Positions 1 to 64,000 of a stretch of 64,000 nucleotides of DNA are shown here, piece by piece (the stretch's first letter is position 1; every line of letters starts with the position of its first letter). The notes beneath the pieces were generated by a model, which did not search any database, was not told the DNA's origin, and saw nothing but the letters and a program-made list of their open reading frames with translations. The position numbers and the translations under genes were made by a program. The stretch is from Candidatus Multivoradales bacterium (GTDB lineage: Bacteria; Acidobacteriota; Thermoanaerobaculia; Multivoradales; Multivoraceae): the NCBI GenBank assembly GCA_965223325.1, contig CBDCWI010000002.1, forward strand, positions 3,520,001 through 3,584,000, given 5' to 3'.

Positions 1-6
1 GGAGGC

Positions 7-411
7 TTGTTCGAGTTCGCCCCCACCCTCCTCGCCGCGCTCGCAGAAGACGGCCACCTGTTGGCGATTGCTACCGGCAAGAGCCGCGCTGGCCTGGTTC
101 GCGACCTCGACAAAGCCGAACGGGTCGGAACGCCCGTCCGGCGAATGTTTGCCGGCTCGCGCACCGTCGACGAAGCGCCAGCGAAACCGGCGCCCGGCAT
201 GCTGATCGAGCTCATGGATGAGCTCGGGGCGCGGCGCGAGACAACGATCATGGTCGGCGATACGACGCATGACCTCGAAATGGCGCGTGCCGCAGGCTGT
301 GTTTCCGTCGGCGTCCTCTCGGGTGCGATGGAGAGCGAAGAACTCGCCCCCCTTGCCGACGAAGTGCTTCCCGATGCCGCGGGGCTCTTGCAGTGGCTGG
401 CGAGGCGGTGA
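7..411 (+). CDS. HAD-superfamily hydrolase (phosphoglycolate-phosphatase-like), probably 5'-truncated by the window edge
   Basis: ATGKS motif II, KPAPGM (motif III Lys) and VGDTTHDLEMA (motif IV); motif I not seen in the window. Confidence 0.8.
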   Translation: MFEFAPTLLAALAEDGHLLAIATGKSRAGLVRDLDKAERVGTPVRRMFAGSRTVDEAPAKPAPGMLIELMDELGARRETTIMVGDTTHDLEMARAAGCVSVGVLSGAMESEELAPLADEVLPDAAGLLQWLARR

Positions 412-1487
412 CCACTCCGCGCATTCTCGGCGTGGCGCACGCGTTGCCCGAGCACTACTACGACCAGGAAACGCTTCTCGCCCGTCTCGAAAAGGAATGG
501 CAGGCGAAACACTACAACCCCGATCGACTACGCCGCTTGCATGAAAACGTTCTGGTGGGCGGCCGCCATTTGGCACTACCGATTGAGCGTTACGACGCGC
601 TCTCAGGCTTCGGTGCCACCAACGATGCCTGGATCGAAGCGGCGTTGGCGCTCGGCGAGCGAGCTGTCACCGCCGCTCTCGAGGAAGCCGCGGTTTCAGT
701 GGGCGAGGTTTCGGCAATGTTCTTCGTGTCCGTCACCGGCCTGGCGACTCCGTCGCTCGACGCCCGCCTGATGAACCGGATCGCCTTCAAACCGGACCTC
801 AAGCGTATCCCGATCTTCGGCCTCGGCTGCCTCGCCGGTGCGGCGGGAACCGCGCGCGCCAGCGAGTACGTGCGCGCCTTTCCAGGCGAAGTCGCGGTTC
901 TGCTCTCGGTCGAACTGTGTTCGCTGACCCTGCAGCGCGAAGACCTTTCGATTCCCAACCTGATTGCGAGCGGCCTGTTCGGCGACGGTGCAGCGGCAGT
1001 GGTGCTGGGCGGAGAGAATCGTGCAAGTTCAGAGCACCCGTTAGTCGTCGACACGGCGTCTTCGTTCTACCGTGACACCGAAGGGGTGATGGGCTGGCAG
1101 ATCAGCGAGCGCGGTTTTCAAGTGGTGCTGTCGGCCGAGGTTCCGAAGATGGTCGACACCCACCTTCGTCGCGACGTCGATGCGTTTCTCGCTCGCCACG
1201 GCTTGACCGTTGCGGAGATCGAGCACTGGGTTTGTCACCCCGGTGGACCGAAGGTTCTAGAAGCCATGGCGCGGACCCTCGAGTTGCCCGCCGCCGCCCT
1301 GGAGCGCACCTGGCGTTCGCTACGCGAAGTCGGCAACCTGTCTTCGACCTCGGTGCTCCTGGTACTTGAAGAAACCCTGCGCGAGGGAGCGGCTCGCCCG
1401 GGAGACCACGGCGTGATGCTTGCCATGGGGCCAGGGTTCTCTTCCGAGCTGGTCCTGCTTCGATGGCCCGGGGAAGAATCGCGATGA
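408..1487 (+). CDS. Type III polyketide synthase (SrsA/BpsA/FtpA-like alkylresorcinol/alkylpyrone synthase)
   Basis: Catalytic triad GLGC, CHPGG, GNLSS; LFGDGAAAVV; AMGPGFSSE; GTG start overlaps the HAD stop (GTGA). Confidence 0.95.
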   Translation: MTTPRILGVAHALPEHYYDQETLLARLEKEWQAKHYNPDRLRRLHENVLVGGRHLALPIERYDALSGFGATNDAWIEAALALGERAVTAALEEAAVSVGEVSAMFFVSVTGLATPSLDARLMNRIAFKPDLKRIPIFGLGCLAGAAGTARASEYVRAFPGEVAVLLSVELCSLTLQREDLSIPNLIASGLFGDGAAAVVLGGENRASSEHPLVVDTASSFYRDTEGVMGWQISERGFQVVLSAEVPKMVDTHLRRDVDAFLARHGLTVAEIEHWVCHPGGPKVLEAMARTLELPAAALERTWRSLREVGNLSSTSVLLVLEETLREGAARPGDHGVMLAMGPGFSSELVLLRWPGEESR

Positions 1488-2053
1488 GCGCCTCACAAGT
1501 CCTCTTCCTGGCGCTCACGGGCCTTGTAGCCATCGAGCGCCTCGTCGAACTACGCGTTTCGACCAAGAACGCACGCCGCGCCCTGGCGCAGGGGGCGGTT
1601 GAAACTGGCCGGGGCCACTACCCCTTCATGGTGGCCATGCACACCGCGTTTCTCGTTGCCGCGCCCCTAGAGGTCCTGCTCCTCGACCGTCCCTTCAGCC
1701 CGCTTCCCGCCGCGTTGATGGTAACGCTGGTTCTCCTGGCGCAGGCTCTGCGCTGGTGGACGATTCACACCCTGGGCGATCGCTGGACGACGCGCATCAT
1801 CTGCCGCCCGGGGGACCGGGTGGTCAAAGGCGGCCCATTCCGTTTCCTGCGCCACCCCAACTACCTGGCGGTGGTGATCGAGATGCTCGCACTGCCAATG
1901 GTGCACAACGCATTCGTCACGGCGATTCTCTTCTTTGTCCTCAACGGTCTGGTGTTGCGCGCTCGCGTGGCTGCCGAAGAGGAGGCGCTGGGGCGCCTCA
2001 CCGATTGGGACTCGGTTTTCAGTGCCGGTCGCGAGCGCGGTAGGGCACAATGA
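1484..2053 (+). CDS. Isoprenylcysteine-carboxyl-methyltransferase-family membrane methyltransferase (SrsB/BpsB/FtpB-like)
   Basis: ERLVELRVS..N, LGDRWTTRI, GPFRFLRHPNY, R..AEEEAL; ATGA coupling to the PKS. Confidence 0.92.
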   Translation: MSASQVLFLALTGLVAIERLVELRVSTKNARRALAQGAVETGRGHYPFMVAMHTAFLVAAPLEVLLLDRPFSPLPAALMVTLVLLAQALRWWTIHTLGDRWTTRIICRPGDRVVKGGPFRFLRHPNYLAVVIEMLALPMVHNAFVTAILFFVLNGLVLRARVAAEEEALGRLTDWDSVFSAGRERGRAQ

Positions 2054-2352
2054 CCGAGGAAACCCGTCGCAGAGCGACCGTATGCGAGATCCTGTCCCTT
2101 GCCGCTGAGCTGGTTCCGGGCCAGGTAGCGACCGATCTCGAAGAACGAATGGAACGCGGTTTACCCTCCGAGGATCTGCGCGTGGTTGAAGACCTCGGCC
2201 TCGACTCCGTCACGCTCCTGACCCTCGCTGTCGAGGTCGAAGATCATTTCAAGGTCTGCCTCGACGCCGATGACGAGGAGGCCATCGTGACCCTCGGCGA
2301 TCTCGCCGACATAGTCTTGAGAAGAAAGTCTTCGACCGGCACCACTCTCTGA
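2050..2352 (+). CDS. Acyl carrier protein
   Basis: DLGLDSVTLLTLAVEVEDHF phosphopantetheine-Ser motif; small and acidic. Confidence 0.92.
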   Translation: MTEETRRRATVCEILSLAAELVPGQVATDLEERMERGLPSEDLRVVEDLGLDSVTLLTLAVEVEDHFKVCLDADDEEAIVTLGDLADIVLRRKSSTGTTL

Positions 2353-2358
2353 GGCCCC

Positions 2359-4212
2359 ATGACCATCTCCCGAACACTGACCGCTGCCCTCTATGACGCG
2401 GGCCGTTCGCAACGCGGCGCCGAGACCGGCTTGCGCTTTCTCGATCGTCACGAGCGCGAAGAACTGGTTACCTGGAACGAAATCTGGAAGCGCGCCCGCG
2501 CCTTGCAACAGGCGCTTGCGGGAGAGGGCGGGGCGACCGGGCAGGCCGGGGTGGTGCCCGGCCAGCGCATCGCGATCATCTACCCGACCGTGCCAGGCTT
2601 CTTCGACGCCTTTTTAGGTGTCTTGATGGCCGGGGCGATTCCGGTGCCGCTTTATCCGCCCGTGCGCCTGGGGCGCCTTGACGAGTACCACCGCCGGACC
2701 GCACGGATGCTTGATCTGGTCGATGCCACGGGTGTCTTGGCCGACACCGGTGTGGCACGCCTTCTCGGCGAGACGCTGGCAGCAAGTGCAGCCCGGCCCT
2801 GGCTCTTGACGCCACGTGACCTGCGGCCGGTGTCAACTGCCCGCGACACGGAGTCCGGCGCCCCACGCTGGCCGCCGCCGATCCATGCCGATGGTGGTGG
2901 GTTGGCGATGGTTCAGTTCTCCTCGGGGACGACGCGCGAGCCCAAGCCGGTGGCGCTCAGCCACCGGGCGGTTCTCGCTCAGGCCCGCATGCTGGCGAGT
3001 CATTTTCCAGACGGCGGCCGAGGAGGAGACGCTGGGCGCACCCAGAGCGGCGTCAGCTGGCTGCCGCTCTACCACGACATGGGTTTGATCGGCTGCGTGT
3101 TCACAGCCCTGGTGCGTGCTGCCGACCTCACCCTTTTGCCACCCGAAGCGTTCCTCGCCCGTCCGGCGCTCTGGCTGCGGGCGATCTCGAAGGCTCGCGC
3201 CACCGTTTCGCCGGCGCCAAACTTCGCCTACTCACTGTGTGTCGATCGCATTCGCGACGAAGAGCTCGAGGGAGTCGATCTGTCGTCCTGGCAGGTGGCG
3301 CTCAACGGTGCCGAAGCGGTCACGCCAGGGGTCTTGCGTCGCTTCAGCGAGCGCTTTGGCGCCTGGGGCTTCAGGGCCGAAGCTCTAACGCCGGTCTATG
3401 GCCTCGCCGAGGCTTCGCTAGCGGTGACGTTTTCTCCCCCCGAGGAGCGCTTCTTGATCGAACGTTTCGACCAACAGCAACTCGAAACGCGGGGGCTTGC
3501 CGAACCGCTTGCGGCGGGCTCGGAAGAGTCGGCGGTCGAGCTGGTCTCGGTTGGTCGCCCCGTGCCGGGCTTCGACCTCGAGATTCGAAGCGAAGAAGGC
3601 AGGCAGCTGCCCGAGGGTGAGGTCGGCGAGATCTACACGCGCGGCCCGTCGCTCATGGCTGGCTACCTGGGAATGCCCGAAGAGACCGAGCAGGCGCTCG
3701 AAGACGGCTGGCTGCGAACAGGGGATGAAGGCTTCGTCTTTGGCGGCGACCTCTATGTCACCGGCCGCACCCAGGACCTGGTGATCGTTCGTGGTCGCAA
3801 CCACTCTCCCGAGCTCATCGAAGAGGCTGCTTCGCGGGTCCCGGGTGTGCGCACGGGGTGTGTCGTTGCGGCCGGTCATCGCTTCGAGGCGCAGGCGACC
3901 GAGTCGCTCGTGGTCTTTGCCGAGCGTGCGCGCGGCGAACGTCCGGTTGACGCCCTGATCGAGAGCGGCGTTCGAGGCGAGGTGCTTTCTGCGGTGGGGC
4001 TCGAACCCGGCGAGGTGATTCTGCTCGAGCCCGGCGTACTGCCGCGGACGTCGTCGGGCAAGCTCCGGCGCCGAGAGGCCCTCAAGCAACACCTCCAGGG
4101 GCAGCTCGAGGCGCGGCCCGGCCTGTCGCCGGTGCGGCTGGCGCTTGCTTTGTGGCGTTCGGCGCGCGCTCGCCGAATTCTGTCCCGAAGCCTGCCGCGC
4201 GAGCGCTCGTGA
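2359..4212 (+). CDS. Fatty acyl-AMP ligase (FAAL, FtpD-like)
   Basis: FSSGTT..PK, SWLPLYHDMGLIG, PNFAY, YGLAEA, LRTGD, LPRTSSGKLRR; adjacent to ACP and PKS. Confidence 0.92.
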   Translation: MTISRTLTAALYDAGRSQRGAETGLRFLDRHEREELVTWNEIWKRARALQQALAGEGGATGQAGVVPGQRIAIIYPTVPGFFDAFLGVLMAGAIPVPLYPPVRLGRLDEYHRRTARMLDLVDATGVLADTGVARLLGETLAASAARPWLLTPRDLRPVSTARDTESGAPRWPPPIHADGGGLAMVQFSSGTTREPKPVALSHRAVLAQARMLASHFPDGGRGGDAGRTQSGVSWLPLYHDMGLIGCVFTALVRAADLTLLPPEAFLARPALWLRAISKARATVSPAPNFAYSLCVDRIRDEELEGVDLSSWQVALNGAEAVTPGVLRRFSERFGAWGFRAEALTPVYGLAEASLAVTFSPPEERFLIERFDQQQLETRGLAEPLAAGSEESAVELVSVGRPVPGFDLEIRSEEGRQLPEGEVGEIYTRGPSLMAGYLGMPEETEQALEDGWLRTGDEGFVFGGDLYVTGRTQDLVIVRGRNHSPELIEEAASRVPGVRTGCVVAAGHRFEAQATESLVVFAERARGERPVDALIESGVRGEVLSAVGLEPGEVILLEPGVLPRTSSGKLRRREALKQHLQGQLEARPGLSPVRLALALWRSARARRILSRSLPRERS

Positions 4213-5468
4213 CCACAGCGGCCAGCGGCCCGCAGGTGGTGGTGGTGGGCGCTGGACCAACCGGCCTGGCTGTGGCCATTGGTCTTGCGCGCTCAGGAGT
4301 TCGCGTTCGGGTTCTCGAGCGCCGGCGCCTGGCCGAACCGGGCGCTGGCCTCGACAAGCCCTGCGGCGAGGGGTTGATGCCCGACGCGGTGGCTCATCTC
4401 GAGCAACTGGGCGTCGATCTACGGCGGTTACCCAGGGCGCCGTTCGGGGGCATTCGATGGTTCGATACCGAATCGGGCGCGTCGGTCGAAGGGCGCTTTC
4501 CCGGGGGGCCGGGCCTGGGCGTCCGGCGAACGGTGCTCTATCGTGCGCTGATTGAGCGGGCGCAAGAAGTGGGCGTCGGGGTTTCGTACGGCGAACGAGG
4601 CGTGCGGTTGATCGAGCAGAGCCCGAACCGTTATGCGTTGGTGACCGACGCGCGGCGGTACGAGCCGGCGGCGATCGTGGGCGCCGATGGCCTACGCTCG
4701 CGGCTGCGAAGCGATGCGGGTCTCCTGGGGCGATCTCGTTTCCAGACAGAGCGATTTGGAATCAGGCAGCACTTCAGCCTGCCGCAGCCATGGTCGAAGA
4801 AAGCCCGACCGGCGGTCGAAGTGTTCTGGGCCGACCGGGCCGAGGCCTACGTAACACCGGTCGGGCCGTCTGAGATCGGCATCGCATTGCTGTTCGAGAA
4901 GGCGGCACCCGGAGCGGCGCCAACTACGGGCGAACCACCCTTTCAGCGTCACATGGCGCGTTTCCCGGCCCTTGTCAAAAGGCTCGAAGGTGCCACCCCG
5001 GTGTCGAAAGCGCTCGGGACCGGACCGCTGGCCCAATCCGCCCGTGCGGTGGCCGTACGCAATCTGTTCCTGGTTGGAGATGCTGCCGGCTATGTCGACG
5101 CCATCACCGGCGAAGGCCTGGCGGTTGGTTTCGGGGAAGCGCATCACCTGGCCGGCTGCTTGGCACCGCTGGCTGGTTGTTCAAGCAATGCGCATGAGAT
5201 CATTGCCGGCGCCCGTCGCGAGTACCCGGTGCACTCGCGGCGAACTCGCAGGCGCCCCGAGCTCCTGACGCATGCCGCCCTCCGTTTGTCGCGCTCGCGC
5301 AGGCTTCGGCGTAGCGTCATCCGCGGCCTGGCTCGCCGGCCTGTCGCCTTTGACCGGATCCTGGCGCTGCACGTTGGCGAAGGAAAACCATCGGACGCGC
5401 TCGGAGAGCTCCTCCCCATCGTCCCCACGCTTGCCCTCGCCCTGTTGCGGCGACGCTCGCGGAGCTGA
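4209..5468 (+). CDS. FAD-dependent oxidoreductase/monooxygenase (SrsC/FtpE-like)
   Basis: GAGPTG Rossmann motif, DKPCGEGLMP, GADGLRS, VGDAAGYVDAITGEG; GTGA coupling to FAAL. Confidence 0.9.
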   Translation: MTTAASGPQVVVVGAGPTGLAVAIGLARSGVRVRVLERRRLAEPGAGLDKPCGEGLMPDAVAHLEQLGVDLRRLPRAPFGGIRWFDTESGASVEGRFPGGPGLGVRRTVLYRALIERAQEVGVGVSYGERGVRLIEQSPNRYALVTDARRYEPAAIVGADGLRSRLRSDAGLLGRSRFQTERFGIRQHFSLPQPWSKKARPAVEVFWADRAEAYVTPVGPSEIGIALLFEKAAPGAAPTTGEPPFQRHMARFPALVKRLEGATPVSKALGTGPLAQSARAVAVRNLFLVGDAAGYVDAITGEGLAVGFGEAHHLAGCLAPLAGCSSNAHEIIAGARREYPVHSRRTRRRPELLTHAALRLSRSRRLRRSVIRGLARRPVAFDRILALHVGEGKPSDALGELLPIVPTLALALLRRRSRS

Positions 5469-5469
5469 T

Positions 5470-5499
5470 TTGACATGCAACCTTAGGGTTGCATATGGT
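5470..5499 (+). promoter_or_regulatory. Sigma70-type promoter overlapped by a perfect palindromic operator for the ArsR repressor
   Basis: TTGACA at 5470-5475, TATGGT at 5494-5499; ATGCAACC-TTAG-GGTTGCAT at 5475-5494. Confidence 0.75.
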
Positions 5500-5509
5500 C
5501 TCTGCCATC

Positions 5510-5824
5510 GTGAACCAAGTGTTCGAGGCCATTGCAGATCCGACGCGGCGACAGATTCTGGGCTACATCCAGGAGTCGGGCCCGCTGTCGGTCAACGAAG
5601 TTGCCGAGCCCTTCTCGATCAGTCGCCAGGCGGTCACCAAGCACCTCGATGTGCTTTCGAGGGCCGGCCTTGTGCACGTCGAGCGCAGCGGTAGACATCG
5701 ACTGCACCACGTCGACCCCGCGCCGCTCCGCGCTGTGGCCGAGTGGCTAGAGCCGTACTCGGCGGCATGGGACGAGCGGTTAGCGCGCCTCGAGAAGTTC
5801 CTCGACGACCACCCGGAGGGATAG
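5510..5824 (+). CDS. ArsR/SmtB-family transcriptional regulator
   Basis: VFEAIADPTRRQIL, ISRQAVTKHLDVL..AGLV; GTG at 5510 chosen because it lies downstream of the predicted promoter. Confidence 0.92.
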   Translation: MNQVFEAIADPTRRQILGYIQESGPLSVNEVAEPFSISRQAVTKHLDVLSRAGLVHVERSGRHRLHHVDPAPLRAVAEWLEPYSAAWDERLARLEKFLDDHPEG

Positions 5825-5831
5825 AGACGAA

Positions 5832-6251
5832 ATGGACCGAAACGTCATCGAAAAGAGGCTCGAGCTCGAAGCCTCGCCCGAGCGAGTATGGAAGGCGATC
5901 ACCGACCCAGAAGAGGTCAAGCAGTGGTTCGGTGACGGCTGCTCGTGGAAGCTCGAGCCGGGCCACAACGGGTATCTGTCGTGGCAGAAGTACGGGCGTT
6001 TCGCGGTACGCATCGAAGCGGTCGAGGCGCCCAGGAGCCTTGCGTGGCGGTGGACGAGCCGCGCCGATACGCCGATCGAGGCCGACAACTCGACCCTGGT
6101 GGAGTGGGAGCTCCGCCCGCGAGACGACGGCGGAACCACATTGTTGCTGCGCGAGAGTGGGTTCCAGACTCCCGAAAGCTGGAAGGAGAACAACGAGGGT
6201 TGGGACGAAGAGCTCGGCGAGCTGTGCGTTTTGCTTGGCGCGCAGGCCTGA
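5832..6251 (+). CDS. SRPBCC/AHSA1-domain protein
   Basis: ASPERVWKAITDPEEVKQWF, GTTLLLRESGF, NNEGW; typical partner of ArsR. Confidence 0.9.
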   Translation: MDRNVIEKRLELEASPERVWKAITDPEEVKQWFGDGCSWKLEPGHNGYLSWQKYGRFAVRIEAVEAPRSLAWRWTSRADTPIEADNSTLVEWELRPRDDGGTTLLLRESGFQTPESWKENNEGWDEELGELCVLLGAQA

Positions 6252-6254
6252 GGG

Positions 6255-7751
6255 TCAGGCCAGCACCGAGAGCTCGGTCTGGCAGCGCGGTAGCCGGCTG
6301 GCGGTGCCCGTCAGGTACTCGTCGATAGCGGCAGCCGCCCCGCGGCCTTCGTTGATTGCCCAGACCACGAGGCTCTGCCCGCGGCGGCAGTCGCCGGCGG
6401 CGAAGACTCCTTCGGCCGAGGTGTTGAAGCGCCCGTACGGGGCGCTGATGTTTGAGCGCTCGTCGGTTTCGAGACCAAAGGCCGCAGCGAGGGTCGCTTC
6501 GGGGCCGAGAAACCCCATCGCCAAGAGCACAAGGTCTGCCTCGAACGTTTCGTTGCTACCGGGCACTTCCTGCATCGCGAAGCGACCGCCGGCGCCCTTC
6601 GTCCATTCCACCCGAACGGTTTCGATGCCGGTGACATGACCGTTGTCATTGCCGATGAAGCGCTTCGAGAGCACGTTGTACTCCCGTGGATCCCGGCCGA
6701 AGCGCGCCTCGGCTTCGCTGTGACCGTAGTCGACCCGAAAGATGCGTGGCCACAACGGCCACGGGTTGTCGGCAGCGCGCTCCTCAGGTGGACGATCGAG
6801 CAGTTCGAAGTTGACCATCGACCGGCAGCCGTGGCGAATCGACGTGCCGATGCAGTCGGTACCCGTGTCGCCGCCACCGATCACCACGACCCTTCTGCCT
6901 TCGGCAGAAAAGAATCCCGCGCTGGGCTCTCTATCGAGCAACGAGCGCGTGTTCTCGGTCAGGAAGTCCATCGCGAAGTGAATGCCGTCGAGATCGCGAC
7001 CAGGGATCTCGAGGTCGCGCGGCCTGGTCGCACCGCAGGCCAGAAGAAGTGCGTCGTGGTTCTGCCGGAGCGCCTCTGGGTCGACGTTCACGCCAACGTC
7101 CGCGCCAGTCTCAAAGGTCACGCCTTCGGCCTCCATCAGATTCAACCGGCGTTCGACGACGCGACGCTTGTCGAGCTTCATATTGGGAATGCCATACATC
7201 AGAAGCCCGCCCGGGCGGTCCTCGCGTTCAAAGACGGTCACTGTGTGGCCGGCGCGATTGAGTTGGTCTGCAGCCGCAAGGCCCGCCGGGCCGGAGCCAA
7301 CGATCGCTACCGTCTTGCCAGAACGTTCGTGCGGCGGCCGCGGCTCGACCCAGCCTTCGGCGAAACCGCGGTCGATGATCGCGTTCTCGATGTTCTTGAT
7401 CGTCACCGGCGGCGAGGTGATGCCGAGGACACAGGAACCCTCGCAGGGTGCTGGGCACACGCGGCCGGTGAACTCGGGGAAGTTGTTGGTGCGGTGGAGT
7501 CGGTCGAGAGCAGTCTTCCAGCGCCCGCGATAGATCAGGTCGTTCCATTCGGGAATCAGATTGTCGACCGGGCAGCCGGTATCTGACTGGCAGAAGGGAA
7601 CGCCGCAGTCCATGCAGCGCGCTCCCTGGCCACGTAGATGTTCCTCCGCAACCGGCTCGTAGAACTCGCGCCAATGTTCAATGCGCCGCAGCGGATCGGC
7701 GTACGGCACAGTCTGCCGATCGATCTCGAGAAACCCCGTCTTCTTGCCCAT
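6255..7751 (-). CDS. gltD: Glutamate synthase small subunit
   Basis: MGKKTGF start, [58 protein letters not shown]. Confidence 0.97.
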
Positions 7752-7756
7752 CGTCG

Positions 7757-10700
7757 CTACGCCGCCTGTCGGTTCTTGCCGCGAGTCTCTTCGAGAACGC
7801 GACGGTAGTCGGTGGGCATGACCTGGACAAACTGGTCTAGAACCGTGCGCCAGGCGGCTAGGAGCTGTTCGCCGAGCACCGAGCCCGTCCAGGCGGTGTG
7901 CCGCTCGACCAGTCGGCGGAGCTCTGGCAGAAACTCCTCGGCGACCGGTTCGAGACCGACCATGTCGTGATTGGTGTTCGACTGCAGGCGCCCTTCCGGG
8001 TCCCACACCCAGGCGATGCCGCCACTCATGCCGGCGGCGAAGTTGCGTCCCGTTGGCCCCAGAACCACGATCCGGCCGCCGGTCATGTACTCACAACCGT
8101 GGTCGCCAATGCCCTCGATCACCGCTCGTGCTCCCGAGTTGCGGACCGCGAAACGTTCCGCCGCCCGCCCGCGGAAGTAGGCCTCGCCCGAGGTGGCTCC
8201 ATACAATGCGACGTTCCCGATCAGGATGTTTTCCTCGGCGAGGAACGGGCTTTCTTCGGGTGGCCTGACGGTGACGATGCCGCCCGAGAGTCCCTTGCCG
8301 ACATAGTCGTTGGCGTCGCCTTCGAGCTCGAGAGTGATTCCGGGTGCCAGGAAGGCGCCGAAACTCTGCCCCGCTGAGCCTTCGAACCGAAAGTGAATCG
8401 TGCCGTCAGGGAGCCCCTTGGCGCCGTGGGCCTTCATGACCTCGTTCGAGAGCATGGTGCCCACCGCGCGACAGGTGTTCGAGATCTCGATCTCGTGCGA
8501 GGCCTTCTTGCCGTGCTCGAGCGCTGGCCTGGCGCGCTCGATCAACTGGTGATCGAGCGCCAGCTCGAGGCCGTGGTCCTGCGCTCGCGAGTGCGTGACC
8601 AGAACCCCCTCGTGGTGGGGGATCGCCGGAGCAAGGAGCGCGCCGAGGTCCAGGCCGTCGGTCTTCCAGTGGTCCTCGGCCACCTTGCCGTCGATCAGAT
8701 CGACCCGGCCGACCAGCTCGTCGATCGAGCGCACGCCGAGGCGCGCCATGAAGATTCGCGCGTCTTCAGCGACCATGAATAGGTAGTTGACGACGTGTTC
8801 GGGTTTGCCGGCGAAACGCCGCCGGAGTTCCTTGTCCTGGGTGGCAATGCCAACCGGGCAGGTGTTCAGGTGGCACTTGCGCATCATGATGCAGCCAAGG
8901 GTGATGAGCGGTGCGGTCGAAAAGCCGAACTCCTCGGCACCGAGCATCGCCGCGATGACGACGTCGCGGCCGGTCTTGAGCTGCCCGTCGGTCTGCAAAA
9001 CGACGCGCGAGCGCAGGTCGTTGAGCACCAGGGTCTGATGGGTCTCAGCCAGCCCGAGCTCCCACGGTAGGCCGGCGTGCTTGATGCTGGTCAGGGGCGA
9101 AGCGCCCGTGCCACCATCGTGACCAGAGATCAGAATGTGCTCGGCATGCGCCTTGGCGACCCCCGCGGCCACAGTTCCCACACCAACTTCCGAAACCAGC
9201 TTGACCGAAATGCGCGCCTCGCGGTTGGCGTTCTTGAGGTCGTGAATGAGCTGGGCGAGATCCTCGATGGAGTAGATGTCGTGGTGGGGTGGCGGCGAAA
9301 TGAGGCCAACGCCGGGCGTTGAATAGCGCGTCGCGGCGATCACGTCGTCGACCTTGTGACCGGGCAGTTCACCGCCCTCACCGGGCTTGGCACCCTGGGC
9401 GATCTTGATCTGGAGCTCGTCGGCGTTGGTGAGGTACCAGCTGGTGACGCCGAAGCGACCCGAGGCCACCTGCTTGATCGCCGAGCGTTTCGAGTCGCCG
9501 TTGGGAAGCGTCTTGAAGCGCTCCGGGTCTTCGCCACCTTCACCGGTGTTGGACTTCCCGCCCAGCCGGTTCATTGCGATCGCCAGTGTCTCGTGAGACT
9601 CGGCCGAAATCGAACCGAAGCTCATCGCTCCCGTACAGAACCGTCGCACGATGTCTTGTGCCGGCTCGACTTCGTCGAGGGGCACCAGGTAGTCGTCATC
9701 GGGGCGCTCATCACAGCTCAGGCGCAGGAGCCCACGCAGTGTGCAGGCACGAGTGGATTGGCTGTCGGCGGCGCGCGCGAAACGAAAGTAGGCGTCGCGC
9801 TCGCCCGAGCGCGCCGCGTGTTGCAAGAGGGCGATGCTCGGCGGCGACCACATGTGCTTCTCGCCTCCGGCGCGCCAATGGAACTCGCCGTTGTTGGCCA
9901 GGTCATTGCCGACCAGCGAGGTTCTTTCGTTGAGCGGCGGATAGCCGAGCCCATGCCGGCGGAGAGACTCCTCGGCCAGGACCTCGAAGTCGACGCCTTG
10001 CAGGCGGCTGGCGGTGCTGGTGAAGCAGCGCTCGATGACCGTGTCGCGAAGGCCGACCGCCTCGAAAATCTGCGCACCCTTGTAGCTTTGCAGGGTCGAG
10101 ATCCCCATCTTGCCCATGACCTTGAGCATGCCCTTCTTGACCCCGGTGCGATAGCGACGCACGATTTCCTCGTCGGTGGTGTTGGGTTCGGCAGGGCCGG
10201 TGCGCCCGCCGCGCCAGAGAGCCTCGAAGGCCAGGTAGGGGTTGATGGCGTCGGCGCCGTAACCCACCAGCAGGCAGTGGTGGTGAACCTCGCGAGCCTC
10301 GCCACTCTCGAGGACCAGGGCAGAGCGCGTGCGCTTTCGCACCTTCAAAAGGTGTTGGTGAACTGCCCCGCAGGCAACGAGGCTCGGGACCGGAACGCGT
10401 TCGGCTGAAACGGCCCGATCTGAAAGCACCAGAAAGCCTGCCCCCTCGTCGACCGCCGCTTCGGCTTCACGGCAGAGCTCTTCCAAACGGGCCTCCAGAC
10501 CGGCCGGGCCGAGGGCCACATCCCAGGTCATGTCGAGAACGGTCGAGCTCCAAGGCTCGCCGTCGAGCTGCAGGATCGCCTGCAGCTCGCGGTTGTCGAG
10601 GACCGGATGCGGAACCCGAAGCCGCCGGGCGTGTCGCCCTTCGACCTCGCAGAGGTTGCCCTCCGGGCCGATCGGGCACTCGAGCGACATGATCACCGCC

Positions 10701-12352
10701 TCGCGGATGGCGTCGATCGGAGGGTTGGTGACCTGCGCGAAGAGCTGCTTGAAGTAGTCGTAGACCAGGCGTGGCTGATCAGACAGACAGGCGAGTGCCG
10801 AGTCGTTGCCCATCGAGCCCAGCGGGTCGCGACGTTCACGGATGAGCGGCCGCAACATGAACTGCATGGTTTCGGTGGTGTAGCCGAAGGTGCGCATGCG
10901 TGGAATGACGGTCTCGGTGTCGAGGGTCGGGATCGGCCCGGAGGCTGGCAGCTTGCGCAGCTCGACGCGGTTCTGCTGCAGCCAGCGACCGTAGGGCTTG
11001 CGGTGGGCGAAGTCGTGCTTGACCTCTCTGTCGTCGACGATGCGACCCTCTTCGAAGTCGACCAGGAACATGCGTCCAGGCTCGAGCCGGCCTTTTGCGA
11101 CCACGCGCTCGGGGGCGACGCGTACAACGCCAACCTCAGAAGCCATGATCACCAGGTCGTCATCGGTGACGTAGTAGCGACTGGGGCGCAGGCCGTTGCG
11201 GTCGAGGATCGCACCGATCCAATGGCCGTCGGTAAAGGCGATTGAGGCTGGACCATCCCAGGGCTCCATCAGGTGCGAGTAGAAGTCGTAGAAGGCCTTC
11301 TTCTCGCGATCCATCCCATGATGGTTCTGCCATGCCTCGGGAACCATCATCATGATTGCTTCCTGGAGGGTGCGGCCCGTCATCAGCAGAAACTCGAGCA
11401 CGTTGTCGAACGATCCCGAGTCCGAGCAGTCGGGCTCGACGACCGGAAAGCACTTGTCGAGCTGGTCACCGAAGAGCTTGCTCTTTGCCACCCCCTGGCG
11501 GGCGTGCATCCAGTTCATGTTGCCGCGCACGGTGTTGATTTCGCCGTTGTGGCTCATGAAGCGGTTGGGTTGGGCGCGGTCCCAAGAGGGAAAGGTGTTG
11601 GTCGAAAAGCGCGAGTGAACCATCGCCAGGTGGCTCATGAAGTCGGCTTCGGCGAGATCGGGGAAGAACGGCACCAGTTGACCCGGGGTCAACATGCCCT
11701 TGTAGACGATCACCCGTGTCGAAAGCGAACAGGAATAGAACATCTGACCGTTCGAACCGTCGAGGCCCAGACGCCCCCGGAGGGCGGCCGACGCCTGCTT
11801 GCGAATCAGGTAGAGCCGACGCTCGAAAGCCGCCTGCGGGTCGGAGTCACCGGTCTCTTCTCCGCCGGAGCCGACGAACAGCTGTTCGATGACGGGCATG
11901 GCGGCGCGCGCCGTCGGGCCGATGTCGGCGTCGTCGGGTGCGATTGGAACCGGGCGCCAGCCGAGCAGTCGCTGACCTTCTTCCTCGATGATCCGATTCA
12001 CCTCGGTGCGCGCCTTCTCGCGCCGCGCATCGTCGGTGGGCAGAAAGATGAGGCCGGCGGCGTAGCGACCGGGCTCGGGAAGCTCGATTCCCAGATCGCT
12101 CTGTGCGACGCGGGCGAGGAAAGCATGCGGCAGTGCCGTGAGCATGCCGGCGCCGTCGCCGGTATTGGGTTCACAGCCGCAGGCGCCGCGGTGATCCATG
12201 CGCTGCAACATCACATCGGCGTCTTCGACCAGGCGGTGCGACGCCTCGCCCTTGATGTGCGCTATGAAACCCACGCCGCAGGCGTCGCGCTCGTGCACCG
12301 GGTCGTAAAGGCCGCGGGCGGAGGGGCGCTGGTTTCGGGCTTTAGGGGTCAT
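7757..12352 (-). CDS. gltB: Glutamate synthase large subunit
   Basis: DACGVGF amidotransferase Cys, [41 protein letters not shown]-terminal GXGXG domain. Confidence 0.98.
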
Positions 12353-12380
12353 GGCGGAAGTTCTCTTATCGACTCGTGGG

Positions 12381-13343
12381 TCAGACGTTGGGCGGGACAG
12401 AGGAGGTGGCGGCGAGCGGAGTCTCGGCCGCCGCAGCGGTTGCGTCGTCGGGCAGTGGGCCGGCGTGCTGCGCCAGAAAGCCCAGCAGTGCCTGGGCGCC
12501 CGGCGAGAGACTGCGACCGCGCGCCCAGACGATGCCCAGCGGGCGCAGCAGCTCGGGCTCGAGCGCCAGGGCGGCGAGCGTTCCAGCTTCGACTTCGCGC
12601 AGAACCGTGCGCTGCGGGAGAATGGCCACCTTGCCGGTTGCCGCCACGACGTTCTTCATCGTGTCGATGTTGTCGACGGCCTGCACGAGCCCCGGCGACA
12701 CCTTCTGGCTCTTGAGGTAGCGGCGCACCGAGCGCGCAACCGGAAGGTCGGCCTCGAAGCCAACCATTTCGAGACCTCCGAGCGCGCTTGCATGGAGCGA
12801 ACGCCTGGCTGCCATCGCATGCCCGGCCGAGCACACGACGCACATGCGTTCATCGCGTAGCGCGCGCACGGCAAGCCCCTTCCAGGTGCGCGGGTAGGAG
12901 ACGATGCCAAGTTCGCAGCGGCCGTCGCTGACCGCCGCGGCGACCTTCTCCGGGCGGCGATACTCCAGCACCACCTCGAGCCCAGGGTGCTGCTCCTGGA
13001 ACAAGTCACGCAGTCGCTCGAGCAAACCGATTCCAGCGGAATAGATCGCGTCGAGCCGAACGGCCCCGCGCAGCTCCATCGCCTCGGGGCTTCCAGCGCG
13101 TGCGACCTTTCGAACCAGATTGTCGTAGCGACTCACCACGTCGGCCGCCTCGCGCGCTAGAACCTCACCCGCGGCTGTCAATCCGACGGGTCGCACGCTG
13201 CGGTCGAGCAGCTGAACGCCAAACTTGGACTCGAGCTGACGAATGCGTTGAGACGCAGCAGACTGCGTGATCGAGTGCACTTCCGCGGCCCGGCTGAGGT
13301 TGCGCAGTGCCGCAACATCACAGAAAAGTCGAAGGTTCTGCAT
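12381..13343 (-). CDS. LysR-family transcriptional regulator
   Basis: N-terminal HTH NLSRAAEVHSITQSAASQRIRQLE..LLDRSVRP; LysR substrate-binding domain; 28 bp upstream of gltB. Confidence 0.93.
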   Translation of the reverse strand: MQNLRLFCDVAALRNLSRAAEVHSITQSAASQRIRQLESKFGVQLLDRSVRPVGLTAAGEVLAREAADVVSRYDNLVRKVARAGSPEAMELRGAVRLDAIYSAGIGLLERLRDLFQEQHPGLEVVLEYRRPEKVAAAVSDGRCELGIVSYPRTWKGLAVRALRDERMCVVCSAGHAMAARRSLHASALGGLEMVGFEADLPVARSVRRYLKSQKVSPGLVQAVDNIDTMKNVVAATGKVAILPQRTVLREVEAGTLAALALEPELLRPLGIVWARGRSLSPGAQALLGFLAQHAGPLPDDATAAAAETPLAATSSVPPNV

Positions 13344-13358
13344 GGGGAGCAGGACGGT

Positions 13359-13405
13359 ATCATAAGGGGCGCTAATCGAACGCGAGAGGCATAAGCGAGA
13401 CTAAT
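13359..13405 (-). promoter_or_regulatory. lysR-gltBD promoter with two LysR-type T-N11-A boxes
   Basis: ATAAG-N5-CTAAT at 13362-13376 and 13391-13405; minus-strand TATGAT at 13359-13364. Confidence 0.65.
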
Positions 13406-13459
13406 AGTTCCGGCTAGTGGCCGGCTGCGAAGACGAGCGGGGCGCCCGGTTTTCTCTCT

Positions 13460-14791
13460 TTACTGCAGGAGATGGGCGCGCAAGGCCGCCGCTTCAGGTG
13501 CCAGAGCGACGATCGTCTCGGCCTGGTCGAGCGTGCGGGCGATGGCGCGAGGTACGGGTGGCTCCTTGCCGGTGGCTTCGGCAACCGTGTCGGCGAACTT
13601 GGCCGGGTGAGCGGTCGCCAGAACCAATCCAACGGCGCCAGGCCTGGCTTCGAGGGCCCGGCGCAAACCGAGCCAGCCGACGGCGGTGTGGGGGTCGAGG
13701 ACGTAACCGGTGCGGGCCTCGACTTCGCGCATTGCGGTCAGGGTGTCGTCGTCAGTGAAGGCATGGCCCTCGAGGTCGTGTTGCAGAGGCTCGATGTCTC
13801 CGCCGTAGAGGTGTTCAATGCGCGAGAAGTTCGAGGGGTTGCCTACGTCCATGGCGTTCGAGAGCGTGCGTTCCGAAGGTCGCGGTTTGAAACGACCCGT
13901 CGTCAGATACTCCGGCACCACGTCATTGACATTGGTGGCTGCTACGAACCGATCCGCACCCAGGCCCAGTCGCTGCGCCATGAGGCCGGCGGTGAGGTTG
14001 CCGAAGTTGCCCGACGGCACGGCGATGCGCAGCGGCCGCTCCCGTAGCCCTCGTCGAGCGAGCAGCGCCCGGGCGTGGAAGTAGTAGAAGATCTGCGGCA
14101 CCAGGCGGCCGAGGTTGATCGAGTTCGCCGATGCCAGAGCCCGCTGGCCGCGCAGCTCGCGGTCGCTGAAAGCCGCCTTTACCATCCGTTGGCAGTCGTC
14201 GAACGAGCCGTCGACCTCGAGCGCCGTGACGTTCTCTCCCAGGGTTGTAAAGAGGCGCCTCTGTGCCTCGCTGACCTGGCCTCGTGGGTAGAGCACTCGC
14301 ACTTCGAAACCCGGTTGGCGCCAGAACGCCTGGGCAACTGCGCTTCCCGTGTCACCGCTGGTGGCCGCCAGAATGCACATCGGTGCTCCCGGTTGGAGTA
14401 GACCTGCTGCCTCCGGTGACTGGTTGATGAAGTGCTTCATCAGCTCCGCCAGAAAGCGCGCCCCGACGTCCTTGAAGGCCAGCGTTGGTCCGTGAAAGAG
14501 CTCGAGAGTGAACTGGTCGTCTTCGATCTCGACCAGCGGCACGTCGAAGTCGAGGGCGGCTGGCAGCATCTGCACCAGAACGTCGTCAGAGAGAGCACCG
14601 CCGAAAAGATGACGAGCGATGCGCAGGCCAATCTGTGGCAGCGAAAGCGAATCGAGCTCTTCGGCCATCGACGGCGCCAACGGCTGGATCGCGTCAAAGG
14701 TCCACAGGCCCCCGTCGGGCGCCAGGCCGGAGAAGATCGCTTCGGCCAGGCCAACCGGCTCTGAGCCGCCGTTGGTCGAAACCAGCTTCAT
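13460..14791 (-). CDS. thrC: Threonine synthase
   Basis: GLAPDGGL, ELFHGPTLAFKDVG, ATSGDTG, SANSINLGR, VPSGNFGN, TAHPAKF. Confidence 0.97.
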   Translation of the reverse strand: MKLVSTNGGSEPVGLAEAIFSGLAPDGGLWTFDAIQPLAPSMAEELDSLSLPQIGLRIARHLFGGALSDDVLVQMLPAALDFDVPLVEIEDDQFTLELFHGPTLAFKDVGARFLAELMKHFINQSPEAAGLLQPGAPMCILAATSGDTGSAVAQAFWRQPGFEVRVLYPRGQVSEAQRRLFTTLGENVTALEVDGSFDDCQRMVKAAFSDRELRGQRALASANSINLGRLVPQIFYYFHARALLARRGLRERPLRIAVPSGNFGNLTAGLMAQRLGLGADRFVAATNVNDVVPEYLTTGRFKPRPSERTLSNAMDVGNPSNFSRIEHLYGGDIEPLQHDLEGHAFTDDDTLTAMREVEARTGYVLDPHTAVGWLGLRRALEARPGAVGLVLATAHPAKFADTVAEATGKEPPVPRAIARTLDQAETIVALAPEAAALRAHLLQ

Positions 14792-15777
14792 GCCGATGCG
14801 GTAGCGGCAACCGGTTCGTCGTCGTTGCCGCTACCTTCGAGAATGTAGGCACCGCGCGAACCAACCGGCGAGACCCAGGAATCGACGCCTCGCCCAGTGG
14901 ACTCGAAGGCGTCGACCATCGCGGCTCTAACCGCGGCGCCGGTCGCCTCGTCGCGGCAAATCGCAAACAGCGCCGGACCACTTCCCGACAGCGAACAGCC
15001 GAGCGCACCATTTCCTATCGCGGCCTCGCGTGCAGGCTGAAAGCCCGGCACCAGATCACGTCGAACAGGCTCGGCGATGGCGTCGTGAAGCGACCGTGAA
15101 AGTAGCTCCATGTCCGAGCGAAAGAGGGCCGCCACCAGCGCTGCGGTATTCGCCCACTGGGTCACCGCCGACGCCAGGGGCACGCGATCGCCGAGGAGCG
15201 CGCGCGCGGAATGAGTTTCCACGGCGATCGAGGGGCGAACTACCGCGGCGGTCAAGCCGGCTGGCACCGGCAGCGCGACAATGTCGGGCCGAGGGCGCAG
15301 GGCCCGCACCAGGACGAACCCGCCGTAGAGCGACGGCGCAAGGTTGTCGCCGTGCTCGCCACCACTGGCGAGTACCTCGCCCTCGAGCGCCGAGAGCAAC
15401 AGTTCTTCTCGAGGGAGCTCTGTCTCGAGCAAGGCGTCGACGGCGATCGCTGCGGCGACGGCGCTCGCAGCGCTCGACCCCAGCCCACTGGCGAGCGGCA
15501 TGCGCTTGTTGATGTGAAGCGCAACGCCCGAAGATGAACCGGAGCGTTCGAGCACCGCCTGCGCGGCCAGGCCCGCGGTGTTGCGGTCGGCCTCTCGCGG
15601 GAGCGCGCCACCGTCTCCTTCGATCGCGACGATCGTGACGCCCGCCGTTTCGGCAAAGGACGCCTCGACCTCGTCACCGGGACCCTCGATGGCAAACCCG
15701 AAGGCGTCGAAGCCACAGGCGACGTTCGAAACCGAGGCCGGTGCGAAAGCACGAAAGGAATCGCGGGGGGTGCTCAT
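14788..15777 (-). CDS. thrB: Homoserine kinase
   Basis: APASVSNVACGFD, PLASGLGSSAAS (GHMP), HGDN, LSGSGP. Confidence 0.95.
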   Translation of the reverse strand: MSTPRDSFRAFAPASVSNVACGFDAFGFAIEGPGDEVEASFAETAGVTIVAIEGDGGALPREADRNTAGLAAQAVLERSGSSSGVALHINKRMPLASGLGSSAASAVAAAIAVDALLETELPREELLLSALEGEVLASGGEHGDNLAPSLYGGFVLVRALRPRPDIVALPVPAGLTAAVVRPSIAVETHSARALLGDRVPLASAVTQWANTAALVAALFRSDMELLSRSLHDAIAEPVRRDLVPGFQPAREAAIGNGALGCSLSGSGPALFAICRDEATGAAVRAAMVDAFESTGRGVDSWVSPVGSRGAYILEGSGNDDEPVAATASA

Positions 15778-16943
15778 GTCGGGGTCGCTTCACGAACCGC
15801 GCCAAGCCCGACCTCGCCTAGAACACCGCGGGCGACAGCCAATTCGGCGGCGAGCAGCGCGCCGCCGGCGGCGCCGCGCAGGGTGTTGTGCGAAAGGGTG
15901 ACGTAGCGGAAGTCGAGAAGCGGGCAGGCGCGCAGGCGCCCGACCGAAGCCGCCATGCCGCCCTCGAGCTCGCGATGCAGTCGCGGCTGGGGTGCGGCCA
16001 GTTCGTTGAGCACATGAACCGGTTGGCGAGGGGCCGAAGGCAGCGCGAGCTCTTGCGGCAAGGCGTGAAACTCCTCCCAGGCCCTGCGCACGTCGTCGGC
16101 CGAGGCCTTGGTGCCAAGCGCGAGCGAGACGCAAAGGGTATGACCGTCGATCACCGGAACGCGGTTACATTGGGCGCTGATCGTGGCGCCGTGCGGTTCG
16201 ATCCCGCTGGCTGTGAGGGTGCCGAGGATCTTGTGCGGCTCCATCTCGAGCTTCTCCTCCTCGCCACCGATGTATGGCACGACGTTGTCGGCGATGCGGT
16301 AGCTCGCGACACCGGGTAGGCCGGCGCCCGAGATCGCCTGGAGCGAGACCACCGATACCGCCTTCACGCCAAACGCGTGCACCAGTGGCGCGAGCGTCAG
16401 AACAAGCCCGATGGACGCACAGTTGGGGTTGGTGACGATCGCACCGCCGGTCTTCTGCGCCTGCCGGCTGGCGAGCTCGAGGTGGTCGGGGTTGACCTCG
16501 GGAACGAGCAGGGGAACCTCGGGTGCCATGCGATGGGAGCGGGCATTCGACACCACGAGGTGGCCGCGCGCCGCCAGCGCCGCTTCGATGGGACCGGCGA
16601 CCGAAGCGTCGAGCGCCGAAAGCACCAGCGGACAATGGTCGATGTTCTCGCCCTCGCCGAGGCTGCTCGCCTGTGCCTCGGCGACGGTTTTTTCGGCGGC
16701 TGCGACGGGAATCGGAGCGTCTTGAATCCAGTCGACTGCCTCACGGTAGGGCTTGCCCGCCGAGCGCGCCGAAGCCAGGAGGGCCTCGGCCCGAAACCAG
16801 GGATGGTCTTCGAGCAGCCGAATAAAGCGCTGGCCTACCGTTCCGGTTGCACCGAGGACGGCCACCGGGATTCTCCCTGCTGCATCTCCCGGGGCGGCGA
16901 GGTGCCCGTACCCGAGGGACTCGAGGCTCGGAGGGGTACTCAT
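15774..16943 (-). CDS. asd: Aspartate-semialdehyde dehydrogenase (archaeal/eukaryotic-type clade)
   Basis: GATGTVGQRFIRLLEDHPWF, NPNC, QAISGAG, CNRVPVIDGH, HNTLRGAAG. Confidence 0.95.
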   Translation of the reverse strand: MSTPPSLESLGYGHLAAPGDAAGRIPVAVLGATGTVGQRFIRLLEDHPWFRAEALLASARSAGKPYREAVDWIQDAPIPVAAAEKTVAEAQASSLGEGENIDHCPLVLSALDASVAGPIEAALAARGHLVVSNARSHRMAPEVPLLVPEVNPDHLELASRQAQKTGGAIVTNPNCASIGLVLTLAPLVHAFGVKAVSVVSLQAISGAGLPGVASYRIADNVVPYIGGEEEKLEMEPHKILGTLTASGIEPHGATISAQCNRVPVIDGHTLCVSLALGTKASADDVRRAWEEFHALPQELALPSAPRQPVHVLNELAAPQPRLHRELEGGMAASVGRLRACPLLDFRYVTLSHNTLRGAAGGALLAAELAVARGVLGEVGLGAVREATPT

Positions 16944-17023
16944 CGCCTGCTACTCCAACGTACTTGTTCTGGGACTTGCTCCGTTGCGAAGGCAGGGTCG
17001 CCTTCGGTTGGGATCGCCGGGCG

Positions 17024-19567
17024 CTAGGCCTGAGAGGCCCACGGGCCCTCGACGAGCGGGTCGCGCACCGACTCCGCGTGGGCGCGGAGAATATCAGCGA
17101 ACAGGCCTCCGGCGGTGACTTCACGCCCAGCGCCGGGCCCGATCACCACCAGCGGGCGGCTGTTGTAGAAGCGCGAAGTGAAGATAAAGACGTTGTCGGT
17201 ACCGTCGAGGTTGGCGGCCGGGTGACCCGGTTCCACCTCGCGCCAGCCGACGGAACCCGCCGTCTTTCCGTCCTCGGCCACCGACAAGGTCGCCAGGTAG
17301 ACCGGGACCCGCCCGTTCGAGCGCGCTGTCTCGATCCGTGCTGCCATAGCCTCATCCTGCTCGGGCAAGCGCTTCCAGAAGTCCGCCAGAGAGAGCCCGT
17401 CGAGGGCCGGGTCACAGAGCGCCTCGACCTCGAGATCTCCCAGTTCGAGCGCCGGCGCATCGCTCTCGCCGAGCGGCCGGAGGTCGCGCGCTAGGACCAA
17501 CAGCTTGCGCGCCACATCCATGCCCGAGAGATCCTCGCGCGGGTCGGGCTCGGTGTAGCCGAGCTCGTGCGCCTTCTTGACCACTGAGCTCCAGGACTGG
17601 CCGGTGCGTATCGCCCCGAAAACGTAACCGAGGGTTCCAGAGAACACGCCTTCGATGCGCTCGACGCCATCTGCGGCGCGTACCATGCCTTGCAGGGTCC
17701 GCACGACCGGAAGGCCCGCTCCGACCGTCGCCTCGTAGTAGAGCCCCCGACCATCGGCTGGCGCCCTTTTTCGCGGATCGTTCTCGATGGGGCCAGCAAA
17801 CGGTCGCTTGTTGGCGGTCACTACCGAACAGTGTCCTTCGAGCAATCGCCTATAGAGGGCAGGTACCGCATCGCTGGCGGTGCAGTCGACTAGCGCCCTC
17901 GGGCCCACCTGCCGTTCCAGGAACCTGCTGACGGTCGAAAGGTCTGCCGCCTCGCCCGAACTCTCGAGCCACGACCGCCAGTCGCCGTCAGGAGGGCCCG
18001 CAATGCCGTCAGCATCGAGGCGCATGAAACGTGAGCTCACCACTCCGGAGAGGCGGACATCGATGCCTCGCTCTTTCGCCAGGCGCCTCTTGGTTTCCTC
18101 GAGCTGGTCGAGGAAGGCTCCGCCGACTCCGCCGACCCCGGCCACCACCACCTTGAGTGTCCGGTCGTGCCAGCGGAAAAACGAGTCGTGAATCGCCTGC
18201 AGCGCTTCGACCTCGTCGTCTCGGGCAAGCGCGATGGAGATGTTGCGTTCCGAGGAGCCCTGCGCGATGGCGTGCACCGAGATGCCGCGCCGGCCGAGCA
18301 AGCGAAAGAGGCGCCCCGAAATGCCGGCACGGTGACGCATGCCCTCGCCGACGACGGCAACCACGCACTGGTCGTCTTCGATCACCAGTGGCTTGACGGT
18401 TCCAGCGGCGATCTCAGACGCGAATCGTGTGTTGACGGCGTCTGCTGCGCAAGCCGCTGAGGCGGGATCGATCGCGACGCAAATCGAGTGCTCACTCGAG
18501 GCCTGCGAAATCAAGATGACGTTGGTGTCGCAGCCGGCGAGCGCTTCGAACATCCGCGCGGCAACGCCAGGGACTCCGATCATGCCCGGGCCTTCGAGGC
18601 GCAGAAGCGTCACTTCGTTGATCGACGCGATGCCGGTGATCGGCCTTTCGTCGAACGATCTGTCATCGCCGACCGAGCTCACCCGTGTGCCTGGGAACGA
18701 CGGGTTCAAGGTGTTCTTGATCAACAGCGGAATGCCACGATCCCTTGCCGGCTGAACCGCCGCCGGAAAAACGACCTTGGCGCCGAAGTGTGAGAGCTCC
18801 ATCAGCTCTTCGTAGCGCAACCGCTCGAGCGAAAAGGCGTCGGGCACAACCCGTGGATCGGCACTCATGACGCCGTCGACATCGGTCCAGATTTCGACTA
18901 CCGAGGCGTCGAGCGCCGCACCCACCAGCGCCGCGGTGTAGTCGGAGCCCGAGCGGCCGAGAGTCGTGGTTTTGCCATCGGGACCCGAAGCGATGAAGCC
19001 GGTAACGACCTGGGTGGCGGTGCGTTCTTCGAACCAGGCGCGAGTCAGGCGACGGGTCTCGTCAAGGTCGACGTAGGCGTGACCGTGTCGATCGTCGGTG
19101 CGAATGAACTGTCGCGCATCGGCATCCTCGGCAGCCACCTCCAGCTTTCTCAGCGCGCCAGCCATGATCATCGACGACAACCGTTCGCCTACGCTCACCA
19201 CGCGGTCGCGACTACGCGGTGAGCACTCGCCCACCAAGGCGATGCCCGAAAGCAGCTCGCGAAGGTCGGCCAGGACGGCATCGAAGCGGGCCTCGAGCTC
19301 TCTGACCTCGGATGCTCTGGCGGCGACCGTTGCCGCCTCCCGATGGCGAAGGGCAATCGCATCGACGGCAGCTCCGACTACTGGCTCGGCAGAGGACCCC
19401 TGGCAGGCCGTGTCGGCCGCCGCTAGCAGGTCGTCAGTAGTACCTCCCAGGGCCGAGACCACGACAACGATCGGCCCGGCCGCGACCGCCTCGGCGGCAA
19501 TTCCCGCTGCTCTCTCAATACGCTCTCCGTCACCGAGAGAGCTGCCGCCGAACTTGATCACGCGCAT
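17024..19567 (-). CDS. thrA: Bifunctional aspartokinase / homoserine dehydrogenase
   Basis: MRVIKFGGSS, TLGRSGSDYTA, WTDVDG, two ACT domains, EATVGAGLP, GYTEPDPREDLSG, GPGAG. Confidence 0.96.
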   Translation of the reverse strand: MRVIKFGGSSLGDGERIERAAGIAAEAVAAGPIVVVVSALGGTTDDLLAAADTACQGSSAEPVVGAAVDAIALRHREAATVAARASEVRELEARFDAVLADLRELLSGIALVGECSPRSRDRVVSVGERLSSMIMAGALRKLEVAAEDADARQFIRTDDRHGHAYVDLDETRRLTRAWFEERTATQVVTGFIASGPDGKTTTLGRSGSDYTAALVGAALDASVVEIWTDVDGVMSADPRVVPDAFSLERLRYEELMELSHFGAKVVFPAAVQPARDRGIPLLIKNTLNPSFPGTRVSSVGDDRSFDERPITGIASINEVTLLRLEGPGMIGVPGVAARMFEALAGCDTNVILISQASSEHSICVAIDPASAACAADAVNTRFASEIAAGTVKPLVIEDDQCVVAVVGEGMRHRAGISGRLFRLLGRRGISVHAIAQGSSERNISIALARDDEVEALQAIHDSFFRWHDRTLKVVVAGVGGVGGAFLDQLEETKRRLAKERGIDVRLSGVVSSRFMRLDADGIAGPPDGDWRSWLESSGEAADLSTVSRFLERQVGPRALVDCTASDAVPALYRRLLEGHCSVVTANKRPFAGPIENDPRKRAPADGRGLYYEATVGAGLPVVRTLQGMVRAADGVERIEGVFSGTLGYVFGAIRTGQSWSSVVKKAHELGYTEPDPREDLSGMDVARKLLVLARDLRPLGESDAPALELGDLEVEALCDPALDGLSLADFWKRLPEQDEAMAARIETARSNGRVPVYLATLSVAEDGKTAGSVGWREVEPGHPAANLDGTDNVFIFTSRFYNSRPLVVIGPGAGREVTAGGLFADILRAHAESVRDPLVEGPWASQA

Positions 19568-19744
19568 GTCGAAGTCTCGCCCCGAAGTGTTCGGGAAGGG
19601 AACGCGGATCATTCCACAACTGTCGCTGTGGTGTCGTTCTCCCTTCCGAAGCCCTTCACCGGCTTGACCAAGAGGTCATCCGTCGCGAGGGGCTTTGTGA
19701 GGAGGCCCTTCGTGCGCTTCCAGGGCTCTTCCGTCGAAAGCCTC

Positions 19745-20413
19745 TCAGGGCTCGGGAACGGCGGTCGGCTCGTGCATGGCGTCCATGCCGCGGGCAACAA
19801 ACTCATTGACCTTCTGGGCGTGGGCCTGGATGAGCTTCACCACGTAGGGGTCGTCAGAGGTTTCGGTGACTCGAACTCCGTCTTCGAGAAGTTCCGTCTT
19901 CACGACGATCTTGTCGGCGTGGTTGAAGATCTCGACGAACAGGGGGTCCCAGTGGCGGATACTGCCACCGTTCTCGACTAGCGCGACCATCTGCCCGACA
20001 TGGGTTTGGAGGGTTTCGACGAGCTCCGGTTCGTCGGTTGTGGTGACCGCGATGATGCCGTATTCAATGTTCTCCACCGCGCGGTGGATCGAACGATGGT
20101 TATCCATCAGGCCATGGATGTTGCCCATGAGCGCCCGATGGTCGCCGCCTCTGCGCCCGTGCTCGCCCTGGCCCTTCCGGTGGCCTCTTCCCGTACGGCC
20201 CTCGCCGTGCTTCGCACCGTCGGCGTTCCTATGAGGGCACTCCATTCCGCCCTTTTCGCCGGCGCTGTCCCTCATCATCGGACAGCCTGCGTGCTCCCCT
20301 TCTGCCTTGGCACCATGAGCGTGGCCCTCCTGAGCTACAGCCGGCGCCAGGAGCCCGGAGAACAGGATGAGGATGCTGGTGATCGCAAGCCTGGTTCGGT
20401 TTTCATAAGTCAT
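19745..20413 (-). CDS. Secreted His/Gly/Met-rich hypothetical protein, possibly metal-binding
   Basis: Signal peptide (..APAVA-QE), HAHG, CPMM and CPH motifs, then a globular region with two similar segments (TTDEPELVETLQTH / TSDDPYVVKLIQAH). Confidence 0.75.
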   Translation of the reverse strand: MTYENRTRLAITSILILFSGLLAPAVAQEGHAHGAKAEGEHAGCPMMRDSAGEKGGMECPHRNADGAKHGEGRTGRGHRKGQGEHGRRGGDHRALMGNIHGLMDNHRSIHRAVENIEYGIIAVTTTDEPELVETLQTHVGQMVALVENGGSIRHWDPLFVEIFNHADKIVVKTELLEDGVRVTETSDDPYVVKLIQAHAQKVNEFVARGMDAMHEPTAVPEP

Positions 20414-20464
20414 GAGGTTCTGCTTCCCTGGAATGTTGAGCGGGTGGGCTTCTGGGCGCGAGGC

Positions 20465-20896
20465 TCAGGCGGCCGAAACGGTTTCGACGACTTCGAGAAG
20501 AGATGCGCGGACCTCGCGGCCGACTTCGGCGAGCTCGGTGTTGTCGAGCATCTCCATGACCGGCTGAGGGTTCATGGCGCGCACCATGGTCTTGCCGTCT
20601 TCGACCGAAAGGGTGACGTTGCAGGGCAGAAAGACACCGACCGAAGGGGCCGCTCCGATCGCCTTGTAGGCCGACGGAGGGTGGCACGCGCCGAGGATGA
20701 CGTAGGGCTCCATCTCGACGTCCAGCTTCTTACGAAGCGTTGCCTGGATGTCGATCTCGGTGAGAACTCCGAAACCGCGTTCTGCCAGCGCCTTGCGTGC
20801 AGCGGCAACGGCGTCGCCGAAAGGTAGAGCACTCTCGGCTTCGAGGGCCACCATCGATTCCTTGATCTGGGGTGTGGCTGTTTGGCGATCGGCCAT
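20465..20896 (-). CDS. DUF302-family protein
   Basis: GFGVLTEIDIQATLRKKL, YVILGACHP, FLPCNV. Confidence 0.9.
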   Translation of the reverse strand: MADRQTATPQIKESMVALEAESALPFGDAVAAARKALAERGFGVLTEIDIQATLRKKLDVEMEPYVILGACHPPSAYKAIGAAPSVGVFLPCNVTLSVEDGKTMVRAMNPQPVMEMLDNTELAEVGREVRASLLEVVETVSAA

Positions 20897-21031
20897 GGTC
20901 GTAAGATCCCTTCGCTTCGGTGGATTGGAGAGACGCGAGTCGAGTCCCGTTCAAGAGATGCAGGAACGGCGCGATTGGTCACAACCTCAGCAGCCAAACG
21001 GGCAGCGCCCGACCCCCCGATTCGATTCGTC

Positions 21032-21625
21032 TCAGGCGGATTGCGGCAGCCACTGGCCGAGTTGAGAGCGCAGAGCCTGGCGGGCCCGTGAGAGGCGCAT
21101 CTTGACCGCCGACTCGCCGATCTCGAGAGCATCGGCTGTTTCTCGGGTGCTCAGTCCCTCGACGTCGCGCAGAAGGAACGTGATGCGCTCTTCGCGAGAA
21201 AGAGTCCGCGTGGCCCGCGCCAGCTGGCGGCGGAACTCGGCTCGCTCGGCCGCATCGCGTGGCAGGTCGCCCCATGCCGGCGAGCGGTCGAGCTGAACCC
21301 CGAGCCAGTCGCGATCGGAGAGCTCCTCGAGCTGAACCTCGGGCCCCGGCGGGTTTTGACGTCTGGTCATCAGGCACTGATTCGCCACGACGCGAAACAG
21401 CCAAGCGCGGATCGCCCGCGGGTCGCGCAGTTGCGACAGTCCCTGAAAGACACGCAGCAGGGTCTCCTGGTAGACGTCTTCGGCGTCGGCATTCGGGCCG
21501 CACTGCCGGCGCCCGAAGCCGCGAATCATCGCGCCATAGCGGTCGACGAACGCGTCGAAAGCACCGGCCTCCTGGCGCTGGACGGCCTCGAGCAGGCGTG
21601 CGTCGTGGTGAGCTCGAGAGGGCAT
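21032..21625 (-). CDS. ECF-family RNA polymerase sigma factor
   Basis: DAEDVYQET and WLFRVVANQC (region 2); LRDVEGLSTRETADAL..VKMRLSRAR (region 4). Confidence 0.92.
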   Translation of the reverse strand: MPSRAHHDARLLEAVQRQEAGAFDAFVDRYGAMIRGFGRRQCGPNADAEDVYQETLLRVFQGLSQLRDPRAIRAWLFRVVANQCLMTRRQNPPGPEVQLEELSDRDWLGVQLDRSPAWGDLPRDAAERAEFRRQLARATRTLSREERITFLLRDVEGLSTRETADALEIGESAVKMRLSRARQALRSQLGQWLPQSA

Positions 21626-21688
21626 GATCCATTATGTGCCAGTGCCGCAGTCGCCGTCTGGCCCCGACCGCCGGGCCCCGGCCGCTAG

Positions 21689-21856
21689 AGCAACCACACG
21701 ATCTCACGGCATGGGGAAGAGCGCCTCGAGCAGGTCTCCCTCGCTCATCAACTCAATCTCACCAACTACGTGCCGAGCCCGCAGCTTGCGTTGGTGTTCG
21801 CGCAGGTCTTCGAAACCCCGACCGACGCAATCTTTGAACTGGAGACGAAGACGTGA
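21689..21856 (+). pseudogene. Degraded XRE/Cro-family HTH regulator (no start codon, internal deletion)
   Basis: Frame reads SNHTISRHGEERLEQVSLAHQLNLT-NYVPSPQLALVFAQVFETPTDAIFELETKT*; it matches the XRE pattern but lacks the recognition-helix segment and has TAG immediately upstream. Confidence 0.55.
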
Positions 21857-22083
21857 GTTTCCTGAACCGCCTGGTTCGACGAGCGCTTCCTGGCCCATCG
21901 CCGACGCTCGACAGCGCTCGCCGGCCAAGCACCTTCTCGAACCGAACGCCCTGCTATCCCACCATTGGACTGATGGCATCAAGGGTTTTCTGTACGGCTT
22001 CGATCGCCCTGATGCTTTGTGGGGTCTGGAAGGGCGGTCGGGCGAGGCAGGTCGAGGGCCTGGTGCCCTCGCGCCCTCGCCCG

Positions 22084-24483
22084 TCAGTCGGAGCGCAGTG
22101 CGGCACTTGGGTCCGCGCGGGTCGCCCTGAGTGCGGGAGCAACAGAAGCCAGAAAGGCAACCGTGAGGAGCACCGCCGGCGTCACCAGAAAGGTCGCGGG
22201 ATCAAGCGCCTCGACGCCGTAGAGCAGGGAACCGAGAAAGCGGGTCAGAGCCAGGGCGCCGGCCAGCCCGATGAGGATTCCTGCCAGCGTCAGCGCCAGG
22301 CCCTGTCCTACTACCAGGCGCAAGATGTCGCGCCTCTCGGCGCCGAGCGCGCTCCGAATGCCGAATTCACGGCTTCGGCAGCTGACCGAGTAGCGCAAGA
22401 CACCGTAGAGACCCATCGCGGCGAGGAGGAGCGCGCCGAGGCCCAGGCCCCCCACTCCGCCGATTCCCATCATCCATGGCCCGAGCCATGTCGCGATCAC
22501 CTGGTTCATGCCGCGCACGTTCTCGAGCGGTAGGTTCGGGTCGATCGACGTGATGGCTGCCTTGATGGCCGGCCACGAGCTGGTTGGGCTGCTGGCAGTG
22601 CGCGCGACGACGAAACGGCGGCCGGTCGACGACTGGCGCTGCGGATAGAACACCATCATGCCCGGCTCCTCGTCGAGCTCGAAGTAGCGAGCAGATTCGA
22701 CCACTCCGACCACTTCGCGGCGCGTACCGCGGATCTCGATCTGTTGGCCGAGTGCACCCTGCTCCGGCCAGAGCCGCGTCTCCATGTCGTGGTTGACGAT
22801 CACCACCGGCGGACTGTCGGGGCCGTCGAACTGGTTGAAGGAGCGCCCGGAAAGGAGTGCAGTTCCGGCGACCTCGAACCAGTCACCGCTGATCCACATA
22901 CTGCTGGCGAAGAGCTGCTCGTCGGCGGGTTGGCCAGGCACCGAGAAGCCCGTACCGGGCCGCTCGTGGTTGAGCGGCAAGGGGTAGATCGACGCCACCG
23001 CTTCTACACTCGGGACATTTCGGATGCGTTCCGTGGCCGCTTCAAAGTACTGCCTTTCCTGCGCGTCGTCGGGGTAGCTCGACTTCGGAAGTTTCACTTC
23101 GAATGTCAGGAGCCGGGCGGGCTCGAAGCCAAGATCGACGCTGCGCAACGTTTGCAATGTCTTGACCATCAGCCCAGCACCGACCACCAGGAGCACCGCT
23201 AGCGACACCTGCGCAACGACGAAGGTGTTGCGCAGCCGCCGACTTCGCTGCGCGTCACTGTTTCCCGAACCGCCGCTGCGGACTGCCTCGGCAAGTTGAA
23301 CGGCGGTCGTCGAAAAGGCCGGGACGAGGCCGAAAACGGCGACACACGAGAGTGAAACCAGGAGCGTAAAGCCAAGGGTGGCGAGGTCGACGTCGACCTG
23401 CCCTACCCGATAGAGCTCGCCGGGCAATGCGCGGTCGAGAACCTGACAGGCCCAGGTTGCGACCACCACGCCGAGGGCTCCACCGACGACCGCCAACAGA
23501 GCGTTCTCGGTCAGTAGCTGGCGCACCAGGCGCTTGCGGGGTGCTCCCAGGGTCAGCCGGAAGGCGATCTCGCGCTCGCGGTCCTGTCCGCGGGCGAGAA
23601 GGAGATTGGCGAGGTTGGCGCAGACGATCAGAACGACAAAGGCGACCGCCAGGAGCAGAACGGGAAACACCACCGAGAAGATGTCCCAGGTAAAGAGTAG
23701 CTGCGAGCGCAGGTCAACGACGTTCGCACCGACCCGATCGTTGGTCGCTGCATGCTCGCGCTCGAGATCCTTCATCAACGAGTCCAACTCCGCCTGCCCG
23801 GTGCTTGGCGATTCGCCGTCTGCAAGGCGGCCCACGACTAGAAGCGGCCCATTCCTGTCTCGCTGGTCGCGGTAGGGCTCGAGTGACAGCGGAGTCCAGA
23901 GGTCCATCCGGTTGAATGGAAAAACGAAGCTCTCGGGCATCACACCGACGACGGTGTACGGCTTGTTGTCGAGCAGCAGTTGTTCGCCCACAATGTCACC
24001 TCGCCCGCCGAAACTGCGCCGCCAGAAGCCGTGACTGAGAAGCACGACCGCGTCATTCTCGCTGTCATCCTCATCGAACGCACGCCCGATCATCGGCGGC
24101 ACACCGAGCAGGTCGAGCAGGTTCGGCGTCAGCCAAGTGGCATCGAGGGTCTCGGCTTCGGCACCTCCGGTGCGCACGAAGGAACCGTAGAAGTAGCCGC
24201 CCATGTCCGAGAACGTTCGCGAGCTCCGGCGCAGATCTTCGTAGTTCGGTACCGACATGCGTGCCGCGTCGTAGTCGATCTTGCCGTCGGTCTGCCAGAT
24301 GTGAACCAGCCGGTCGGGATCCTCGAAGGGCATCGGGCGCAGCAGGAACGCGTTGACCAGGCTGAAGACCGCTGTGATCAGCCCGATGCCGAGCCCCAGG
24401 GTGACGATGCTCACCAGGGAAAAGGCCGGGCTGCGCCGAAGGATCCGCAGTCCGAACTTCAGGTCGTCGAAAAACCGTGTCAT
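22084..24483 (-). CDS. ADOP-type duplicated ABC permease (MacB/FtsX-like)
   Basis: DLKFGLRILRRSPAF..TLGLGIG, CANLANLLLAR..REREIA, VAQVSLAVLL, GLYGVL, RATRADP..ALR. Confidence 0.93.
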   Translation of the reverse strand: MTRFFDDLKFGLRILRRSPAFSLVSIVTLGLGIGLITAVFSLVNAFLLRPMPFEDPDRLVHIWQTDGKIDYDAARMSVPNYEDLRRSSRTFSDMGGYFYGSFVRTGGAEAETLDATWLTPNLLDLLGVPPMIGRAFDEDDSENDAVVLLSHGFWRRSFGGRGDIVGEQLLLDNKPYTVVGVMPESFVFPFNRMDLWTPLSLEPYRDQRDRNGPLLVVGRLADGESPSTGQAELDSLMKDLEREHAATNDRVGANVVDLRSQLLFTWDIFSVVFPVLLLAVAFVVLIVCANLANLLLARGQDREREIAFRLTLGAPRKRLVRQLLTENALLAVVGGALGVVVATWACQVLDRALPGELYRVGQVDVDLATLGFTLLVSLSCVAVFGLVPAFSTTAVQLAEAVRSGGSGNSDAQRSRRLRNTFVVAQVSLAVLLVVGAGLMVKTLQTLRSVDLGFEPARLLTFEVKLPKSSYPDDAQERQYFEAATERIRNVPSVEAVASIYPLPLNHERPGTGFSVPGQPADEQLFASSMWISGDWFEVAGTALLSGRSFNQFDGPDSPPVVIVNHDMETRLWPEQGALGQQIEIRGTRREVVGVVESARYFELDEEPGMMVFYPQRQSSTGRRFVVARTASSPTSSWPAIKAAITSIDPNLPLENVRGMNQVIATWLGPWMMGIGGVGGLGLGALLLAAMGLYGVLRYSVSCRSREFGIRSALGAERRDILRLVVGQGLALTLAGILIGLAGALALTRFLGSLLYGVEALDPATFLVTPAVLLTVAFLASVAPALRATRADPSAALRSD

Positions 24484-24744
24484 GGCTAAGTCCCCCCCGT
24501 CAGTGGGTGGTTCCTGGTCGACGGAATTGGAGTACGCAGCAGTCTTTGGGATAGACGCGAGATCAGCCCGACTGTTTCAGGGCTGGAGCAACCGAGGATG
24601 GCAGCGTGGATGTCGGGGCCTAAGGGGGCTACGGTATTCCCAGAGGCCCATCGGTGGCGCCAACGCGCTAACCTCTAGCGCTCCATCGCGAAGAACGGAA
24701 GAAACCGAACGGACCCTTTGTACCCTAGTGGAGTGCGATACCCA

Positions 24745-25287
24745 ATGACACCCAAACACCAGTACCCGCAACCCGCTTCCCTTAGAGACGGTCGTCTCGT
24801 GACCCTGCGCCCCTTTGAAGCGGACGACGCCGACGAACTGTTCGATTTTTTCCAGAGACTGCCGGAGGACACGCGCCGGTTCGCCTGGGACCGTGTCGAT
24901 CTCAAGGCGACCGCAGAGGGCTGGGCCACCAACATCGACTACGACAAGGTCTTTCCGCTTCTCGCGCTCGACGGGTCCCGCATCGTCGCCGACGCCACGC
25001 TCCATCGCCGCGAGTTCTCTCCGCTACGCCTCGTGGGTCGCATCAAGTGGTTGATCGACCCGGAGTACCGCAAAGACGGCCTGGGATCGATTCTGGTCAA
25101 CCGCTTGATCGACCATGGTCGGCAGCACGGGTTACGCCACCTCACCTGCATGCTGATTTCGGACCTCGAGGCCGATGCTGTCGAGACGTTGACCGAGCTC
25201 GGCTTCAGCAGCTACCAGATTCCTGGCTATGGTGCCGATCCCGATGGCGGCCAGCACGACATGACGAAGTTGGTCTACAAGTTGTAG
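24745..25287 (+). CDS. GNAT-family N-acetyltransferase
   Basis: LRDGRLVTLRP, IDPEYRKDGLGS acetyl-CoA motif A, LGF. Confidence 0.85.
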   Translation: MTPKHQYPQPASLRDGRLVTLRPFEADDADELFDFFQRLPEDTRRFAWDRVDLKATAEGWATNIDYDKVFPLLALDGSRIVADATLHRREFSPLRLVGRIKWLIDPEYRKDGLGSILVNRLIDHGRQHGLRHLTCMLISDLEADAVETLTELGFSSYQIPGYGADPDGGQHDMTKLVYKL

Positions 25288-25688
25288 CTGGCATCGTGGT
25301 TTTACGGCCTTTGGGTCGCGACGGGCGAGTGGAAGGCGGTTCAGTTGGGGGCCTGGGCTCCCTTTTTCGGCGCGCCGTTACCACGACGCCAGCTACCGAT
25401 CACACTTGCGGCGCAAGCGTAGCGTTGCCGTTGCCGTCATCCCAGGCGATCGCCCTGTCACGGCGCCCTGGACCTTCGATGGTCCGTCGCGCGCCGCGGA
25501 TTCCTGGCTTCGTTGAAACGAAGAGATGCGTGCTGTTTGATCTGAAGGCCGCTCGGGTGGCATCGTGGTTTTACGGCCTTTGGGTCGCGACGGGCGAGTG
25601 GAAGGCGGTTCAGTTGGGGGCCTGGGCTCGCCTTTTCGGCGCGCCGTTACCACGACGCCAGCGACCGATCACACTTGCGGCGCAAGCG
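25284..25688. repeat. Two 131-bp direct repeats (25289-25419, 25558-25688), each a GTAG-REP/REPIN-like inverted-repeat unit
   Basis: 3 mismatches between the copies; copy 1 is bounded by GTAGCTGGCATCGTGGT (25284) and its inverted copy ending at 25396. Confidence 0.85.
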
Positions 25689-25705
25689 GTCCGTGGCGCG
25701 ACGGG

Positions 25706-26731
25706 CTAGAACAGTCGGCCGCTCTCTCCGGGCCTTGCCGGGGGAGTGACCCCGAGGTGCTCCCACGCTCTTCGGGTGGCGACGCGGCCTCGTTGGGTGC
25801 GCTTCAGGAATCCCTCCTGAATCAAGTAGGGCTCGTAGAGGTCTTCGAGGGTGCCTTCGTCTTCTCCCACCGAGGCGGCGATGGCCTTCAACCCTGCGGG
25901 GCCGCCGTCGTAGTGCTCGATCAGGACCTTGAGCAGCTTGCGGTCGACTTCGTCGAAGCCGTTCTTGTCGACTTCCAGTTTGTCGAGAGCGCTACTGGCG
26001 GCGGCGGTGGTGATGACGCCGTCGCCTTCGACCTGTGCGAAGTCGCGCACTCGACGCAGCAATCGGTTGGCGATGCGCGGGGTGCCGCGACTACGGCGGG
26101 CGATCTCCTGGGCGCCGCCATTGTCGCATTGGATCTCGAGCAGGCGGGCAGAGCGCTCAACGATCGAGGCGAGGTGTTCGGGCGAGTAGAAGTCGAGACG
26201 GTGCACGATGCCGAAGCGGGCGCGCAGAGGCGGTGTGATCAAACCGGCGCGCGTGGTGGCGGCGACGAGGGTGAAGTGCGGCAGCGGCAGGCGCACCGTG
26301 CGGGCGGCGGGGCCCTGGCCGATCACCAGGTCGAGCTCGTAGTCCTCGAGTGCGGGGTAGAGGATCTCTTCGATGGTCGGGCCGAGGCGATGAATCTCGT
26401 CGATGAACAGGACTTCGCCGGCTTCGAGGTTGGTGAGAATCGCCGCCAGGTCACCGGCGCGTTCGAGGACCGGGCCTGAGGTCGACCGCAGTGGAGCCCC
26501 CATTTCGTTGGCGATGATGTGGGCGAGGGTGGTCTTGCCGAGACCGGGAGGGCCGAAGAGCAGCACGTGGTCGAGTGGTTCGTTGCGGTTGCGAGCCGCC
26601 TCGAGAAAAACCCGCATCTTGTCGGTGATGCCCTCCTGGCCGACGTAGTCATCGAGGGTCTTGGGGCGCAATGCGGGCTCGAAGTTGGTGTCGTCCGGGC
26701 TGGGCGCCGCCGTGAGGATGCCTTCTTTCAT
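25706..26731 (-). CDS. ruvB: Holliday junction branch migration helicase RuvB
   Basis: [57 protein letters not shown]. Confidence 0.98.
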
Positions 26732-26819
26732 TGGCCTGGCGCCCCGCAGCCTGAGATCACGAAAGGCGGCTACGGGGGCTCGAGCGGCATCTTACTCCGC
26801 CGCAGTTGCGCCTGCCGGT

Positions 26820-27434
26820 CTAGGCCCGCGAGAGGCGCTTGAGGCTGCGGCGCAAGAGTTCCTGAAACGCTTGGCTCGGCTCTTCCTCCGAGGCGGCGGC
26901 AACTGCACGTTCGGCTTCTTTGGCGCGGTAGCCCAGGTTGAGAAGCGCTTCGATGACGTCGCGCTCGGCGCTCGAAGGCAGCTCTGGCGCGACACTCTCG
27001 GGGTCGGTTTCCATCAGCTCGCGCGCCTTGTCGCGCAGCTCGAGAATCATCCGCTCGGCGGTTTTCTTGCCGACCCCCGGGATGCGCGTGAGCTTGGCGA
27101 TATTCGAAGACGCGAGAGCCCCGAGTACTTCCTCGGGGGGCATGCCCGAGAGAATCACCTGCGCCAGGCGCGGGCCGATTCCCGAAACCGCGATCAGCTT
27201 CTCGAACAAGGCCTTTTCCTGCGCGCTGTCGAAACCGAAGAGTTCGAGCGCGTCATCGCGCACGTGGGTGTGGACGAGTAGAGAAACGTCATCGGGGGTG
27301 TCGGCGCGCCAAACGGCGTCGAGTTTGTAGAAGGTCGGCAGCGCGATGCGCACCGAGTAACCGACGCCGCCAACCTCGATGAGGGCGAGGTCGGGTCCAA
27401 GCGCTTTGACCCGGCCGCGTAACGATCCGATCAT
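26820..27434 (-). CDS. ruvA: Holliday junction DNA-binding protein RuvA
   Basis: MIGSLRG, GGVGY, VRDDALELFGF, VSGIGPRLA, IPGVGKKTAER. Confidence 0.97.
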   Translation of the reverse strand: MIGSLRGRVKALGPDLALIEVGGVGYSVRIALPTFYKLDAVWRADTPDDVSLLVHTHVRDDALELFGFDSAQEKALFEKLIAVSGIGPRLAQVILSGMPPEEVLGALASSNIAKLTRIPGVGKKTAERMILELRDKARELMETDPESVAPELPSSAERDVIEALLNLGYRAKEAERAVAAASEEEPSQAFQELLRRSLKRLSRA

Positions 27435-27465
27435 CGCCTCTCGAGGGCGCGCTCGAGCACTTTGG

Positions 27466-29436
27466 TCAGCTGCCGGCCGCCTGCGGGTCGATGTCGAAGG
27501 ATTCGAGAAACGCAGGACTGTAGGTCACGCCCAGCTCGTCGCGTCGCTCACGGATGACCGACTCGAGAATCTGTTGGGCGCGCTGCCCTTCGAGTTGCAG
27601 GCGAGTCTGTTCTTTCTCGGTGGCGAACTTGATGACATCGAACTTCTCGCGCTCGGTGACTTCGAAGATGACCGCTCCGCCCGTCGTTTTGAATGGCCCA
27701 CCCACATCGCCTACCTCGGCTGCCAGGGCAGCCTGGGCGATCTCGGGTGCGCTTCCCAGGCCGGTGATCGCGCCGTTGGACGTAAACAGGCCAGACTCGG
27801 TCGCCGACAGGCCAAGGGATTCTGCAATCTCGTCGACGGTGCTCTCGGCCGCTCGCAAGGACGCGGCGTACTCTCTGAGCCGCTCGAGGGCGAGCTCTTC
27901 TTGTTTGCTGGCGAGAACCTCGGCCCTCACCTCGTCTCGCACTTCATCAACCTCGGGAACGCGCGGCGCGAGCACTTCGAGGGTGACGGGAAGTGCCCAG
28001 CCAGTCGCGATCTGAACGGGCTCGCCAAGCGTGCCCACCTCGTTGGCGAACACTGCTTCTGCGAACGGGGTGCCGCGCCCGATCGACGGAATGTTGTCGC
28101 TCTTAGCGAACGGTTCGGGACTCTCGTAGCCGACTCCCATGCCCTGCGCAGTCTCACCGACGGCCGCACCGTTGGCGAACTCCTGCCCTTCGAGCTCGGC
28201 GTAGATCTCTCTGGCACGCTCTTCGGCCCGCGCTCGCGCCTGGGAGTTCTTGAGGTTGACGCGGATGCGGTTCATCACCGCGCCTTCGAAGGGCTGCAGG
28301 CCGCCGGGGTCTTTCGCCATGACCTGAACGAGGTGCATGACCTCGCGGGTACCGAGGGTGGTTGCGTAGGGACCCACGAGGTCGCCCGCTTCGGCTGCGA
28401 ACACCGGTTCCTCGAACGCTGGGGTGTAGCTGCCGGCGGTGAATGGGCCGAGGTCACCGCCACGTACCTTGGTCACCTGGTCTTCGGAGTACTCACTGGC
28501 GAGCGCGCCGAAATCTTCGCCCGCCTCGATACGCCCGCGCAGTTCCTCGAGAAGTGCTCGCGCCTCGTCGGGCGTACGGTCCTCATCGGTAAACAGCAGA
28601 ATCTGGCGCGCCGTGGCCTGGGCCGGACGGGTGAACTGCTCAGGATTGGCGTCGTACTCGGCGCGCAGCTCGTCGTCGGTCGGTTCGATTTCGGCACGAA
28701 TCTGATTGACGTTGACCGAGAGATAGCCGGCGCGTCGCTGTTCGGGACGGCGATAGTTCTCGCGTCGCTCGGCATACCAGCTCTCGATTTCGGAGTCGGT
28801 GACGTCGATTTGTTCGTTCAGTGCGCTGCCCGAGAGCTGGACGAAGCGGATGTTGGCCTTCTCGGCGGTCTCGCGTGCCTGTCGCTCGACTTCCTCGTCG
28901 GAGACCCAGACCGAGTCGCCGATGACCGAACCCACCATCTGTAGGGTGAGCTGGCGACGGATGTCGGCTACCAGAGTCTCCTCGCTCAGCCCGTTGAGTT
29001 GCAGAATCCGCTTGTATTCGTCGACCCCTACGAAATTGCCATCGGCGTCCTGGAGCGCCGGCGTGGCGAAGATGGATTCCTTGATCGCTTCGTCTGAGGG
29101 CTGGATTCCGAGGCGCTCGGCTTCGGCAAGCAAGATGCGGTTGGTAATCAAGCCGTTCATGGCGCGGATCGGCAGTCCCATTTGCTGCGCGAGTTGGTCA
29201 TTCCAGGCCTCGCCATAGATCTGCCGCATCTGGTTTTCGTTGTTTCGGTATTCGGTACGGAACTCGGCAAAGGTGATCTTCTCGCCGCCGACTGTCGCGG
29301 CGGTCGACATCGGCCCGTTGGCCCCATCGCCCGCACTGCGACCGAACATCCCGAACTCGATTGCGATGAAGGCCAGGATGACCAGCCACAGCACCCAGTG
29401 GAACTGCTTCAGGTTTTCGCGAAAGGTTTTCAGCAT
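27466..29436 (-). CDS. ppiD: PpiD/SurA-like membrane-anchored parvulin peptidyl-prolyl isomerase
   Basis: MLKTFREN plus TM helix, SurA N-domain, rotamase GEDFGALASEYSED..GGDLG. Confidence 0.85.
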   Translation of the reverse strand: MLKTFRENLKQFHWVLWLVILAFIAIEFGMFGRSAGDGANGPMSTAATVGGEKITFAEFRTEYRNNENQMRQIYGEAWNDQLAQQMGLPIRAMNGLITNRILLAEAERLGIQPSDEAIKESIFATPALQDADGNFVGVDEYKRILQLNGLSEETLVADIRRQLTLQMVGSVIGDSVWVSDEEVERQARETAEKANIRFVQLSGSALNEQIDVTDSEIESWYAERRENYRRPEQRRAGYLSVNVNQIRAEIEPTDDELRAEYDANPEQFTRPAQATARQILLFTDEDRTPDEARALLEELRGRIEAGEDFGALASEYSEDQVTKVRGGDLGPFTAGSYTPAFEEPVFAAEAGDLVGPYATTLGTREVMHLVQVMAKDPGGLQPFEGAVMNRIRVNLKNSQARARAEERAREIYAELEGQEFANGAAVGETAQGMGVGYESPEPFAKSDNIPSIGRGTPFAEAVFANEVGTLGEPVQIATGWALPVTLEVLAPRVPEVDEVRDEVRAEVLASKQEELALERLREYAASLRAAESTVDEIAESLGLSATESGLFTSNGAITGLGSAPEIAQAALAAEVGDVGGPFKTTGGAVIFEVTEREKFDVIKFATEKEQTRLQLEGQRAQQILESVIRERRDELGVTYSPAFLESFDIDPQAAGS

Positions 29437-29576
29437 GGTCGAGAGCTCCGAGCTCTGAGGTTGATCGGCGAAGGCGATGGGCGGCGTCCACCTGGCGGGT
29501 GGTAGGCGGCAGGCTGATCGCGTCGCGAGAGAAACGGCGGTCGACGAGGCATCCTCGGGCCGCCCGGAAAGCACGG

Positions 29577-29585
29577 AATCTAGCA
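29577..29585 (-). promoter_or_regulatory. Candidate extended -10 promoter for ppiD-ruvA-ruvB
   Basis: Minus strand TG-C-TAGATT about 140 bp upstream of the chosen ATG. Confidence 0.4.
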
Positions 29586-29743
29586 CAGGGCAGGCCTTTG
29601 CGCCTGCACGGAGCGGTCGCCGGCAAACCCACGTTTTCCCAGATTTTATGGTATAACAGGGGGTCGGTCTCGGGCCGTCAACGGCCCACGATCGGGCCAC
29701 CTGCGCCCACCTCCCCCAACTCCACGGCGAGCTTCAACCCTTC

Positions 29744-31174
29744 ATGGTCAGTGCCGCGAACCCCCCGTCGTCGCCGGAGACGCGCGACTGGTACAGCATC
29801 AGCTTCGATTCCCTGCGGGTCGTACTCGGGGCGTTGGTGCTGCTCGTTTGCCTCGGCCTGGTGGCTTGGGGGGGGATCTCATTCCAGGGCCACCGCCAGG
29901 AACAGCGTGCTGCCGAGCTGATCGCCAATGCGCGCAGCCTGGTGGGTCAGTTGCGCAACAACCAGGAGGTCGAGCGCCATCAGGAGTCGTTCGATCGCGG
30001 GGCGTCGCTGCTCGCCGAAGCGGAGGCCTCTCTCGAGAGCGGTGACTACAGTCGGGCGACCGATGTCGGCGAAGAGAGCTTCCAGTTGCTCTCCGACATT
30101 CTGGACCGGCTGGTCAATGACGGTGAAGGTGGAATCGCCTGGTTCGTCAACGTCGAGGGCGACGTTCAGTACCGCCGTGGCGAGTCAGGACGCTGGATTC
30201 GGGCAGTCGCGCGCGACTTCGTCTATGACGGCTACTACGTGCGGTCGGCTTCGAACGCCTCGGCGGAGCTCTACTTCCATTACGACGAGACTCGATTCAC
30301 CATCCGTCCGGGCACCTTCTTCAAGGTCTCCAGCCGCGAGGCCCTGGAACAAGGCAATCTCGGTTTCATGGAGTATGGCTACGTCGACCTCGACACCTCG
30401 CAGACCTCGAGTGGCGTGTCGACGCGCTACTCCGAGATCACCGTGGCGAGCAACACTCGCGCTTCGGTCGACGTCAACAAGAGCGGTGAGTCGCGCATTG
30501 TGGTCGAGACCGGCGAGGCGGCGGTTCGCTCGGGCGACGGTACGACCAGACGGGTTGGCGAACGCCAACAGCTGGAAGGCCGCGGCTCGAGTCTTGGCGA
30601 CGTCAAGACGCTGCCCGGCGCGCCAGCTCTGGCGGCGCCACCGGACAACTTCAATATCGATATCGACGTGACGCGGCGGGTGACCCTGGAGTGGCAGCCG
30701 GCCCCCGATGCGGTGACCTATGCCTTGCAGGTCTCTCGCAGCCGGCTCTTCGGCGAGTCGGTGATTGACGCTCAGAATCGTCCGGAGACCACCGCCACCC
30801 TCGGGCTGCGTGCGATAGGCAGTTACGTCTGGAGGGTTGCGGCGATCGACGCAAAAGGGGCGCGAGGCCCGTGGAGCGAACCGCGCAAGTTCCGCGTCGA
30901 GTCGTTTCGCGGCCTGGCACTCGATCGCGACGACACGCCGCCGCCGCTCGACGTCAACGTGCTGATGAACGGTCGCATCGCCATCCTGCGCGGCGAGACT
31001 GAACCCGGGGCACGCGTCGAACTCGACGGACGACCGGTGCGCGTTGGCGCGGACGGCAGCATTCAGACCTCCGAGACCCTTGCCGGTTCCGGCCGCACCA
31101 TCATCCGCCTCCGGGCCATCGACCAGGCGGGGAACGCGCAAGAGGTCAAGAAGATCGTATTCCTGCCCGAGTAG
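29744..31174 (+). CDS. Membrane-anchored protein with FecR-like domain and FN3/Ig-like C-terminal domains
   Basis: One TM helix, a helical linker, VEGDVQYRR..W..DGYYVRSASNASAEL (FecR-like), LEWQP..Y..YVWRVAA (FN3), GETEPGARV. Confidence 0.75.
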   Translation: MVSAANPPSSPETRDWYSISFDSLRVVLGALVLLVCLGLVAWGGISFQGHRQEQRAAELIANARSLVGQLRNNQEVERHQESFDRGASLLAEAEASLESGDYSRATDVGEESFQLLSDILDRLVNDGEGGIAWFVNVEGDVQYRRGESGRWIRAVARDFVYDGYYVRSASNASAELYFHYDETRFTIRPGTFFKVSSREALEQGNLGFMEYGYVDLDTSQTSSGVSTRYSEITVASNTRASVDVNKSGESRIVVETGEAAVRSGDGTTRRVGERQQLEGRGSSLGDVKTLPGAPALAAPPDNFNIDIDVTRRVTLEWQPAPDAVTYALQVSRSRLFGESVIDAQNRPETTATLGLRAIGSYVWRVAAIDAKGARGPWSEPRKFRVESFRGLALDRDDTPPPLDVNVLMNGRIAILRGETEPGARVELDGRPVRVGADGSIQTSETLAGSGRTIIRLRAIDQAGNAQEVKKIVFLPE

Positions 31175-31275
31175 GCCCCGAGAAGGGCCCTTTCTCCGCA
31201 ACGGTGCCGACCGGCCTTCCGGTGCCGCCACTGCAAGACCGCATCAAGTTCGGCGGAAAACGCCTATTTTTCTGA

Positions 31276-32382
<1,107 letters not shown>

Positions 32383-32383
32383 A

Positions 32384-32469
32384 TAGTGATCTGTCGAGGA
32401 GTGACAACACAGAGGTCGCGTGCGAGGGCCGCTCAGACGCTAGGCGCCTTCGCTGGTACGGAGTACCAG
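32384..32469. repeat. About 85-bp repeat unit, homologous to the right arm of the element at 43667-43832
   Basis: GTGATCTGTCGAGGAGTGACAACACAGAG is identical at 32386-32414 and 43750-43778; similarity continues to GGTACGGRGTACYAG. Confidence 0.85.
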
Positions 32470-32554
32470 GGAGGCAACTGGCCCACCCGGCCGCCGTCCG
32501 TTTCGAGATACAGGACGTGTTGAAACCACCCCCAGAACCGTTCTCTAGCACTCC

Positions 32555-33400
32555 GTGGGCGCCGTGACGGAACGCCGCAGCGCCCTCTTGCTCGCCGTCG
32601 TGTTGCTGATGCATCTGGTCGCGCTCAGTGCGCAGACCACGAGCCCGACTGGTGAGACTGGCCTCGAGCGCGCCGGCCTGCTGGCCGTTCGCCCGTTGCT
32701 GTGGAGTCTCGACGAGGCTTTCGATGCCGGCGCTCGTCTGCGCCGTTCGCTTTACCGCCGAACCCGCCTGCAGCGCGAAAACCAGGAGCTGCGCGCCGAG
32801 AACCACGCGCTCGCTCTCGACCTGGCGCGTTTGCGGGGTGTGGAGCAGGAACTCGATCGCATGGCGGCGGCGACCGGCTTTGCGCCGCCGCGTAACGTGC
32901 GGGCGGTGCCCGCCGACGTCACCTTCATCGACCACCGGTCGTTCCTTCGTACGCTCATTCTGCGCGTTGCCGACGAGGACGCCGAGCTCTTGCGCGCCGA
33001 CCTTCCGGTGTCGTCAGCCGAGGGACTGGTTGGCCGCATTGTCTCGACCAGCGGTCCATGGGCGCGAGTGCAGCTGATTACCGATCGCGCCTCGAGCGTC
33101 GGTGCGATGGTCGAGCGCACGCGGCGTCAGGGGATTGTGCAGGGAGGTGGCGAGAGCGGAGGCCTGGTGTTCGACTATCTGCCGCTGCAGGCCGACGTAC
33201 GCGTCGGCGATCGCCTGGTGAGCGCCGGTATCGACGGGGTCTACCCGCGCGGTTCGCTGGTCGGTGAAGTGACGACGGCCGAGCGCGGCGACGATCTCTT
33301 CTGGGAGATTGGGGTCATCCCGGCGGTCGATTTCGGAGCTCTCGACCAGGTGTTCGTTCTGATCACCGCGCCGCTGCCCGATGAGCTCGAGGCCGACTGA
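32555..33400 (+). CDS. mreC: Rod shape-determining protein MreC
   Basis: TM helix, coiled coil LQRENQELRAEN, GLVGRI, GDRLVSAGIDGVYPRG. Confidence 0.93.
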   Translation: MGAVTERRSALLLAVVLLMHLVALSAQTTSPTGETGLERAGLLAVRPLLWSLDEAFDAGARLRRSLYRRTRLQRENQELRAENHALALDLARLRGVEQELDRMAAATGFAPPRNVRAVPADVTFIDHRSFLRTLILRVADEDAELLRADLPVSSAEGLVGRIVSTSGPWARVQLITDRASSVGAMVERTRRQGIVQGGGESGGLVFDYLPLQADVRVGDRLVSAGIDGVYPRGSLVGEVTTAERGDDLFWEIGVIPAVDFGALDQVFVLITAPLPDELEAD

Positions 33401-33921
33401 TGGCAAGAGCGACGGTTCAGTTCCTCGCGCAGCTGCTCGCGGTAGCCGCCATCCACGTCGTCGTGGTGCAACTGCTGCCTTCCTGGCCGCGCTACGTCGA
33501 CCTCTTTGTGGTCCTGGCGATTTTCGTAGCGCTGCGCGGGAACACCGTCGCGGCGCTTTTGGCGGGTACGGTCGTGGGCGTCGCGCAGGATGCGCTGATC
33601 GGCGGGCGCTTTGGCCTCCATGGTTTCGCCACTACGCTGACTGCCTACGCCGTCGCGCGCCTGAGCCAACAGCTTGCCGTGCAACAGCGCGCGGTTGTCT
33701 TTCTCATCTATCTACTGGCAACGCTACTCCATCAGGGCATTCTGGCGCTCCTCCTCCTGTGGCTCTTTGCGGACTCGCACTTGCCCACCCCCTGGCAGTT
33801 GATGATCAAATCAGTGGTCGCCGCGGTTCTCGGACTGGTTGCGCTTACCGCCGCGGGTCGGCTCGGCCGGCGGAGGGAAGTGCGCAGCCAGCAACGGCGC
33901 TCGAAACCGCGTCTCGGCTGA
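33400..33921 (+). CDS. mreD: Rod shape-determining protein MreD
   Basis: Hydrophobic, GVAQDAL..GLHG motif; located between mreC and mrdA. Confidence 0.88.
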   Translation: MARATVQFLAQLLAVAAIHVVVVQLLPSWPRYVDLFVVLAIFVALRGNTVAALLAGTVVGVAQDALIGGRFGLHGFATTLTAYAVARLSQQLAVQQRAVVFLIYLLATLLHQGILALLLLWLFADSHLPTPWQLMIKSVVAAVLGLVALTAAGRLGRRREVRSQQRRSKPRLG

Positions 33922-33954
33922 GATGGTTCGTCATGAAACTCGAAACGCATCGTC

Positions 33955-35760
33955 ATGAGTGAGCACAACACCCCGAACCGCCAGGGTGAACACCTCGAAA
34001 CGCTCGCCAGTCGACTGCGCCGGGTAGCTACCGCCGGGCTCACCGCCTTCATTGTCGTTGGGGCCAGCTACTGGTACTACCAGGTCATCGAGGGCCCGCA
34101 CTTTGGTGAGCTGGCTGAGAACAACCGTATTCGTCGCGGGCGGATCACGGCACCGCGTGGGCTGATCCACGATCGTCACGGGCGACTGCTGGTCGAGAAC
34201 GTGCCGAGCTACGACCTTCTTCTCGATCGCAGCCTCAGCGCTGACCTCGAAGCCAGTGTCGACCTCGCCGTGGACATTCTCGAGCGCCCACGCGAGGAGT
34301 TTGAAACCGCCGTCGAGCGCTCCCAGAGCTTGCCGAAGTTCCGCCCGATCACCGTGGCTCAAGACCTCACCTTGAGCGAGGTGGCGCGCTTCGAAGCAGC
34401 ATCGATTCGCCATCCGGAGTTTTCCATCGAGGTCCAGAAGCGGCGGCTCTACCGCCACGGTCCCCAGACCGCGCACCTGCTCGGCTACCTGGGAGAAGCC
34501 TCGCAGGACGAGATCCGGGAGCTGGATCGCAGCTCAGGCGACCTGGTCGGCAGGGAAGGAATCGAGCAGGCATGGGATGACCGCCTACGCGGCGACAACG
34601 GCGAGCGCGAAGTCGTTGTCGACAGCCGCGGCAAGGTGGTCGAAGAGTACCGGCGCGCCAGCGCTGTACCCGGCGAACCGCTCCGACTGACGATCGATCT
34701 CGACCTGCAAAAGGAGGCCGCGTTTCTTCTCGAAGGCCTGGTTGGAGCCGTCATCGCGCTCGACCCACGCGACGGCGCGGTGCGCGCGATGGTGTCGTCT
34801 CCGAGCTACGACCCGAACCAGTTCGTGCGCGGCCTCAAGGCCTCGGAATGGCGGGAGCTGGTCGAGTCCGATCACCACCCGCTGCAGAACCGCGGCATCC
34901 AGAACACCTATCCACCTGGTTCGGTGTTCAAGATCGTCATGGCGGTCGCAGCGCTCGAAGAGGGGTTCACCGACCCCGCGCGCACGATCTGGTGCAACGG
35001 TTCGACCAGGATCTACGAGCGTCGCCGTCGTTGCTGGAAGGCAGGCGGGCACGGGTGGGTCGACTTGCTAGGAGCGCTGCGCGAGTCCTGCGACGTCTAC
35101 TTCTACAAGGTTGGCAACGAGATGGGCATAGGACCGATCGGGACCTGGGCAAAGCACTTCGGCCTCGGTACCGAATCCGCCGTCGGTCTTCCGGGTGAAC
35201 GCGGCGGATTGGTACCTGACGAAACATACCGGGAGCGCCGCCGCACCCCCTGGTACGCCGGCGAGACGATTTCGGTCGCCATCGGTCAGGGCCCGATCCT
35301 GACCACGCCACTGCAGGTCGCCGCCATGGTTGCGATCGCCGCGAACGGTGGCTACCGGGTCAAGCCGTATCTCGTCGAAGGCCAGGCTGCGGCGCGCCAG
35401 AAGCTGGCCATTGCCCCAGAGAATTTGGCGCGGGTTCGAGATGGCCTGCGGGCGGTGGTCAACGACGAGGGGGGAACCGGTCGCGTCGCACGACTCGACG
35501 ACCATCTCGTAGCCGGCAAGACCGGGACAGCTCAAGTTGTCGAACAGAAGACCCGCACGGCCTCCGCTTCCCTCGACTGGCAGTACCGTGAACATGCGTG
35601 GTTTGCCGCCTTCGCCCCCTACGACGATCCCGAACTGGTGGTCGTCATCTTTGTTGAACATGGAGGCAGCGGCTCCGGCTCTGCCGCCCCCCTAGCTCGA
35701 GCTCTCTATGAGAAGTACTTCTCCCTCCAGCGCGTCTATCGGTCGCCTACAGCTGGATGA
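33955..35760 (+). CDS. mrdA: Penicillin-binding protein 2
   Basis: APRGLIHDR, YPPGSVFK (SxxK), SCD (SxD), GKTGTAQ, HAWF. Confidence 0.95.
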   Translation: MSEHNTPNRQGEHLETLASRLRRVATAGLTAFIVVGASYWYYQVIEGPHFGELAENNRIRRGRITAPRGLIHDRHGRLLVENVPSYDLLLDRSLSADLEASVDLAVDILERPREEFETAVERSQSLPKFRPITVAQDLTLSEVARFEAASIRHPEFSIEVQKRRLYRHGPQTAHLLGYLGEASQDEIRELDRSSGDLVGREGIEQAWDDRLRGDNGEREVVVDSRGKVVEEYRRASAVPGEPLRLTIDLDLQKEAAFLLEGLVGAVIALDPRDGAVRAMVSSPSYDPNQFVRGLKASEWRELVESDHHPLQNRGIQNTYPPGSVFKIVMAVAALEEGFTDPARTIWCNGSTRIYERRRRCWKAGGHGWVDLLGALRESCDVYFYKVGNEMGIGPIGTWAKHFGLGTESAVGLPGERGGLVPDETYRERRRTPWYAGETISVAIGQGPILTTPLQVAAMVAIAANGGYRVKPYLVEGQAAARQKLAIAPENLARVRDGLRAVVNDEGGTGRVARLDDHLVAGKTGTAQVVEQKTRTASASLDWQYREHAWFAAFAPYDDPELVVVIFVEHGGSGSGSAAPLARALYEKYFSLQRVYRSPTAG

Positions 35761-36850
35761 TCGAGCCTTGGGTTGGGGCGGAAGCCTCGCCTGGCCGATT
35801 CTCTTCTGCTCGGTGGTCCTGGCCCTCATCGGTGCCGCGACGATTCATAGTGCGAGCTCCGAGCTGGCTACCGACTATCTCCCTCGTCAGCTGGTGTGGA
35901 TCGGCGTGGGGCTCTTGGCGTTCGCGGCTGGTCTTCTGATCGACTATCGGTGGCTCATTCGCGTTGCGCCCTGGTTGTTCCTCGGCGGACTGCTGGCGGT
36001 TCTGCTGGTGACCTTGTTCGGACACGAGGCCGGTGGCGCGCGCAGCTGGGTCGGCCTCTTTGGGCTCGGCGGGCAGCCGTCTGACTTCATGAAGGTTGCG
36101 ACGGCTCTCTTGCTGGCGCGCTACCTGGCGAGCATCAAGCAGCCGCTACTGTCGGTGCGCGAGATTGGCTGGGCATTCGTCATCGTACTGTTTCCAATTG
36201 CCCTGGTGGCGTTCCAGCCCGACCTCGGTGGTGCCGTCATGTTCCTGCCGATTCTCGCTGGCATGTTGCTGGTCGCCGGCGTTCGGTTTCGGCTCATACT
36301 CCTCGCGCTCCTGATCGTCATTGTCGCCGCAGGAAGTCTCTGGACGTTCGGCATGCGCGACTACCAGAAGGACCGCATCCTCAGCTTCGTCCAGCCCGAG
36401 CGCGATCCGCTCGGGGCCGGTTATCAGCTGCGCCAGAGCAAGATCGCCGTCGGCTCGGGGCAGATCGTCGGCAAGGGCTTCATGCAGGGCACCCAGAGTC
36501 AACTTCGCTTCCTGCCCGCGCGTCACACCGACTTCATCTTCGCCGTGCTTGCCGAGGAGCGTGGGTTCGTCGGAGTCCTCGTTGTCCTGCTGCTCTACGC
36601 GACGTACTTCAGGAACGGTGTTCTAGCGGCACTGAGGGCGCGTGATCGAGGTGGACTCCTTCTGGTCACCGGCCTGCTGGCGGTGATTGCTGCCTATGTT
36701 CTCTACAATACGGCGATGATGATCGGCCTCCTGCCGGTCACCGGCATCCCTCTGCCCTTCCTCAGCTATGGCGGTTCGTTTACGTTGTTCTGTTTCTTTT
36801 CAAGTGGCCTGATCGCCGGCGTCGACCGCCGCCGCTACGTCAATCGCTAG
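35708..36850 (+). CDS. rodA: SEDS glycosyltransferase RodA (start uncertain)
   Basis: GARSW, QPSDFMK, QPDLG, GYQLRQSKIAVGSG, HTDFIF, TGIPLPFLSYGGS. Confidence 0.95.
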   Translation: MRSTSPSSASIGRLQLDDRALGWGGSLAWPILFCSVVLALIGAATIHSASSELATDYLPRQLVWIGVGLLAFAAGLLIDYRWLIRVAPWLFLGGLLAVLLVTLFGHEAGGARSWVGLFGLGGQPSDFMKVATALLLARYLASIKQPLLSVREIGWAFVIVLFPIALVAFQPDLGGAVMFLPILAGMLLVAGVRFRLILLALLIVIVAAGSLWTFGMRDYQKDRILSFVQPERDPLGAGYQLRQSKIAVGSGQIVGKGFMQGTQSQLRFLPARHTDFIFAVLAEERGFVGVLVVLLLYATYFRNGVLAALRARDRGGLLLVTGLLAVIAAYVLYNTAMMIGLLPVTGIPLPFLSYGGSFTLFCFFSSGLIAGVDRRRYVNR

Positions 36851-36853
36851 CGC

Positions 36854-38371
36854 ATGAGCGTCACCAGAAAAATGCTCGTCGAGAGCGACCCGCATCAAAC
36901 CCGGGTCGCAGTACTCGAGAACGATGCGCTCACCGAGATCTACGTCGAGCGCAAACACGATCTCGGTGTCGTCGGGAACATCTACAAGGGGCGCGTCAAT
37001 CGCGTGCTGCCGGGAATGCAGGCGGCCTTCGTCGACATCGGTCTCGAGCGCGACGCCTTTCTCTACGTTTCCGATGTTGGCGGACAAGCCGAGACCGACG
37101 ACACGGTTCGCATCTCGCTCGCCGAGCTCAACCTCGAGCGTGACGAAGGTAGCAAGACTCCGAGCGGCGAAGTGTCAATCGCCGATCTTCTGCGTGAAGG
37201 CCAGGAGGTGCTCGTTCAGGTGACCAAAGACGCCTTGCCCAACAAGGGCGCACGCGTCACAACACATTTGACCTTGCCAAGCCGGCACCTGGTGCTGCTG
37301 CCCTCGGTCACCCACCTTGGTATTTCGCGGCGCATCGAAGGTGAAGACGAGCGCCATCGCCTGCACACCATGTTGGATGCCTTGCGGCGGCCTGGCGAAG
37401 GGCTGATCGTGCGCACGGTGGCCGAGGGTCAGGGCGAGGAGGAACTCGGGCGCGATCTCACCTACCTTCATCGGCTCTGGGAGCGGGTTCATGAGAGCGC
37501 CGCGAAGGTAGGCCCACCGACGCTCATTCATCGCGAGCTGGATATCGCCCTGCGGGTCGTCCGCGACGAGTTCAACTCGGACTTCAGCGTTTTGTGGGTC
37601 GACGGCGAAGACGCGTATGAGCGCATCGTGGACTTCCTTGACCTGGTCCAGCCGTCGCTGGTCGGCCGGGTCAAGCTCGACCATCAGGAGTCGGGCCTGT
37701 TCGACCGCTTCGGAGTCGAGTCCGAGATCGAAAGTGCACTACAAAGCAAGGTGTGGCTCAAGTCGGGCGGACACCTATTCATCGATCAAACCGAAGCGCT
37801 GGTTTCGATTGACGTGAATACCGGGCGTTTCGTTGGCAAGCGCGACCTCGAAGATACCGTCCTGCGTACCAACCTCGAAGCCGTAGGCGAGATCGTTCGC
37901 CAGATTCGCCTGCGCGACCTTTCCGGTATTCTGATCATCGACTTCATCGACATGACCGAGGTCCAGCATCGCGAAGAAGTTCACCGCGCCCTCGAGCAAG
38001 AGCTGACACGCGACCGCGCCAAGAGCAAGCTCAGCAGCATTTCGGAGTTCGGGCTGGTCCAGGTGACGCGAAAGCGCAGTCACTCCAACCTCGAGCGCCT
38101 GATGACGCAGCCGTGCCCCTACTGTCGAGGGCGGGGGCGCATCAAGGCGCTCGGCACGATCTGCCTGGCGCTGCGGCGAGAGGTCCTCGAACGCGCCAGC
38201 CGCGGCCGGGTACGCGAAATCCTGGTGCGGGTGCACCCGCAGGTCGCCCAGGCTCTCCAGACCGAGGAGCGCGCCATTCTCGACGAGTTCGACCAGGCCT
38301 TTGCGTCGACGATTCTCCTGCAGTCAGATCCATCGCTCCACCACGAGAAGTTCAGCGTCACCGACGCCTAA
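36854..38371 (+). CDS. rng: Ribonuclease G (Rne/Rng family)
   Basis: GNIYKGRV..VLPGMQAAFVDIG, IDVNTG, IRLRDLSGILIIDFIDM, CPYCRG. Confidence 0.93.
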   Translation: MSVTRKMLVESDPHQTRVAVLENDALTEIYVERKHDLGVVGNIYKGRVNRVLPGMQAAFVDIGLERDAFLYVSDVGGQAETDDTVRISLAELNLERDEGSKTPSGEVSIADLLREGQEVLVQVTKDALPNKGARVTTHLTLPSRHLVLLPSVTHLGISRRIEGEDERHRLHTMLDALRRPGEGLIVRTVAEGQGEEELGRDLTYLHRLWERVHESAAKVGPPTLIHRELDIALRVVRDEFNSDFSVLWVDGEDAYERIVDFLDLVQPSLVGRVKLDHQESGLFDRFGVESEIESALQSKVWLKSGGHLFIDQTEALVSIDVNTGRFVGKRDLEDTVLRTNLEAVGEIVRQIRLRDLSGILIIDFIDMTEVQHREEVHRALEQELTRDRAKSKLSSISEFGLVQVTRKRSHSNLERLMTQPCPYCRGRGRIKALGTICLALRREVLERASRGRVREILVRVHPQVAQALQTEERAILDEFDQAFASTILLQSDPSLHHEKFSVTDA

Positions 38372-38437
38372 AGGAGTTCTGGAAGGAGCGGCGGCCCGGG
38401 CGTGGGCACCGATGCCTTCTAGCACCGGGCAACCAGC

Positions 38438-40705
38438 ATGCAACTCAACCTCGACCAGCCGCCGGTTCAAGTCGAGGTCGCGGAGTCGCTCGCTGCCCTG
38501 GCCGCCGAGGAACACCTGAAGGCTCACCTGCCGGTGGTTCTCGACCCCGAGTCGACTTCTGAAACCCTTCATTGGGGGCGCAACTGGCTCTACGCCGCCG
38601 AGCTCGAGGTCGAGGGCAGCGAACCGATTCCGGTGGTCAGCAAGCTCTTTCGGCACCAGACCCTCAAGTCTCGCTTGAGGCGCCGCATGCGAGGCAGCAA
38701 GGCGGCGCGCTCCTACCGGGCTGCCGCTGCGGTCGAGGCGGCGGGCGTTCGAACGCCGGAGCCGTTGCTCTATGCCGACTCGTTCGAACTCGAGGGGCCG
38801 TCGTGGTTCGTTTGCCGGCGCCTCGAAGAGGCGCTCGAGGTGCGCTACGTCTTGCGGGCCCTGAACGCCGGTACCGCCGCCTTTGACTTTCCGAGCGTCA
38901 GCACCCCCGCCTTGTTGAAGGCGATGGGTGCCCTCGCCGCCCGTCTGCACGAACATCAGATCTGGCACCGCGATCTCACCAGCGGCAATGTTCTGATCTG
39001 GCCCCCTCCTCCGGCCGAGGGCCCGGTGGTTGACGACTTCAGTGGCCGTCTCTTTCTTTTGGATCTCAATCGCGCGCGCCTCGAACGACCGGTGTCGCGC
39101 AACGAGCGCATGCGCGAGCTGGCACGCATGCCGGTCCACAACGAGGCCGACCAGGAGATTTTCCTGGCGGGCTACTACGGCGAACGGGAGGTGCCGGCAC
39201 TGGATCGTTTCCTCTACCGGTGCCATCACCAGGGCTTCCTGCTGAAGAACCGTTCGAAGAAGAGTGTGCGTGGCTTCTTCCGGCGCCTGGCCGACATGCT
39301 CCTACCGCGGCGCAAGCCGCACGTGCACATCCCGCCTTCGGAGGAGGGCACCGCAGTGCGCGATCGCATCGTCTGGGATCGGCTCTCAGACCAGCCTCAT
39401 CAGCACGCCTCGAAGCTCGACAAGCTGCGCGTTCGCGCCCGGGACGCGCCGGGTCACCTACACATGCTTGGCCTGGCGGCCGGGCTGCTGGCACGCAGCA
39501 GGTCGCGCGCCAGGGAGCTGACCAAAGCCGCCTTTCAAGTGCCGATCGAGTTCCCTCTGCCAGGGATCGCGCTACGGCCGTGGCCGAAGGCACCCGAGGC
39601 GTTGCTTGCCGAAGTCGAAGCGCTGGGAGTGCAAAGAGTCCTGCTGCGACTTCATGCCTGGGAACCCGAGGGGCGAGGCGACGAAGAAGCGTTGGCCAAA
39701 GCACTCAACGAGCGCGGGATCGAGGTCGACTTTGCCGTCCCCCAGAACCGCGACCTGGTGCGCGATCCCGCCGCCTGGAGAAGAGAACTCGAAGACATTG
39801 CCGAGCGCTTCCTTCCCCTCGGGCAGCACTTCCAGGTTGGTCAGGCCGTCAACCGGTCGAAATGGGGGGTCTGGCGCGCACGGGAGTTTGTCGACCTCTA
39901 CTCTGCGGCGCGCGAAGTGCTGCGCGCCTCGGCGGCTGCCAGCGAGCGGGAGGTCAGGGTTCTCGGCCCGGCGGTGATCGATTTCGAGCCCCACGCGACG
40001 GCCGGGTATCTAGGTCGTCGCGCCGAAGGGTTCGAGTTCGATGTGGTGTCACACCTGCTCTACGTCGACCGCCGCGGTGCGCCCGAGAATCGCCAGCTGG
40101 GTCAGGGCACGGTAGGTAAGCTGGCCTGGATGCGGGCCTTGGCCGAGAAGTCGCCGAACTGTTCCTCCGGCCGCAGCTGGGTGACCGAGGTCAACTGGCC
40201 GCTACAGGAGGGGCCGCACTCGCCGGCCGGCAAGGACGTTGCGGTCTCGGAAGAGCGCCAGGCCGACTACCTGGCGCGCTATTTCCTGATGGCGCTCGGC
40301 TCGGGTCTGGCGGAGCGGGTGTATTGGTGGCAACTGATCGCGCGCGGTTACGGCCTGATTGCGCCGGATCCCAAGGACCCCACCAATCTTCGTCGCCGGG
40401 CCTCGTTCGACGCCCTCGCGTGGCTGGCGCGCGAGATGTCAGGCCGCGTCGTCCTGGGGCGCCTTCGCACCACCGCCGACATCTGGTTGCTGCGATTTGC
40501 CCCGCGGGCATGCGAAGACGATCAGCGCGAGGTGCTGGTGGGATGGTCGGCGAGCGATGCGCCCCTCGATGTCAGCCTGCCCGAGGACTACAGGGGTGAG
40601 ATCGCTAGCGCCCGTGACATTTTCGGGCGCGGGGTCGATCGGCGAGGTCGCTCCGCCCGTCTACGTGCGACTCCGATGGTTTTCCGTGTCGAACGCTCGG
40701 AATAG
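38438..40705 (+). CDS. Fusion of a Kdo/WaaP/InaA-like sugar kinase and a clan GH-A-like TIM-barrel domain
   Basis: N-terminal SKAARS, TPEPL, HRDLTSGNVL, LLDLNR; C-terminal GPAVIDFE, SHLLYVD, WVTEVNW, QADYLARY, RVYWW. Confidence 0.75.
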   Translation: MQLNLDQPPVQVEVAESLAALAAEEHLKAHLPVVLDPESTSETLHWGRNWLYAAELEVEGSEPIPVVSKLFRHQTLKSRLRRRMRGSKAARSYRAAAAVEAAGVRTPEPLLYADSFELEGPSWFVCRRLEEALEVRYVLRALNAGTAAFDFPSVSTPALLKAMGALAARLHEHQIWHRDLTSGNVLIWPPPPAEGPVVDDFSGRLFLLDLNRARLERPVSRNERMRELARMPVHNEADQEIFLAGYYGEREVPALDRFLYRCHHQGFLLKNRSKKSVRGFFRRLADMLLPRRKPHVHIPPSEEGTAVRDRIVWDRLSDQPHQHASKLDKLRVRARDAPGHLHMLGLAAGLLARSRSRARELTKAAFQVPIEFPLPGIALRPWPKAPEALLAEVEALGVQRVLLRLHAWEPEGRGDEEALAKALNERGIEVDFAVPQNRDLVRDPAAWRRELEDIAERFLPLGQHFQVGQAVNRSKWGVWRAREFVDLYSAAREVLRASAAASEREVRVLGPAVIDFEPHATAGYLGRRAEGFEFDVVSHLLYVDRRGAPENRQLGQGTVGKLAWMRALAEKSPNCSSGRSWVTEVNWPLQEGPHSPAGKDVAVSEERQADYLARYFLMALGSGLAERVYWWQLIARGYGLIAPDPKDPTNLRRRASFDALAWLAREMSGRVVLGRLRTTADIWLLRFAPRACEDDQREVLVGWSASDAPLDVSLPEDYRGEIASARDIFGRGVDRRGRSARLRATPMVFRVERSE

Positions 40706-40717
40706 ACTGCAGGTGCG

Positions 40718-41008
40718 ATGAAAACCCTGCGTGTGACCTGCCCTGACTGTGGTTGCGACGTCGAGATCGACGCTCAGACCGGCGCCGTCGTCGCCCACCG
40801 CGCGACCGAAGCTGCGGAGAAGCCCGACTTCGACGAGTTGTTGGCCAACCTCGATAAGCAAAAGGCGCGCACCGAGAGCCTCTTCGAGCAGGAGAAAAAG
40901 GCGCATCAGGACCGCGAACGGCTGCTCGAAGAGAAGTTCAAGGCGGCCAAGAAGCGCGCCGACGAGGCACCCGACGACGAGCCGCTGCGACCCTGGGACC
41001 TGGATTGA
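40718..41008 (+). CDS. Small conserved hypothetical protein with N-terminal CxxC zinc-ribbon-like motif and coiled coil
   Basis: VTCPDCG..EIDAQTG, charged helix, PWDLD terminus; stop overlaps the wzm start. Confidence 0.75.
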   Translation: MKTLRVTCPDCGCDVEIDAQTGAVVAHRATEAAEKPDFDELLANLDKQKARTESLFEQEKKAHQDRERLLEEKFKAAKKRADEAPDDEPLRPWDLD

Positions 41009-41790
41009 ACGCGCTGGTCCGCCACCGTGGCCTGCTTGCCACGCTGGTGGCGCGCGAGCTCAAGGCGCGGTACCGCGGGAGCTTTTTGGGCTTTGCCTGG
41101 TCGCTGGTCAACCCGCTCCTTCTGCTCGCGGTGTACTCGTTCGTCTTTGGCGCGGTGCTCGGGGCGCGCATGAAGGGTGTCGACCCCTATGCGGTGTTTC
41201 TGGTCTGTGGTCTCTTTCCTTGGCTCTGGGTGTCGAGCTCGCTTCTCGACGGAGTGGTCAGCCTGTCGGCGAACGCTGCGCTGATTCGCAAGGCCGTGTT
41301 CCCGGTCCGCATTCTGCCGGTCGTTTCAGTGCTCTCGAACCTGGTGCACTTCGGCCTGGCGCTTCCGGTCGTCGTTGTGGCGATCTTGGTGGCGCGCTAC
41401 TACGGCTATGAACGCGGCGACCTCTGGGCGCTTCTGCTGCCGGCTGTGGTCATCCTGCAGCTTCTGTTGTTGAGCGGCATGGCGATGGCGCTGGCAGCCC
41501 TCAACGTGCACTTCAAGGACACGCGCGACCTGACCTCGAATTTCTTGACGTTGCTCTTCTTCATGGCGCCGATCCTCTACCCGTTGGCGGCCATCCCGGA
41601 GCGCTTCCAGCTTCTGATCCGCCTCAATCCGTTCACCCCCTTCACTCTCGCCTACCACGACATCTTCTTCTACGGTCGCGCACCGGAACCCCGCTTGTGG
41701 GTCGAAATGGCGGTCTACGGTCTCTTGGCCTGGCTTCTGGGGAGCCTCTTGTTCTCGCGCCTCGAACCAAGCCTGGCGGAGGCGGTCTGA
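41005..41790 (+). CDS. wzm: Polysaccharide ABC exporter permease (Wzm-like)
   Basis: RELKARYRGSFLGFAWSLVNPL, LIRKAVFP, PILYP, LNPF. Confidence 0.9.
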   Translation: MNALVRHRGLLATLVARELKARYRGSFLGFAWSLVNPLLLLAVYSFVFGAVLGARMKGVDPYAVFLVCGLFPWLWVSSSLLDGVVSLSANAALIRKAVFPVRILPVVSVLSNLVHFGLALPVVVVAILVARYYGYERGDLWALLLPAVVILQLLLLSGMAMALAALNVHFKDTRDLTSNFLTLLFFMAPILYPLAAIPERFQLLIRLNPFTPFTLAYHDIFFYGRAPEPRLWVEMAVYGLLAWLLGSLLFSRLEPSLAEAV

Positions 41791-41792
41791 GC

Positions 41793-43094
41793 ATGACGGC
41801 CAACCAGAAGGGCGAACGCTCGGTGCGCGTCGCGGGTGTCAGCAAGCGCTACCGACGGGTCGCTGCAGGTTACAAGTTCCGCACCTTGAAGAGTGCCCTG
41901 CTCGGTGGTGCCTTGACCGGCGGCCTGCGCGACGAGGACACCATCGAAGCACTGCGCGCGGTCGACTTCGAGGTCGGTCGCGGCGAAGCGTTCGGTGTCA
42001 TCGGGGGCAACGGCTCGGGTAAGTCGACGCTCCTCAAGTTGATCTCTGGCCTCTTGCCGCCCACCGCAGGCACGATTGATGTCAGGGGTCGCCTGGCGGC
42101 GATGATCGAGCTCGGCGCGGGCTTTCACCCGGAGATCTCAGGCCGCGAGAACGTCTTCATCAACGGTTCGGTTCTCGGCCTCACGCGTCGCCAGGTGCGG
42201 GAGCGCTACGACCGCATCGTCGAGTTCTCGGGGCTCGAAGACTTCATGGAAGAGCCGGTCAAGAACTACTCCTCTGGCATGTACGTGCGCCTGGGCTTCG
42301 CGGTGGCCATTCATACCGATCCCGACGTCTTGCTGGTCGACGAAGTGCTCTCGGTGGGCGACGAAGCCTTCGGTCGCAAGTGCTTGGCGCGGCTCGAGGA
42401 GCACCTGGCCGACGGTGGAACGCTTCTGGTCGTCAGCCACTCGCTCGACCTCGTCGAGTCTCTCTGCGACCGTGTTCTGTGGCTCGATCGACCAGGCAGC
42501 GGTGCGGAGGGCTCGAGCATGAGAATGCTCGGCGAGCCGCGACGCGTCATCGACGCCTACCGCCAGGCGGTTTCGACCGGGGTTGGTGAACTGCATGCAC
42601 GGCTGGACGCAGAAGCGGCCACCAGCCATGAACGGTGGGGTTCCGAGGAGGCGCACATCACAGCTGCTCGCATTCTCGCCGGACCCGAAGACGACCAGGG
42701 CGAACGACACGACCTCGAGTCGGGCGAAGCCGTCACGTTCGAGTTCGATGTCGAAACGCGTCAACCTCTTGCTGATTTCGTCTTCGGGATCGCGGTGTCT
42801 ACTCCACGCGGGGCCCTGTGCTGGGGCACCAACACGGACCTTGCGGGCTTCGAACCCGAGCGCTTCGAAGGCAGGGCGACGGTGCGCATCGGCGTTCCGG
42901 CACTCCGTCTGGCGCCCGGCGAGTATCACGTCGACCTGGCGGTGCACGCCAGGAACGGAACGCCGTACGACTATTGGAAACGCTGCCTGACGTTCGACGT
43001 TCGAGCACAGCGAGACTCGGCAGGCGTCTATCAGCCGCGACACCGTTGGAGCGTTGCGGGTGCCATCGAGTGGAAGAAGCCCCCCGGCGACTGA
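41793..43094 (+). CDS. wzt: Polysaccharide ABC exporter ATPase with C-terminal Wzt carbohydrate-binding domain
   Basis: GGNGSGKST, GAGFHPEISGREN, YSSGM, VDEVLSVGD, then RWGS..FGIAV..GTNT..LAPGEY (Wzt_C). Confidence 0.9.
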   Translation: MTANQKGERSVRVAGVSKRYRRVAAGYKFRTLKSALLGGALTGGLRDEDTIEALRAVDFEVGRGEAFGVIGGNGSGKSTLLKLISGLLPPTAGTIDVRGRLAAMIELGAGFHPEISGRENVFINGSVLGLTRRQVRERYDRIVEFSGLEDFMEEPVKNYSSGMYVRLGFAVAIHTDPDVLLVDEVLSVGDEAFGRKCLARLEEHLADGGTLLVVSHSLDLVESLCDRVLWLDRPGSGAEGSSMRMLGEPRRVIDAYRQAVSTGVGELHARLDAEAATSHERWGSEEAHITAARILAGPEDDQGERHDLESGEAVTFEFDVETRQPLADFVFGIAVSTPRGALCWGTNTDLAGFEPERFEGRATVRIGVPALRLAPGEYHVDLAVHARNGTPYDYWKRCLTFDVRAQRDSAGVYQPRHRWSVAGAIEWKKPPGD

Positions 43095-43376
43095 ACCTCG
43101 AGTCGATTCAGCCGCCTTGTGGCGACGGAATGCCGAACTCTGTCGACGAGGGCTGCGATCTGGCGTTCACGGACGGAGGTCATGGGTTTCTCTTGCCGGG
43201 ATCTCGGGTTCGAAGGCTGAGGGGCAAAGCAAGGCCGAGCGGAGGGAGGGCGGTTCCCTCACCCCGCAGGGCTCAATGGTCTAGCCTATCGAGTGGCCAG
43301 CCACCGCCCGAGCCGGCTTTCGTCCGTTGACGCAGAACACCGTCAGCCCAACTGACCTCAAACGATAGGAACTCCG

Positions 43377-43670
43377 ATGGCAGATTCACCAGAGAGACAA
43401 CCCAACGCTCAAGAAATCAACGTCAAAATCGAAGATAGCGAGCTCAAGGGGCGCTACTCGAACCTCCTGCGCATAACGCATACGCATGAAGAGTTCTTCC
43501 TCGACTTCATCAACCTAGTGCCACCGCAGGGCATCGTGACGGCGCGCATCGTCACCAGCCCGGGGCACCTGAAACGCATCATCGGTGCTCTGCAGCACAA
43601 CCTGACTCGCTACGAAACGGCCCACGGGCCGATCACCGAGGCACCCGATCCAACCGGACAGGTTCACTAG
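43377..43670 (+). CDS. DUF3467-like small protein
   Basis: GRYSNLLRITHTHEEFFLDF, ARIVTSPGHLKR, NLTRYE..HGPI. Confidence 0.82.
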   Translation: MADSPERQPNAQEINVKIEDSELKGRYSNLLRITHTHEEFFLDFINLVPPQGIVTARIVTSPGHLKRIIGALQHNLTRYETAHGPITEAPDPTGQVH

Positions 43671-43832
43671 TACCCCGTACCATTGAAACGGATAGTGGCT
43701 GAGCGGATGATCGTGCTCGAGATCAAGGCGTCACGACAGAGGCATATTGGTGATCTGTCGAGGAGTGACAACACAGAGATCGAGCGCGAGGACCGCGCAG
43801 ACGCTGTGCGGTTCCATGGTACGGGGTACTAG
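43667..43832. mobile_element. 166-bp CTAG-bounded palindromic MITE-like element
   Basis: CTAGTACCCCGTACCAT at 43667 and ATGGTACGGGGTACTAG ending at 43832 (17-bp perfect TIR); the arms stay imperfectly complementary for about 80 bp. Confidence 0.7.
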
Positions 43833-43950
43833 AGAAAGATAGTCTCTAGCGACCTCCGGAGGGTCTCTGCGTTCGCAGCCCCCCTCCACGCCGGCCCACC
43901 GAGGGGCGCCCCCTCTTCCCCGCTACATGCTTTCCCCGCGGAGAACCTCC

Positions 43951-45783
43951 ATGACGACGACCGAACCCCCAGTTGCTCCACCGCCTCAGCTGTCGGGCTG
44001 GGATCTCTCCGAGTTGTTGCCCGACGCCGAGGGTGAGGGCATAGAGCGCGCGCTGGCCGACGTCGAGTCCCGGACCACAGCGTTTGCAAAGAAGCGTGAA
44101 AGCCTGTCGGAAAACATCGGAGGCCCGGCCCTGTTCGAGATCCTCGGCGAGTACGAAGCGCTGCTCGAGGCGGTCTACCGTGTCTCCGGCTACGGCTCGC
44201 TTTGGTTCTCCTCCGACACCCAGTCCGACGCTGCGCTCGCCTACCGCAACCGGGTCCAGCAGGTGATGACCGGGGTCCAGAACCGGACCCTCTTCTTCAG
44301 CCTGTGGTGGCAGGAGCAGAGCAAAGAGACCGCGGAGCGACTGTTCGGCGAGATCGATGCCATAGAAGGCGCCTCCGATCACGCCTTCTTCCTGCGCGAC
44401 CTGCGTCGCCTCGAGCCCTACAAGCTCGACGAGGCACGCGAGCAGATCGTCAATCTCAAAGATGCCGATGGAATCGGCGCTGTCTTGACGCTCTACTCAA
44501 TGATGACCAATGCCTTCGAGTATCACCTCGAGCTCGACGGCGAGGCCAGCGGTCCGCTGACTCGTGATGGCTTGATGGCCTACGTGCACTCGGACAACCC
44601 AGAGCACCGAGCCACGGCCTACCAAGAGCTCTACCGCGTCTACGGCGAGAACTCGAAAGTGCTCGCTCAGATGTACACCAACCGGGTGCGCGACTGGCAC
44701 AACGAAAACGTTGAGCTGCGCGGCCATCGCTCGCCGATCGCAGTGCGCAACGTCTCGAACGACATTCCCGACGAAGCAGTGCAGGCACTGCTCGAGCGCG
44801 CGCGCGCCAACGCGCCGCTCTTCCAGCGCTACTTCAGGCTCAAGGCTGGTTGGCTGGGCAAAGAAAAGCTCGGTGGCAGCGATGTCTTGAGGCGCTACGA
44901 CATCTACGCACCCCTGGCGACATCTGATCGGCGTATCGACTACGCCGATGCGGTGGCCACCGTGCTCGACACCTTCGACCGTTTCGATTCGGACGTCGGG
45001 CAGCACGCGCGCCGGGTGTTCAGGGAGAACCACATCGACAGCGAGCCGCGCCCTGGCAAGCGTGGCGGTGCCTTCTGCGCCACCATCTCCCCCGCCCTCA
45101 CTCCCTGGGTGCTGGTCAACTACACCGGTCGACTACGTGACGTCGCGACGCTGGCACATGAGATGGGACACGCCATCCACAGCATGCTCGCCGAGGATCA
45201 CTCGATCCTCACTCAGCACCCTTGTCTGCCGCTCGCCGAGACCGCGTCGGTGTTCGCCGAGATCTTGATGACCGACAAGCTGCTAGCGGAGCAGGACGAT
45301 CCGTTGGCCAAACGAGAGCTCCTGGCGACCGCGGTCGATGACATGTACGCAACGGTCATGCGCCAGGCCTTCTTTGTGATGTTCGAAGAGGAGGCGCACG
45401 CTCTGATCATGGAGGGCAGTACGGCCGAGGAGCTACACGAGCTCTACATGGCCAACCTCGAGCGCCAGTTCGCCGACTCGGTCGAGCTGGCTCCTGAGTT
45501 TCGCTATGAGTGGTTGTCGATTCCCCATATCTATTCGACTCCGTTCTACTGCTACGCCTACAGCTTCGGTCAGCTATTGGTCCTGGCCCTCTACCGTCGG
45601 TACCAAGAAGAGGGGGAGGCTTTCAAACCGGGGTACATCGAGCTGCTGGCCACCGGCGGTTCACAACGCCCCGAGGAAGTTCTCCAACGCGCCGGCGTCG
45701 ATGTCCGCAGTTCCGATTTCTGGCAGGGTGGTTTCGACGTGATTGCCGAGATGATCGCGGAGCTCGAAGAGCTGTCTACCTAG
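43951..45783 (+). CDS. pepF: Oligoendopeptidase F (M3B family)
   Basis: WDLSEL, GKRGGAFC, TLAHEMGHAIH (HExxH), LAETASVFAE, PHIYSTPFYCYAY. Confidence 0.92.
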   Translation: MTTTEPPVAPPPQLSGWDLSELLPDAEGEGIERALADVESRTTAFAKKRESLSENIGGPALFEILGEYEALLEAVYRVSGYGSLWFSSDTQSDAALAYRNRVQQVMTGVQNRTLFFSLWWQEQSKETAERLFGEIDAIEGASDHAFFLRDLRRLEPYKLDEAREQIVNLKDADGIGAVLTLYSMMTNAFEYHLELDGEASGPLTRDGLMAYVHSDNPEHRATAYQELYRVYGENSKVLAQMYTNRVRDWHNENVELRGHRSPIAVRNVSNDIPDEAVQALLERARANAPLFQRYFRLKAGWLGKEKLGGSDVLRRYDIYAPLATSDRRIDYADAVATVLDTFDRFDSDVGQHARRVFRENHIDSEPRPGKRGGAFCATISPALTPWVLVNYTGRLRDVATLAHEMGHAIHSMLAEDHSILTQHPCLPLAETASVFAEILMTDKLLAEQDDPLAKRELLATAVDDMYATVMRQAFFVMFEEEAHALIMEGSTAEELHELYMANLERQFADSVELAPEFRYEWLSIPHIYSTPFYCYAYSFGQLLVLALYRRYQEEGEAFKPGYIELLATGGSQRPEEVLQRAGVDVRSSDFWQGGFDVIAEMIAELEELST

Positions 45784-45876
45784 GGAGATAGGGGCGTCGG
45801 CCCGAGATTCATTAAACTCGGGAATCTAGAAGGCCGCCCCACAGCGGCGCGCGGAGCCCATGAGAAGGAGTCTCGA

Positions 45877-47487
45877 ATGCGCCTTGGCATCTTCAGCAGT
45901 CAGCCCACGTTCCGTTGGGCCCGGAACATGATCCTCGCGGGCTGGACCGCCGCGCTTCTGGTCGCGGGTGCGCCGGTAGCAGCAGCCCCTCAGTCGCCGA
46001 CGTTTGCGCGCGACGTCGCCCCGATCTTCTTCAACCATTGCGGCGAGTGCCACCGTCCAGGTGAGATCGCCCCCATGTCACTACTCTCCTATGGCGAGGC
46101 CCGCCCGTGGGCCAAGTCGATCGCCAGGGCGGTCAAGGCGCGCGAGATGCCGCCGTGGAGCGGCGAGTCCGATCAACACCAGTGGGCCAACGACATCTCG
46201 CTTTCCGACGATCAGATTACGACCATCGTCCGTTGGGTCGAAGACGGTGCGCCCGAGGGCGACCCGGCGAACCTGCCCGAAGTCCCGGAGTTCACCAACG
46301 GCTGGAAGCTCGGCGAGCCCGACGAGATCCTGACGCTCGAACCGGTCGAAGTCGCGGCCGAGGGCGACGACATCTTTCCCAAGCAGTACGTCGAGTTGAA
46401 CCTCGACGAGCCCCGTTGGGTGCGCGCGATCGAGTTCCTGCCCAGCGACCGTCGGGTCGCTCACCACTTGCAGGCGACGTACACGTCACCCTCCAACAAC
46501 GGCGGGGGTCGCGGCATTTTCGGAATCTGGACTGCAGGTATGCCTCCCTACGTGTTCCCGGATGGCATGGGCCGCGCCCTGGGTGCCGGCACCACCAAGA
46601 TCCTCGTCGACCTGCACTATCACCCGATGGGCGAGGCTGCGACCGATCAGATGCGCATCGGCGTCTACTACGGTGAAGGCGAGCTGCAGAAAGAGGTCGC
46701 AACGATTCCGGTCACCAACACTGGTCTGCGTATTCCGCCCGGTGCCGATCACCATGCCGAGAAGGCCCACTACCTGTTCGACAAGGATATGCAGGTTCTG
46801 GCCTTTTCGCCCCACATGCATGTACGCGGGAAGGCGATGAAGTATGAGTTGACATACCCGGACGGTGAGCGCGAAACCCTTCTCGATGTGCCGAAGTACG
46901 ACTACAACTGGCAGTGGCTGTACTACCCGAAGTCGCCGATCGAGATACCGGCCGGGAGTCGAGTCGATGTGACCGCCGTCTGGGACAACTCAGAAGGCAA
47001 CCCCGCGAACCCCGATCCGTCGAAAGAGATCATCTATCGCGGGGACACCTTCAGCGAGATGTTCGTCGGTTTCCTCGAGGTCATCCAGAAGGACGGCGTC
47101 TACCACCAACCGCAGCCGGCGCGCGAGAAGATCTCCACCCTGTTGGCGCAGTATCCGCCAGAGGACTCCTTCTTTATCGATGGCTTCTTGAAAGTCGGCT
47201 TCCATGCTCCCCGAGACGGTGAAGGCTGGCTATACCTCGGGAGCGGCCTGGTCGTCTTCTCGACGACCCTCGACGACTACCAGTGGGAGGGTTCTCGCCT
47301 GGTGATCAACACCCAGTTCCCAACCGCTGAAGCGAGTGCCACCACCACGGTGATCAGAGGCGAGGTGGGGGAAGACGGCCGCTTCGTCGGGACCCTGATC
47401 GTCGGCTCAGACACAGTGACGCCGATGAAGGTCCCGGTTGTCGGTATGCCGATGGGAGTGAGCCCCGACACGACCTCCGCTGGGTAG
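45877..47487 (+). CDS. Secreted cytochrome c fused to a copper type II (PHM/DBM-like) monooxygenase-like domain
   Basis: Signal peptide, CGECH heme motif, MPPW, AHH, LHYH, PHMH, YDYNWQ, EM. Confidence 0.75.
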   Translation: MRLGIFSSQPTFRWARNMILAGWTAALLVAGAPVAAAPQSPTFARDVAPIFFNHCGECHRPGEIAPMSLLSYGEARPWAKSIARAVKAREMPPWSGESDQHQWANDISLSDDQITTIVRWVEDGAPEGDPANLPEVPEFTNGWKLGEPDEILTLEPVEVAAEGDDIFPKQYVELNLDEPRWVRAIEFLPSDRRVAHHLQATYTSPSNNGGGRGIFGIWTAGMPPYVFPDGMGRALGAGTTKILVDLHYHPMGEAATDQMRIGVYYGEGELQKEVATIPVTNTGLRIPPGADHHAEKAHYLFDKDMQVLAFSPHMHVRGKAMKYELTYPDGERETLLDVPKYDYNWQWLYYPKSPIEIPAGSRVDVTAVWDNSEGNPANPDPSKEIIYRGDTFSEMFVGFLEVIQKDGVYHQPQPAREKISTLLAQYPPEDSFFIDGFLKVGFHAPRDGEGWLYLGSGLVVFSTTLDDYQWEGSRLVINTQFPTAEASATTTVIRGEVGEDGRFVGTLIVGSDTVTPMKVPVVGMPMGVSPDTTSAG

Positions 47488-47515
47488 CTGCGACGCCGCT
47501 CCTGGCCCCTGACCC

Positions 47516-48073
47516 CTAGACGGGTGCCAGGGGTTGCCAGGGCTTCGAAGGCAAAAGCACCCTGATCGGATCGTTGGGCTCCGTGCTTCCTGGCTTCCGG
47601 ACGACCGCCATGACGCCGGCCTTGCGGATCAGTTCACCGTCGCTGGTGCGATCGAGGCAGGCAGCCATGAGCCCGGGCTTCAGACCATCGAGCTGAGCGC
47701 AAGGGTTACGCAGGCCAGTCACTTCGACGAGGCATGTGTTCCCCAGTCGGAGCCGGCTTCCGGTGGGCAGATCGAGCAGATTGATGCCGCGGGTGAGAAT
47801 GTTCTCGCCCATTTCGCCGGCCGCGACTTCGATTCCGATGGTCGCCAGCTCGTCGTGCAACTCGGCGTGCAGCAGATGAACTTGACGAAGGTTGGGCTGG
47901 TTCGGGTCCTGCCTGACGCGCGAACGGTGTTTGACCAGCGAGCCTCGATGGGCATCGCCGGAGACCCCGTCGGCAACGATCTCGAGGCGGGACCGAGTCG
48001 CCTTACTCATTGTGTGCAGGCCGCTGGCAGCCACGGCGACGACGGTGCCGCGCTCGGCGGGAGGACGACTCAT
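47516..48073 (-). CDS. MOSC-domain protein
   Basis: GDAH, PNLRQVHL, GENILTRG, TGLRNPC, RKAGVM. Confidence 0.9.
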   Translation of the reverse strand: MSRPPAERGTVVAVAASGLHTMSKATRSRLEIVADGVSGDAHRGSLVKHRSRVRQDPNQPNLRQVHLLHAELHDELATIGIEVAAGEMGENILTRGINLLDLPTGSRLRLGNTCLVEVTGLRNPCAQLDGLKPGLMAACLDRTSDGELIRKAGVMAVVRKPGSTEPNDPIRVLLPSKPWQPLAPV

Positions 48074-48105
48074 CGGCCGGACAGGGGATCGCCCGTTTTT
48101 CTCGA

Positions 48106-48628
48106 ATGACGCGGCGCGGAAAGGAAGTGGGAAGTGACCGTCGGCATCTTACGATTTTACGTTTTCTGGGTTTAGTTGTGTTGTCGGTCGCGTCACTTTC
48201 GGCGCAGCACGACAATCCCCACGGTATCTCGTTGGTGGTCGCATCGGATGGCACCGCGGTCCTCGATGGTGATGATCTAGTGGGGCACGACTCGTCTCCG
48301 AACAACCTGCGGGTGCGGACCTTCGACTCGGTGACCTACCGCATCGACTGGAACACCAACCACCTCCTTCGACGATGTGGTCTGTGTTGACCCCAATGGC
48401 AAGACGCTGCCACCAGGGCTCAATCCGACCGAGGATCCAGATGCCGGAGCCGATCGTCGAGCCGCTGTCGCGCTCGGCGGTGCCGACGTAGGTGGGCTCA
48501 ACTTCGGCTTCGAAGGTGACCTCCAGGTCTACACGATTCCAACCCTCGGCAACCTCGGGCTCTTCTTGCTAGCCGGGCTCCTGCTGGTCGTAGCCATGCG
48601 CCGCGCCGCCGGGTCCGCGGTGGGATGA
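48106..48628 (+). pseudogene. Internally deleted cell-surface protein gene with an IPTL-CTERM tail
   Basis: Frame 1: signal peptide plus DGTAVLD..HDSSPNNLRVRTFDSVTY; frame 2 from about 48360: ..PPGLNPTEDPD..LNFGF plus IPTLGNLGLFLLAGLLLVVAMRR. Confidence 0.6.
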
Positions 48629-48795
48629 ACGGCGCGAGGGAGCCCTACAAGCGAGTCGTGCTCGGCACATGCGGAGCCAAGCTTCGGACGCCGGCATGCC
48701 CCTTTAGGAATCGCCGCAGGACATGCGCCTGCAGTGGGCGCTGGATGACGCTAGGCTACGCCCCGCATCACCGCTGCGGCTACTGGAGATCCTGT

Positions 48796-51243
48796 ATGTC
48801 AAGACCCTTCCCCGAGCGCCATCGCATCTCTCAACCCGCCGGCGATTCGCCGGCTTGCCACCGGTTCCTCGTCGCTTCGGCGGTAGGTCTGTTGGCTGGC
48901 CTCTTCCTCTGGTCAGCGGGGCTGGTGGGGCAAGAAGGCGAGCCCGCCGCCGTTGAAGACACGGTAACCGTGACCGCTCAGCGCGTCGAAGAGAGCGCCC
49001 AGGACGTTCCCGTGTCGTTGGTCACCTTCGATGCCGAAGAGCTCGAGACCCGCGCTGTCTCAGACGTGCAAGACCTTGCCGAGGCCGCTCCAGGCCTGGT
49101 GGTGTCCGGGCAGAGTTCGAGCAACGGCGAGGTCGCTCTCTACATTCGTGGCATTGGCTCGAACACCTTCGGGCTTGGGACCGAGTCGACAGTCGGCTAC
49201 TACGTCGACGGAGTCTACATTCCTCGCCCGCAGGGGTTTCTCAACCAGTTTCTCGATCTCGACCGCATCGAAGTCCTGCGTGGACCTCAAGGTACCCTGT
49301 GGGGTCGAAACTCTACCGGCGGTGCCATCAATGTCGTTACACGAGCACCGTCGGCCGACTTCAAGGGGCGCCTACTCGCCCAGTACGGTGAGTACGCTGG
49401 CGATGACAGCCCCGAGAACCACGGGATCTCGTTCTCGCTCAACGGGGCCTTGTCCGAACGTGTCTTCGGGCGTCTGTCTGCGAGCCTCGACCAGGCGACG
49501 GACTTCACGTTCAACGAACTGTCGAACTCGAGTGTCGACAACCGTGACGGTTGGAGCACCCGAGGTGCCGTAACCTTTCTGCCCAGCGACAGCGTCTCGG
49601 TGACCGTCCGCGGCGATCTCGCCGACAACGAGAGTCACAACAACTTCAACTTCAAGCCCGGGAACACCTCACCCAACAGCACCTTGGGCACGCTGTTGCG
49701 TTTCTATGGTCTCGATACACCGTCGCACCCACATCGGATCGCTGCGAACATCGCACCGGTAGCAGAGTACGAAGAGAGTGGTGTCTCAGTCGCCGTCGAC
49801 TGGGTCCTGGGTACCAGCGGTACGATCTTGACCTCGACCAGCAGCCTGCGCGAGTTCGATTCGCGGCGCGTCGGCGACATCGACGGAACCCAGCTCGACT
49901 TCGTGGAGAATCAAGGCACCTTCGACTCCGAGTGGTGGTCGCAAGAGCTAACGCTCAATGGTGCGAGTGACAAGGTGGATTGGATCGCTGGCGCCTACCT
50001 CTTCCATGAAGAGGGCTCGACCAACATCGACACCCTCTCAGACCTGGCGCTGTTCGAAGTTCAGTTCTTCGCCAACAACCCTGGTCTCTTCCTGTTCAAC
50101 CCCGTCGACTTCTGCTCGCTCGGTTTCATCGCCCCGTCGTTTCTCTGTGGCGCCGACTACTACAACGCCATCGCACCCTTCGTGGGCCTCAGCGTGCCGG
50201 GCGCGAAATCGACCGGCAACTTCTTCGTCACCGATCTCGAGACCGATTCCTACGCTCTTTTCGGACAGCTCGCCTGGCACTTGAACGAGCACTGGTCCTT
50301 GGTCGGCGGGTTGCGCTATACCGAGGACGACAAAGATCACGACCAGCAGGCCTTCGACTTTGCGACCTTGATGCCGATTCGCCAGGTCGATCGGGACAGC
50401 TGGAGCGGGTTGACGCCCAAGCTGGCCATCGAGTACCGGCCGCACGACGACGTTATGGCCTATGGCTCGGTGACCACCGGCTGGAAGAGCGGCGGCTTCA
50501 ACTCGATCAGTGTGCAGCCGTCGTTCAACGAGGAGGAGATGACGAGTTACGAGGTGGGCGTGAAGTCCACGCTCGCCGACGGCAACGTGACCCTCAACGT
50601 GGCAGCCTTTCACTACGACTACGACGATCTGCAGGTGGCGGTTCTCTTCCCCGACCGCTCGACCGTCGAGAACGCGGCCGAAGCAACCGTCGATGGTCTG
50701 GAATTCGATCTGCTCTACCGCCCGGGCCCGCGCTTTTCGGCAGAACTGGGCATCGCGCTCCTCGACGACGAGTTCGATCGCTTCACCAGTCAGGATCCGC
50801 TGGTGATTGCCGAGGCTCAGGACACCCTCAACGCAGCCGGCATCTTCGACCCGGTGGCCCTGGCCACCGCCGCTGCACTAGTGCCTACCAGCGACCTGGC
50901 AGGTCGCGGTTTGCCCCGGGCCCCTGATTCGGCCTTGAATGCCGCCCTCCAGTACCGCTTTCTCTTCGGTTCGGGCGCTTCGGTCACTGCCCGCGGCGAG
51001 TATCAGTTCACCGACGATGTCGCTTTCGATCCGTTCGCGAACTTCGTCCAGAAGAGCTACGACCAGCTGCACGCGAATCTGATGTGGGTCTCTGGGGGCA
51101 GCCGCTGGAGCGTCAACCTCTACGGCCGCAATCTCACCGATGAGCTCTACGTTGCCTCGGAAATCTTCGCGCGCGTCACGGGTTCGCTCGAGGTCTGGGC
51201 ACCACCGCGCCAGGTCGGGCTGCAGCTCGGATACAGTTTCTGA
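48796..51243 (+). CDS. TonB-dependent outer-membrane receptor
   Basis: DTVTVTAQR TonB box, YVDGVY, IEVLRGPQGTLWGRNSTGGAINV plug, NLTD, terminal F. Confidence 0.95.
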   Translation: MSRPFPERHRISQPAGDSPACHRFLVASAVGLLAGLFLWSAGLVGQEGEPAAVEDTVTVTAQRVEESAQDVPVSLVTFDAEELETRAVSDVQDLAEAAPGLVVSGQSSSNGEVALYIRGIGSNTFGLGTESTVGYYVDGVYIPRPQGFLNQFLDLDRIEVLRGPQGTLWGRNSTGGAINVVTRAPSADFKGRLLAQYGEYAGDDSPENHGISFSLNGALSERVFGRLSASLDQATDFTFNELSNSSVDNRDGWSTRGAVTFLPSDSVSVTVRGDLADNESHNNFNFKPGNTSPNSTLGTLLRFYGLDTPSHPHRIAANIAPVAEYEESGVSVAVDWVLGTSGTILTSTSSLREFDSRRVGDIDGTQLDFVENQGTFDSEWWSQELTLNGASDKVDWIAGAYLFHEEGSTNIDTLSDLALFEVQFFANNPGLFLFNPVDFCSLGFIAPSFLCGADYYNAIAPFVGLSVPGAKSTGNFFVTDLETDSYALFGQLAWHLNEHWSLVGGLRYTEDDKDHDQQAFDFATLMPIRQVDRDSWSGLTPKLAIEYRPHDDVMAYGSVTTGWKSGGFNSISVQPSFNEEEMTSYEVGVKSTLADGNVTLNVAAFHYDYDDLQVAVLFPDRSTVENAAEATVDGLEFDLLYRPGPRFSAELGIALLDDEFDRFTSQDPLVIAEAQDTLNAAGIFDPVALATAAALVPTSDLAGRGLPRAPDSALNAALQYRFLFGSGASVTARGEYQFTDDVAFDPFANFVQKSYDQLHANLMWVSGGSRWSVNLYGRNLTDELYVASEIFARVTGSLEVWAPPRQVGLQLGYSF

Positions 51244-51245
51244 CC

Positions 51246-51695
51246 ATGAGTAAGTCAGGACTCGCTTTGGTGTGCCTCGCGGCATTTGCGTCCGCGACCC
51301 TGTTGGCCCAGGAGAAGCGCACCTTCGACACCAGCAGTTGGCAGGAGCGCAAAGGCGGAGTGCTCTACAGTGACCCTGTAGAAGGAGCCGGCAAGGAACT
51401 TCGCCGTGGCCAGACCGTCACCGTGCACTACACCGGCTGGCTACCAGACGGTACGCAGTTCCAGTCCAGCCACGACAGCGGCCGGGCCTTTGTCTTCAAG
51501 ACCGGCCAGGGCCAGGTGGTCCAGGGCTGGGAGATCGGGTTGCCGGGAATGAAGGTAAAAGGCAAGCGCCTCTTGTTCGTTCCCTGGAAGAAGGGCTATG
51601 GAAAGCGCGGTGTCAAGAACCCGCAGACGGGCGAGTGGGTGATTCCGCCAGGGTCAGACCTGGTGTTCGAGATCGAGCTGTTAGCCGCTAACTAG
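51246..51695 (+). CDS. FKBP-type peptidyl-prolyl isomerase, exported
   Basis: Signal peptide, VTVHYTGWL, GQVVQGW, GYG, IPPGSDLVFEIELL. Confidence 0.93.
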   Translation: MSKSGLALVCLAAFASATLLAQEKRTFDTSSWQERKGGVLYSDPVEGAGKELRRGQTVTVHYTGWLPDGTQFQSSHDSGRAFVFKTGQGQVVQGWEIGLPGMKVKGKRLLFVPWKKGYGKRGVKNPQTGEWVIPPGSDLVFEIELLAAN

Positions 51696-51849
51696 CCGCC
51701 GGCGCGGGGCCGGCTCGCCCCAGTCTCTAAACGAAGACTGCGATCTCGTGGTCTAAGTCGAGCCGGTTCGAGGTGCCCGTTCGGGAGCTGCGGGGGCTCC
51801 ACCGTTTCGGTCAGGCAGACTGGCTCACTGTAGGCTCCGGTTCCACCTC

Positions 51850-54711
51850 ATGAGCGATCGCGAACAGAAGGGCACACCTTCGCTGCCGGCGAGTCCTCGC
51901 GAGCGCGGGACCGAAACCGTCCTGCCAGGCGAGGGCGCAGATGTCGAAGAACTGCCGGACAGCCTTGCCGTTGGCTCGGTCGTGTGTGACCGCTACGAAG
52001 TTCTGGCCAGGGTCGGGTCGGGCGGTTCGGCGACGGTCTACAGAGTTCTCGACCGCAAGACCGAACGCGAGCTCGCCCTCAAGCTCCTGCGCGAAGGCAG
52101 CTGGAACGACAAGACAAGAAAGCGGTTGCAACGCGAGGCAGAGCTTGGCCGAAACTTTGAGCACCCGCACGTAGTGCGGGTCTACGACGTGCATCTGGAG
52201 GACCCAGCGTTCCTCACCATGGAGTTCGTTTCTGGAGACACCCTGGCCGCTCGCATGCGAAGCGGCCTCGCGATGGAGGAAAGCCTGGGGATCACCCGCC
52301 AGATCGCCCTTGGTCTGCGCGCGCTCCACAAGGAGGGCGTCGTCCATCGAGATATCAAGCCCAGCAACATATTGACCGCCGAGGGTGTTGTGAAGATTGC
52401 CGACCTTGGCCTCTTGCGTCTGGTGGCGCCGGAGGCGACTCGGGTCACCGCTTCTGAGACGATCGTTGGCACCTACGAGTACGTCGCTCCGGAACAAGCG
52501 CTTGGTGCCGAGATCAATCCGGCGGCTGACCTCTACAGCCTGGGCGTAGTGCTCTTCGAGATGCTGACCGGGCGGCTTCCTCATCGCCACTCGTCGGCTC
52601 TCGGTGCTTTGCTCGAGCGCGTTTCGGACTCCGCACCGACGCTTGCCGAGGGGGGCTTTGAGGCTCCCGAATGGCTGGAGTCGCTCGTCGCGTGTCTCCT
52701 CGAACGTGACCCGAAGCGGCGCCTTGGGACGGCGGATGAGCTGATCGCGGTGCTCGACTCGCGACACGTGTTGACAGGTCACTCTGGACGGTCAAGACGG
52801 GATCGGCGAGCTGGTGCCACCTGGTTCCTTGCTCTTGTTGCCACCGCGGGGTTGGCGCTGGCAGCGTGGGGCGCCTATCGCGAACGAGTTTCCTACAAGG
52901 CGATTGTTCAGTTGCAGAAGGGCGAGGGTGTGACGGAGGCGGCCGGCGAAGACGGCGAAGTGCTGTGGTCACGAGCCGATCTCGAGCTGCAACGAGCGCG
53001 GGTGATTCGCGCTCCGGACGGGAAGCAGAAGATTGCAGCCATTCTCGCGGGCGCGGGCGAGAAGAGCATCGAAGTGCTTCAGCACCTCAGCGTTCTCGAT
53101 GCACAAACCGGCCAACTCGAGGCGAGCGTCAAGCTGGAATCGGGGGCGCACTACTTCCCGGGAATAGGCCAGGCCTGGCGGGTCTATCTCGATGCCGACG
53201 ACCTCAACGGTGATGCTGTCGACGAGGTCCTCGTCACCTACCAGCACGCGACGAACTTCCAGTCGTTCTCTGTGCTGTACGAGCCGTCAACGGGTCAGAG
53301 TCGCGCCGTCGCGGTTTCGTCGGGGCACCTGGAGTACCAGGGTGCCACTGACCTCGACGGTGACCGCGACCAGGAGCTCCTGTACTCCGCCTGGGCGCAG
53401 AATTTCGGCGATCGCCGAGCGATCATGGCGGTCGATGTGGCACCGGCGGTTGGCAGCCGGGGTTCCGGGGCTCTCTTTCCAGCCTTTTCACCGGACCGTC
53501 CGGACGCCGGTCTCGATCAGGGTCGAGTTCTCGAGTGGTATCAGCTCCTGCCTCGCGAATCATGTCCTGCACAGACCTGTGTGCAAGTTTCCCAAGCGGG
53601 CGACCGGCTCCTGATCGACGGCCCAGCACCGTTCGAACTCACCGTCATGGGCTTCGAGACCGGTCCAGGAGGTCTCGATCCTGCGCGCGCTCGCAACCGC
53701 AGGCTGGCGTACGCGGAACTTGCCCGAGCCAACAGCCTACGCACCTCGGGATCTGGGACGCAGGCGCTCGAGTTTCACGCACGAGCCCTGCAGGCCGCAC
53801 GCGCGGCGCGGTTGACAGAACTGAGCGAGTGGATCGAGGCTTTGCGGCCGACGTTCCTGGTATCGGCCGACCGCTTCGAACAGGCAGAGCGAGAGCTCTT
53901 GCTGATGCCGGAAAAGCCCGACTGGGCAGAAGGAACCTATCTCGCCGCACGCGAGATGCATCTTCGCGGCGAACCTGCCCGTGCCGTCAGGTGGCACCGC
54001 CTTGCTCTCGAGCGCTCGCGAACCGGGGGCTGGTCGACGAGACCGATCGAGTACTTGATCAATGTAGCGCTTGCGACCCTCGAGAGTCAGGATTGGGAGA
54101 CGTTCTGGGAGATCTTCGAGGACTACGAAGCGAACGAATGGCTGCGCGATCAAACCAGCACGAAGGTCATCCGTCAGCTCGCGAAGGCCTGGTCGGGCAG
54201 CAAAGAGAAGGTCGGGCCACTTCAGATCGAGGGCCAGCTGGCCCACGACGAGATTCGCTACTGGGATCTCGAGCACCGCTATCATCGTGGCGACCGCGAA
54301 GGCTTGCTCGATGCCTTGAGGGTCGAGGTCCAGGTGAATACCGAAGCAAGCGCCCCGACGCGCTCGCTCCTGGCCTTGATGGAAGGCGAGAGCGGGGACT
54401 TGGAGGGGGCGATGGTGCTCGCGAGACAGGCAGACCTTCAGGCGGCGAGCGATGCGGCGATCGATGTGGTTGCGCGGGTCTACCGGGCGGAGATTGCCAG
54501 GCGCCTCGAGCAGGTCGCGTCGATGGTCGAAGAGAGCAGGCGCTCTAGTGGGTTCGTTCCAGAGGTCGAGCGGAGTCTTCGATCGAGCCGGGCTTTCGAC
54601 GCGGGTGTATTGGAGTTCATCGAGTTCTTGTTGCAGGGCACTAGCGATCCGACCCGGGCGACTCCTGTGGAAAGAGACGCTTCATTTTCAGTCCGAGTCC
54701 CTGGCGGCTGA
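51850..54711 (+). CDS. Membrane Hanks-type Ser/Thr protein kinase with extracytoplasmic FG-GAP-like and helical (TPR-like) regions
   Basis: GSGGSATVY, ALK, HRDIKPSN, DLG, GTYEYVAPEQ, DLYSLG; TM WFLALVATAGLALAAWGAY; DLNGDAVDE and DLDGDRDQE loops. Confidence 0.9.
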   Translation: MSDREQKGTPSLPASPRERGTETVLPGEGADVEELPDSLAVGSVVCDRYEVLARVGSGGSATVYRVLDRKTERELALKLLREGSWNDKTRKRLQREAELGRNFEHPHVVRVYDVHLEDPAFLTMEFVSGDTLAARMRSGLAMEESLGITRQIALGLRALHKEGVVHRDIKPSNILTAEGVVKIADLGLLRLVAPEATRVTASETIVGTYEYVAPEQALGAEINPAADLYSLGVVLFEMLTGRLPHRHSSALGALLERVSDSAPTLAEGGFEAPEWLESLVACLLERDPKRRLGTADELIAVLDSRHVLTGHSGRSRRDRRAGATWFLALVATAGLALAAWGAYRERVSYKAIVQLQKGEGVTEAAGEDGEVLWSRADLELQRARVIRAPDGKQKIAAILAGAGEKSIEVLQHLSVLDAQTGQLEASVKLESGAHYFPGIGQAWRVYLDADDLNGDAVDEVLVTYQHATNFQSFSVLYEPSTGQSRAVAVSSGHLEYQGATDLDGDRDQELLYSAWAQNFGDRRAIMAVDVAPAVGSRGSGALFPAFSPDRPDAGLDQGRVLEWYQLLPRESCPAQTCVQVSQAGDRLLIDGPAPFELTVMGFETGPGGLDPARARNRRLAYAELARANSLRTSGSGTQALEFHARALQAARAARLTELSEWIEALRPTFLVSADRFEQAERELLLMPEKPDWAEGTYLAAREMHLRGEPARAVRWHRLALERSRTGGWSTRPIEYLINVALATLESQDWETFWEIFEDYEANEWLRDQTSTKVIRQLAKAWSGSKEKVGPLQIEGQLAHDEIRYWDLEHRYHRGDREGLLDALRVEVQVNTEASAPTRSLLALMEGESGDLEGAMVLARQADLQAASDAAIDVVARVYRAEIARRLEQVASMVEESRRSSGFVPEVERSLRSSRAFDAGVLEFIEFLLQGTSDPTRATPVERDASFSVRVPGG

Positions 54712-56440
54712 TGCCGAGTCGTCGGGCCGTCGCGGTCTTGTTTCCGGCTTCTGTTATCAGGGCCTCTCTGATCAGGCGGCGTTCGAGGGCATCGACTTGA
54801 TCCTGAAGAAGACCTCCACTGCTGTCGAAACCTTCGCGGTTGGTCCCGAGCGGTCCGCCTGCTGACTGGGGGGACTCGTGCTGCGTCTCGAACACTCGGA
54901 AGTGCCTGCTCTCCAGTTGCCCGCCGTCGTCGCACAAGAGCACAGCTCTTTCAACGGCGGTGCGCAACTCGCGCACATTTCCTGGCCAGTTGTGACGGAG
55001 AAGAAGGTCGAGCGCCTTCGCACTCACCCCCTGGATGTGTTTGCCATACCCCGCCGCTGCATCGGTGGCGAACTTGAGGACCAGAACGGGAATGTCGTCG
55101 CGCCGTGCGCGAAGGGGTGGGATCTGGAAATGCAAACCACAGACCCGGTAGTAAAGATCACTTCTGAACGCTCCCGAACTCGTCGCGCGAACGAGATCGA
55201 CGTTTGATGCCGAAATGACCCGGGCGTTGACCTTGCGAGGAACCGTGCCGCCGAGCGGAAGGACCTCGCGTTCCTGGAGAACGCGAAGCAGTTTCGCTTG
55301 AAGATGCGACGTGAGCTCGCCAATCTCGTCGAGAAGGATCGAACCGCCCTCGGCGGCAACGAAGAGTCCAGAGCGTTTCGACACGCCTGTGGCCACACCG
55401 GATTCAACGCCAAAGAGCTGTGCTTCGAGAAGCTCAGCCGGAATCGCTGCGCAGTTGAGTGTTACGAACGGTCCCTTCGCTGTCTTGCCCGAGCGGTGAA
55501 TGATGCGGGCAAACACCTCCTTGCCGACCCCGGTCTCGCCGGTGAGCAGCACATCGAGATCGCTCCACACCGTCGAACGAATTTGTCCCAGAAGCTCCTC
55601 GGTGGCCGCCGAGGAGCCCAGCACGATGCCAGGAGGCACATCGAGAGCCTGGTCGCGCGGTAGTCGCCGGTCAGGAAGCAGGTGCCTAGGTGTCGTCTTC
55701 CCCCAACCCGCGAGGAAAGACAAGAAGTCGACCTGCCACTGGCGAGGCTCGTGGGCGAGGAGCGCGACGAGCCGCTCAGAGTCAGCCAGGGCGCCCGTCG
55801 AGAGCAGGAACCGGTCCGGGTCCAACTCGACGGCCACACCGGGACGTCCAGCTGCAGCGGTCGCCAACTCCGCGGCATCGAGCGTGGTCCCGGCCGTGGC
55901 CGAGACGATCGCGTCTCCATCATCGCCGGAACGCACCATCGACAGACCTTCGCCGTTCAGAATCCCCAGCACCGTGGGCAGAAGCTCCCGAAGGCGCTCC
56001 GCCGAATCCGCGTGCTCCCGCAGTCGCGCGACAAAACGCAGCGCGGCCACCGGACCCGAGGTCGTCGATGCGCCAGAAGCTGAGTCCGTATCAGGTGTGC
56101 CTGCCGACTCGTCTTCCGAGTCCGGGAACGAAAGGCCGACACGGTGCTCAGCGCTCGACACCTCCTCGAGCGTAGCCATCGCCCGGCCGATCTGGACCGA
56201 GTCCCCGATGCCGAGTACCACCTCGCTCTGCCTCTCACCATCACTCACTAGACCGTTCTTCGAACCAGCGTCCGCAAGCCGCGCACCCTGGCCTAACCGC
56301 TCCACCAACGCGTGTTGGGAAGAGATGCCCGGGAACCGACAGACGAAGTCATTCGCGTCGGACGAACCGATGGTGGTGGGTACGTCGTCGAGCGCGAAGT
56401 GGGCGACTTGGTTTCGGTAGCGGACTGCGAGTCTGAGCAT
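54641..56440 (-). CDS. FHA-domain sigma54-type enhancer-binding protein (FHA - GAF-like - AAA+ - Fis HTH)
   Basis: IGS..SSQH..SKNG (FHA), GETGVGKE, LFGVESGVATGV, LDEIGE, FRSDLYYR, WPGNVREL, GNKTATARRLGISRQGL. Confidence 0.92.
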   Translation of the reverse strand: MLRLAVRYRNQVAHFALDDVPTTIGSSDANDFVCRFPGISSQHALVERLGQGARLADAGSKNGLVSDGERQSEVVLGIGDSVQIGRAMATLEEVSSAEHRVGLSFPDSEDESAGTPDTDSASGASTTSGPVAALRFVARLREHADSAERLRELLPTVLGILNGEGLSMVRSGDDGDAIVSATAGTTLDAAELATAAAGRPGVAVELDPDRFLLSTGALADSERLVALLAHEPRQWQVDFLSFLAGWGKTTPRHLLPDRRLPRDQALDVPPGIVLGSSAATEELLGQIRSTVWSDLDVLLTGETGVGKEVFARIIHRSGKTAKGPFVTLNCAAIPAELLEAQLFGVESGVATGVSKRSGLFVAAEGGSILLDEIGELTSHLQAKLLRVLQEREVLPLGGTVPRKVNARVISASNVDLVRATSSGAFRSDLYYRVCGLHFQIPPLRARRDDIPVLVLKFATDAAAGYGKHIQGVSAKALDLLLRHNWPGNVRELRTAVERAVLLCDDGGQLESRHFRVFETQHESPQSAGGPLGTNREGFDSSGGLLQDQVDALERRLIREALITEAGNKTATARRLGISRQGLGLKMKRLFPQESPGSDR

Positions 56441-56663
56441 GGTGAACGTTGATGATGTTAGTGCGCATCGTAGAGATCAGAAAAGGTCGGCATGAACAAG
56501 GAGGGCACCGTCGGTTGCCGAGGGTCGTCATCTGGTCCAGCGGGGAGTGGATCTTGTTGTCGTTGTCGGGCCGGACGATCGGAGCGGCGAGTTACTTTCC
56601 GGTGACCGTCAAGCGGGTGGTCGCCTCTGTGGCTGTTGCGCCCAAAGCAATGAGGCCATATGC

Positions 56664-56679
56664 GGGCATTCATCTTGCT
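56664..56679 (+). promoter_or_regulatory. Candidate sigma54 (-24/-12) promoter
   Basis: GG(56665-56666)-CATTCATCTT-GC(56677-56678)T: GG-N10-GC with GGCA and TTGCT cores; divergent from the EBP gene. Confidence 0.65.
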
Positions 56680-56734
56680 TCCCTGGCCTTGCAGGACGAC
56701 CAACAGCAATTCCCGAGAAGGGTTGGAGCGAAAG

Positions 56735-58834
56735 ATGGTTCAGATGGTCTCGAGTCGCCTCGAGAGGGCTCTCGATTTGATCGCACTCGGGTTCAGCGAC
56801 AACGGCATCGCCTTGGTCGCTGCGACAGCCCTCCTCCTTCTTGCTTCGCCTCCGGTCTTGTCGCAGCCGCAATGTGCGTCACAGAAGAACATGACCTGCG
56901 ATCTACCCGCGCCGATCGGTCTGGCGGTTGCATCTTCGAACCCCACCGCGGTGTCGCTCAGCTGGCAGCATGACTCTCCTGAAGAGGAGGGCTTTCGGGC
57001 CTGCCGCAAAGCCGGAGCGGCTGGTCCCTGGGTGAGGGTTGACGATGACGACCTCGTTGCCGATTCGACATCGCATGTTGATGTGGTGCCGGTCTGTGGT
57101 GGCACGTATGCCTATAGGGTTTGGGCGTACTCGTTCGTCGATGGACTCCTCTGTGAGTCAGAGGAATCTAACGAGGCTGCTGTCGAGGTCGTCTGTGTCG
57201 ATTGCGTGGGTGACACCGACACGGGGGACTCGGATGCGGATGGGGTCTGCGACGACCAGGATGTCTGCCTTGGGATGGACTCGTTGGGAGACGAGGATCA
57301 CGACGGGTTCTGTGAAGACCGCGACCGCTGTCCGGGTGCTGACGACTCGATCGATCTCAATGATGATGGTCTCCCGGATGCGTGCGAGCGCCCAGTTCCG
57401 GGTGCGCTTCTTTCGCCCGAAAGCCCTGGGCAGAACGGCCAGACCCGCCTCGAGAACTTTGGGACGCTCCTAGACGCTCTCTTTGAGGGGCCTTGTGTGA
57501 CCCGTGAGGTTCCGATCGACGGGCTCGCCCACCAGCTTCCACCCTGGTTCGGTTCGTCCACCATCTGCACTGAAGAAGAGCTCAAAGCCGTTGATGGGAT
57601 TCCAGCGCAACCATCCTTTTCAGACTACCTGGTGGTTAGTGACGAGCTGTCAGAACTGGCCGTGGTGACTGCTGTGGGGACTTCGGAGTCGAGGTTCTTA
57701 GCCATTGATCGCACGATTGAAAAGTTGATCGCGGGCTCGACGCTCGGTGCTCTACCCTGCTGGCTTGCGAGCGTGGAAGGCGCGTCGCCTTCGTGTGCAA
57801 ACGAGTCCACAGCGACCTCAGCTTCGGTCGAGTGCCTCTTGGGTGATTCGGCGTCGGACGCTTCCGCTCGCCTTGGACTCTCGTACTACCTGGCTGCCGC
57901 GAATCAGCACTTTGCGGGTCGGGCCGACTACCGATCCAAGGCGACGGCGCTTGCGTATGCTCACCTGGAAAAGGAATATTCGTCGCTGGAGGGTGACGAA
58001 TGTCCGCTGGGGCCGTGGTCTGGAGAGAGGATCTGTCATTGGGCCGGCGGAGGCGCCAACACGGCGAGTGGACCCATCGCAGACCTGGTGATGTGGGTGG
58101 GCTACTACCCCGACATCATCAGGTTCTTGCTGGCGGCCTACAACGTGACTCGCGACAGTCAGTTTCTGATTCGTGCCCAGGAAGTCACGGAACAGTTCCT
58201 GTTGGCGAGTGAGTTCGACGGCTCCTCGTTGACGTTCGCGCGTGTCAACTTCAGATGGGACTTGACCGGCAGCCCAGCGCCGTTCAATGAGCCAAACGAC
58301 GGCGTCGAAGACTACTACTGGGAACAGGATCGGGCCTGGGATGCGGCGGACGCACCGCGAGCCCTCTGGATGGGTGACGTACCGCGGGCCTTCCGGCTGG
58401 CCGGTGCGGGCGACTCGACAGCCGGAGTTGTCACCGCCCTGGAGAGCTGGATCGCCAAGGTACAGGCCGCGACGGAGGCTGTCGTTGGGGACGAGCCAGC
58501 GTCCTGCATCCAGTGGAGCCACAGTGGGATTCCAGACCCTGGAAACTGCGGGGCCGGCTACTACGAGAACGGATTGGGCAGCGGGCTCTATCGGTCTCTC
58601 AACACAGCAGGCTTCAGACCCCGCATCGACGCCGCTCTCGAGGAGTTTGATTGGGAGGGTGAACCCCCCGGCGGATGGTTCGGTGCGGATTGCATGGGGA
58701 TCTATCGGAGCGTGAGGCCGATCAACGCGACTGCCAGTTCTATTGGGCTGACTGCGGCGGCGATGGGCGCATCCCTCTTTCAGGACGGCTTCGAGTCTGT
58801 AGGCACTGCGAGGTGGGATCGAACCGTCGACTGA
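56735..58834 (+). CDS. Secreted modular protein: FN3, thrombospondin-3-like Ca-binding repeats, divergent GH8-like domain and FxDGFES tail
   Basis: GGAG RBS at 56725; hydrophobic signal; VSLSWQ..YAYRVWA; DSDADGVCD, DEDHDGFCE, DLNDDGLPDAC; DSASDA and DAPR motifs; LFQDGFES. Confidence 0.75.
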   Translation: MVQMVSSRLERALDLIALGFSDNGIALVAATALLLLASPPVLSQPQCASQKNMTCDLPAPIGLAVASSNPTAVSLSWQHDSPEEEGFRACRKAGAAGPWVRVDDDDLVADSTSHVDVVPVCGGTYAYRVWAYSFVDGLLCESEESNEAAVEVVCVDCVGDTDTGDSDADGVCDDQDVCLGMDSLGDEDHDGFCEDRDRCPGADDSIDLNDDGLPDACERPVPGALLSPESPGQNGQTRLENFGTLLDALFEGPCVTREVPIDGLAHQLPPWFGSSTICTEEELKAVDGIPAQPSFSDYLVVSDELSELAVVTAVGTSESRFLAIDRTIEKLIAGSTLGALPCWLASVEGASPSCANESTATSASVECLLGDSASDASARLGLSYYLAAANQHFAGRADYRSKATALAYAHLEKEYSSLEGDECPLGPWSGERICHWAGGGANTASGPIADLVMWVGYYPDIIRFLLAAYNVTRDSQFLIRAQEVTEQFLLASEFDGSSLTFARVNFRWDLTGSPAPFNEPNDGVEDYYWEQDRAWDAADAPRALWMGDVPRAFRLAGAGDSTAGVVTALESWIAKVQAATEAVVGDEPASCIQWSHSGIPDPGNCGAGYYENGLGSGLYRSLNTAGFRPRIDAALEEFDWEGEPPGGWFGADCMGIYRSVRPINATASSIGLTAAAMGASLFQDGFESVGTARWDRTVD

Positions 58835-58971
58835 GCCTGCGGGTTGCCCGTGCGGAAAAGGCATCGCGCGCAAGCATGGCTCCGGTCCGAAGAAGGGCGA
58901 TGGCCCGCTTCCGTTCGGAAGCCGCTCCGATGCCGGCCGTTCGAAGGTGGAGACAGGATTGGGAGAGCACG

Positions 58972-61900
58972 ATGATGTGGACCAGGGGATCTTTCTATTG
59001 GGCTTCGCAGGTACGAGCGCTGCTCGTCAGCATTGTTGGCATTGGGGTGCTGTTCGCAGGACTACCCGACGCCTCGCACGGGAGCGTTAGGCCGTTGAGC
59101 CATACAACACCCAACAGCGAGAGCGATGGATCGGACGAGACCTGCGTCAATCCTGAGGCCCTCACCCAGCTAGAGCGCGCCCTTCCGAGACTTGCCCTCG
59201 AGAAGGAGCACTGGGTCTCTGAACTCTCGAGTCTCGCCGAAGTCCGAGCGCTCTTGCGCTCGCAGGGCGCAGCGCCGGGCAAGGAGGCCGCCAGCGAGGC
59301 TGGCGCGTCCTATGAAGCCTCCGCGGATGAGATTGACCAGGTCTTTGAGTACCTCGAGAACGTTGGATCACCGACAACACGTCACCAGGTGGAGATTTCA
59401 TCCAGTACTTGGTCGGTCGAGCTCGACGTCGATCAGCGGGCATATCGTGCCGTACAGGTGGCGGCGATTCTCATTCCAGCCACGGTCGGAGCGATCGAAG
59501 GTCTCGTGAGCTACTACTGGGACCACAAGGTGCATGACGAGCCGTTCACTTGCGTTGGCGCGAGCAAGGCGACGATCGGCGGCGCGATTCTCGGAGCAGC
59601 GGCGCCGGCGTTCCAGGTGGCAGGGTATGCGCTGAGACTCAAGTACCTCAACGAGATCGGATCGAAGGCGGGGATGTTCCTCAACTCTGTTCCGGATGAT
59701 TTGGCTGCCGACGTTGTGCTTCAGATGTTCAACAGGACTCTTGGCTTCGACGTCAAAGTTCCGGAATTGGCCGAGGGCATCTCGACTCTCAACGAGTTCT
59801 TTGGCGCTCTAAATGATCTTCTTGTGGACGCGGTAACCGCCGGTCCTGGACTTCGAGGATTGATTGTTCTCTGGTGTTCGGCCGGTGGTGTACTCGCCGA
59901 CCTGGTAGCGGGGCGGTCGGTGAGCTTCAGGACCTTCGTGAGAGACGAGTTCATTCCGAACTTTGAAGAGGCGTTTGGGGTCCAGCTTCTGGAAATGAGT
60001 ATCGGACTCGACGCTGTCGTGGCAGCGGAAGAAGCGGAACCTGCAGAGGTTCGCTACGTTTCCGGGGCCCTCAAGACAAGGAACCAGGCGGGCACTCACG
60101 AGAAGGTGCTGTTCAATCCGAACGAAGTGGCCTCGTGGAGCACCGACGCCTACGTGTCTACCCCGGGGGCCTACAGGGCCGATGTGATTCTTTTTCGCGA
60201 TGGCGAAGACAGTCTCGGTGTTTCAGCATCCGATACTGCGTCCGTTGGCGGCGAGGGATCGATCAACTTCTCGGGTACGTTCAACACCGCGGACCTCTAC
60301 GAGGGGCAGGGAGCCGGCGAAGGATTGCATCACTTCCAGGTCAGCCTCGTGAACACAACCCAGGGTTGGGCTGAGTGGCTTCGAGATGGCCGAGGAGACA
60401 TCGCTCGCTTCCCGATCGAGATGCGGAACAACAGCCGGCCGTCCGTCACCATCGAGGTTCTCGGCATGGAGCTGAATCTGCCAGTGGTCACCTTGATCAT
60501 CGTTGATCCCGATGGGGAGCGGCCACAACAGGTGTCTTTTGAGATAGACGGTTCAGTGGAGGATTGGACTGGCGCCTTGCCCGCCGTTGGCGCGAGCGGC
60601 GTCAACTGGGCCGAGGGCTACAGCCTCCAGTTGCCGCCCAGGCATCTCTCGACAGGTATCTACTCGATTCAAGCCGCGGTTTCTGACAGCGGCGATACGG
60701 TGACGTCTGGGCCACCGCAGGAGCTTCGAGTGGGTGGGTTCGCGCAGCTCGATCTCCCGGCGGTCGTCCTTTCGGAAGTCGGGCGGCGTCATCAGCTCGC
60801 GGTGCGCCTCCGTGACAATGTCGGCGGGTTGCCGAATCGCCCGGTGTATCTCTACTCAGCTCAGGAGGGTCGCTTCTATGGAGAGACCGGCGAGAGTACC
60901 CGCAGAGCAGTCACCGATTTGAATGGCTGGGCGACCTTCGAATACAAGCCGTTGGAAGAAGGTCAACATCGACTAGAGGTCCACTCTCCCGCTGCAGTCC
61001 CGGACGTGGTCGTTCGGACGTCGAATGGCGTGTTGCCGGCGTGTTCTCCCCCCGAAGGTTTGCGCCTACTCAGTCCCAGTGACCAGAAGGCGAATGTCGG
61101 TGAAGAAGTCGAAATCGAGTGGAGAACGGCCGACGGTGCGTCGAGCTACGACATCTTTCTCGGTCCAACGAATCCACCGCCTTTCCGCACCAGTGTCTCG
61201 GCGCAAGAGGTGTTCGGCCAGGAAATGATCGTGGGAAACCTGACACCTGGAACCCAGTACTTCTGGAAGGTCGTCGCCCGTGCGGCGTGTAGTGGCGCCG
61301 AGCGAGCTGAGAGCGCGGTGCGCTCGTTCTTTACGCTGGGAAGCCCGGGAGGGGTCGAGCTAGTCAAACCACTGGACGGTGCTAGCGACCTGACAACGGC
61401 TCTCGTACTTGACTGGGAAAACGTCACCACGCCGGGGTCCACGACGTACTGGCTCTTCCTCGGTGAGACACCGGCACCTCCGTTCTTCGCTGACACAGAA
61501 GGGCGCTCGCAGGTACTGGTTGAGCTTGAAGCAAACCGGACGTACTTCTGGCGGGTCGAGGCTGTGGCGAACTTCGACCCTTCGCTAACTGCAACGAGTG
61601 CCACCTGGCAGTTCGAGACGGGCGGCGCCGCTTCGCAGACAGTCGAGCTTTCAGCGACCATGGATGCGGGGCTTCGCGGTGGTGCCTTTAGTAACAGGAA
61701 CTATGGAGGTGGTATCGGTGGACCTGCAGAAGAGTGGTTCTTTGGTGTGGGAAGTGGGGACGCGTTGTTCCAGGACCTCGGGAAAGAACCCATTCGTGGA
61801 GTCGTTCAATTCGATCTGTCGTCCGTTCCGGCCGGCGTGAATATCACTCATGCAAGCCTCCGTTTGATTTCGGCGGAATGGAACAATCCGATCAGTACCT

Positions 61901-63111
61901 CCACGGAGATGTTCTTTGACCCGTTCCTTTCGCCCTGGTCCGAAGAGTCGATTACCTGGTCTTCCCGCCCGCAGGTTTCCCTGGCAGACCGGGTCGAAGG
62001 GATCTTTCCGCCCAGCGGCTGGGCTCCCCTCGACACGAACGTTACGCCGCTCGTCCAGAAATGGGCCAGCGGCGCCCTTGCGAACAACGGGTTGTTGTTC
62101 TCAGTGCCCGACTGGGAAAGCACAACCAACCGCTGGGCGAGTTTCACCCAGAAGGAACGCGATGCCTCCGGGCTCTGGGCCGCGACTCTTGCCGTCACTT
62201 ACACGCTTCCGTGTTCGGCGCCGCCAGCGCCCCAGCTTGTCGGCCCGCTCGATGGCGCCACGAACGTGGAGGGTTCCGTGACGCTCGAGTGGGACGGCGA
62301 AGGAGCATCCGACTTTCTTGTGTACGTTGGAACCTCTCCGGGGCCAACCCAGAGCTCGCTCGTGAATGGCAGCTCTCTCGATATCGAGGTCGATCCGCTG
62401 ACTACCTATCATTGGCGGGTGGAGGCTTTGTCGGAGTGTGATGCCTCCTTGTCCTCGTCGTCGCCGGAACGTAGCTTTTCTACGGGAGGATGCGTTGCGC
62501 CTGACGAGCCGCTCCTGACCAGCCCGAGTCCCGATGCCCAGGGGGTTGCAAGGAGGCCCGTCCTTCAGTGGGAGCCAGCGGCCAACGCCAGCGAGTACGA
62601 TGTGCGCCTCGGCACTTCGAATCCGCCCACGCAGGTGGTGGCGACCTCAGTGACAACAAGCCAGATCATTCCCGCACTCCAGCCGGCCAATACCTACTAC
62701 TGGCAGGTTACGGCGCGGACGACGTGCGGTGATCAGCCGGAGCGCTCGACGCCTGTCCGAGCCTTCGTCACAGGTACCCCGCCGAGACTCGAGCAGGTAT
62801 CGCGACGCCTCCTCGTTTTCGGCAGTTCTGTCGAGCTTGGTGCGCACATTGCGGTTGAGGGAGGCCTTCAGCCTTTCGAATACGCGTGGACGATCGTCTC
62901 GGGCGCGGAGAATGCCTTCTTGGAGGCGGCCGGCTCGCACAACCCGATTCTGTGGCCTTCGAGGGACGGCGTCTTCGAGGTGCGAGTGCTCACGACAGAT
63001 GCGAATGGCTTCATCTCTAACACCGGTCAGATCGAGGTTCTAGTGCCAATGTTTGGTGACGATTTCGAGTCGGCTGACACAGATAGGTGGAGTTCTTCGA
63101 AGGGTGGGTAG
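58972..63111 (+). CDS. Large secreted multidomain protein (helical N-domain, Ig-like domains, four FN3-like repeats, DNRLRE-like domain, FxDDFES tail)
   Basis: RBS GGGAGAG; signal peptide; four P.L..P..G..W..Y..LG..YxWxV repeats; RGVVQFDLSSVP..ITHASLRL..WSEESITW..NNG; MFGDDFES. Confidence 0.8.
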   Translation: MMWTRGSFYWASQVRALLVSIVGIGVLFAGLPDASHGSVRPLSHTTPNSESDGSDETCVNPEALTQLERALPRLALEKEHWVSELSSLAEVRALLRSQGAAPGKEAASEAGASYEASADEIDQVFEYLENVGSPTTRHQVEISSSTWSVELDVDQRAYRAVQVAAILIPATVGAIEGLVSYYWDHKVHDEPFTCVGASKATIGGAILGAAAPAFQVAGYALRLKYLNEIGSKAGMFLNSVPDDLAADVVLQMFNRTLGFDVKVPELAEGISTLNEFFGALNDLLVDAVTAGPGLRGLIVLWCSAGGVLADLVAGRSVSFRTFVRDEFIPNFEEAFGVQLLEMSIGLDAVVAAEEAEPAEVRYVSGALKTRNQAGTHEKVLFNPNEVASWSTDAYVSTPGAYRADVILFRDGEDSLGVSASDTASVGGEGSINFSGTFNTADLYEGQGAGEGLHHFQVSLVNTTQGWAEWLRDGRGDIARFPIEMRNNSRPSVTIEVLGMELNLPVVTLIIVDPDGERPQQVSFEIDGSVEDWTGALPAVGASGVNWAEGYSLQLPPRHLSTGIYSIQAAVSDSGDTVTSGPPQELRVGGFAQLDLPAVVLSEVGRRHQLAVRLRDNVGGLPNRPVYLYSAQEGRFYGETGESTRRAVTDLNGWATFEYKPLEEGQHRLEVHSPAAVPDVVVRTSNGVLPACSPPEGLRLLSPSDQKANVGEEVEIEWRTADGASSYDIFLGPTNPPPFRTSVSAQEVFGQEMIVGNLTPGTQYFWKVVARAACSGAERAESAVRSFFTLGSPGGVELVKPLDGASDLTTALVLDWENVTTPGSTTYWLFLGETPAPPFFADTEGRSQVLVELEANRTYFWRVEAVANFDPSLTATSATWQFETGGAASQTVELSATMDAGLRGGAFSNRNYGGGIGGPAEEWFFGVGSGDALFQDLGKEPIRGVVQFDLSSVPAGVNITHASLRLISAEWNNPISTSTEMFFDPFLSPWSEESITWSSRPQVSLADRVEGIFPPSGWAPLDTNVTPLVQKWASGALANNGLLFSVPDWESTTNRWASFTQKERDASGLWAATLAVTYTLPCSAPPAPQLVGPLDGATNVEGSVTLEWDGEGASDFLVYVGTSPGPTQSSLVNGSSLDIEVDPLTTYHWRVEALSECDASLSSSSPERSFSTGGCVAPDEPLLTSPSPDAQGVARRPVLQWEPAANASEYDVRLGTSNPPTQVVATSVTTSQIIPALQPANTYYWQVTARTTCGDQPERSTPVRAFVTGTPPRLEQVSRRLLVFGSSVELGAHIAVEGGLQPFEYAWTIVSGAENAFLEAAGSHNPILWPSRDGVFEVRVLTTDANGFISNTGQIEVLVPMFGDDFESADTDRWSSSKGG

Positions 63112-63256
63112 TGGAGGGTGTCTCGATGTGTCCCGGCCTGTCAGAAGGGCGGTCTCGCCTCGCCTCGCTTCGGTACCGGTTCTCAAATGGCTCGAAGTGC
63201 ACACGAACGTGGTACCTGCTCGTCAACAAGGGTAGGCCGAACTCCGAAAGTAGGCT

Positions 63257-64000
63257 CTAAGACCTGGCCGCAACCCCAGTCAAAGACCCCGACCCCTGAG
63301 TCTTCAGATAGAGCGGCTCGATCCTCTCCGCGAACACCCGCAGCACCTCACGACGACGCACTTTCAATGTCGGTGTGATCTCGCCGCGTTCTTCTGAGAG
63401 CTCGCGCTCCAGAACCGCGAACTTGCGGATCCGTTCGTGGTCGGAGAGGCGGTCGTTGACGCGATCGACGGCCTCGCTCAAGATCTTGCGAAGCCGCTTG
63501 CTGGTGGCGAGTTCATCACCACTCAGCCGCTTGAACTCGGGAGGTAGTTCTTCAAAACGCGGGACGAGAAGCGCTGTGAGGTAGGGGTAGTTGTCACCGA
63601 TGACGATCGCCTGCGCGACAGCCCATTGGGCGGTGAGCATGCTTTCGATCGGTTGGGGCGCAATGTTCTTCCCGCCGGAGGTAACCAAAATGTCTTTCTT
63701 ACGGTCGGTGATGAACAAAAAGCCGTCTTTGTCGAGCTCGCCGATGTCGCCGGTGTGGAGCCAGCCGTCGGCGTCGATCGCCTCGGCGGTGGCGGTGGGG
63801 TTCTCCCAGTAGCCCTTCATGACGCCTTCGCTCTTGACCAGGATCTCGCCGTCGGGGGCGATCTTGACCTCGACGCCTGGCAACGGTGGACCCACCGAGC
63901 CGAGGCGCTTTCGGTCGTCGCGGTTCGCCGAGATCACCGGCGCCGCTTCGGTCATGCCGTAGCCCTGGTGGAGGTTGAGACCGACGGCTTCGAAGAACTC
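63257..64000 (-). CDS. Long-chain fatty acid-CoA ligase (C-terminal part; truncated by the window edge)
   Basis: QGYGMTE, GWLHTGDIG, ITDRKKD..GGKNIAPQPIE, TPTLKVRR. Confidence 0.93.
   Translation of the reverse strand, partial: EFFEAVGLNLHQGYGMTEAAPVISANRDDRKRLGSVGPPLPGVEVKIAPDGEILVKSEGVMKGYWENPTATAEAIDADGWLHTGDIGELDKDGFLFITDRKKDILVTSGGKNIAPQPIESMLTAQWAVAQAIVIGDNYPYLTALLVPRFEELPPEFKRLSGDELATSKRLRKILSEAVDRVNDRLSDHERIRKFAVLERELSEERGEITPTLKVRRREVLRVFAERIEPLYLKTQGSGSLTGVAARS

Follow-up and report, generated by a model that had tools for sequence, protein, structure and literature searches.

The 64,000-nt stretch of Candidatus Multivoradales bacterium DNA analyzed here (the window) carried a 755-residue protein in which a kinase of the Kdo/WaaP family was joined to a glycosidase-like barrel. 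Its gene was situated between the end of an mreB-mreC-mreD-pbp2-rodA-rng block and the exporter genes wzm and wzt, with the following features, all on the + strand:

36854..38371, +: rng (RNase G), the end of the mreB-mreC-mreD-pbp2-rodA-rng block, 66 nt upstream of the fusion gene (Pfam)
38438..40705, +: kinase-barrel fusion gene (P0001), 755 aa (ORF list and translation)
38438..39301, +: kinase of the Kdo/WaaP family, residues 1-288, ending in a 35-residue helix (Pfam PF06293, WaaP 6dfl)
38642-38644, +: β3 Lys69 of the kinase
39350..39532, +: residues 305-365, an extension on the N-terminal side of the barrel with a W..DQPH β-hairpin and then two helices (AlphaFold secondary structure)
39551..40441, +: (β/α)8 barrel of clan GH-A, nearest GH39/PslG, residues 372-668 (Foldseek, VIA-align, hhalign)
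39830..39874, +: β4 and its loop, FQVGQAVNRSKWGVW, residues 465-479, with Ala470 at the acid/base site (ungapped hhalign register)
39965..40096, +: β5 and β6 loops with near-invariant D515, E517, Y542, D544, R545, R546 and E550 (column counts, 150 representatives)
40178..40231, +: β7 and its loop, WVTEVNWPLQEGPHSPAG, with the retained nucleophile Glu584 at 40187-40189 (hhalign to canonical GH39)
40442..40702, +: C-terminal β-sandwich, residues 669-755, shared with PslG and GH39/GH30/GH79-type members of clan GH-A (strands 670-753 in the model)
40718..41008, +: 96-aa ORF with a CPDCGC zinc-ribbon-like start, 12 nt past the fusion gene (sequence)
41005-41790, +: wzm, ABC-2 permease (Pfam)
41697-43094 (ORF), +: wzt, ABC ATPase with a Wzt_C carbohydrate-binding domain (Pfam)

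The fusion protein and its kinase

The fusion gene was present as a single copy in its own genome and is far beyond chance, with relatives encoded in 400 of the 440 candidate stretches from species genomes; 553 clusters at 50% identity matched a distant family member. A sequence-only reading of the gene had proposed a sugar kinase followed by a clan GH-A barrel, and this architecture was borne out by Pfam and by Foldseek and VIA-align searches with an AlphaFold model (pLDDT 93 and pTM 0.86 for the whole protein; pLDDT 88 and pTM 0.91 for the C-terminal part modeled by itself). The kinase-barrel family was mostly found in Acidobacteriota, and the fused form occurred in 79 of 80 loci. In Aminicenantes-type genomes, kinase and barrel were separate, abutting or overlapping genes in five loci and fused in one. 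From the fusion, the adjacency of the split genes and the whole-model pTM, we infer that the two halves are functionally coupled. One genus (G027, G043, G145) possessed the barrel and had only weak, partial PF06293 matches in long ORFs, so the barrel does not strictly need a WaaP-type kinase. A full-text search of the openly accessible literature returned no paper on the fusion or its family.

No signal peptide was visible at the acidic N-terminus and no membrane helix was predicted (the best 19-residue Kyte-Doolittle window reached 0.99). The protein is thus probably cytoplasmic, in agreement with the earlier view from the sequence. In one standalone homologue (P0234), a hydrophobic helix followed the DQPH motif and suggested a topology with the kinase inside and the barrel outside the membrane. 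This topology was rejected across 240 homologues, since a hydropathy above 1.6 was reached by none of the 117 fused forms and by only one of the 123 standalone forms.

Pfam model PF06293 (Kdo/WaaP, a family that also covers KdkA, WaaY and InaA) matched residues 73-240 (E 1.7e-9; 37.9 bits, cut-off 21.3), and the closest solved structure by profile was P. aeruginosa WaaP (6dfl, E 1.6e-10). PMC6147952 describes WaaP as a eukaryotic-kinase-like LPS heptose kinase. Two motifs noted previously were confirmed, HRD..GN at residues 177-184 (38966-38989) and DLN at residues 207-211 (39056-39070). K69, D179, N184 and D209 were invariant among 60 full-length homologues and aligned to the catalytic Lys/Asp/Asn/Asp of WaaP 6dfl; judging by these residues, the active site is intact and of the WaaP/Kdo family. 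A conserved Ser occupied the site aligned to the helix-C Glu of WaaP, and the model placed the trailing helix at residues 254-288. In its own genome, the fusion kinase was the top PF06293 match (40.9 bits), the others scoring at most 27.9 bits inside ORFs of about 660-1100 aa, and by these scores it is the only solid WaaP/Kdo-family member there. Though the fusion kinase resembled WaaP in profile, PF06293 score and catalytic residues, it fell far under the NCBIfam equivalog cut-offs for RfaP (NF011703, 18.7 against 170) and KdkA (NF002475, 22.9 against 142, a weak match at E 3.5e-5). It also differed from characterized WaaP members in carrying the 450-residue glycosidase-like module.

Gene neighborhoods in related genomes

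Kinase and barrel, either fused or as adjacent overlapping genes, lay beside LPS genes in four lineages. In the Aminicenantes-type loci (L106-L111), the gene order was GT4, kinase, barrel and methyltransferase, with a divergent GT9 gene in three loci and a Wzy_C/WaaL-type ligase gene in two. Loci L112-L114 had the order GT9, ligase and barrel, and in L112 LpxK and a lipid A acyltransferase were encoded nearby. A DUF374 gene was situated directly downstream in L027, L053, L070, L077 and L049; DUF374 is given as the lipid A late acyltransferase LpxJ in PMC6148475. The partners in distant lineages were core or lipid A genes (GT9, WaaL-type ligase, GT4, LpxJ) and not the exporter. A link of the family to LPS loci, as anticipated from the sequence of the gene, is supported by these genes or wzm/wzt beside homologues. 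Neighbor counts exclude shadow-ORF rows in high-GC loci, e.g. L115 and L077.

The order waaG-waaP occurs in enterobacterial and Pseudomonas core clusters, and the Aminicenantes-type loci, with the kinase after GT4 and near GT9 and ligase genes, resembled WaaP core clusters. GT9, GT4 and ligase genes beside the kinase fit a core cluster, though GT4 enzymes also build O-chains. Counting against an LPS reading, the neighbors in most loci were not LPS genes. In the fusion's own genome, GT9 and ligase genes lay 350 kb to 1.4 Mb away. The best reading of the module is cytoplasmic LPS tailoring, of either the inner core or the O-chain, by a chemistry that we infer. More specifically, we tentatively favor, at a little short of an even chance, a soluble, cytoplasm-facing LPS-assembly enzyme with two activities, whose most likely target is the lipid A-Kdo/heptose inner core of a lipid-linked intermediate.

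Alternatively, the fusion might cap or terminate O-antigen chains of the ABC-transporter pathway. The kinase would then phosphorylate the non-reducing end of an Und-PP-linked O-chain, the barrel would bind, trim or add the terminal residue, and the Wzt domain would read this cap before export. WbdD of E. coli O9a is reportedly such a terminator, combining a kinase with a methyltransferase and being read by the carbohydrate-binding domain of Wzt. As with WbdD, the fusion kinase is probably cytoplasmic and its gene adjoins wzm and wzt(Wzt_C), and the order fusion-wzm-wzt-orf43377 was repeated in 5/5 other genomes of the window's family (45-51% protein identity). The intervening 96-aa ORF has a stop that overlaps the wzm start; its homologues, found at 10 related loci, were in every case encoded on the opposite strand. 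Adjacency to wzm/wzt, on which a role before ABC export had been suggested, held for this family but not as a general rule: both genes were found in six of the 57 wider loci that had 4 kb or more of downstream DNA, whereas the other 51 lacked them within 8 kb downstream, and none occurred within about 5.5 kb in ten distant loci. Linkage to the exporter was limited to one family and a few other genomes.

Wzt_C was encoded in 23/23 module-bearing genomes compared to 178/278 others in a 301-genome sample of the phylum, a statistic drawn from related genomes that are not independent, and it was common in the phylum regardless (201/301 genomes). The SAM methyltransferase gene after the barrel in Aminicenantes-type operons recalls the kinase and methyltransferase of WbdD. 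The fusion protein itself, however, has no methyltransferase domain, carries an added glycosidase-like barrel and has a kinase nearest to the core kinase WaaP, with WbdD chains absent among its best 60 PDB profile matches. A tblastn search of the fusion's own genome at 1e-6 turned up no homologue of the methyltransferase or the GT4 of the Aminicenantes-type loci. Taken on both sides, this evidence makes O-chain capping unlikely, if still worth weighing, and the inner core remains the substrate that we prefer.

The barrel and its active site

The C-terminal domain had a GH-A fold with GH39/PslG as its nearest relatives in both structural searches. The top Foldseek matches were the PslG structures 4zn2, 5bx9 and 9g17 (E about 1e-17, TM 0.63-0.70), and VIA-align returned GH39 5jvk_A (Z 31.3, rmsd 2.8 over 346 residues), PslG 4zn2_A (Z 28.1) and, among further matches, the myrosinase 1e4m (Z 21.8); alignments from both programs extended to model residue 453-456. 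Pfam at E up to 1 matched only the Kdo family in the protein, leaving PF01229 and other GH models unmatched, and sequence searches of Pfam, NCBIfam and PDB left the C-terminal half without a match. Homology to GH39 was visible only by profile-profile comparison, in which hhalign matched the barrel to a secreted, canonical GH39 from the fusion's own genome (Prob 94.6, E 7e-8) and to 13 canonical GH39-like proteins (Prob 98.0, E 1.8e-13). The barrel descends from GH39/PslG-type retaining glycosidases. Standalone barrel proteins begin about 10 residues before DQPH, and going by these starts the extension at residues 305-365 is their true N-terminus; by hydropathy it is no membrane helix. A secretion-type N-terminus was present on the canonical GH39 encoded in the fusion's own genome. 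In the ESM Atlas, "putative glycosyl hydrolase" clusters of Campylobacterota resembled the barrel with a score of 0.98, and a cluster look-up placed one of ten distant representatives in candidate division CSSED10-310.

The motif WVTEVNW (residues 581-587) had been read as a nucleophile site, and both hhalign runs upheld this by placing E584 on the nucleophile Glu of canonical GH39. Among 150 representatives, E584 was kept in 148/149, Y542 in 148/149 and R404 in 139/139, and the nucleophile's partners Tyr542 (β6), Arg404 (β2) and Trp630/631 (β8) were retained. The absence of the acid/base Glu from FQVGQAVN (residues 465-472) likewise withstood comparison, with Q469-A470 aligned by hhalign on the N-E pair of the GH39 from the same genome. 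Position 470 was D or E in 0/146 sequences, residues 467-479 were nearly free of D/E, and the residue before Ala470 was Gln, His or Asn across the family. Following Ala470, the β4 loop read as an invariant N-R-x-K-W-G (N472 and R473 in 147/147; N472, R473, K475 and W476 invariant family-wide), and none of the 150 representatives had insertions in residues 468-480. The second hhalign run, against the 13 GH39-like proteins, placed KWGVW on the canonical β4 strand by means of two compensating 11-residue gaps. We tentatively prefer the ungapped register, since the flanking helices align without length difference and the AlphaFold model predicts a strand at 464-467; the alternative register likewise yields no Glu.

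The fusion barrel therefore shares with PslG/GH39 the barrel and C-terminal β-sandwich, the β7 nucleophile, β6 Tyr, β2 Arg and β8 Trp, but differs by Ala470 in place of the acid/base Glu, by the invariant N-R-x-K-W-G loop, by the lack of a signal peptide and by the conserved N-terminal hairpin and helices. In bioRxiv 10.1101/032714, the catalytic pair of PslG is E165/E276 and the E165Q/E276Q variant is inactive. Three acidic residues on the β5 and β6 loops of the fusion barrel were nearly invariant, namely D515 (149/149), E517 (140/149, with 8 Asp) and D544 (147/149), and the conserved residues of these loops are candidates for a substitute acid/base and an anion-binding site. Some 15 further polar loop residues were also kept, in lineages only 28-35% identical to one another. 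Plant myrosinases (GH1) are clan GH-A proteins that lack the acid/base Glu, as do acid/base mutants engineered for use as glycoligases. As in these, retention of the nucleophile with loss of the acid/base would imply good leaving groups or anionic co-substrates. Myrosinases, however, belong to GH1, whereas the fusion barrel is GH39-like, has Ala and Arg/Lys in the loop, and is bacterial, probably cytoplasmic and joined to a kinase.

The family-wide loss of the canonical acid/base Glu, the failure of every Pfam glycosidase model to match at E up to 1 and the rigid joint to the kinase in the AlphaFold model could all be accommodated by a catalytically dead barrel, a glycan-binding or scaffold domain whose sole part would be to hold the kinase in place on its LPS substrate. 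We regard this as improbable: 139-148 of about 149 representatives retained nucleophile Glu, Tyr542, Arg404 and Trp630/631, and a domain that does no more than bind would have no use for these or for the further polar loop residues. Some barrels, moreover, are encoded by a gene of their own, and one genus has the barrel with no kinase of the WaaP type. The barrel might instead be an ordinary retaining glycoside hydrolase with its acid/base shifted to D515, E517 or D544. Its task would be to trim a glycan in the cytoplasm, e.g. by taking off the outer Kdo or another core sugar before the freed hydroxyl is phosphorylated. All three residues lie at the catalytic face of the barrel, the nearby LpxJ, LpxK and lipid A acyltransferase genes point to the Kdo-lipid A stage, and the KdkA model did give a match, weak and far under its cut-off. 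We know of no clan GH-A family with its acid/base off β4, however, and the fold is another one in known Kdo hydrolases, so that a shifted acid/base seems to us similarly doubtful.

Proposed chemistry and the place behind rng

As a two-activity enzyme of the LPS inner core, which is the role we favor, the fusion would phosphorylate a core sugar with its kinase. The sugar handled by the barrel is probably anionic or activated, and ordinary hydrolysis is probably not its activity. The barrel may bind a negatively charged sugar, either phosphorylated or carboxylated such as Kdo, in a putative basic pocket formed by R473, K475, R545 and R546, and could cleave or transfer a glycosyl residue via a covalent glycosyl-enzyme intermediate. 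Since the barrel has no classical general acid, this would require an activated leaving group (e.g. phosphate), an anionic acceptor, or a neighboring carboxylate, with D515, E517 or D544 as the stand-in.

A more specific version, to which we give a slim chance, is that kinase and barrel form a natural "glycoligase" pair. The phosphate installed by the kinase would serve as the leaving group of the donor or as an anionic acceptor on the LPS core, and the barrel would transfer a sugar through a Glu584 glycosyl-enzyme. Maltokinase and GlgE follow an analogous logic in α-glucan synthesis. If true, LPS glycosyl transfer could take place without a nucleotide-sugar glycosyltransferase, for instance to build a glycosyl-phosphate substituent.

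What sets the barrel apart is a kept nucleophile combined with a general acid replaced by Ala and an invariant Arg/Lys loop, in a probably cytoplasmic protein joined to a sugar kinase. Such a barrel would represent a new CAZy-type family with unusual chemistry, of anion-assisted or phosphate-dependent glycosidases or transferases, and would offer a natural template for glycoligase engineering. The chemistry of the LPS core and O-chain is almost unknown in Acidobacteria, a dominant soil phylum, and the module, conserved but without annotation, belongs to it and offers a test of whether phosphorylation of the LPS inner core is physically coupled to a second tailoring step.

A role in peptidoglycan or the rod complex, suggested by the place at the end of mreBCD-pbp2-rodA-rng, is very improbable: rng was the most conserved neighbor, directly upstream on the same strand in 59/67 related loci (after a 66-nt gap in the window), and mreB, mreC, pbp2, rodA and rng were all present in 42 of the 56 loci with enough upstream DNA, but this synteny did not extend beyond Thermoanaerobaculia and genomes of the Holophagae type. 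Seven fused loci and all ten distant loci had neither mre nor rng genes nearby. Moreover, rng encodes an RNase, so that linkage to mre is no functional evidence, and the kinase family and other contexts point to LPS. A lepA-hemN-like-ATPase arrangement was found in five of those seven fused loci. Downstream of the module, a convergent M16 peptidase gene was present in 23 of the 57 wider loci.

Architecture and predicted fold of the fusion protein

The ORF at 38438-40705 (+) in the window was translated to a protein of 755 residues. Residues 73-240 matched the Kdo/WaaP kinases of Pfam (PF06293; 37.9 bits against a cut-off of 21.3), with WaaP of P. aeruginosa (6dfl, E = 1.6e-10) as the closest solved relative by family profile, and the HRD..GN and DLN motifs were located at residues 177-184 and 207-211, which bears out the kinase assigned in an earlier, sequence-only reading. 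The PF06293 catalytic residues were intact, K69, D179, N184 and D209 being invariant across 60 full-length homologues. Since every score against the NCBIfam equivalogs RfaP, KdkA and Bud32 fell far under cut-off, the domain is a divergent member of PF06293 that cannot be recognised as an orthologue. No other PF06293 match in the 6.7-Mb genome was solid: the remaining eleven scored at most 27.9 bits and lay within long ORFs.

The C-terminal half had no sequence matches in Pfam, NCBIfam or the PDB. Models of residues 300-755 alone (pLDDT 88, pTM 0.91) and of the whole protein (pLDDT 93.3, pTM 0.86) predicted a (beta/alpha)8 barrel with a beta-sandwich C-terminal to it. The top PDB matches in Foldseek were PslG structures (4zn2, 5bx9 and 9g17; E about 1e-17, TM 0.63-0.70), followed by GH30, GH39, GH79 and GH51 enzymes. 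VIA-align, an independent all-against-representatives structure search, ranked a Bacteroides GH39 structure first (5jvk_A; Z 31.3, rmsd 2.8 over 346 residues) and PslG second (Z 28.1), with GH1, GH30, GH42, GH164, GH5, GH79 and GH51 at Z 20-25. Because both searches agree on GH39/PslG, assignment of the modelled half to the clan GH-A fold, nearest GH39, is solid. The sequence-only reading had suspected such a barrel and proposed AlphaFold and Foldseek as the check; the model was confident and GH39/PslG the best match. The invariant beta4 loop (471-480) had a pLDDT of 67 in the barrel-alone model. In the full-length model, for which the alignment was deeper, it rose to 94, the beta6 and beta7 loops remaining lower (79 and 67); these may be mobile active-site loops.

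The N-terminus was acidic and no signal peptide was visible in the sequence, as had been noted. Of 240 homologues, 117 were fused, none of which reached a 19-residue hydropathy of 1.6, and 123 were standalone, of which one did; in one standalone homologue the stretch from the conserved W..DQPH motif to the barrel contained a hydrophobic helix. The most likely location of the fusion protein is the cytoplasmic side, as either a soluble or a peripheral protein.

Predicted catalytic centre of the barrel

For comparison we used a canonical secreted GH39-type protein from the same genome (G000), with the motifs FWEVWNEPN and WLTETGW; its sequence finds GH39 xylosidases and PslG as matches:

G000:C2:884159-885364 (-), locus L082, outside the window: canonical GH39/PslG-like glycosidase with intact N-E-P and nucleophile motifs

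When a barrel-only alignment of 39 sequences (A2) was compared with this protein by hhalign (94.6% probability, E = 7e-8), Q469-A470 fell on the N-E pair and E584 on the nucleophile Glu, as expected from the earlier claim of a missing acid/base and a kept nucleophile. The flanking helices aligned at top confidence, the intervening segment was of equal length in both proteins, and the modelled beta4 strand (residues 464-467) agrees with this register. A second hhalign comparison, against 13 canonical sequences (98% probability), placed KWGVW on the canonical strand; this register needs two 11-residue gaps and is disfavoured, as we read it as a pull by conserved tryptophans. The ungapped register, with Q469-A470 as the putative counterpart of the acid/base pair, is preferred, though not proven. 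That the beta4 carboxylate is missing is robust, as a statement independent of register.

Conservation was counted after 150 sequences, each representing a cluster at 50% identity, had been aligned to a family HMM. Residues 468-480 were of constant length with zero insertions, and position 470 was Ala in 131, Thr in 10 and Val, Gly, Cys or Ser in 5, never Asp or Glu; positions 467-479 were almost devoid of acidic residues. Within this stretch N472, R473 and W476 (each 147/147) and K475 (146/147) were conserved. The remainder of the predicted retaining centre is kept, namely E584 and Y542 (each 148/149), R404 (139/139), W630 (136/147) and W631 (115/147). Further conserved positions were D515 (149/149), E517 (140, with Asp in 8), D544 (147/149), R545 (145 representatives), R546 (135) and E550 (133). 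On this pattern the barrel is no decayed pseudoenzyme but has a putative active site that has been remodelled and holds many basic residues. PslG has the catalytic pair E165/E276, and its E165Q/E276Q variant is inactive according to bioRxiv 10.1101/032714. The fusion barrel keeps the nucleophile E584 and has no carboxylate at the beta4 position.

Fused and split forms

Barrel matches in a 90%-cluster collection numbered 1727 proteins. Among the matches listed, PF06293 was present in 117 of 120, the organism names were Thermoanaerobaculia or Acidobacteriota, and the sources gave the protein no names beyond 'lipopolysaccharide kinase InaA family protein', 'Bud32' and 'hypothetical'. Relatives were encoded in 400 of 440 candidate stretches from one-genome-per-species contigs, and the best 80 carried the labels of Acidobacteriota classes, except for one labelled Methylomirabilota and one labelled only 'uncultured bacterium'. 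In an even sample of the phylum the module occurred in 23 of 301 genomes (a tally including two unpublished genomes, G049 and G024), which include all those sampled from the window's order, the rest being scattered. When the most divergent barrel was the query of a full HMMER scan, 553 clusters were recovered at E<=1e-3, falling to 332 at 1e-10 and to 173 at 1e-30. Of the best 150, 70 had at least 600 aa and 50 had 380-480 aa. One distant representative carries the name candidate division CSSED10-310, and the Atlas points to candidate look-alikes in Campylobacterota.

The kinase match lay immediately before the barrel match in 79 of 80 loci, the upstream DNA being missing in the single exception. 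In small Aminicenantes-type genomes the barrel was a separate protein of about 423-448 aa, beginning about 10 residues ahead of the DQPH motif; at five such loci a separate kinase gene (273-276 aa) abutted or overlapped the barrel gene, and at a sixth the two were fused. That the two genes are fused in some lineages and adjacent in others is strong evidence that kinase and barrel act together. Three genomes of one genus encoded the barrel with kinase-family matches that were weak, partial and inside long ORFs, which shows that the barrel has a putative activity in its own right.

The fusion is a real feature. No paper on it or its family was found by full-text searches of the openly accessible literature. 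Both folds are already known; the novelty lies in a family derived from GH39 whose catalytic loop is altered and which is probably cytoplasmic and partnered with a WaaP-type kinase in lipopolysaccharide loci.

Genomic neighbourhoods and possible role

Fusion or barrel genes were found in five arrangements. In the first, seen in most Thermoanaerobaculia and Holophagae-type loci, the order was surA/ppiD (-), an unknown ORF, mreB, mreC, pbp2, rodA, rng and the fusion. Here rng was immediately upstream in 59 of 67 loci (including L073, where the two matches share a few bases), the five genes from mreB to rng were all present in 42 of 56, and the downstream side was variable, with a convergent M16 peptidase in 23 of 57 and unrelated genes in others. 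As this synteny disappears outside its clade, we read it as inherited gene order, not function. In the second, wzm, a wzt encoding Wzt_C and a conserved 97-aa ORF came after the same block in the window and 5/5 other genomes of its family, at a fusion identity of only 45-51%. The proposed link to wzm/wzt is supported within the family but not in general, both genes lying within 8 kb of the fusion in only 6 of 57 wider loci. The third comprised seven fused loci without upstream rng, five of them with lepA, a hemN-like gene, a T2SSE-type ATPase and the fusion in that order; the ATPase was absent in L053 and L058. Immediately downstream in L027, L053, L070, L077 and L049 was a DUF374 gene, the family described as LpxJ, a lipid A late acyltransferase, in PMC6148475. 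The fourth, in Aminicenantes-type genomes, was a tight operon in which GT4 and kinase genes precede those for the barrel and a SAM methyltransferase; in three of six loci a gene of the GT9 heptosyltransferase family runs divergently from it. A Wzy_C/WaaL-type ligase was also present in L109 and L110. The fifth, in one genus, was GT9, ligase and barrel, and at L112 LpxK and a lipid A acyltransferase lay a few kb from the barrel. Arrangements 2-5 all point to lipopolysaccharide: one of them suggests O-chain export, and the other three suggest the end where lipid A and core meet.

Our leading, if tentative, reading is a role in tailoring the core or lipid A-proximal part of lipopolysaccharide. 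The kinase would phosphorylate a sugar on a lipid-linked intermediate, and the barrel would bind an anionic sugar and cleave or transfer a glycosyl residue. With no general acid, the first step would require an activated leaving group or substrate assistance, and with no general base the second would favour anionic acceptors, both known behaviour of retaining glycosidases that lack the acid/base. Alternatively, the protein might terminate O-chains, as first proposed from the sequence; we consider this rather unlikely. It is supported by the wzm-wzt synteny in the window's own family, by the methyltransferase neighbour and by the presence of Wzt_C in 23/23 module genomes against 178/278 others, a comparison that includes the same two unpublished genomes and, as the genomes are related, is no test. 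Nothing outside these two tallies draws on the unpublished pair. Less probable still is a purely structural, non-catalytic barrel, which the conservation pattern disfavours, and to the same degree an acid/base relocated elsewhere in the barrel. Very unlikely is a role in the rod complex.

Other ORFs in the window were:

29744-31174 (+): 476-aa ORF without a Pfam match, between surA/ppiD and mreB
40718-41008 (+): 96-aa ORF with a CPDCGC zinc-ribbon-like start and charged tail, between the fusion gene and wzm
43377-43670 (+): 97-aa ORF without a Pfam match, after wzt
58675-63111 (+): 1478-aa ORF whose matches (fibronectin type III, CBM96, Rha78A-like Ig) are weak

The 476-aa ORF had the same place in most related loci. 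The stop of the 96-aa ORF overlaps the start of wzm; its homologues (47-59% identity) lay beside the fusion or wzm on the opposite strand in 10 related loci, so a local inversion of about 300 bp seems to have occurred in the window. The five other genomes of the window's family gave no match to the ORF. The 97-aa ORF was kept after wzt in all five family genomes (70-73% identity) and several wider loci, and the exporter operon may have in it a third component. In Aminicenantes-type genomes, each of L106, L107, L108, L110 and L111 encoded an SH3_3 protein of roughly 400 aa near the split kinase-barrel operon; L106, L107 and L110 also had a DUF1573/Ig-like protein, and some of the five carried dprA and a nucleoside transporter. 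The 1478-aa ORF probably encodes a large secreted carbohydrate-active or adhesin-like protein.
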